Part shown: piece by piece, positions 1-21,955 of the stretch
How the letters are laid out: every line of letters starts with the position of its first letter
How positions within the stretch are numbered: position 1 is the first letter of the stretch
Assembly (NCBI GenBank): GCA_004524535.1
Contig: SDNY01000058.1
Location: 1 to 21,955, forward strand
Direction: 5' to 3'
DNA from: Promethearchaeota archaeon
GTDB taxonomy: Archaea; Asgardarchaeota; Lokiarchaeia; Sigyniarchaeales; SOKP01
Length of the DNA: 21,955 nucleotides
Translations under genes and position numbers: made by a program
Notes under the pieces: model-generated
The model's database searches: none
What the model was told of the DNA's origin: nothing
Seen by the model: only the letters and a program-made list of their open reading frames with translations

Positions 1-4
1 AATG

Positions 5-143
5 TCAAAAATTTTGTTTTCTTTTCATTTTACTGCTTTTTTTAATTAGAATTGACGAAATTATACAAAGCACACAAATTAATAAGTGTATTTCATATCC
101 AGGAATTTCCATGTTTGGCTCATCATCATCGTCATCATCATCA
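5..143 (-). CDS. C-terminal fragment of a cell-surface protein with a Loki-CTERM/PGF-CTERM-like sorting tail (5'-truncated)
   Basis: Reads ...SDDDDDDDEPNMEIPGYEIHLLICVLCIISSILIKKSSKMKRKQNF*: acidic linker, IPGY motif, hydrophobic helix, basic tail. Beyond ~144 the frame is just the antisense of the + strand gene, so the track ORF 5..286 is chimeric. Confidence 0.7.
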
Positions 144-1110
144 GAAGGGTTTTTAAAATTCTTTCGTAAATCTATAGAATTTGTATTTGAATTAATTAAC
201 GGACGCCAAAAAATCTCTAATCTGACCGGTTTCAAGCGTGAGATTGTTACTGATTTAAAAAAGAGATTTGGATTTGCGGTTAACAACGAGTTCCATAGGG
301 ATTTTAAATTCTATTTAACAATCTTTATTTCTAGATATGTTTATGAGACGATGAAGTTACCCGAATTTGTTCCTATAATGGGTGGCGTTAATGAAGACCT
401 CACATTATCTCAAATAAATAAGTTAGCATATGGCCTAAAAAAGTCAATAGCTTATCAACAAATAAGACCAGATTGGTTAGAGGAGTTTAAAAAGGGGAGT
501 AAAAAAGAATTTATGAAAAAATACGATAAATTACAGCATGATATAAAGTCAGACCAAATTTATAGTGAAAGTTTTATGGATCATCTACGCTTTCTAATAA
601 AATCTGTTTTTAAACTTATTCATGGGAAATATAATGCATCGGATCTCCACGGATTTGAAAGTGCCATAGCAGAAGATTTGAAAGATAGGATCTTTTTAAA
701 ATTCGATATATCTCTAACAGGAACCTTCAAATTAAATCTGTTTATTATTCTCTCAAGATTTATTTTCTTTATTATACAATCATATGGGCAAAAATCACAC
801 TTAAAACCAAAAAATAATGAAATTGATGAATCTTTTACAGATAAAATAGTTAGTACCTTAAAAAGCAAAATATTAGCAAAGCGCATAAAAAGCGTATGGA
901 AAAAAAAGCTGTATAAAATAAATCAAAAAGATTTTGAAAAACAATATGAGAAATTTCAATTTAATTTAAAAACGGACCAGATTTATCGTGAAAGCTTTCT
1001 AAAATCTGTGAAAGGGATTATAATAACTGTTTTTAAATTGCTCTCCGGTAAAAATAAAAAATCAGACCTTTCAAAATTCGAGAGAGCAGTTATAATGGAT
1101 CTAAATAAGT
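144..1110 (+). repeat. Intragenic tandem repeat, 423-nt/141-aa period, about 2.3 copies
   Basis: EGFLKFF..VFELINGR (144), ESFMDHL..VFKLIHGK (567), ESFLKSV..VFKLLSGK (990); DQIY codons at 552 and 975. Confidence 0.8.
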
Positions 1111-2795
1111 TGAATATTACTGAAGAAATGAAAATTTTGTTTGAAGATAAAGGAGAAAATCATATTAGGATTAAAATCGAAAAAAGAGTAATTAGACATA
1201 TATATAAAACTCTGAAATCAAATTTTGGATATACAATTGAACAGATTGCTAATTTGATTAATATAAAACTAGAAACTTTTAGATCTGCTTTATATCGAGG
1301 TAATTCTCTTCCAAAGGTTGCATTTAAAAAGCTTGAAGCTCTTTATGGAAAAAAAATTCCTCATAAAAAAATAATTGGAAAAAATGAATTAATAATTCTA
1401 TTAAAAAATGCTGATTCTGCTGAACTGGTTGGAATATTATTAGGAGATGGTCATTTAAGCAATGATAAGACTGAAGTATCAGTAAGTCTTAATGGAGTAG
1501 ATGATCCAGAATATTTACGATATGTTATTAAACTTATAAGTCGCTTATTTAATATTGAAACTAAAAGTATTAAAACTGATACCTATGATGATAGTAAGTT
1601 ATCGCTAATTCGTCTTAACAAGCAAGCTTATCATAAAGCACTTATAGATTTAGGTTTAAAATCGGGAAATAAAGTTAAAAATCAAATAGATTCTCCTAAT
1701 TGGATTTTTCAAAATAAACATTTTATTATTAGATGTTTAAGAGGATTGACTGATACAGATGGAACAATTCAGATTAATAAAGAGTTTAGACGTTTTAGAA
1801 TAGTATTTCGAAGTGCATCAAAATCTTTGGTAAAGAGTTTTAAAAGAATGTGTAATATTTTAGGAATTCATACAGGTTCAGTATTACATACAAAAGTTTT
1901 TGATTCACGATATAATGAATATTATGATTCTTATCATGTTAGTATAAATTCAAAAAAAGATGTTAGAGAGTTTTTAAAGACAATTGAACCTAGAAAATTT
2001 AAATTTCGCAAAAAATATTATGGAACTTGGTTATTGATTCTCGAAAATCCTTTAATTTATAAGTTGTTTAAAAAAGAAATGATGCAAAAATTTCCAAAAG
2101 AGACGGATAGAATTTTTTCAAAAGAATTCTCAAAATTCCTATTTTCAAAAGCATCTGAATATCGTCTTGAATTAAGTAATTCCGAGTTTGATAGAGTGAT
2201 TGAAGAGGCCTTGACATATAAACGATGCATTTATTCGAAAGAATTAGGAAAATCTCTAGTAAAACTATATAAGAAACTAGGATCTCAAAATACTATCAAA
2301 GAATTTATTGAATTCTATGATACTTTAAATCCAATTCCAACTTCGAAAACAATAACAAAATTCATTAAGAAATACCTTTTTGAGAAAAAGAATATTGATT
2401 TTTATGAATGGAAAAAGCAATATACTTTTAATGGAGTAGTTTTAGATGCATCAAATAAAGTAATTGCCTCATTCCCTAATAAAATAAGAAGCATATTGAT
2501 TAAAAAAATATTCAAACTTTATTTAAATCAAGAGATAGATAAGACTTCCCAAATATTATATGAGTTATTAAAAAATACCAAAAATTCTTATCTAATCTTT
2601 CTTTTAGAAAACCAGAAATACAGTAAATCCTTTAGATTTTATTTAATAGAACTTATTAAGTTGGTTAAGATATTGATAGATATGATAAAGAAAGACCGAA
2701 TAAGAAGCGATCTATACCTTAAACAAAATTTTGGGATTTCATTTTCTACCTCAACTATATCATATATTAAAAAAGAAGTGAAAAGTCTTTTTTAG
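144..2795 (+). CDS. Large protein with 141-aa N-terminal repeats, HTH-like segment and two-motif LAGLIDADG endonuclease domain; 5'-truncated
   Basis: LAGLIDADG motifs AELVGILLGDG (~1419-1451) and LRGLTDTDG (~1737-1763); HTH-like YTIEQIANLINIKLETFRSALY before them. The track start MFGSSSSSSSS (111) is the antisense of the poly-Asp linker of the neighbouring fragment; the first repeat starts mid-unit at EGFLKFF (144). Confidence 0.8.
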   Translation, partial: EGFLKFFRKSIEFVFELINGRQKISNLTGFKREIVTDLKKRFGFAVNNEFHRDFKFYLTIFISRYVYETMKLPEFVPIMGGVNEDLTLSQINKLAYGLKKSIAYQQIRPDWLEEFKKGSKKEFMKKYDKLQHDIKSDQIYSESFMDHLRFLIKSVFKLIHGKYNASDLHGFESAIAEDLKDRIFLKFDISLTGTFKLNLFIILSRFIFFIIQSYGQKSHLKPKNNEIDESFTDKIVSTLKSKILAKRIKSVWKKKLYKINQKDFEKQYEKFQFNLKTDQIYRESFLKSVKGIIITVFKLLSGKNKKSDLSKFERAVIMDLNKLNITEEMKILFEDKGENHIRIKIEKRVIRHIYKTLKSNFGYTIEQIANLINIKLETFRSALYRGNSLPKVAFKKLEALYGKKIPHKKIIGKNELIILLKNADSAELVGILLGDGHLSNDKTEVSVSLNGVDDPEYLRYVIKLISRLFNIETKSIKTDTYDDSKLSLIRLNKQAYHKALIDLGLKSGNKVKNQIDSPNWIFQNKHFIIRCLRGLTDTDGTIQINKEFRRFRIVFRSASKSLVKSFKRMCNILGIHTGSVLHTKVFDSRYNEYYDSYHVSINSKKDVREFLKTIEPRKFKFRKKYYGTWLLILENPLIYKLFKKEMMQKFPKETDRIFSKEFSKFLFSKASEYRLELSNSEFDRVIEEALTYKRCIYSKELGKSLVKLYKKLGSQNTIKEFIEFYDTLNPIPTSKTITKFIKKYLFEKKNIDFYEWKKQYTFNGVVLDASNKVIASFPNKIRSILIKKIFKLYLNQEIDKTSQILYELLKNTKNSYLIFLLENQKYSKSFRFYLIELIKLVKILIDMIKKDRIRSDLYLKQNFGISFSTSTISYIKKEVKSLF

Positions 2796-2902
2796 TAATT
2801 AGTTATATATTAATTATTAAATATTAGTGTGAATATTTTAATTTTTAAAGAAGTATTAATTGGATTTTATAAATTATCAAGAAAAAAAAAGAAGTGGAAA
2901 TA

Positions 2903-3412
2903 ATGGATCGACAGTTAATGTCAAAAGTTTTATCTCAAATGAAAAAACATCTCGAAGAAAATAAAGAGATTGGCGACTTAAAGGTTGGTGCCTTACTAGC
3001 ATAAATTTTAGGTTTCCTAAAATTAATAGAATTAGGACATCAATTAGAAGCCATATTTTATTATTTAGGTCACGAATTAGGAACTATTCTAAGTGTTAAA
3101 CAAATTAAAGAAGTGAAAGATATTCCCGAAGAGTTGAAGAGTATAATTCCAAAGTATAATATTGGAGATATTATAATTACAGAGAGTACCAATGAAATTA
3201 TTACGCTAAAATTGAAGGGGCACTCTTCTAGTAAAGATCTAATTGGAAAAGGTATAAAAAGTGAAGGGAATTTTTGTTCTTTCGAAGCAGGGATGCTAGC
3301 TGGGATTGTTGAGCGAATGAGTAATGCTCACTGCTTTGCCCAAGAGGTAAATTGTGGTTTACAAACGCAAGAAGATGCATGCGAATTTATGATAGTATTT
3401 CAAAAAGATTAA
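2903..3412 (+). CDS. V4R-domain protein, predicted 159 aa after removal of a 30-nt intron (join 2903-3001, 3032-3412); otherwise a pseudogene with in-frame TAA
   Basis: ATG 2903 is in frame with track ORF 3113..3412; the only stop between them is TAA 3002-3004. C-terminal V4R pattern FCSFEAGMLAG...EVNC...CEF. Confidence 0.8.
3002..3031 (+). other. Candidate relaxed BHB mRNA intron (30 nt)
   Basis: Perfect 9-bp hairpin AATTTTAGG-TTT-CCTAAAATT (3004-3024); exon stem GUGCCUUA/UAGGACAU 7 of 8 pairs; central helix CUAG/AUAG 3 of 4; bulges CA|U and AA|U. Removal deletes the stop and keeps frame. Confidence 0.65.
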
Positions 3413-3525
3413 TTTTTTTTAATCATCCAACTTTTTTGCTATTATTTTTAGCTTTTTAAATACATATATATTATAGATTTTATATTATAACGATATATAA
3501 AATTAATCGAAAAATTTGATCAAAA

Positions 3526-4056
3526 ATGAGTAAAAGAACGTACGTTGTGAAAATTTGTTTATTAGGGGAAGCCAATGTTGGAAAAACTTCATTGGTCTAT
3601 AGATTTATTGAAAATAAATTTAGAGAAAACTATAAAAGTACGTTAGGGGTCAATCTTTTAAAGAAAGACCTTGATATCGAGGCTTTCGGTGAAGTTTCGG
3701 CTCAAATATGGGATCTTGGAGGTCAAGAATCCTTTAAAAGTTTAAGGAAATTATATTTAGAGGGAGCAAATGGCGGTCTTTTAATTTTCGATATGACAGT
3801 GAAGAAAACATTTGAGAAACTCAATGAATGGGTTCAAAGTTTTCAAGAAATCCGAGGAAAACAACCTTTATTGTTAATAGGAAATAAAATTGACTTAGAA
3901 AGTAAGATAAAAATTAAGGAAAACGAAGCTAAAAAATTTGCGCAGAAAAACAAAATGGCTTTCCTCCTGACGTCAGCAAAGACGGGCGATAACGTTGAAA
4001 CGGCATTTAAAAATTTGATCAAAACCATTTTGGAGGAAAATGTTGCTAAAAAATAG
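3526..4056 (+). CDS. Rab-like small GTPase
   Basis: G1 GEANVGKT, G3 WDLGGQ, G4 NKID, G5 TSAK; no C-terminal prenylation cysteines. Confidence 0.95.
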   Translation: MSKRTYVVKICLLGEANVGKTSLVYRFIENKFRENYKSTLGVNLLKKDLDIEAFGEVSAQIWDLGGQESFKSLRKLYLEGANGGLLIFDMTVKKTFEKLNEWVQSFQEIRGKQPLLLIGNKIDLESKIKIKENEAKKFAQKNKMAFLLTSAKTGDNVETAFKNLIKTILEENVAKK

Positions 4057-4261
4057 TTTTATATCTTATTTTTTCTCTTGTTTTTTTAAAAGAAAAATTT
4101 TTCATTTTAATAAACTCTTAAAATTTAATGTTTAAAGGTTTATTTATTTATTTTTAAATCAACCTTTATAAAGGAAGATTTATTTAAATAAAATTATAAA
4201 AATAAAACCATTTTTTTTCTAAATAGATTTCAATTCACAAATATCCACTTTAAATGTAAAA

Positions 4262-4909
4262 ATGTCAGATGAGGAATTTGATGAGGAAAACGATGAAGAA
4301 GAAGATCATGATTATGAATCTGATTTAGATTATAAAATAGAAAACGTTGTAGCAACTGTAAGTGTTGAACTTACAGAAAAGATAGACCTTAACCAGATTG
4401 CCCGGAAACATGCTGAAGTAGAATATAATCCGGAGAGATTTCCAGGATTGGTAATGCGGATCGAGAAGCCTCGAGCAACTATTCTTATTTTCTCTACTGG
4501 AAAAATGGTTGTAACAGGATTAAGAAAGGCTGTTGAGGCACCAAGAGTTGTTGAAAAAGTGGTTAAAAATATTAGAAAAGCTGGAATTAAACTATCTAAT
4601 CCGGAAATTACAATTCAAAATATAGTAGCCTCAGGAGATCTTCACACAAATATCGACTTAAATATGGCGGCGATTGTAATGGAATATGCCATGTATGAAC
4701 CAGAAGTTTTCCCCGGTTTAATTTATCGAATGCAAGATCCTAAGACTGTCTTTTTAATTTTTAGTACGGGTCGTATTGTTTGCACAGGTGCTAAAAAAAA
4801 GGAAATTGTAAAGGAGGCGGTTTTAAAACTAAATCAACAAGTGCGTGAATTAGGTGTCGCTAAAAAAGATATTTCTGAATCTGAATATCAAGATATAACA
4901 TTTATCTAA
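4262..4909 (+). CDS. tbp: TATA-box-binding protein
   Basis: Two TBP repeats (IENVVAT..YNPERFPGLV..LIFSTGKMVVTG; IQNIVAS..YEPEVFPGLI..LIFSTGRIVCTG) with an acidic N-terminus. Confidence 0.97.
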   Translation: MSDEEFDEENDEEEDHDYESDLDYKIENVVATVSVELTEKIDLNQIARKHAEVEYNPERFPGLVMRIEKPRATILIFSTGKMVVTGLRKAVEAPRVVEKVVKNIRKAGIKLSNPEITIQNIVASGDLHTNIDLNMAAIVMEYAMYEPEVFPGLIYRMQDPKTVFLIFSTGRIVCTGAKKKEIVKEAVLKLNQQVRELGVAKKDISESEYQDITFI

Positions 4910-4937
4910 TTATTTTAAAATAATTAGGATTGTTTCC

Positions 4938-5228
4938 TTATTTCTTAAATGAGCTATATCCTTTCCTATAGATCACATTTTGAAATTCTTTGAGAACGGT
5001 CTTATTAACTATTCCTTCAATATTATTGGTATAAAGGAGAGCTAATTCTCCTGAGATTTTATCTTTAAAACCAGCTATCTCAAAATGTTTTAATTTTTTA
5101 GAGCAAGAAATGTATATCGAATCATTTTGATTGTCATAATTTAACTCTGATTCGCAGATTGGACAATGATTGTCATCTATAGAGTGAATACTTTGCAATA
5201 ATTGATTAATTTCAAAATAATATAACAT
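4938..5228 (-). CDS. Small hypothetical protein with putative zinc ribbon
   Basis: CPIC...C...H motif. ATG 5228 (MLYYFE) is more plausible than the track's TTG 5300, which overlaps the acylphosphatase stop. Confidence 0.6.
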   Translation of the reverse strand: MLYYFEINQLLQSIHSIDDNHCPICESELNYDNQNDSIYISCSKKLKHFEIAGFKDKISGELALLYTNNIEGIVNKTVLKEFQNVIYRKGYSSFKK

Positions 5229-5296
5229 AATAAATGAAATTTCAAAATCCTTAAAGAAAATGAGTAATATATGAATAACATTTATTTTTTCTGGAG

Positions 5297-5569
5297 TCAA
5301 AAAGTATAGTCAAAGTTTGCAAACTGCTTTTGAGGATCTTTAAATTCGTAATCTGTTTTCTCAACTTGGGCATGTTTAGGACCTTTTTTGGCGAATTGTA
5401 GAAGTTCTTTTAATTTATCTTCAGGTCCCTCTGCTTCAATATATACTGATCCATCTGGCATATTTTTAACGTAGCCAGTGAGACCTAATTTACGAGCAAC
5501 TTTTCGTGTAGTATAACGGAAAAACACACCTTGTACTAATCCAAATACATTAATAATAATGCGCTTCAT
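5297..5569 (-). CDS. acyP: Acylphosphatase
   Basis: VFGLVQGVFFR, GLTGYVKNMPDGSV, GP..AQV signature motifs. Confidence 0.95.
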   Translation of the reverse strand: MKRIIINVFGLVQGVFFRYTTRKVARKLGLTGYVKNMPDGSVYIEAEGPEDKLKELLQFAKKGPKHAQVEKTDYEFKDPQKQFANFDYTF

Positions 5570-5596
5570 ATTGGGAATCTAATTTAATACTATTTA

Positions 5597-6730
5597 TTAT
5601 TTATTCCGTAAATTCTTCATAATTTTAATATTATCATCTAATTCTTCTTTAGTTATTTTTGGATGTATGTCCAACGCAAAAATTTCTCGGGTTACTTTTT
5701 CTACAACAGGTAGATTAAGCTTAGTATAATCAATTTCTTTTCCATAAAAGGGACATGACCATGGGCAACCCTTTGGATATGCTACTTTTTGTTGAAATAA
5801 TTTTGTTTGATATAACGGAACCGGATAAAGAACTTTGCTTTTAGGAAATTTTTCGATAAATTCTTCCTTGTTTAATCCAATTATTTCAGGATGAATTCTC
5901 CCAATCCAGTAATTAAATGCAGGTTCACAGTATTTTGGAACATAAGGAGGATCAATTCCTTTCAAATCTTTAACTTTATCTGTTAAATATTTGGCATTCT
6001 CATTTCTAATTTTTACATATCGATCTAATTTCTTTAATTGAATCCTCCCGATAGCTCCCTGAATTTCAGTCATCCGATAATTCCACCCTAGACGATTATA
6101 TACATACCAAGATGGTTCTCCATGATGCCTGATTAATCTACACTGCTCTGCTAATTTACTATTATTAGTAGTAATCATTCCTCCTTCTCCCGTAGTCATA
6201 TTTTTTGAAGGATAAAAACTAAATGCGCCCAAATCTCCAATTGATCCCACTTTTTTACCTTTATATTTTGCTCCGTGAGCTTGACAAGCATCTTCAATTA
6301 TATATAAATTATTATCTGCAGCAATGTCTAAGAGAGGATCCATATCAGCTGTTATTCCGGATAAATGAACCGGAATAATTGCCTTGGTTCTATCTGTAAT
6401 CTTTTTCTTTACAGAATCTGGATCTAACATATAGCTTTTATTATCTATATCAGCAAATATTGGAATTGCATTGTTTTGCAGAATTGAGCTGGCAGTCGCT
6501 ATAAATGTAAAAGGAGGGACAATTATCTCATCACCTGGGCCAATCTCTAGCGCTGCAATAGCAATATGGAGGGCTGCAGTTCCTGAATTAACCCCTATAG
6601 CATGTTTTACTCCAATATAATTTGCGAATTCCCTTTCAAAATTTTTAACAACCTCTCCTGCTAATAATGTTAGCATTTGAGATTCTATTACTTTAATAAC
6701 TTCCTTTTGTTCTTCTTCGGTAAGATTCAT
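5597..6730 (-). CDS. DegT/DnrJ/EryC1/StrS family PLP-dependent aminotransferase
   Basis: NSGTAALH, IIEDACQAHGA, FSFYPSKNMTTGEGG, GWNYRMTEIQ motifs. Confidence 0.95.
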   Translation of the reverse strand: MNLTEEEQKEVIKVIESQMLTLLAGEVVKNFEREFANYIGVKHAIGVNSGTAALHIAIAALEIGPGDEIIVPPFTFIATASSILQNNAIPIFADIDNKSYMLDPDSVKKKITDRTKAIIPVHLSGITADMDPLLDIAADNNLYIIEDACQAHGAKYKGKKVGSIGDLGAFSFYPSKNMTTGEGGMITTNNSKLAEQCRLIRHHGEPSWYVYNRLGWNYRMTEIQGAIGRIQLKKLDRYVKIRNENAKYLTDKVKDLKGIDPPYVPKYCEPAFNYWIGRIHPEIIGLNKEEFIEKFPKSKVLYPVPLYQTKLFQQKVAYPKGCPWSCPFYGKEIDYTKLNLPVVEKVTREIFALDIHPKITKEELDDNIKIMKNLRNK

Positions 6731-6782
6731 TTTAAACTCAGAAATTCTAGTGGTTTTATGGTTTATTATAAAATTTATAAAT

Positions 6783-6819
6783 AAAAAAAAGAATAGACCT
6801 CTTAAGAATGTGCTTATTC
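6783..6819 (-). terminator. Putative terminator: weak hairpin followed by U8 tract
   Basis: Minus strand GAAUA...UAUUC then UUUUUUUU, starting ~20 nt after the stop of 6840..7475. Confidence 0.4.
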
Positions 6820-6839
6820 AAAAATAGTGGATAGATTTT

Positions 6840-7475
6840 TTAAAATGATATATAATATTTATTATTGGCATTATTGTAGGCAACAATTTTATCTTTAATT
6901 AGAGTTTCAATAACGCTTTCTAACCAACGTTTACTAGTATTTACTTGTTTTTTAATATCTAAAAAACTTAGCTGATCATTTGTGGCTAATAAAAATAAGA
7001 TTCTACTTTTAACAGTTAAATGATTTGAATGTATTACTTTTTCAATTTTTTTTTCTAACTCATAAACTCTCATCTTCAGATCTGCAACATCATTGCTTAA
7101 TTTCATAATAACCTCATCTCTCGTTCTAAAAACATTTAAACTGAATTTAAATCTCCTTTCTAATTGTTCCTTTAATTCATTTTCATTTTCATATTTATAA
7201 AGATCTTTATTGAATTCTTCAAGAACAATTAAATAGTCGTTGCCTTCATCAAATTTATCTAATACTAAAACTATTACTACTTCTTTTTCGGAATTGTAAA
7301 AAGAAACGGAATTCCATTCTTTCTCTTCTGTTATAATATATGATTCCGTAAAATTATGCGCAATTTGAATATGTTGAACTACATTGTCAGGGATTTCTAA
7401 ATCTTCGGGAAATCTCATGTAAACTGTACCGCCTATTACTTGGTCCCATTTAATTATAAAAATCCCTTTGGGCAT
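6840..7475 (-). CDS. Hypothetical protein: longin/uDENN-like N-terminus, coiled coil, C-terminal winged helix
   Basis: GIFIIKWDQVIGG..FP start resembles longin/uDENN-type N-termini; heptad region LSNDVADLKMRVYELEKKIE; ILFLL..LSFLDIKK..LESVIETLIKDKIVAY wHTH-like end. Fold calls by eye. Confidence 0.6.
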   Translation of the reverse strand: MPKGIFIIKWDQVIGGTVYMRFPEDLEIPDNVVQHIQIAHNFTESYIITEEKEWNSVSFYNSEKEVVIVLVLDKFDEGNDYLIVLEEFNKDLYKYENENELKEQLERRFKFSLNVFRTRDEVIMKLSNDVADLKMRVYELEKKIEKVIHSNHLTVKSRILFLLATNDQLSFLDIKKQVNTSKRWLESVIETLIKDKIVAYNNANNKYYISF

Positions 7476-7644
7476 GGGTTTTTAAAAAAATTTTATTCGT
7501 TATCTATTGTGATTTATATTTACTTAATAAAGGTCTCAACTTATATTTTTAATTGAAATTTTTCAAGGTAAATCGTTTAATAAGAAAAATTATCTAAAAA
7601 AATATATATTACAAAATCGATTTTTTAATTAGAGAGGTTTCTTT

Positions 7645-7914
7645 ATGTCTGTTTATTTCGTCTATATTTTAGAAACAGTAGCAAGTAATGGTAGAAAAAG
7701 CTATTATACTGGATATACTAATAATCTTTTAAGAAGGTTAACGGAACATAGGCATGGACGAGGAGCGAGATATACTCGTGGCAAACAAAAAATTGAATTA
7801 AAATATTTCGAATCGTATACAGATAGAAAAGCCGCCATGAGACGTGAATTAGAAATTAAATCCTTTTCCAAGCAAAAGAAGTTAGAATTAATTAAAAACT
7901 TAAATAACAGCTGA
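7645..7914 (+). CDS. GIY-YIG nuclease (UPF0213/SLX1-like)
   Basis: YFVYIL...YYTGYTNNLLRRL.EH..GRGARYTR, AMRRELEIK. Confidence 0.92.
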   Translation: MSVYFVYILETVASNGRKSYYTGYTNNLLRRLTEHRHGRGARYTRGKQKIELKYFESYTDRKAAMRRELEIKSFSKQKKLELIKNLNNS

Positions 7915-7922
7915 TTTAATCG

Positions 7923-8738
7923 TTGGGAAAAAAAAATTTTTTAGTTTGTTTGGTTGGATTACCAGCATCGGGTAAATCTACTTTTGCTAACAAGTTGAAG
8001 GAATTATTAGAGAACAAATCTAATATTTTTAAGGTAAAAATTATAGATCCAGATGAGATAAGGGAAGATGTTGTTCCAGGTGAATTTAATCATAGCAAAG
8101 AACAAATAGTCCGTAGAAAAAACTTGGAATCAGTAAGAAAGATGCTAGAAGCAGGTTTTATTGCTATTAGCGATGATTTAAATTATTATACCAGTATGAG
8201 ACATGATTTAAAAAATATTGCAGATAATTTAGGTCTTAAATGTTTTATAATTCACATATCAACTCCACTTGAAACTTGCATAAAATGGAATGAAAATAGA
8301 GGGAAACCTATACCAAACAAAGTTATTATAAATATAGCTAAGAAATTTGATAATTTTGGTAAATACAACTGGGACATACCTCTTGCAAATTATGATCTCT
8401 CTCAATTGAAAGATTTAAATGAATCCGTAGAAAAATTAATTGATCTTTTTATTCGAAATCTAAAAATTTCAGAAGATTTAGCAAAAACTAATGAATTTAT
8501 TAAACAATCTTCAAATGTAAACAATGAAAAATTAGATAAAATTACGAGAAATATTACGGGAGATCTAATAAGAAATCCTAATTTTAGTTTATTAAAGAAT
8601 AAAATTATAAAATATCGAAAGATCTATGTGAAAAAGAATTTAAATACAGATTTAAGTGAGTCAGAAATTATAAAAAAATTTAATGAATATTTAGAAAAAA
8701 GTTTAAACATTAAAATTTCCTCAGATTTCTTTGAATAG
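7923..8738 (+). CDS. pstK: PSTK/KTI12-family P-loop kinase, likely O-phosphoseryl-tRNA(Sec) kinase
   Basis: GLPASGKST, ISDDLNYYTSMRHDL, WNENRGKPIP, KFD..KYNWD; TTG start. Confidence 0.75.
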   Translation: MGKKNFLVCLVGLPASGKSTFANKLKELLENKSNIFKVKIIDPDEIREDVVPGEFNHSKEQIVRRKNLESVRKMLEAGFIAISDDLNYYTSMRHDLKNIADNLGLKCFIIHISTPLETCIKWNENRGKPIPNKVIINIAKKFDNFGKYNWDIPLANYDLSQLKDLNESVEKLIDLFIRNLKISEDLAKTNEFIKQSSNVNNEKLDKITRNITGDLIRNPNFSLLKNKIIKYRKIYVKKNLNTDLSESEIIKKFNEYLEKSLNIKISSDFFE

Positions 8739-8835
8739 AGTATTATAAAAAATAAAGAAAAAGAAATTAAACCATAAATTACTTTATATACTTGAATTAA
8801 GATATTTTAATGTTATATAAGTATTTAAAATTTAA

Positions 8836-11130
<2,295 letters not shown>

Positions 11131-11147
11131 TAAATTTTTTTTATCCT

Positions 11148-12299
11148 CTACAATTCTTTAATAAAGCTTTCAATTCTATCCATAGCTAATTTAAGTTTTT
11201 CTAACTCGGTTGCGTAAGAGATTCTTAATAAAAAATCTGAGAAAGAGCCAAATATATTGCCAGGAACTATTGCTACTCCTTTTTCTTTAATTATTTTTTC
11301 TGAAAAAGCTTGACCTGTCATGTTAAATTTTTTAACTGAGGGCATTATATAAAACGCACCAAGAGGTTTGACTACATCAAAACCTATTTCATTTAGTCTA
11401 TTATACACAAACATACGTCTTTCGTCAAAACTCTTTAAAATATCATCAAAAAAACTATTGTCCATCTTTAAAGCTTCAATAAATCCATATTGAGCAGCGT
11501 GATTTGTCCCCGCAATTGTATACTGGAGATATTTTTCCATTAGGTCAATGATTTCCTTATTTGCTGCTACATAACCCAATCTAAAGCCCGTAGCGGAGTA
11601 TAACTTACTCATTGCGTTGAGCGTAATCGTTCTTTCAAACATACCTTTAAGAGAGGCTGGACTTGTATGCTTTAAACCTTCATAAATATAATTCTCATAT
11701 GCTTCATCACTTATCAAATATAAATCGTGTTTAAGAACTATACTAACAATCTCCTCTAATTCTTGCTTGCTTAATACATAACCAGTTGGATTATTCGGAG
11801 AATTAATAAGAATCGCCTTAGTTTTATTTGTAATTGACGCTTTTATATTCTCGATATTTGGACTAAAATCTAAATTTCGTTCAATTTCAACAATATTAAC
11901 CCCAAAAAAAGAACCGCAATAGAAATACGAAACAAAATTCGGTGATGATAGAATCAGCTCGTCACCAGGATTAAATATCGAGGCAAACGCAAGTGTAATA
12001 GCGTTAGAACCTCCATTACACAATATAATGTTATCTTTCCAGTTTAGTTTAATATTATTAATTGTTTCTAATTTCTTTTCAAGCAATTCTAATAGCTTTG
12101 GTACGCCTCTCGTTGGAGCATAGGTAGTGATGTTTTTCTTTAGTGCGGCAATATTACCTTGTATCGCTGGGAGAGGAGTAGGAAAATCTGGTTGACCAAT
12201 ACCAAGACTAATAACATCAGAGCGCCCAGCCGCAAGGTCAAATAATTCTCTAATTTTAGATTTTGGAGCTGCTATGACTTTTTGAGATAGTTCTTTCAT
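11148..12299 (-). CDS. Class I/II PLP-dependent (aspartate-type) aminotransferase
   Basis: LGIGQPDF, INSPNNPTG, ISDEAY, MSKLYSATGFRLGY. Confidence 0.95.
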   Translation of the reverse strand: MKELSQKVIAAPKSKIRELFDLAAGRSDVISLGIGQPDFPTPLPAIQGNIAALKKNITTYAPTRGVPKLLELLEKKLETINNIKLNWKDNIILCNGGSNAITLAFASIFNPGDELILSSPNFVSYFYCGSFFGVNIVEIERNLDFSPNIENIKASITNKTKAILINSPNNPTGYVLSKQELEEIVSIVLKHDLYLISDEAYENYIYEGLKHTSPASLKGMFERTITLNAMSKLYSATGFRLGYVAANKEIIDLMEKYLQYTIAGTNHAAQYGFIEALKMDNSFFDDILKSFDERRMFVYNRLNEIGFDVVKPLGAFYIMPSVKKFNMTGQAFSEKIIKEKGVAIVPGNIFGSFSDFLLRISYATELEKLKLAMDRIESFIKEL

Positions 12300-12392
12300 A
12301 ATAATATTTTTCTGAGTTAATTAATTTTAAAAGATTTTATCTTTATAGAATAAACTTATAAAAAGAGTTATTAATCAAAATATAAAATTAAA

Positions 12393-12970
12393 CTAAGCAG
12401 CTTCACCTAATTTTTTTAAAATATTATAAACCAAATTTTCAAATGCCTTTTCGACGTTTTCTCCGTACTTGGCACTTGTTTCAATGAAATCACTCGCATT
12501 AATTTCTCTCATAAAGCTATTGCCCTCTTCTGTTGAAACCACGCGTTGCTCCGTTAAATCAGTTTTGTTACCGATTAATACGTAGGTTCCTTCTTGTTTC
12601 ACATATTTCTCGAAATCCCTTAACCATTTAGAATTTACAGTTTCAAAAGTGGAACGTCTGGTTATATCATAAACTAATAACGCTCCAACACACCCTTGGA
12701 AATACATTGAACGAATTACATTATATTTCTCTTGTCCAGCGAGGTCCCACATAATTAATCTAACCTTTACGTTAATTTTATTAATATAAATATCTTTTCT
12801 AATGATATTAGCTCCCAGAGTGGGTTTATAATCCTCTTGGAAAGAATGTTCGATATATTGATTTATTAATGATGTCTTACCAACGGCCGCGTCCCCTAAA
12901 ACCACGATTAACTTCGCTAAGACGACGGGTCTTAAGCTTTAAAGACGAATTCTTTAATATCTTCAGACAT
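12393..12970 (-). CDS. Rab-like small GTPase, 182 aa after splicing (join 12970-12939, 12909-12393)
   Basis: Exon 1 MSEDIKEFVFK joins IVVLGDAAVGKTSL; WDLAGQE, NKTD, ETSAK. The track ORF (GTG 12905) lacks the start of beta-strand 1. Confidence 0.9.
12910..12938 (-). other. Canonical BHB mRNA intron (29 nt): AGCUUAAGACCCGUCGUCUUAGCGAAGUU
   Basis: Central helix CUUU(12944-41)/GAAG(12915-12); bulges AA|A and UU|A; intron stem GCU(U)AAGAC/GUCUUAGC. Cleavage after the second bulge nucleotide restores the frame and FK-IVVLGD. Confidence 0.88.
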
Positions 12971-13023
12971 TTAGGGATACCGCCTCATTCCTCTGCTCAT
13001 TTTTATCAACTCATATTTTACAT
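12971..13023 (-). other. Candidate 53-nt leader intron (relaxed BHB) ending at the Rab start codon; contains uORF MSRGMRRYP*
   Basis: Helix AGGG(13029-26)/CCCU(12976-73), bulges AA|A and AA|A, exon stem CAAAUA/UGUCUG 5 of 6; intron-side stem imperfect. Confidence 0.45.
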
Positions 13024-13072
13024 TTCCCTTATTTGTAATTATATTAATATTTTTATTATGCTTTATTTTTTT

Positions 13073-13609
13073 TTATTTCCATAATAATTTTAAAATATGC
13101 GAATTTTGCGTTTCTTTTTCGCTTACATAAGTAACATTTTTATTTTCTGGTAACGATTTCTTTAAGGATTGAACAAGAAACCCAAAGAATAGCTGGCAAG
13201 GAACTCCAATTTCATGACAAAAAACACAATTTTTAATTTCAACTGTAAAAGAATTTACTCCTTGATCTATAATTTGTACATCCCAATCTGTTTTTATTAA
13301 CTCGGTAATTTCTTCTACTATATCTTGAAAACTTTTACCATAAGGATACAAGTATATAGCAAGTTTCATGCCGAGATTATATAAGAGCTTATAACATCCA
13401 TATAGCAAAGAATTTTGAGCTATGATTAATTTCTTAAAAGTAAAAAAATCTATAGTCCCATTTGGATCAACTTCTCTAGCATCCTTTAAATCTAACATTT
13501 CAGCTTCTTTTAAAACAGATTTCATTCCATCGTAATCAAGGATATCTAAATAAGCTTGTAATAGCGCCGTAACGACCTTGTTTTTTACTTCCTCGTTATA
13601 TTCTCCTAT
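13073..13609 (-). CDS. V4R-like domain protein; probable start upstream of the track's ATG 13525
   Basis: CVFC..GVPCQLFFGFL V4R-type motif. Frame stays open and protein-like (NKVVTALLQAYLDILDYDG) to 13615; ATA 13609 lies 6 nt after an SD-like GGTGA. Start uncertain. Confidence 0.7.
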   Translation of the reverse strand: MGEYNEEVKNKVVTALLQAYLDILDYDGMKSVLKEAEMLDLKDAREVDPNGTIDFFTFKKLIIAQNSLLYGCYKLLYNLGMKLAIYLYPYGKSFQDIVEEITELIKTDWDVQIIDQGVNSFTVEIKNCVFCHEIGVPCQLFFGFLVQSLKKSLPENKNVTYVSEKETQNSHILKLLWK

Positions 13610-13637
13610 TACTATTCACCAATTGTTTAAATTTTAT

Positions 13638-13669
13638 TTAACATCATTTATTACTTAGAATGATATTAA
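13638..13669. promoter_or_regulatory. Intergenic inverted repeat (11-bp arms, 10-nt spacer)
   Basis: ttaacatcatt (13638-48) / aatgatattaa (13659-69), one mismatch (G:U on the minus strand). Function unknown. Confidence 0.35.
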
Positions 13670-13690
13670 TTTATTTTAATCTAAACTTAC

Positions 13691-14224
13691 TTAATGGTCA
13701 CCTAAAATTTCATAAACTAAATTTAAAAACGCTTTTTCAACATTGTTTCCTTTCTTAGCACTTGTTTCTATGAATTCAATAGCGTTAATTCGTTTTGCCA
13801 TCTCTTTAGAATCTTCTTTAAAGACATATCGTTGATCTTCCAAATCGTTCTTGTTTCCAATTAATATAAGTGAGCCTGTTTTTTCAACATATTTCTTGTA
13901 ATCTGTTAACCACTTAATCTCTATATTTTCAAAGGAAGAATATCTAGTGATGTCATAGACTAATAACGCTCCCAAACAACCTTCGTAATAAGCGCCCCTA
14001 GTTATTTCATATTGTTCTTGGCCGGCGATATCCCAGAGGATTAGTCGGGCATTGGCATTAATTTGCTCGAGTTCAATATTTTTCATAACGATATTTACTC
14101 CTAATGTCGCTCGATAATCTTCTTTAAAAGAAGCTGAAACAAATTGATTAACTAAAGAGGTCTTACCAACTCCAGCATCTCCCAATACGGCCAGCTTCAA
14201 AACATATTGTCCTTGTTTAGACAT
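13691..14224 (-). CDS. Rab-like small GTPase (intron-less paralog of 12393-12970)
   Basis: YVLKLAVLGDAGVGKT, WDIAGQE, NKND, ETSAK; shares GALLVYDITR and NVEKAF.NLVY with the neighbour. Confidence 0.95.
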   Translation of the reverse strand: MSKQGQYVLKLAVLGDAGVGKTSLVNQFVSASFKEDYRATLGVNIVMKNIELEQINANARLILWDIAGQEQYEITRGAYYEGCLGALLVYDITRYSSFENIEIKWLTDYKKYVEKTGSLILIGNKNDLEDQRYVFKEDSKEMAKRINAIEFIETSAKKGNNVEKAFLNLVYEILGDH

Positions 14225-14239
14225 TTTATCTTCCTTTTT

Positions 14240-14668
14240 TTATAATTCTAATAATGATAAATTAAAAGTTGATTCATTAACCCGGTTTAATTTTTGATTA
14301 ATTTCGTAAATAAAAACTTCTGCAGTAACAGAGATTATGCTCGGTTGACTTAAATGACCTCCAATAAGATTATAATCACCTTTTCCAACTGAAATATGAA
14401 TGTGAATTATTGGATCTCCGTCCTTATAAGAGATGTTTCCCATGCAGGATATGAGTTCTACATTTTCTTCAAAAGTTTTAAATTTATATTCTTTTGTATT
14501 AAGATCAAAATAGCCTATCGTAAATTTTTTAAAGGCTCCAATAACATTTATTAATCCGCCTTTTATATCATAATTTTTAACAAGAACTTTTATTGCATCG
14601 ATTAAATCCTCATCAGGCATTACTCTTGCAACAATAACCCTTCCAATATTCGTTTCAATACTTTTCAT
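14240..14668 (-). CDS. PPC/DUF296 domain protein
   Basis: ELISCMGNIS, IHIHISVG, IGGHL, TAEV motifs. Confidence 0.9.
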   Translation of the reverse strand: MKSIETNIGRVIVARVMPDEDLIDAIKVLVKNYDIKGGLINVIGAFKKFTIGYFDLNTKEYKFKTFEENVELISCMGNISYKDGDPIIHIHISVGKGDYNLIGGHLSQPSIISVTAEVFIYEINQKLNRVNESTFNLSLLEL

Positions 14669-15226
14669 TTTTGTAATTGGATCTACTAAAGAAATATTTC
14701 AAGGATGACCAAAAAGATCTATGAAATTCTTTAATTTCTTCGTTTTTTATATTTTTTTTATAATTTTACTTTTATTTATAGATTTTGTTATTTATATGAT
14801 AATATGAATTGTTTTTATTATTTTCTACCAGTGCAAAACAATTAATTACTCTGATTTATTTATAATTTATAATTAATGAATATGCAATAATTTATTTATG
14901 AGCGAAAAAGTCACGATTTCTGGAGTGGAATTGGAAGTTAATAATCATCTGAATTATCGTTATGGAATGATCAGAGAAAAATCTTGATGGGTTCTAAATA
15001 AAAAAAATACCGAACAGAAATGTATCAAATTTTCTTTTTTTCCAATAAATTTTTTTCAAATAATATATTTGTCTATTGTGTAACTTATACCACGAAATTT
15101 TTGCCTTTAAAAAGTATGTGAGAAAATTAACATTTTAAAGACACAGTAAATTTTGAGGGAGATTAAATTTAAATTTCTGAATTCTGAATTATATCATAGA
15201 GAAATAGAAAGTTTGTTTTAAAAAAG

Positions 15227-16412
15227 ATGAAAGAATTCAAAGTAAATGAACATATTGTTCTGCGATTAGAGGATAAAAAGACTAACATCTATGTGGACGG
15301 AGAGCCCTTTAATCAATGTAAGTATGTCTTGATGAGAAAATCGGTTGATGAATTGAAGGATGTACTTGAGGACATAGATTCGGTCGATGATTTAGCAAGA
15401 AATTTAGATCATTCATTAGAAAGAGTTAAACCTAAGCGAATAGACATACCTCCTAAGACTCGTTTTTGGGTACATTGTTCGAATATGCAGGTATGGGCAG
15501 AAAATCATTATGATACACGGCTCTTACATTCAAATTTAGCATTTCCCTTATTAAAGAAACTGGCAGAATTGGATGATTCTATAGCTAAAAGAGTTTTTAA
15601 AGCTGAAATAAAAAAAAGATTTTCCAGCGGGAAAGAAAATGTTATGGAATTTCTAAATATAAATGGGTATTTATCCTTTCTAACAGAAGAAGAGCTTAAA
15701 GAAGAGATCGCGAAACTAATTGAGAGAGGGAATCAAAGGACACTACTATTTCTGAAAGAGAATGAGTATTTAGATCATCTAAGTAATGAAGAAATAGTCT
15801 GTGCGTCATTAGTTCCGGAAGAAGCAGAAATCATTTTAGAATTAGAAAAATTAGTTAATGAAAAAATTGAATATATGAGTCTAGAGGAAGAACTTTCAAG
15901 TAATAAAGATAGGTATCCTTATTATAATGCTCGAGATCATAATGTAATTGGATTGGATTTATTTAACTGCAAGTTATTAGAAATTCCTGAAATAATAACA
16001 GGATTAAAAAGACTTAAAGAATTACATTTAGGAAGGAATTTTATCTCGACTATTCCTGAAATGATAAGAGAGTTAAAAAATCTTGAGATGTTAAATCTAT
16101 GGGACAATGAAATCCAAAACTTGCCTGATTGGCTTGATAAATTAAAATCATTGAAATACTTATATTTAAGTTCTAATCAAATAGAAGTACTTCCAAAATC
16201 AATAGGGAATATGAAATTATTAAAAGAATTAGATCTAGATACTAATAAATTAACCGCTATTCCAGAGACAATAAGAGATCTAAAAAATCTTGAGATGTTA
16301 GGGCTGACAAATAATAAAATCCAAACTTTACCAGAGTGGCTTAGTGAATTATTTTTTCAAAATCATACCTGATAATCTAAAAAAACTAAAATCAATCTAT
16401 TTACATATGTAA
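15227..16412 (+). CDS. Leucine-rich repeat protein with Lokiarchaeia-type N-terminal domain; 385 aa if a 28-nt intron is removed (join 15227-16346, 16375-16412), else 381 aa ending at 16372
   Basis: EFKVNE..L.LE..KT.IYV.G..F.QCK and FW.HCSN.Q.W.E..YDTRLLH.NLAFPLLK.L N-terminus; 23-aa LRRs with a 207-nt duplication (16064 vs 16271). Confidence 0.85.
16347..16374 (+). other. Candidate relaxed BHB mRNA intron (28 nt)
   Basis: Helix UUAG(16341-44)/CUGA(16369-72), bulges UG|A and UA|A, internal hairpin AU.AUUUU/AAAAU.AU. Splicing gives LSDLKKLKSIYL, matching the earlier repeat LDKLKSLKYLYL. Confidence 0.65.
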
Positions 16413-16446
16413 GTCTGAAGTGTTGGATTATTTAAATTCTTCTTCT

Positions 16447-19080
16447 CTATCTACGGAAGTTAGGATAAGGATTATTTAAAAGATCTGGATTATTATTTCT
16501 GTAAATTTCTGTAAATTCCTGAAGAGACCAAAGTATATTATGATCTTGAAGTAAAACCCATCTTTCATTTAAAAACTTGATGTAATCTTCTATATCCAAT
16601 TCGGCTGCCCCCCAAGGATATATAACATGAACCTTTTCAACAGAATATTCATTAAAAGGAATACCAAGAATAATAAAAGAATCTTCAGAATTATAGTCAT
16701 CAGTTAAAATATTTGATCCTTGTCTTGAAAATAACTCACCAACTTTTATAATACCATGTCTATTGAAACCAAAACTAATGATACCATCATCTATCTCACT
16801 ATTGATTGGTTTGATTACACAACCAAAATCCATCTGATTCTTTTTTGCCTGTGTATTCATTAGATTCACAGCATAATCTAACATTCTAATACTATCTTCA
16901 TAATTATTTATAAGATCTATTTCAAACATACCTGCAAGGGGTTGATTTGCAAGGGGTTGTCCTGGCAGGGGTTGTCCTGGCCATTTTGGCAGAAATGTAT
17001 AATACCGTCCTGAAGTTTTTACCCTAGGTTTGAAGAATTGATATCCTAACATAGAATCACGTGTATTAACCATGGGAATCAACTTAGCTCTACCACCCTC
17101 TATATTTAAAATTGCTTGCTCTAATAATTGAACAGTTTCTTTATTCTTACTACTTACAATTTCTCTCTTTGGATCAGTAATTGCATATGCGGGAATATGT
17201 CCTAAATCTCCATAAGCATTATATGTTATGCCTATAAGATCGTCTTGAGTGATTCTAATTCTAAAGGGAATGTTCAAACCAAAAGCTTGCGAAAGTGGGT
17301 CTTGAATTTGTTCAAATACTAAAGTTGTAGAATAATCGTGTGAACACGCGAATTTTTCACATTGTTTCCTTAAGTTAGCATCAGTTGTAAAGGAGATAAT
17401 CATATTGAAATCTTTTTGGGCAAGACTTATAACAGATTCATAATACCATAGATTTAGATCTGTATCATCGCCTAAATAACGTCCCGTGACAATCTTTCTA
17501 TACGCCTTCTTTTTAATAACATTAAGCATATTAGTCTGATCACGCCTAAAATTCTTCATAAAAAGATCAATATTATCAACCTTTGTAACACCGCTCTCAG
17601 TTCTCGCGAATCGAAGGTTATTACGAGCATATCTATCGTATATTAGAAAATAAATTTCTCCAATATTTTTAGATAAGCTTTTTAAATCTGTTCCACCAAT
17701 AGGGCTAGGAGGATCCACAGCAACTAAAGATCCTATTGGTAGGTCGAGTCTATTAATGTCATCTTTTATATCTCCAATGGGTAAATATAAATGCGAATCT
17801 AAATTGAACAAACCATACATGTGTCTGAGTCTGTCGCGACGAGTCTCCGTAAGGGAAATTGGTCTATCATATTGAGATGTTGGAGTGATTAAACCTACAT
17901 GTCCGAAAAATCGCTCTAAATTCTCTCTGGTAGGGCTAGACACAATTTTAATGTTAAACTCACTCCCTTTTACATAGAAATCAACCATATTTCCAAACAT
18001 ACATCGAATAGTAAAATGACCAAAAAGTTGCATCGCCACTTTAAATATCTCTTTGCCCATCTGAGCTTCCCTTACTTCGCACTCCTTTCTATCTCTGTCT
18101 ATATTTAATTCTTCATACTTGCTAGTCATACTTGTTATCTCCTCTAAATGCTTTTGGAGATACAAGATCTTCTTATTAGGACCATCATAAGCCATAACTA
18201 GTTCATAAATATGACTAAGCCACACTTTCAATGTGAAATCTCTGTTTCGAGTGCCCACTCTCTCTTTGAATCTGAATTTTCCGTTCGATTTTTTCCATAT
18301 TAACCTAGAAAAATCATCTAAAGTATCCACTAAATCATTTATATTTTCATTTATTTCATTTGCCCCTGGACCATCAAAAAATGCTCCTCCTTCTTCTCTT
18401 AGATAAATTCCATTAAATTTATGCAATAATGCCATAACATCGTATTGTGTGGCTTGTATTCCTTCTGTAATTCCTTCAAACATAGTAAAGAAAGTGTTGA
18501 AAAACTTCTCTTTTGTGAGTTGACCATAATAGACTTCCATGAGCTCTGAAGCAAAAGGAGTATAAAACTCTTTGGCTTTTTTCCAAGTATTTTCTATATT
18601 CCATGTCTGAGATGTAGGATCATAATCCACACCTCTAAAGTAAGGTTCTATATCTGGTAACACATAATGCAGAGGGCTGTCAGGACTGATTAATTTCGGA
18701 TCAATGAAATGCATTAAAGAGCCCAGACTTAATGCTTTCGAACCTTGGGATTTTGTAAAAACAGTGTAAATATCAACTCCACAATCTTCATATAAATGTT
18801 GTTGGTACTCCTCTAAATACCAATTCTCACCCCGCAATTTAATAACATCAACCGCAATAGTTACAGGTGTGACTAACCATTCTGGGTTTAAAAATTCGCT
18901 GGATAGCACATAACCATCGACATTTGTTAATTGAGCATGACGAATTACTTTCTTAACAACTTCGACAACATCACCTTCGACGACAACTCCTTCGACAACA
19001 ATACCATCCACCCATCCATCGGGAATCGCCATATTTTCATCAGTGATCTCGAGAAGGGCTCTCTCACTACCATCCACACG
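16447..19080 (-). CDS. Large hypothetical protein (876+ aa), probably the C-terminal part of a 5'-truncated gene
   Basis: Long open frame with no family I recognise. The GTG at 19077 abuts the coding region of the divergent gene with no intergenic space. Confidence 0.7.
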   Translation of the reverse strand, partial: RVDGSERALLEITDENMAIPDGWVDGIVVEGVVVEGDVVEVVKKVIRHAQLTNVDGYVLSSEFLNPEWLVTPVTIAVDVIKLRGENWYLEEYQQHLYEDCGVDIYTVFTKSQGSKALSLGSLMHFIDPKLISPDSPLHYVLPDIEPYFRGVDYDPTSQTWNIENTWKKAKEFYTPFASELMEVYYGQLTKEKFFNTFFTMFEGITEGIQATQYDVMALLHKFNGIYLREEGGAFFDGPGANEINENINDLVDTLDDFSRLIWKKSNGKFRFKERVGTRNRDFTLKVWLSHIYELVMAYDGPNKKILYLQKHLEEITSMTSKYEELNIDRDRKECEVREAQMGKEIFKVAMQLFGHFTIRCMFGNMVDFYVKGSEFNIKIVSSPTRENLERFFGHVGLITPTSQYDRPISLTETRRDRLRHMYGLFNLDSHLYLPIGDIKDDINRLDLPIGSLVAVDPPSPIGGTDLKSLSKNIGEIYFLIYDRYARNNLRFARTESGVTKVDNIDLFMKNFRRDQTNMLNVIKKKAYRKIVTGRYLGDDTDLNLWYYESVISLAQKDFNMIISFTTDANLRKQCEKFACSHDYSTTLVFEQIQDPLSQAFGLNIPFRIRITQDDLIGITYNAYGDLGHIPAYAITDPKREIVSSKNKETVQLLEQAILNIEGGRAKLIPMVNTRDSMLGYQFFKPRVKTSGRYYTFLPKWPGQPLPGQPLANQPLAGMFEIDLINNYEDSIRMLDYAVNLMNTQAKKNQMDFGCVIKPINSEIDDGIISFGFNRHGIIKVGELFSRQGSNILTDDYNSEDSFIILGIPFNEYSVEKVHVIYPWGAAELDIEDYIKFLNERWVLLQDHNILWSLQEFTEIYRNNNPDLLNNPYPNFRR
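16931..16982 (-). repeat. 15-bp coding tandem repeat (PGQPL-PGQPL-ANQPL-AG)
   Basis: Repeated aggggttg core every 15 nt. Confidence 0.8.
18956..19020 (-). repeat. Degenerate 15-bp coding repeat (VDGIV-VEGVV-VEGDV-VEVV)
   Basis: Repeated cttcgac every 15 nt. Confidence 0.7.
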
Positions 19081-21955
19081 AGTGATTATTTTTCATACAA
19101 CGGTGAAAATGGAATTTCTGCTTCTAGATCAGGTAATTTCACAGATAATATTATCTCCTATAATACTCAAGACGGAATTTATGTAACTGGTAGGTATAAC
19201 AGATTCATTTTAAATCATATTTTTGGGAACGGAAGAGCGGGTGTTTATATTGACATGGAGTACACTAGCTTTTACGAAAACTTTATCTACAATAATACAT
19301 ACGGAGTGATAATAAATAGATGTGATAGTAATTCAATTTTAGATAGTCTAATTTCTAATAATACAATTTACGGCGTTGCAATATATGGTAGTGTAAATAA
19401 CGAAATCCTTTATAATAATTTCTCAAATAATTTAGTATGCAATGGATACGATGAAGGATCAAATATGTGGGATGATTTTGTCATAGGAAATAGATGGGAT
19501 GATTATTCAGGTAAAGATACAGATGATAATGGAATAGGTGACACTGTTTATCCTATTTCTGGTGGAACAAACCAAGATACTCGTCCAATCTACTGGGATC
19601 CGCCTGTCATTAATATATCTTCACCCTTAAATTATACTCTCTACGGTAAAGATGCTCCATCCTTCTCAGGATTTATATGGGAAGGTGTTGCCGATACTCA
19701 GTGGTATACTTTAGGGACCAATCCAGAAAAATATAACTTTACAGGCATTTTCTTTGTCGATACCATCAATCAGACAGGATGGGACGCTTTTGGAAATGGA
19801 ACTGTCTTGATTCATTTCTTTGTAAATGATTCGAGAGGATATATTGATCAAAAAGATATAATTGTAAGAAAAGACATTATTGGTCCCAATATTACTATCA
19901 TTAATCCAATTGAAAATAAAGTGTATAATGCCACTGCTCCTGATTTTGAGATTATCATTAATGGATTGAATATTGATGAATCGTGGTATCGACTTTGGAA
20001 TGGCACTCATTGGTCAATAAATTATACAATCGGGGGAACAGGCTCTCAGAGATCGGGACAGATTGATCAAAATGCGTGGAATGATTGTCCAAATGGTACG
20101 GTGACAATTGAATTCTACGCAAATGACACCGAAAATAATATTGGAATGAATTCGACTACCATTAGAAAAGATATTTTAGGACCTTTAATAACTATTAATG
20201 ATCCTACTCCGAATGAACTATTTTCCTCAACCGCACCAAGCTTGGCAGATTGCGATGTAATTTTCAGTGATGTAAGCGGCATTGCCGATAAATGGTATAT
20301 GCTCATAAATGGAACGGATAATACGGACTTTACCAACAATTACAGCTGGAATGATGAAGTGGATCAATTTGTCTGGGATTATATGGATAATGGAACCGTC
20401 ATCATCCGCATTTTTGCGAATGATTCATTAGGTTATGTTGGAAGTGCAGAAGTAACCGTCATAAAAGATATTGTTGAACCAATAATCTCTATCACCAAGC
20501 CTGCTTTTAATGATATTTTTGGGAACAATACAATGAATTTCACGATTTCAGTATCAGGGGATGATCTCGACACTATTTGGTATATGCTAATAAACGGAAC
20601 AGACAGTAATGATTACACCAGCAATTTTACATATTCAGAAACGGTTTCAGCAGGATCAATTGAAGACACAATTCAATATAGTTTATGGAATCAATTTGAG
20701 AATGGAACGGTCATTATTCGATTCTTCTTGAACAGAACAAATGGGTTAATGACATCGGATGAAGTTTTGGTGAGAAAAGACATAATAACTCCAGAGATTA
20801 CGATTATTGAGCCCGATTATTATGAATTATTTAATGCGACGGCTCCCTCATACAATTTAATTTTTACTGAAACTAACTTAGACGATATATGGTATCGTCT
20901 ATGGAATGGCACCGATTGGTCAATAAATTATACCATTGGGGGAACAGGCTTTCAGAGATCAGGACAGATTAACCAAAACGCTTGGAACGATTGTCCTAAT
21001 GGTACGGTTTTAATTGAATTCTACGCAAATGACACCGCAAATAATATTGGAATGAATTCAACTACTATCAGAAAAGACATTATAGGCCCTCAGATCACCA
21101 TAATTAATCCGGCTTCAAATGCACTTTTCTCAATAGACGCACCTGACAATACGGATTGTAATGTCTTATTTGAAGATGGGAGCGGAGTTATTGCTCGTTG
21201 GTATATGCTTATAAACGGAACGGATAATACAGATTATACAGATAATTACACGTGGAACGGTGAAGTGGATCAGTCCGTTTGGAATCAAATGGGTAATGGC
21301 ACCGTAACTATTCGGATTTTCGCCAATGACTCAGTTGGAAACATTGGTATGAATTCAACCACCATACGAAAGGATATCATATTCCCAACCATCGTTATTG
21401 ATGATCCTAACCTAAATGATATATTTAGTGATGATACGTTCAATTTCACAATTACGGTTTCGGGGAAGAATCTCGATACCATCTGGTATATGTTAATAAA
21501 CGGAACAAATAACAACGATTATACCAACAATTTAACTTATTCTGAAACGGTCTCAGCAGGATCCATTGAAGATACGATCAATTATAACCTCTGGGATCAA
21601 TTTGAGAATGGGACGGTTATTATTCGATTCTTCTTGAACAGAACAATCGGATTGATGGCTTTTGATGATATCATTGTTAGAAAAGATATTATCGCTCCTG
21701 AAATTATAATAATTGAACCTATCGTAAACCAATCCGCATATAGTACGCCACCAGCATTTATCATAACTGTTATTGAGACAAATAACCATACAAAGTGGTA
21801 CAGATTATTCAACGGAACGGATTATACCGAGAATCGTACATTTATTTCAAATGGTAGAATAAATGATACAGACTGGGATGCCATGTGGATTTTTATTGAT
21901 TTTGGAGAGATGATCTGGATCTTCTTTTACTGTAATGACACCGCAGGAAATCTTG
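19081..21955 (+). CDS. Large cell-surface glycoprotein fragment: parallel beta-helix (NosD/CASH-like) followed by 8 Ig-like repeats; missing from the ORF track; runs off the window
   Basis: Frame +1 reads SYNGENGI..SYNTQDGIY..NNTYGV, GNRWDDYSGKDTDDNGIGDTVYPI, then ~100-aa units P.I.I..P..WY..W....NGTV.I.F.AND..GN..RKD; many N-x-S/T sequons; no stop seen to the window end. Confidence 0.88.
19870..21955 (+). repeat. Ig-like domain array with a 906-nt (3-domain) higher-order period
   Basis: KD-I unit boundaries at 19870, 20167, 20464, 20776, 21073, 21370, 21682; every third boundary is 906 nt apart with clear DNA similarity. Confidence 0.88.

Follow-up and report, generated by a model that had tools for sequence, protein, structure and literature searches.

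The cbf5 pre-mRNA of Crenarchaeota (Desulfurococcales and Sulfolobales) is described as containing a bulge-helix-bulge (BHB) intron that is handled by a hetero-oligomeric splicing endonuclease (PMC2738675). In the openly accessible articles that we searched, we found no paper on BHB introns in the protein genes of Asgard archaea; the archaeal mRNA introns covered there are essentially those of a single crenarchaeal gene, cbf5. Outside the archaea, translational bypass elements are found in T4 gene 60 and in mitochondria (the byp elements), and the HAC1 and XBP1 mRNAs undergo unconventional cytoplasmic splicing, with an XBP1 intron of 26 nt. XBP1 is named as a substrate of RtcB (PMC8718801). 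A recent preprint describes heavily interrupted tRNA genes in Asgard archaea; it leaves open how the introns arrived and does not treat mRNA, and its sole passage on "protein-coding" concerns neighboring genes.

Here, we describe a V4R/DUF2507 gene that is interrupted by a 30-nt block with an in-frame stop codon. Judging from sequence comparisons, this block is very probably a BHB mini-intron that is cut from the mRNA by the tRNA-splicing enzymes. The window, by which we mean the whole stretch of DNA that was analyzed (21,955 nt), is AT-rich archaeal DNA, and G000 is our label for the genome that carries it. Homologs of the proteins in the window come from sources named as Lokiarchaeia, Promethearchaeia, and other Asgard archaea. 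Searching the window with Rfam and ARAGORN gave no match.

An interrupted V4R gene

The gene and its parts are as follows.

2903-3412, + strand: V4R/DUF2507 gene, with its ATG at 2903, its stop codon at 3410-3412, and a single in-frame TAA at 3002-3004
2903-3001, + strand: exon 1, 33 codons (M...GALLA), which aligns with residues 1-33 of the 159-aa orthologs
3002-3031, + strand: putative 30-nt BHB mini-intron, missing in orthologs; this position also holds homologous inserts of 30, 38, or 39 nt in 20 more sequences, all distinct
3002-3004, + strand: in-frame TAA, codon 1 of the putative intron; in unspliced RNA, translation would end after 33 residues
3032-3412, + strand: exon 2, 126 codons and the stop codon (LGHQLEAIFYYLGHELG... 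to ...FMIVFQKD), with a dN/dS of 0.20 versus the nearest relatives

If the stop codon is read as X, then the frame scores 30.2 bits against PF10702 (DUF2507; the Pfam cut-off is 35) and 22.7 bits against PF02830 (V4R; the cut-off is 31). Either or both of these families are annotated (precomputed) on most of the best 120 of the 355 homologs that we found.

Excising 3002-3031 joins ...GALLA in frame to LGHQLEA..., and the identical product is obtained by excising 3001-3030 or 3003-3032 (that is, the boundary can slide by one position to the left or to the right). A sequence-only reading of the window had proposed that the TAA opens a 30-nt block and that removing the block restores this junction. 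The reading frame agrees on the first point, and on the second, the restored junction equals that of the orthologs.

The block is missing from most orthologs

Of the best-listed 120 homologs, 103 are 159 amino acids long, which is the 169 of the interrupted frame minus 10. When we aligned 14 homologs (alignment A1), 13 of them had a gap of exactly ten columns at XILGFLKLIE. The sequence-only reading had suggested this comparison, expecting that orthologs would lack the ten codons *ILGFLKLIE, and they lack exactly those. No part of the protein is more conserved than the one in which the block lies: LLA and LGHQLEAIFYYLGHELGT are invariant in the alignment. The closest block-free homologs, P0001 and P0002, are 96% identical and are from short contigs with no stated molecule type.

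Genome comparisons gave a similar result. The V4R gene is present in the genomes of 31 of 40 relatives, and the stop codon is found in G000 only. Across the order, 139 of 153 genomes have a match to the V4R gene, and 132 of these 139 have no insert at the position of the block (site 1); the insert is found in G000 and in six others only. Full-length matches in the other genomes of the order are 474-477 nt long and free of stop codons, except for a few with 15-18 extra bases elsewhere, those that are cut by the end of a contig, and those in the insert-bearing genomes.

Those other inserts vary in length. Exactly at site 1, an insert of 39 nt with TAA as its second codon is present in four genomes (G120, G132, G143, and G146), and one of 38 nt that shifts the frame is present in two (G109 and G076). 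A search of genome and metagenome contigs for the pattern of the exon borders hit 67 places, 25 of them within V4R genes. After dereplication, we had 20 distinct site-1 sequences besides the window's: 3 with inserts of 30 nt, 13 of 38 nt, and 4 of 39 nt. All 21 inserts contain an in-frame stop codon within two codons or cause a frameshift, and they are homologous to each other, with the common 3' half ...CCUAGAAxCxAUAGAA. The homologous 38-nt inserts rule out a translated insertion here, since they throw the downstream codons out of frame.

Three database proteins (P0003, P0011, and P0050) have glutamine at the position of the block's stop codon. According to the sequence-only reading, a conserved block with a sense codon at this position in orthologs would refute an intron. 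However, P0050 and the translation of locus L100 are identical at 177 of 179 residues, and the two differences are glutamines opposite TAG codons. Because these are the sole differences, the glutamines in all three proteins are most likely TAG codons that were read as glutamine by the source's gene caller.

Predicted fold of the block

The block and its flanks can be written as a BHB, with pairing on the + strand as follows. Percentages refer to the 21 distinct site-1 sequences.

2988-2995, + strand: outer helix h, 5' strand, in exon 1; pairs with 3033-3040 (89.5% of cells paired)
3033-3040, + strand: outer helix h, 3' strand, in exon 2; eight positions with one C.A mismatch, at 2991/3037
2996-2999, + strand: central helix H, 5' strand (CUAG), the last exon-1 bases ahead of the bulge (75% of cells paired)
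3026-3029, + strand: central helix H, 3' strand (AUAG), inside the putative intron; faces 2996-2999 with three pairs and a G.A
3000-3002, + strand: bulge 1 (CA|U), predicted 5' cut after 3001
3030-3032, + strand: bulge 2 (AA|U), predicted 3' cut after 3031
3004-3024, + strand: inner helix h', a perfect 9-bp hairpin with a UUU loop, AAUUUUAGG (3004-3012) with CCUAAAAUU (3016-3024)

Two 3-nt bulges lie on opposite strands with a four-position helix between them, in the relaxed form of the motif, and there is a helix on either side: h joins exon to exon, and h' lies within the putative intron. A3003 is opposite A3025, which places an A.A between the hairpin and the bulge. The hairpin and the enclosing 8-bp exon stem with one mismatch had been noticed in the sequence-only reading, and we recovered both. 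The weaknesses that it listed (the G.A in the central helix, the A.A at the base of the intron stem, and bulges that end in U) are also all present.

BHB introns are reported to be cut between the second and third residues of each bulge (PMC2738675). Applied to the V4R bulges, this rule gives exactly the junction of the intron-less orthologs.

Folding energy by itself is a modest signal. An 86-nt stretch has a minimum free energy of -17.4 kcal/mol (z = -2.04), and 7 of 200 shuffled sequences fold equally well. Also, the minimum-energy fold places the outer stem in a different register than the BHB does. The significance of the block therefore rests on its geometry and on the comparison with orthologs, not on energy.

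Conservation of the fold

We wrote out the BHB structure from the window and counted its pairs in the 21 distinct site-1 sequences. We found that 84.5% of the cells were paired, versus 29-48% if the partners were slid by 1-3 columns, but the structure under test comes from these sequences, which are themselves related, so that both controls (slid and shuffled) make the contrast look larger than it is. Five pairs had changes on both sides, which was reached by 5 of 500 shuffles; four of these pairs are in the hairpin and the other is in a 2-bp helix at the hairpin's base. Neither the number of cells with changes on both sides (14) nor the covariation score (0.143 versus 0.095) was reached by any of 500 shuffles. 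From the 21 sequences, RNAalifold, which is not aware of the BHB motif, predicted the hairpin as well as an outer helix whose register is that of the BHB, with four compensatory pairs, but the short central helix was absent from its prediction.

The central helix at V4R site 1 is always relaxed, not canonical. Its 5' strand, CUAG, is invariant in all 21 intron-bearing sequences. There are three pairs and a G.A in 18 of the 21; in the other 3, CUAA replaces AUAG, so that a G-C pair is gained at one end, a C-G pair is lost at the other, and the helix has a C.A and three pairs. We did not find compensatory changes in this helix among the 21 sequences. Overall, the fold is kept through compensatory changes, which affect the hairpin pairs at V4R and the central helix at a site in rpoA' (described below).

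Additional sites in V4R genes

Some V4R genes of other genomes have BHB-type inserts at a second site, between the I and F codons of LEAIF. These are 32 nt long in L055 and L090, 35 nt in L060, and 30 nt in L081, L094, and L100. At site 2, the central helix is CUAU/GUAG or CUAU/AUAG, with all four positions paired, and the junction acquires a UAG. In a DNA contig from run X2, the site-1 block is present and site 2 is longer by 29 letters. At a third site, between the E and L of GHELG, there is a 29-nt insert (L027; G119) with a perfect CAUG/CAUG helix, bulges of AAA and AAU, and a 9-bp hairpin.

In a tree of 34 distinct sequences, which was built from the intron-free 3' part of the gene, the intron-bearing V4R genes are scattered over several clades, and the label "none" requires five changes. 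The nearest relatives of the window's gene (G005 and G002) have no intron, and the next ones out (L060 and L055) have one. Precise losses, gains, or a mixture of the two, occurring repeatedly, would give such a pattern.

Candidate introns in other genes

A first genome-wide scan of G000, which required at least 3 of 4 positions in H, at least 4 of 5 in the outer helix, an inner stem of at least 6, and rescue of an open reading frame, gave 751 clusters, mostly at gene junctions. A second scan gave 723 clusters, versus 681-803 in 13 controls with shifted junctions, which is no enrichment. The genome-wide descriptor scan alone is no evidence for introns. Instead, the other candidates were picked by hand for continuity of the peptide across the junction, with a Pfam check afterwards, so their number is a lower bound. 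A relaxed census of G000 gave 384 rows, and there was no further clear case among those of them that we read.

Several candidates were discarded. For C129 and C65, one frame continues through the supposed intron. For C132, C157, C167, C118, C51, and C34, the downstream part resembles, in our reading, the start of the next gene. C114 is doubtful. In the CdhA gene, candidates L34 and L36 were superseded by the L30 solution.

The candidates that we recognized in G000 have a stereotyped build but little sequence in common: after 1 nt comes a 9-bp stem whose loop has about 5 nt, then 4 nt complementary to the exon immediately before the block, and finally 2 nt, which are AA in 10 of the 13 that we tabulated. 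Two of the candidates are 32 nt long and the others 30 nt, and all contain a stop codon. They are found in phases 0, 1, and 2. We compared ten candidate genes to Pfam, with the stop codons read as X, and in seven of them a single domain spans the block: RNA polymerase Rpb1 domain 1 (subunit A'), RNase HII, ribosomal protein S10, AMP-binding, AFOR_N (AOR), CdhD, and POR. For the other three (CdhA, a gene with a metallo-beta-lactamase fold, and an open reading frame on C101), no Pfam domain extends across the block.

The clearest case is the gene for ribosomal protein S10, which is 336 nt long in G000 (C135:24551-24886), with three stop codons; in 33 relatives, it is 300-306 nt long, with none. 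The protein from G000 is 100% identical to that from G008. At the nucleotide level, 275 of 306 positions are identical, and all 31 differences are silent. Given this constraint, the S10 gene must be in use, and therefore the block cannot be translated. The S10 block is private to one of the 34 genomes with a match.

In rpoA' (C17:3-548), the block separates GHFGH from IELARP. This region has a match in 143 of the order's 153 genomes, and the match is 30 nt longer and contains stop codons in G000, G021, G062, G105, G006, G097, and G010. The site is common to other genera. Nine more matches start just past it; we inspected two of these (G020 and G023), and both have longer inserts. The central helix at this site covaries: we observed GGUC/GGCU, GGGC/GUCU, GGAC/GUCU, and GGGC/GCCC. 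S10 and rpoA' were each found once in G000, which is 99% complete, and we did not find a second copy of V4R, of S10, or of the N-terminal part of rpoA' in it.

It is somewhat more likely than not that the mini-introns form a proliferating and possibly mobile class of BHB introns of about 30 nt, which occupy many genes of a whole Asgard family, including rpoA' and S10, and which make mRNA splicing by the tRNA-splicing enzymes obligatory and routine in that family. If so, having the stop codon first would keep unspliced transcripts from giving aberrant protein.

Splicing enzymes, selection, and sequencing reads

G000 contains two genes from the EndA family (PF01974; 107.9 and 70.7 bits), of 201 codons each, and one RtcB gene (PF01139; 561 bits). 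The EndA genes lie on C100 (L032:1168-1773) and C84 (L033:1219-1824), and the RtcB gene lies on C101. The best match in PDB for the first EndA paralog is 3p1z_B (7.6e-37), which is chain B of the heteromeric endonuclease entries. Asgard archaea are reported to have an (alpha-beta)2 EndA with an L1 loop that confers broad specificity (PMC5829648). Going by these similarities, G000 appears to encode a putative splicing endonuclease of the broad-specificity type along with RtcB. The tRNA-Pro(UGG) gene of G000 has, in our reading, a 28-nt intron with the same BHB geometry (helix UUUG/CAAA; bulges GG|A and AC|A), and this intron obeys the same cut rule.

The V4R gene is under purifying selection: dN/dS versus G005 and G002 is 0.13 for the whole gene and 0.20 for exon 2, and it is 0.07-0.12 for intact pairs. 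There is no further lesion in the 126 codons after the TAA.

Among 24 sequencing runs, one was of RNA (X13), and its contig ends at 3035, short of the junction. From DNA run X2, a contig covers 2959-3056 without a gap. Run X1, the possible source run, gave three short pieces, none of which spans the block.

Proposed mechanism

We propose that in the pre-mRNA, exon 1 (2988-2995) would pair with exon 2 (3033-3040), and the CUAG of exon 1 would pair with the AUAG close to the 3' boundary of the intron, whose body would fold as the 9-bp hairpin, leaving two 3-nt bulges on opposite strands. The splicing endonuclease would then cut after the second nucleotide of each bulge (after 3001 and after 3031), and RtcB would ligate the exons. 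The excised 30-mer would probably be circularized. The spliced mRNA would encode a 159-aa V4R/DUF2507 protein that is collinear with its orthologs, and translation of any unspliced RNA would stop at the TAA after 33 residues. We infer the cleavage and ligation from the anatomy of the block, its absence from orthologs, the covariation, the homologs that shift the frame, the selection on the gene, the encoded enzymes, and the occurrence of this architecture in essential genes.

Alternative explanations

We considered whether the V4R gene might instead be a decaying pseudogene, with a nonsense mutation in a lineage-specific, in-frame insertion of ten codons, that has lost its function. This would account for the single in-frame TAA, at which gene callers split the gene; the nearest relatives, from the same genus, have no block; and a similar block is apparently read through in three database proteins. 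However, the codons downstream of the TAA are free of lesions, dN/dS is 0.13-0.20, constraint is not relaxed, and rather than having a sense codon in place of the stop, the orthologs lack the whole block. Thirteen distinct sequences, from genes that are otherwise conserved, have a homologous 38-nt insert at this site and hence a frameshift, and the glutamine of the "read-through" proteins sits where nearly identical DNA has TAG. Furthermore, the same build is found in the single-copy genes for S10, whose differences are silent only, and for rpoA'. A pseudogene is thus very unlikely. The sequence-only reading had named a simple nonsense mutation as the alternative and noted that it does not explain the structure; nor does it fit the dN/dS of 0.13 or the same architecture in essential genes.

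Another way to make a full-length protein would be programmed translational bypass, in which ribosomes hop over the hairpin-bearing 30 nt. Bypass requires matching take-off and landing codons, but V4R has GCA opposite GAA, and its borders share a repeat of just 2 nt; for 10 of the 13 introns of G000, this repeat is 0-2 nt long. Although the stop codon comes right after the last sense codon and is followed by a stable hairpin, and short inserts with stop codons are also found within essential genes, bypass would leave unexplained the 4 nt of complementarity between exon and intron, the two 3-nt bulges, the covariation of the rpoA' helix, and the occurrence of introns in all of phases 0, 1, and 2. 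We find it highly improbable. Similarly far-fetched, in our view, is a small palindromic mobile DNA element or an assembly artifact, with no RNA processing and with working copies elsewhere or in other cells. Four bases that are complementary to the upstream exon, at the spacing that a BHB requires, would serve no purpose in such an element. Some of the sites are private (S10, in 1 of 34 genomes), the border repeats are 0-4 nt, and the possible source run did not give a contig that spans the block, all of which would be expected of an element or an artifact; but independent assemblies and metagenomes also contain the V4R insert, the X2 contig runs without a gap through 2959-3056, and second copies of V4R, S10, or the rpoA' N-terminus were not found in G000.

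Comparison with known systems

The same enzymatic mechanism as for cbf5 seems to be at work in many Asgard protein genes, with several introns in one gene of 159 codons and others in essential genes. If this is confirmed, then gene callers and counts of "pseudogenes" would be systematically wrong for such genomes, and public protein sets would already hold mistranslated forms. Asgard archaea are the closest prokaryotic relatives of eukaryotes, and that is the context for the idea of proliferating introns. Asgard cells would face the translation of transcripts that are still unspliced, which bears on why eukaryotes separated transcription from translation. Confirmation would also provide a prokaryotic counterpart to the RtcB-dependent mRNA splicing of HAC1 and XBP1, and the introns, gained repeatedly and fitted to the upstream exon by four of their bases, would be a tractable system for studying how BHB introns arrive.

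The V4R intron resembles the cbf5 intron, as far as it is described in the source cited above, in that it would lie in a protein-coding transcript, has a relaxed BHB with cuts predicted between the second and third nucleotides of the bulges, and was gained or lost among relatives. The host gene (V4R/DUF2507) and the lineage (Loki-type Asgard archaea) are different, which makes it a different intron with the same proposed mechanism. Also unlike cbf5, V4R genes have up to three sites in one small gene, and the same build is found in at least seven other genes of G000, including those for S10 and rpoA'. With the tRNA introns of Asgard archaea, the V4R intron shares the motif, the presumed enzymes, and repeated lineage-specific gains at sites that can form a BHB, but its host is an mRNA whose reading frame must be restored, and the introns carry stop codons.

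Like the bypass elements, the candidates are short, hairpin-bearing inserts that contain stop codons and lie in essential coding sequences; unlike them, the V4R insert does not have matching take-off and landing codons, and it does have pairing between exon and intron and two 3-nt bulges. Finally, as with HAC1 and XBP1, a very short mRNA intron would be cut by an endonuclease that is guided by structure, its exons would be joined by RtcB, and the outcome of translation would be changed. In HAC1 and XBP1, it is IRE1 that acts on two stem-loops, and splicing is regulated by stress, whereas here, we propose that EndA acts on a BHB.

Stop-bearing blocks in other genes

Seven other genes of this Promethearchaeota archaeon genome (GCA_004524535.1; C-numbers are its contigs) contain a 30-nt block of the bulge-helix-bulge type with internal stops, and in each of them a single Pfam domain spans the block:

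C135:24551-24886 (-), S10
C17:3-548 (-), RNA polymerase A'
C98:21338-22099 (-), RNase HII
C74:8844-10784 (-), AMP-binding (acetoacetyl-CoA-synthetase-like) enzyme
C144:21779-22576 (+), AOR
C8:2556-3782 (-), CdhD
C189:14578-15180 (-), POR

For two of these genes, S10 and rpoA', the comparison was extended to relatives. In one relative (G049), the two halves of the N-terminal region of rpoA' match on separate contigs of that genome (C8:62354-62539 and C64:12424-12708), with the break near the intron site. Either the assembly may have broken at the intron, or the gene itself may be split.

We also identified candidate blocks of the same build in these genes:

C100:9863-12253 (-), CdhA
C180:158-814 (-), metallo-beta-lactamase-fold gene
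C101:21487-22242 (+), ORF just upstream of RtcB (the ligase)
C16:2850-3676 (+), class I aldolase-like gene (32-nt block)
C52 near 18883 (-), acetyl-CoA-synthetase-like gene (32-nt block)

When we searched CdhA, the metallo-beta-lactamase-fold gene, and the ORF on C101 against Pfam, no domain was found across the block in any of the three. The upstream exon of the acetyl-CoA-synthetase-like gene is just 36 codons long, so this gene may contain more than one intron.

V4R genes in public records and metagenomes

Three database homologs of the V4R protein (P0003, P0011, and P0050) are unspliced translations, in which Q takes the place of TAG codons seen in near-identical DNA. The corresponding V4R gene is present in a locus whose translation is near-identical to P0050:

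L100:821-882 (-) and the V4R gene it lies in, counterpart of the Q-for-TAG protein records

It seems that, because of the introns, the gene caller picked a code in which TAG encodes glutamine for the short contigs that these proteins come from. At another locus (L062:888-957, - strand, and downstream), the match to V4R is lost past the site-1 intron (the proposed intron of the V4R gene) and ...LEAIFY, and the reading continues as TIFFNFLSII... This could be due to an intron at a fourth place or to a chimeric or truncated contig.

Neighbors of the V4R gene

The window also encodes, around the V4R gene:

111-2795 (+), 894-codon ORF with a LAGLIDADG_3 match (PF14528, 2.7e-10, residues 542-625) and, by eye, three similar segments in its N-terminal half
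3526-4056 (+), Ras/Roc-family small GTPase (PF00071, 9e-48), directly downstream of the V4R gene
4262-4909 (+), ORF following the GTPase gene; as read from the translation, it has an acidic N-terminus and looks like a putative TATA-box-binding protein

tRNA genes

ARAGORN reported only 20 tRNA genes in this genome, which is rated 99% complete. Eight of the 20 calls have introns, and some of these are implausible (for example, one "intron" of 2927 nt). The low count and the odd intron calls fit with the hidden introns that have been reported in the tRNA genes of Asgard archaea.

Follow-up and report, generated by a model that had tools for sequence, protein, structure and literature searches.

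When a short hairpin-forming stretch places a stop codon or a frameshift inside an otherwise intact protein gene, the question arises whether the gene is broken or whether the stretch is removed from its message. This question is raised by the window considered here, which is the whole 21,955-nt stretch of contig SDNY01000058.1 from a Promethearchaeota archaeon (assembly GCA_004524535.1), since the original prediction held that three unrelated genes in it, encoding a V4R protein, a Rab GTPase and an LRR protein, each carry an insert of 28-30 nt that is spliced out as a tRNA-type BHB intron. With a probability of roughly 85% we conclude that the V4R and Rab genes each hold a BHB mini-intron of 29-30 nt, and that these are part of a large, fast-turnover population of ~30-nt BHB introns spanning protein-coding and tRNA genes of this Loki-type Promethearchaeota genome and its relatives. 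The features concerned are the following, in positions of the window:

2904 to 3001, forward strand: exon 1 of a V4R/DUF2507-like gene (MDRQ...GALLA), open from the ATG at 2904 and aligning with the N-termini of orthologues
3002 to 3031, forward strand: putative 30-nt BHB-type mini-intron of the V4R gene, with equivalent registers 3001-3030 and 3003-3032
3032 to 3412, forward strand: exon 2 of the V4R gene, continuous with exon 1 once the insert is excised, 126 open codons
12393 to 12909, reverse strand: exon 2 of a Rab/Ras-family GTPase gene (IVVLGDAAVGKT...), Pfam Ras, E = 1.7e-50
12910 to 12938, reverse strand: putative 29-nt mini-intron of the Rab gene, with a canonical BHB parse
12939 to 12970, reverse strand: exon 1 of the Rab gene (MSEDIKEFVFK, last codon split), homologous to the N-termini of orthologues and of two Rab paralogues in the window
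15227 to 16372, forward strand: LRR gene (Pfam LRR_8), its end a frameshifted variant of a paralogue C-terminus and not intron-bearing
16352 to 16379, forward strand: proposed 28-nt LRR intron, rejected

The inserts of the three window genes

Intron boundaries were set independently from intron-less orthologues and then compared with the cuts predicted by BHB geometry, which was calibrated on the canonical 37/38 intron of tRNA-Pro(TGG) in the same genome. This geometry consists of a 4-bp helix between two opposite-strand 3-nt bulges, each located 3' of its own strand of the central helix, and the cuts fall between nucleotides 2 and 3 of each bulge. All product-equivalent registers, that is, sliding excisions giving an identical product, were enumerated for each insert.

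In the Rab gene the 29-nt insert, which adds a stop and a frameshift, is missing in 3/3 aligned orthologues, and the excision defined by these orthologues coincides with the canonical BHB cuts. The central helix CTTT/GAAG has 4 bp, the bulges read AA|A and TT|A, and the inner helix, which has 8 bp and one bulged T, is stacked on both sides, while the spliced peptide MSEDIKEFVF/KIVVLGDAAVGKT gives a gapless match to that of the sister species, G005. A different junction inferred from the paralogues (AAA G|...|TC GTG) has no BHB, and it was the orthologue alignment that moved it to its present place.

The fragmented state of the assembly (198 contigs, completeness rated 99%), and the fact that the best-matching DNA sample may be the genome's own source, could suggest that such inserts are spurious hairpin insertions arising in the assembly or binning of a metagenome. 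The likelihood of this is negligible, since a contig from an independent study (run X4, record 31) spans the Rab insert with 0 gaps, and so does a contig from another sample (run X2, record 14) whose one gap lies elsewhere, both contigs representing strains that are ~4% divergent. Furthermore, equivalent inserts are present in the aEF-2 gene of 20 other genomes, and every insert shows complementarity to its own exon.

The V4R gene, whose Pfam V4R and DUF2507 matches are weak and lie on its downstream part, has a more relaxed motif. Its 30-nt insert is opened by an in-frame TAA (3002-3004) and is missing in 5/5 aligned orthologues (G005, G002, G001, G018 and G007). The inner helix comprises 9 bp (3004-3012 paired with 3016-3024) and the outer helix 4 bp, and the central helix has 3 of its 4 pairs (2996-2998 with 3027-3029), since it contains a G.A mismatch; together with an A.A mismatch at the base of the inner helix this makes the 5' bulge effectively a 5x2 internal loop. 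Three registers lead to the same product, one of which, 3002-3031, puts both cuts after the second nucleotide of a 3-nt bulge, and the peptide obtained by in-silico excision is that of G005, without a gap over the junction.

The stop-bearing hairpin inserts predicted for the V4R and Rab genes thus stand, with the support of orthologues, and excision at the BHB cuts gives exactly the protein sequence of the orthologues. The intron claimed for the LRR gene does not, since in the alignment with a paralogue on contig C136 the 28-nt stretch, which has three equivalent registers, falls on coding sequence, and there is no BHB at any of the three, the central helix reaching at most 3/4 pairs and the inner helix 0-2 bp. 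It is true that deleting the 28 nt does yield an LRR-like continuation (LPEWLSEL/KKLKSIYLHM), but this is weak evidence, as chance easily gives one in a periodic repeat protein. Most probably the LRR gene is intronless and ends early by a 32-nt deletion or a frameshift relative to the paralogue, so that it is either a copy in decay or a variant at the C-terminus: the alignment to C136 has a 32-nt gap just upstream of the proposed insert, and the LRR region is repeated elsewhere in the genome.

A population of inserts in two sister genomes

The original prediction went beyond the window in proposing that the lineage may splice many mRNAs, and the presence of many such inserts is borne out by an alignment of 1.2 Mb, about one third of the genome, with G005. 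The insert set consists of junction-verified, gene-breaking inserts of 27-34 nt that are specific to one of the two sister genomes, 30 being found in this genome and 7 in G005 (37 together), where the figure of 30 is a lower bound covering the comparable third of the genome. The lineage-specific introns of that third number at least 30 and are spread over about 27 genes. Two further candidates (C36:1642 and C65:16418) were dropped when junction verification failed, and another (C38:361) is dubious, being of low complexity. In the first batch the length spectrum of extra sequence peaked at 27-33 nt, with 34 gaps in this genome vs 7 in G005.

A sense-strand BHB at a product-equivalent register is present in 23/30 inserts of this genome and in 7/7 of those in G005, against 9/740 shifted registers and 0/37 antisense in controls drawn from all 37 inserts of both genomes. 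Of the seven inserts lacking the motif, three possess the 4-bp central helix with a weak inner helix, three (that of PyrG, a second insert of ACR3 and one in a CdhC-like gene) have no central helix, and the seventh (C26:6412) is a dubious low-complexity insert that was retained among the 30 as a BHB miss. The whole genome was also scanned starting from the motif, with the merging of ORFs as a second criterion. Among 205,848 permissive BHB candidates no enrichment was found at the true register over the frame control shifted by 1-2 nt to either side (e.g. 8,379 vs 8,087-8,333), as chance merges of adjacent genes dominate such a scan.

Housekeeping and metabolic genes of an ordinary kind make up most of the hosts, so that eukaryotic-signature proteins, on which stress had been laid, hold no special place. 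Broken hosts with one locus in the assembly include RpoA1 (2 introns), aEF-2, CdhA, PyrG, RNase HII and ELP3, and two inserts are held by each of RpoA1, FAD oxidase, MoxR and ACR3. The insert sites lie in conserved motifs in RpoA1 (GHFG|HIEL), aEF-2 (AH|IDHGKT), RNase HII (DEAG|RGP), ArgG (SGGL|DTS) and a B12 domain (GL|DGHDRG), among other examples.

The inserts are recent, lineage-specific and missing in the sister species, and a convincing BHB is wanting in 7/30, all of which would agree with the interrupted genes being pseudogenes or with the inserts being mobile palindromes that inactivate genes without being spliced. Such an explanation is nonetheless highly improbable, since RpoA1, aEF-2, CdhA and PyrG have no other locus to fall back on and the coding sequence flanking the inserts is intact and close to that of G005; the suggestion that many apparent pseudogenes of this lineage are intact is supported. 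Moreover, a blastn-short search of the genome with both window inserts and their flanks returned only the inserts themselves and chance matches of at most 20 nt, so that neither has the several similar copies of a MITE-like repeated element. The same conclusion follows from aEF-2, where a single intron position, A, is common to 15 genomes and has been kept with structure-preserving changes. At this position 95.9% of cells are paired compared to 27-49% in slid controls, two pairs show compensatory changes, the loop is variable, and the covariation score was reached by 0/500 shuffles. The covariation rests on the aEF-2 position, the two window introns being seen in this species alone.

Inserts of this class, again of 30 nt, have also entered a tRNA-His gene of this genome. 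That its counterpart in G005 is a tRNA is borne out by Rfam (49.5 bits) and by ARAGORN; the multiply interrupted gene of this genome was not recognised by ARAGORN after in-silico excision, and with introns allowed the program detects no more than 12 tRNA genes genome-wide. The tRNA-His inserts also bear on translational bypassing, in which ribosomes hop over hairpins of ~30 nt and the mRNA stays unspliced, as in phage T4 gene 60 and the byps of Magnusiomyces mitochondria. The size range of byps takes in that of the present inserts, which are short hairpins that in many cases start with a stop or soon reach one, the V4R insert having TAA as its first codon. A tRNA gene is however never translated, and the inserts have a geometry that is specific to one strand and corresponds exactly to a BHB, with stems that covary. 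The matching take-off and landing codons that flank the gap in gene 60 and byps do not characterise these inserts, since identical triplets would create at least four equivalent registers and so many are found in only 8/37 cases (Rab has 2 and V4R 3). Bypassing or other recoding is for these reasons very unlikely, and splicing of BHB introns is the reading that we retain.

Enzymes, proposed pathway and spread

The original prediction noted that neither endA nor rtcB lies in the window, and both are indeed found elsewhere in the genome. The EndA family (PF01974) has two matches, of 107.9 and 70.7 bits, which are diverged ORFs of 201 aa each, and RtcB (PF01139) has one stop-free match of 561.3 bits. 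Judged by eye, only the C100 copy of EndA, and not that on C84, retains the His in the stretch ...EHSPFIVHV... The Asgard enzyme is reported in PMC5829648 to be of the broad-specificity (alpha-beta)2 type with an L1 insert, and the same source states that (alpha-beta)2 and epsilon2 enzymes take non-canonical or relaxed BHB substrates (HBh', hBH and BHL).

In the pathway that we propose, the 3' nucleotides of exon 1 would base-pair in the pre-mRNA with those at the intron's 3' end to form the 4-bp central helix, and the remaining intron would fold into a hairpin of 8-9 bp, placing the two splice sites in opposite-strand 3-nt bulges. A two-subunit EndA, presumably of the (alpha-beta)2 kind reported for Asgard archaea, could then cleave each bulge between its second and third nucleotides, and RtcB would ligate the exons and thereby restore the reading frame. 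Cleavage and ligation in vivo are what we infer from the inserts with their exact boundaries and from the enzyme genes. Since BHB-shaped inserts of ~30 nt break dozens of genes, including essential ones, the mRNAs of this archaeon very probably require splicing before they are translated, a statement made from genome sequence.

An archaeon from the group that stands nearest to eukaryotes would thus appear to need mRNA splicing by tRNA machinery for dozens of genes, and the dependent genes would include those for RNA polymerase, elongation factor 2 and CTP synthase. For annotation it means that genes recorded as pseudogenes or as split may in fact be whole in Asgard metagenome-assembled genomes, which affects metabolic reconstructions as well as completeness estimates. 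With 37 differing positions in 1.2 Mb between sister species, the lineage also lends itself, as a natural system, to the study of how introns are gained and lost over short time scales, and for the origin of eukaryotes the finding poses the question of how a cell without a nucleus avoids translating unspliced messages. The hypothesis is directly testable by RNA-seq of a Loki-type culture and by in-vitro EndA assays.

More speculatively, the protein genes of Loki-type Asgard archaea may be undergoing an ongoing invasion by ~30-nt tRNA-type introns, with turnover between sister species and a preference for the most conserved catalytic motifs, a placement reminiscent of inteins and homing introns. 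We regard this as possible and rather doubtful, but if true, the placement in conserved motifs would imply a homing-like or recombination-driven spread at the DNA level, and the cells would have to shield unspliced mRNA from ribosomes, which would be a prokaryotic precedent for mRNA processing apart from translation.

Relation to known systems

To our knowledge, cbf5 is essentially the only gene for which splicing of an archaeal mRNA by the tRNA machinery is known, and our literature search found no paper describing multi-gene BHB mRNA introns of the present kind. The BHB intron of cbf5 pre-mRNA belongs to Crenarchaeota (Yokobori 2009, PMC2738675), and both PMC5829648 and PMC12397907 refer to Watanabe 2002, Yoshinari 2006 and Yokobori 2009 for pre-mRNA. 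The present introns share with cbf5 a tRNA-type BHB intron in a protein gene, removal (here presumed) by a hetero-oligomeric EndA with a ligase, and gain and loss among relatives. They differ in that cbf5 is one gene of thermophilic Crenarchaeota, whereas here at least 30 lineage-specific introns occur in about 27 genes in one third of a single Asgard genome, with a uniform size of 29-34 nt, rapid turnover between sister species and the possibility of several introns per gene.

In eukaryotes, HAC1/XBP1 mRNA is cleaved by IRE1 and, in metazoa, ligated by RtcB, the system having one regulated target. The likeness lies in a short mRNA intron, endonuclease cuts in stem-loops and an RtcB-type ligation that shifts the frame, but endonuclease and motif are others, and the splicing here is apparently constitutive and concerns many genes. 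The role of RtcB is mentioned in PMC8718801.

With the relaxed EndA substrates described in PMC5829648 the present system has in common two EndA paralogues and several inserts with a central-helix mismatch or an enlarged 5' bulge, the difference being that the substrates here are mRNAs. Closest in lineage are the tRNA introns of Asgard archaea, for which repeated recent gains are reported, with introns at canonical BHB boundaries much more often than null models give (bioRxiv 10.64898/2026.10.13.758758). That preprint deals with tRNA genes only, focuses on Freyr-, Jordi- and Atabeyarchaeaceae, and contains the word "mRNA" 0 times. The tRNA-His gene studied here behaves alike, in the same lineage and with the same recent and repeated gains, whereas the hosts described here are mRNAs, and the genome that carries them is of the Loki type.

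Inserts in the V4R and Rab genes

The genome containing the window (3.66 Mb, 198 contigs, completeness rating 99%, G+C ~30%), whose relatives are deposited mainly as Promethearchaeota (Loki-type Asgard) metagenome-assembled genomes, has a tRNA-Pro(TGG) with a canonical 37/38 intron (ARAGORN). On this intron we calibrated the bulge-helix-bulge (BHB) geometry as 5'-h-H(4)-NN|N-h'...h'-H'(4)-NN|N-h-3', in which h denotes the outer helix between exons, H/H' the central helix (4 bp) and h' the intron-internal inner helix, and in which each 3-nt bulge sits 3' of its central-helix strand and is cut after the second nucleotide, in agreement with PMC5829648. Besides TBP, CDC48, an aminotransferase, an LRR protein and further proteins, the flagged region encodes three units in which a small accessory gene adjoins a Ras/Rab-family GTPase, and the following features of the window are referred to below.

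111-2795, + strand: 894-aa ORF with a LAGLIDADG_3 domain (E = 2.7e-10), immediately upstream of the intron-bearing V4R gene
2904-4056, 12393-13525 and 13691-14668: three tandem units, each a small accessory protein paired with a Ras/Rab-family GTPase
7645-7914, + strand: stand-alone GIY-YIG nuclease-domain ORF, 89 aa (E = 7.3e-15), adjoining a KTI12-like gene

The accessory proteins of the three units are a V4R/DUF2507-like protein, a 150-aa protein and a PCC-domain protein, and two of the three units contain an intron.

The original prediction of BHB introns in the V4R, Rab and LRR genes holds for the first two. In the Rab gene (- strand), 29 nt (12938 down to 12910) are absent from all three orthologues, and the excision that these define falls on a canonical BHB: its bulges are AA|A and TT|A, its 4-bp central helix is CTTT/GAAG, and its inner helix of 8 bp is stacked on either side. 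Unspliced, the gene gives MSEDIKEFVFKA up to a stop, plus a GTG-start ORF lacking the start of its first strand; spliced in silico, it reads MSEDIKEFVF/KIVVLGDAAVGKT, identical across the junction to the sister species G005, and the intron site (12939/12909) lies just before the P-loop VVLGDAAVGKT. A junction guessed from paralogues differs from this one and has no BHB. The V4R frame from ATG 2904 runs into TAA at 3002-3004, and exactly 30 nt are missing from all five orthologues (G005, G002, G001, G018, G007). Three sliding registers of excision give the same product, ...KVGALLA/LGHQLEAIFYYLGHEL in silico, which is the G005 peptide; in register 3002-3031 the bulges that are cut are CA|T and AA|T, with a central helix CTAG/ATAG of 3/4 pairs (G.A mismatch), a 9-bp inner helix behind an A.A mismatch and a 4-bp outer exon-exon helix.

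That such inserts are artefacts of assembly is argued against by independent contigs and by other genomes that carry inserts. Two contigs from strains ~4% divergent bridge the Rab intron, one from another sample (DNA run X2, record 14) and one, with 0 gaps, from an independent study (X4, record 31). In a third, independent study (X3), the V4R gene of one contig has a 29-nt hairpin insert that differs from the window's and lies at window position 3055/3056, 24 nt downstream of the window's intron; this points to intron position varying between strains.

The 28-nt LRR insert (16352-16379) is by comparison to be rejected, since a paralogue on contig C136 has coding sequence (...NNYIKIINDDLKKLKSAYL...) with which it aligns base for base, and since it has an inner helix in none of its three equivalent registers. 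Relative to this paralogue, a 32-nt gap just upstream shifts the frame of the window copy, and the window gene either has a variant C-terminus or is decaying, with no intron.

Synteny of the window with G005 and a further relative, G002, begins only at 2887, G005 having a GTPase and another gene in place of the upstream ORF. The genome has two paralogues of the LAGLIDADG_3 ORF (31-35%) at other loci, and 1.2 Mb of G005 yielded none; the ORF may be a free-standing homing endonuclease.

Comparison with the sister species

In a motif-first BHB scan of the whole genome the signal was lost in background, and we therefore turned to a comparison with G005 (2.05 Mb of sequence, ~80% DNA identity), which was aligned to the whole window genome over 698 kb and then 498 kb. 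Extra sequence of the window genome peaks at 27-33 nt (34 gaps vs 7 for G005 in the first batch). Each net insertion was spliced in silico and bounded where the resulting protein best matched the other genome, and BHBs were scored solely at registers that leave this product unchanged. In the window genome, 30 gene-disrupting inserts of 27-34 nt passed junction verification, and in G005 seven, all genome-specific; the 30 measure 29 (six), 30 (twelve), 31 (six), 32 (four), 33 and 34 nt, with phases 0/1/2 in 13/9/8 cases. A BHB, for which we required either 4 central and at least 4 inner bp, or 3/4 central pairs with at least 5 inner bp, was found in 23/30 and 7/7 inserts, respectively, as opposed to 9/740 registers shifted by 7-16 nt and 0/37 antisense. 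Repeated mobile elements are an improbable source, since neither of the two window inserts has a second copy within the genome.

Among the seven inserts without a BHB, three have a 4-bp central helix but a weak inner helix, one is low-complexity and dubious, and those in PyrG (C47:2055-2088), the CdhC-like protein (C32:3640-3669) and the second in ACR3 (C103:13980-14016) are junction-verified with no recognisable central helix; both CdhC-like junctions fall within one continuous predicted helix. If these three are spliced, the enzyme takes a substrate other than BHB.

Since 1.2 Mb of alignment holds 30 inserts, a rough extrapolation gives ~90 lineage-specific mRNA introns in the window genome, those shared with G005 being uncounted. 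The earlier proposal of many spliced mRNAs is judged largely right and understated. In G005, a 250-nt stretch of one thiolase-like gene (C6:91560-91810) contains three mini-introns of 34, 34 and 29 nt, none of them present in the window genome.

Host genes and covariation in aEF-2

Host identities were read from G005 orthologues and motifs rather than from a family search. They include information-processing proteins (RpoA1 with two introns, aEF-2, a GyrB-like protein, RNase HII, ELP3, a tailed histone), metabolic ones (CdhA, a CdhC-like protein, PyrG, ArgG, phosphofructokinase, NifU, a B12-binding mutase domain, an FAD oxidase with two introns), and MoxR and ACR3 (two introns each), a TldD-like peptidase and a further small GTPase, interrupted within WD|IGGQ. 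Intron sites lie strikingly often within the most conserved catalytic motifs, although verification favours conserved flanks and may bias this: GHFG|HIEL (RpoA1), AH|IDHGKT and D|DEEQERGITI (aEF-2), DEAG|RGP (RNase HII), SGGL|DTS (ArgG), GGG|DCPGLN (phosphofructokinase), GL|DGHDRG (B12 domain), the GTPase site, and TNQ|RET in a G005 kinase. The interrupted genes might be taken for pseudogenes, but RpoA1, aEF-2, CdhA, PyrG, RNase HII and ELP3 each occupy a single locus (tblastn), and a viable cell would need at least some of them intact.

Covariation in aEF-2 likewise speaks against pseudogenes. With the intron-less aEF-2 of G005 as query, 150 genomes of the class gave 22 matches of full or nearly full length that had in-frame stops and ~30 extra nucleotides, and three partial matches that had in-frame stops. 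Across 20 of the 22 matches plus the window genome, introns occupy at least five distinct positions, some in or close to AH|IDHGKT and others at two sites, separated by six bases, ahead of DEEQERGITI; one genome has two introns. In position A, common to 15 genomes, the 4-bp central helix is invariant and the loop variable, and the 9-bp inner helix shows double changes (G-C to A-U and U-A to A-U); 95.9% of cells are paired vs 27-49% with slid partners, and 0/500 shuffles reach the covariation score. The Ser-Asp preceding this intron is TCAGAT, which forms the central helix, in 15/15 intron-bearing genomes; G005 and G128, both lacking it, have AGCGAC, and the intron-less G073, G012 and G011 use TCAGAT. 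The intron may thus restrict which synonymous codons the exon can use.

Probable splicing and known systems

Inserts of the same shape also occur in tRNA-His(GTG) (contig C179, ~1050-1250, - strand), which ARAGORN did not recognise in the window genome and whose G005 orthologue is confirmed as tRNA. Two extra ~30-nt inserts, of which the first follows the acceptor stem and the other interrupts the anticodon loop, have no counterpart in G005, and a further intron is common to both. Here repair is possible only at the RNA level, which excludes translational bypass as a general answer; bypass would moreover need matching take-off and landing triplets, and enough equivalent registers exist in only 8/37 inserts. 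The genome encodes two 201-aa EndA paralogues, which would be compatible with the (alpha-beta)2 type that PMC5829648 reports for Asgard EndA, and one uninterrupted RtcB. Judged from sequence, the inserts are very probably (roughly 0.85) BHB introns that would be removed by EndA and RtcB.

For BHB introns in archaeal pre-mRNA, the literature searched, NAR papers of 2018 and 2025 included, cites only the cbf5 papers. No earlier description of such mRNA introns was found outside subscription journals and supplements, and one may exist. The sites inside conserved catalytic motifs are reminiscent of inteins and homing introns, within the flank bias of verification. An October 2026 preprint (bioRxiv 10.64898/2026.10.13.758758) describes repeated tRNA-intron gains in other Asgard families without any mention of mRNA; its introns lie in tRNA genes, whereas here mRNAs are hosts as well.

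Follow-up and report, generated by a model that had tools for sequence, protein, structure and literature searches.

A probable 29-nt bulge-helix-bulge intron in a Ras-family GTPase gene of a Promethearchaeota archaeon, and inserts of the same shape in other protein-coding genes

A pre-mRNA intron in the cbf5 gene of Crenarchaeota was reportedly described by Watanabe in 2002. In thermophilic Crenarchaeota this intron is short, has the bulge-helix-bulge form and lies inside the coding sequence, and its removal by the tRNA-splicing machinery has been shown by experiment (Yokobori 2009, PMC2738675). HVO_1309 of Haloferax volcanii carries a bulge-helix-bulge intron in its 5' UTR, demonstrated both in vivo and in vitro (Schwarz 2020, PMC7714728). 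According to that paper, cbf5 is the only other mRNA intron reported, which leaves one coding-sequence intron and one leader intron of this kind known from archaeal mRNAs. The tRNA genes of Asgard archaea, by comparison, have gained introns repeatedly and recently, with no clear route of arrival (PMC11291895, Nat Commun 2024; bioRxiv 10.64898/2026.10.13.758758); in the preprint text the word “mRNA” is absent and “protein-coding” is used for neighbouring genes only. Our literature search, which covered mainly the main texts of openly available papers, found no report of bulge-helix-bulge introns in Asgard protein genes.

Here we analyse a stretch of 21,955 nucleotides from a Promethearchaeota archaeon (the window), in which a Ras-family GTPase gene is interrupted by 29 bases. 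Like the cbf5 intron, the insert is short, lies in coding sequence, has the bulge-helix-bulge shape and is present or lost by lineage. Whereas cbf5 is a single gene in Crenarchaeota, the host here is an Asgard archaeon, the gene encodes a Ras-family GTPase, and at least ten more introns, most of them young, are predicted in nine other genes; moreover, splicing was established experimentally for cbf5 and is inferred here. With HVO_1309 the locus shares a putative EndA substrate within an mRNA, although that substrate lies in the untranslated leader in Haloferax and in coding sequence here. The Asgard tRNA introns match it in lineage, motif and presumed enzyme, but those works deal with tRNA genes.

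Two further systems bear some likeness to the locus. Translational bypassing, as in phage T4 gene 60 and the “byp” elements of a yeast mitochondrion, needs matched take-off and landing codons, and the bypassed element stays in the mRNA. These elements, too, are short, hairpin-forming, frame-breaking inserts that are G+C-richer than their AT-rich host DNA; the borders described here, however, lack such repeats and fit bulge-helix-bulge cut sites. In the unconventional splicing of the eukaryotic HAC1/XBP1 mRNA, the endonuclease Ire1 cuts stem-loops. As proposed for the window gene, an mRNA is thereby spliced by protein enzymes with RtcB-type ligation and a change of frame at the junction, but the cut is made by Ire1 on stem-loops and not by EndA on a bulge-helix-bulge; a role of RtcB in XBP1 splicing has been reported (PMC8718801).

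The interrupted GTPase gene and its insert

The gene lies on the minus strand, running from ATG 12970 to a stop at 12393, and the 29 additional bases occupy positions 12938-12910. The features are as follows, with the cuts and pairings as predicted:

12939..12970, minus strand: exon 1, from ATG 12970 to the last exon base 12939; 10 complete codons and two bases of a split Lys codon
12393..12909, minus strand: exon 2, the remaining Ras-family GTPase, including the stop codon 12395-12393
12910..12938, minus strand: putative intron of the bulge-helix-bulge type, 29 nt; predicted cuts 12939/12938 and 12910/12909
12941..12944, minus strand: 5' strand of the 4-bp central helix (exon 1 bases), partner 12915-12912; one pair is U-G
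12912..12915, minus strand: 3' strand of the central helix (intron bases), partner 12944-12941
12938..12940, minus strand: bulge 1, 3 nt; 5' cut predicted past its second base
12909..12911, minus strand: bulge 2, 3 nt; 3' cut predicted past its second base
12916..12937, minus strand: inner hairpin, 12937-12929 with 12923-12916, an 8-bp stem with one bulged U
12924..12928, minus strand: 5-nt loop of the inner hairpin, between the stem strands
12945..12946, minus strand: 5' strand of a weak 2-bp outer helix, partner 12908-12907; one pair is G-U
12973..13017, minus strand: extra 45-nt leader block immediately 5' of the start codon; borders ambiguous by a few bases

Left unspliced, the ATG frame reaches a stop after 12 codons. 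An earlier sequence-only reading of this DNA had also seen the unspliced frame stop, and all of its statements on the sequence were reproduced. A script that removes the 29 nt returns exactly the peptide which that reading had predicted, and both paralogues quoted in its support exist (13691-14224 and C148:3556). The N-terminal peptide of exon 1 is encoded without interruption in orthologues. An open reading frame (ORF) that begins within exon 2, at GTG 12905, matches the Pfam Ras profile (PF00071) over positions 4-161 of 162 (E 1.7e-50), whereas the neighbouring paralogue at 13691-14224 covers positions 1-160; exon 1 adds residues ahead of profile position 4 and so gives a full-length match, as in this paralogue.

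The borders of the insert were defined by comparison with orthologues. Exactly these 29 nt are missing in 7 of 7 orthologues from the same genus, and the sequence at the site is likewise uninterrupted in 19 of 19 related loci and in 69 of 69 loci of named Promethearchaeota genome records. EndA cuts past the second base of each bulge. When the window sequence is cut in silico at these symmetric bulge positions, the resulting junction equals the uninterrupted orthologue sequence at all of these loci (7/7, 19/19 and 69/69), which bears out the proposed agreement between structure-derived and homology-derived borders.

Pairing of the minus strand reproduces the motif that had been proposed: a 4-bp central helix between two 3-nt bulges on opposite strands, flanked by an inner helix of 8 bp with one bulged U and by an outer exon helix. 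The label “canonical” is slightly generous, because the outer helix has only 2 bp, one of them G-U. The insert contains 14 G+C among its 29 nt (0.48, against 0.28 in the flanks), again as claimed. Under constrained folding the inner hairpin reaches −6.0 kcal/mol, and it is also the minimum free energy (MFE) structure of the 41-mer. Drawn with its outer helix the motif scores −3.9 kcal/mol, and −7.3 when that helix is left out, compared with −7.4 for the hairpin alone, so that the central helix brings no predicted gain in stability. The 61-nt context folds into another structure (−12.3 kcal/mol, z −1.10; 25 of 200 shuffles fold equally well). Plain energy folding of the site did not recover the motif, and MFE was left out as a criterion for it.

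The bare geometry of a 4-bp central helix is common by chance, with 527 placements within the 250 nt surrounding the site. Of chance sequences we asked a bulge-helix-bulge whose cut sites fall exactly on the orthologue-defined borders, in 200,000 trials per model. The motif arose in two shuffles of the insert, in one random 29-mer at 30% GC, in 20 random 29-mers at 48% GC and in 474 trials in which the hairpin was retained but its placement, together with the remaining 7 nt, was randomised. Curated Rfam 15 families, self-splicing introns included, gave no match at gathering score in the whole window, and 29 nt is far under the size of ribozyme introns. Searches of the genome with the 29-nt and 45-nt inserts (blastn-short) returned self-matches, all other matches being of 17 nt or less, and no repeat family was seen.

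Sequences from insert-bearing lineages indicate how the gene and its insert evolve. Between the genome of the window (G000) and lineage L086, exon 2 differs at 12 synonymous and four non-synonymous positions (dN/dS 0.079; binomial P 4e-6 for the split), and the window gene is, to judge from these substitutions, under purifying selection in insert-bearing lineages. L087 has a single, synonymous change in exon 1 and two substitutions inside the intron. Neither hits a paired base: one lies in the loop, the other in bulge 2, whose altered second base remains unpaired; the chance probability of this is about 0.1. The window intron is confined to one species-level lineage and offers no compensatory change itself. 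The 45-nt leader block, absent by alignment from 7 of 7 same-genus orthologues, is found in L086 and L087. No strict bulge-helix-bulge was found at its borders; in the best placement the central helix has 4 bp and the outer helix 3 bp, and an inner helix is missing. The block might be comparable to the leader intron of HVO_1309, save that the strict motif was not found in it.

The 29-nt insert is almost certainly a bulge-helix-bulge pre-mRNA intron, and we infer that the RNA is cut and joined, and that EndA and RtcB of this genome do so. In the pre-mRNA, the central helix would form between four bases of exon 1 and four close to the intron's 3' end, with a 3-base bulge beside it on each strand; the intron hairpin of 8 bp and a short helix between the exons would flank the motif. 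A two-subunit EndA would cleave past the second base of each bulge, and RtcB would ligate the exons and probably circularise the intron. The split Lys codon would thereby be restored and the first beta strand joined in frame with the P-loop. The genome encodes two distinct EndA paralogues, at about 30773-31378 of contig C100 and about 30333-30938 of C84, that share 29% identity (118.1 and 86.8 bits, cut-off 59.6; both PF01974 matches are above cut-off and both paralogues are above the TIGR00324 cut-off) and one RtcB (PF01139, 561.3 bits, open frame of 497 aa). Asgard archaea are reported to carry the broad-specificity (alpha-beta)2 type of EndA, which accepts relaxed bulge-helix-bulge forms (PMC5829648).

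Inserts of the same shape in the genome and its relatives

The genome of the window, a draft assembled from metagenome data, comprises 198 contigs and is rated 99% complete. At least 11 inserts of the same shape interrupt its protein genes, namely the window case and ten in nine other genes. Across relatives, the tally is 27 inserts at 15 sites in 10 genes and 12 genomes, including the 11 of the window's genome, and the inserts measure 29-34 nt. They affect an ABC ATPase, the CODH/ACS subunits CdhA, CdhC (with two breaks in the window's genome) and CdhD, argininosuccinate synthase (ArgG), a B12-binding mutase subunit, an aldolase, an Fe-S protein and two Ras-like GTPases. Some are common to several genera, but most are specific to a species or genus and hence young.

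Early genome scans were unspecific, with 209,697 motif matches, 35,118 ORF-merging candidates and 118 candidates past a hairpin filter. A stricter scan dropped candidates with any spanning ORF. A spanning-ORF limit of 60 codons removed the window case itself, because of a 71-aa plus-strand ORF at 12869-13084, and the final limit was 100 codons. Several candidates of the early scans were judged by eye to be false positives: on C54 and C145 a different frame runs through uninterrupted, those on C151 and C52 are neighbouring genes, that on C115 lies in a tRNA-like stretch, and those on C91, C187, C22 and C93 are gene ends.

The canonical geometry with two 3-nt bulges occurs at 14 ORF-merging loci in the genome, against one, four and one for the decoy geometries 4/4, 2/2 and 5/5. 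The exon pieces on either side of the inserts match adjoining parts of single Pfam families, as in CdhD (positions 7-135 and 138-227). In the ABC ATPase and in CdhD the insert lies in mid-gene, with 183 and 165 codons, and 232 and 167 codons, on either side, so that a restart or alternative start cannot rescue the protein. DNA searches returned one match each in the window's genome for CdhD, ABC, MCM, aldolase, CdhC and CCG. A second ArgG match is a 149-nt overlap with contig C118 (100% identical), and a second CdhA match is a 76-nt piece with 78% identity. This copy check was made at the DNA level.

Shared sites occur in the ABC ATPase, ArgG, aldolase, CCG protein and CdhA genes. At sites shared between genomes, the structure is, by its pattern of substitutions, conserved through compensatory change. 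In the ABC ATPase intron, comparison of G000/G011 with G021 shows both partners changed in two of the four central pairs. One central pair is altered on both sides in the aldolase intron of G011, and one in the intron of the CCG protein of G014; in the CCG intron of G009, three of four central pairs hold in an alignment judged by eye. In the ArgG hairpin the loop-closing pair is altered on both sides in G011. Compensatory changes are found in the sister introns of the ABC ATPase, aldolase, CCG and ArgG genes; the window intron contributes only its two unpaired-base substitutions. This family of Promethearchaeota is probably being colonised by minimal bulge-helix-bulge introns of 29-34 nt in ordinary protein-coding genes.

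Alternative explanations

It is very unlikely that translation simply begins at GTG 12905, with the insert and the old exon 1 serving as an untranslated leader and splicing absent. The codon lies in frame, 4 nt past the predicted 3' cut, and opens a 170-codon ORF, and purifying selection on exon 2 is equally compatible with such a start; yet the product would be without Ras profile positions 1-3, while the neighbouring paralogue starts at position 1. The N-terminal piece and the complete first strand are, moreover, encoded in 19/19 and 69/69 orthologues, and exon 1 has kept its ATG frame intact, its sole change in L087 being synonymous. Nor would a GTG start explain the exact fit to a bulge-helix-bulge or the mid-gene inserts in the ABC ATPase and CdhD. 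We consider it highly improbable, too, that the insertion inactivated the gene and left a young pseudogene, the motif being a by-product of a hairpin-forming insertion. The dN/dS between two insert-bearing lineages speaks against decay, and even with the hairpin retained just 474 of 200,000 placements yield the motif on the right borders. The genome-wide excess of the canonical geometry over decoys and the covariation in sister introns are equally at odds with it, as is the fact that CODH/ACS-complex genes and ArgG are hit likewise in a genome rated 99% complete. The observations that suit a pseudogene are an insert limited to one species-level lineage, a second insert of 45 nt in the leader, which could be read as a sign of gene decay, and the two breaks in CdhC of the same genome.

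Programmed translational bypassing, in which the ribosome would hop over the insert, could account for inserts in coding sequence that are short, hairpin-forming and G+C-richer than their AT-rich surroundings and that bring an early stop codon. Because bypassing requires matching take-off and landing codons, however, a direct repeat of at least 3 nt is expected at the borders, and the repeats found measure 1 nt at the window insert and 0-2 nt in 10 of 10 inserts of G000. As the borders instead fit 3-nt bulges and exon bases show covariation within the central helix, we regard bypassing as extremely improbable. There is next to no chance, finally, that the insert arose as an artefact of assembly or sequencing, a concern raised by its source, a metagenome draft in many contigs. 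Its presence was checked on DNA contigs from metagenome runs (24 runs found, all of DNA), and contigs without a gap at the insert come from four runs belonging to three studies. For X1, the likely source run, an independently made assembly spans it at a depth of about 52 with 0 differences. Contigs from three further runs, of two other studies, keep it despite 18 differences over 707 nt (X2), 5 over 152 nt (X3) and 19 over 537 nt (X5), and two JGI metagenome contigs have it as well, which refutes an artefact. Among the four runs, no contig joins the flanks without the insert, the kind of DNA that the sequence-only reading had named as evidence against an intron.

Meaning for the biology of the family

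The mechanism of bulge-helix-bulge splicing is already known; what appears to be new is the lineage, the set of genes and the multiplicity of the introns. The putative intron adds the same mechanism in the closest prokaryotic relatives of eukaryotes and within a eukaryote-like Ras-family GTPase gene, and it is one of several young introns, others of which lie in genes of central metabolism. It also links the reports of heavily interrupted Asgard tRNA genes with mRNAs. Presence and absence between near relatives make the arrival and spread of enzyme-spliced introns in protein genes testable.

Gene callers would give such genes as truncated, split or pseudogenes; the window gene would become a 170-aa product from GTG 12905. 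If this spread of introns through the family is real, its gene catalogues would be systematically mis-called at intron sites, which would distort the protein catalogues used for work on the origin of eukaryotes, and the tRNA-splicing enzymes would routinely splice pre-mRNA in these relatives of eukaryotes.

The interrupted GTPase gene and its insert

The contig that carries the window (C148) is part of a 3.66-Mb draft genome (G000) of 198 contigs and 30% G+C. On the minus strand, the frame opened by ATG 12970 meets a stop after 12 codons and is followed, in a different frame, by a 170-codon ORF that begins at GTG 12905 and ends with the stop at 12393. Its product is a GTPase of the Ras family (Pfam PF00071, E 1.7e-50) covering profile positions 4–161 of 162; the upstream paralogue two genes away (13691–14224) matches the Ras profile from position 1. 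The sequence-only reading had taken the 29 bases between the two frames for a bulge-helix-bulge intron, and its drawing of the motif could be reproduced exactly, flanks included. A script that deleted the 29 bases also returned the spliced peptide it had predicted.

Elements of the insert and neighbouring genes in the window
12938–12910, minus strand: insert (proposed intron) of 29 bases, separating the two frames
12944–12941 (exon 1) with 12915–12912 (intron), minus strand: central helix, 4 bp
12940–12938 and 12911–12909, minus strand: bulges of 3 bases each
Flanking the central helix, minus strand: outer helix of 2 bp; inner stem of 8 bp (one U bulged) capped by a 5-base loop
8848–11130, plus strand: 760-aa protein with two putative AAA ATPase domains, read by eye
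11148–12299: putative aminotransferase-like ORF, 383 aa
13073–13525: 150-aa ORF without Pfam match
13691–14224: second Ras-family GTPase (Pfam)
14240–14668: PCC-domain protein (Pfam)

The interrupted gene lies between the aminotransferase-like ORF and the 150-aa ORF. An Rfam search of the whole window gave no match to any known RNA family. Immediately 5′ of the GTPase start codon is a 45-nt block (13017–12973, minus strand) that is missing in all seven same-genus orthologues and found in two JGI metagenome contigs (L086 and L087). It contains two tiny upstream ORFs, the stop of the second lying directly at the main ATG, and can be closed by a 5-bp helix; no strict bulge-helix-bulge motif fits its borders. 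Antisense to the GTPase gene at its 5′ end, a plus-strand ORF of 71 aa (12869–13084) spans the intron; it is probably spurious and caused a stricter genome scan to lose the window case.

Insert borders, chance expectation and DNA evidence

Energy folding by itself fails to mark the motif above chance. The 61-nt context prefers a different fold that is not better than shuffles (z −1.10), the predicted energies are −3.9 kcal/mol for the motif with the outer helix, −7.3 without it and −7.4 for the hairpin alone, and the 4-bp central-helix geometry has 527 possible placements within 250 nt around the site. What gives the motif its evidential weight is the insert borders. Exactly these 29 bases are missing in all seven same-genus orthologues (alignment A1), in 19 of 19 loci drawn from 60 related genomes and in 69 of 69 loci whose genome records are mostly titled Promethearchaeota or Promethearchaeia. 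Just two registers, offset by a single base, reproduce the orthologue junction; one of these is the register given by the motif. When random sequences were placed in the native flanks and the motif was required at the orthologue-defined borders, it formed in 2 of 200,000 insert shuffles, in 1 (30% GC) and 20 (48% GC) of 200,000 random 29-mers, and in 474 of 200,000 sequences retaining the hairpin itself.

Sixteen of the 69 orthologues (L095–L097, L099, L101, L102, L109, L119, L121, L122, L124, L127, L128, L130, L132 and L156) have no in-frame ATG ahead of the conserved N-terminus and probably use other start codons. L121 (DATKTW010000179.1) is probably a mis-binned contig, its record bearing the title Nanopelagicaceae bacterium in a set where about 70 are titled as Asgard archaea.

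The absence of the insert from DNA reads had been named as grounds for dismissing the intron. Contigs from public runs, compared with window positions 12300–13400, span the insert gap-free in four runs from three studies (no differences at a depth of ~52 in the likely source run, 5 to 19 differences in the other three), and none joins across the site without it. A search of public sequencing runs yielded none with transcripts of this organism. An additional 152-nt contig from run X5 (depth 4.3; 10 differences over 89 nt) lacks one base at 12932, in the 5′ strand of the inner stem; this length change would leave the spliced product unaltered and may be an error. When JGI metagenome contigs were scanned with a pattern allowing any 20–45-nt gap at the site, two matched, L086 and L087, both of which contain the insert. 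An assembly artefact is thus excluded by these contigs together with those of the four runs. L086 covers the whole gene, and its exon 2 differs from that of the window by 12 synonymous and 4 non-synonymous changes (dN/dS 0.079, binomial P 4e-6), so that the gene has been kept under selection while bearing the insert. In L087, exon 1 has a single, synonymous difference and the insert has two, one at the start of the loop and one at the middle base of bulge 2. Neither base is paired, an outcome with a chance probability of ~0.1 given that 9 of the 29 intron bases are unpaired.

Further inserts in the genome and its relatives

Checking 42 GTPase paralogues of G000 for missing starts revealed a second interrupted Ras-like GTPase. 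Its 30-nt insert with an in-frame stop (G000:C161:11850–11881, minus strand; L024/L025) lies two codons deeper into the first strand than the window insert and combines a 4-bp central helix with 3-nt bulges and a hairpin. It is missing in all 24 orthologous loci, the closest relative showing exactly the predicted junction. Two other paralogues (C28 near 549; C138 near 2530, minus strand) have no in-frame ATG, GTG or TTG and may use ATT as start codon; the ATT of one directly follows a stop codon, and that of the other lies a few bases downstream of GGAGG.

We then scanned the genome for a strict central helix with 3-nt bulges, at least one outer and at least three inner pairs and a length of 16–40 nt, requiring a joined frame of 120 codons or more, an upstream ATG and no long spanning ORF on either strand. 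With hairpins of −5 kcal/mol or below, 14 loci were found, compared with 1, 4 and 1 for decoy bulges of 4/4, 2/2 and 5/5; at −6 kcal/mol or below, the numbers were 8 and 1, 1 and 1. Ten of the 14 loci are convincing, namely the two GTPases and eight other genes, and a relaxed motif in CdhC adds an eleventh case.

Inserts outside the GTPases (last exon-1/first exon-2 base in G000 contigs), Pfam matches, and occurrence in G000 and related genomes (other G numbers)
C8:3087/3056, CdhD: Pfam 7–135 and 138–227, either side of the insert; G000 only, missing in 6 of 6 spanning relatives
C8:15448/15417, argininosuccinate synthase (ArgG): exon 2 from profile position 12; G000, G008, G011, missing in 11 relatives
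C113:6556/6523, B12-binding mutase subunit (MCM): B12-binding, exon 2 from position 12; G000 only, missing in 6 of 6 relatives
C138:12741/12706, ABC transporter ATPase: exon 1 covers positions 2–136 of 137; G000, G011, G021, missing in G008 and G006
C32:3639/3670, CdhC site 1: CdhC and its C-terminal domain; G000 only, missing in 10 of 10 relatives
About C32:3796–3826, CdhC site 2 (relaxed motif), 150 nt beyond the first; G000 only, missing in 6 of 6 relatives
C100:12034/12003, CdhA: Prismane family; site 1 in G000 and G007, site 2 in G010 and G019, site 3 in G007, all within ~30 nt, 12 relatives without any
C16:3516/3549, DeoC-type aldolase: family match; G000, G005, G002, G011, missing in 7 relatives
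C55:4954/4986, CCG-domain iron-sulfur protein: family match; G000, G014, G009, missing in 3 relatives

These nine inserts are 29–34 nt long, and the Pfam matches run on past the breaks. Several lie inside what we take to be well-known sequence motifs (Walker B/D-loop, PP-loop, the B12 DxHxxG motif, cysteine clusters), which may reflect biology or equally our own eye. The G017 orthologue of the C161 GTPase is interrupted elsewhere in the gene, by a 30-nt and a 32-nt insert that each show the motif and whose removal restores the conserved protein. Intron-bearing loci in relatives are L047 (G017), L074, L182 and L210 (G011), L081 (G021), L176 (G008), L205 (G007), L196 (G010), L200 (G019), L208 (G005), L211 (G002), L231 (G014) and L234 (G009). 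Overall, 12 genomes contain 27 inserts, spread over 10 genes and 15 sites. All 26 inserts evaluated by script have 3-nt bulges and restore the conserved protein when cut, with four of four central pairs in twenty-four and three of four in two.

At shared sites the intron sequence differs between genomes and the structure is kept. In the ABC ATPase gene of G021, synonymous exon changes in the central helix are matched in the intron half (two of four pairs changed on both sides); one central pair is changed on both sides in the aldolase intron of G011 and in the CCG intron of G014, as is the loop-closing pair of the ArgG hairpin of G011. Covariation of an exon base with an intron base is difficult to account for if the RNA motif is not in use. 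The compensatory changes that the sequence-only reading had proposed looking for are thus seen in sister introns, the two substitutions that L087 shows in the window intron itself lying at unpaired bases.

Splicing machinery, alternative explanations and novelty

G000 encodes one RtcB and two EndA paralogues of 201 aa each, both over curated cut-offs, with 29% mutual identity; one aligns with the catalytic and the other with the structural half of fused enzymes. According to excerpts of PMC5829648, Asgard archaea have an (alpha-beta)2 EndA with a loop conferring broad substrate range, so that the weak outer helix of the window insert would be tolerated. ARAGORN found only 22 tRNAs in G000 and predicted introns in 13, in line with reports of heavily interrupted Asgard tRNA genes.

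A protein starting at GTG 12905 without splicing would account for the selection on exon 2, but would leave several things unexplained: an exon 1 that is intact and conserved, the loss of the first Ras profile positions, the exact fit of the motif and the mid-gene inserts in other genes; we regard it as highly improbable. Still less credible is a ribosome that bypasses the insert, since matched codons would be needed at both borders and, in each of ten inserts out of ten, the two borders have just 0–2 nt in common. That the interrupted gene is a pseudogene is contradicted by the dN/dS in the L086 comparison, by the decoy-bulge control of the genome scan and by the type of genes interrupted.

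The orthologue borders, the live gene and the sister introns uphold the original observation and its interpretation, and comparative sequence evidence indicates that the 29 bases are very probably spliced out by EndA and RtcB. The mechanism is already known: bulge-helix-bulge introns in archaeal mRNA are described in the consulted sections of papers on cbf5 of Crenarchaeota (PMC2738675) and on the leader of HVO_1309 of Haloferax, the latter naming cbf5 as the only other mRNA example (PMC7714728). Asgard intron work, in the excerpts available, deals with tRNA genes (PMC11291895; bioRxiv 10.64898/2026.10.13.758758), and a full-text literature search of incomplete coverage returned no description of bulge-helix-bulge introns in protein genes of Asgard archaea. 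The finding therefore adds a further case to an existing kind of intron and not a new mechanism; as far as could be found, the novelty lies in the lineage and the genes concerned, and most of all in how many and how young the introns are.
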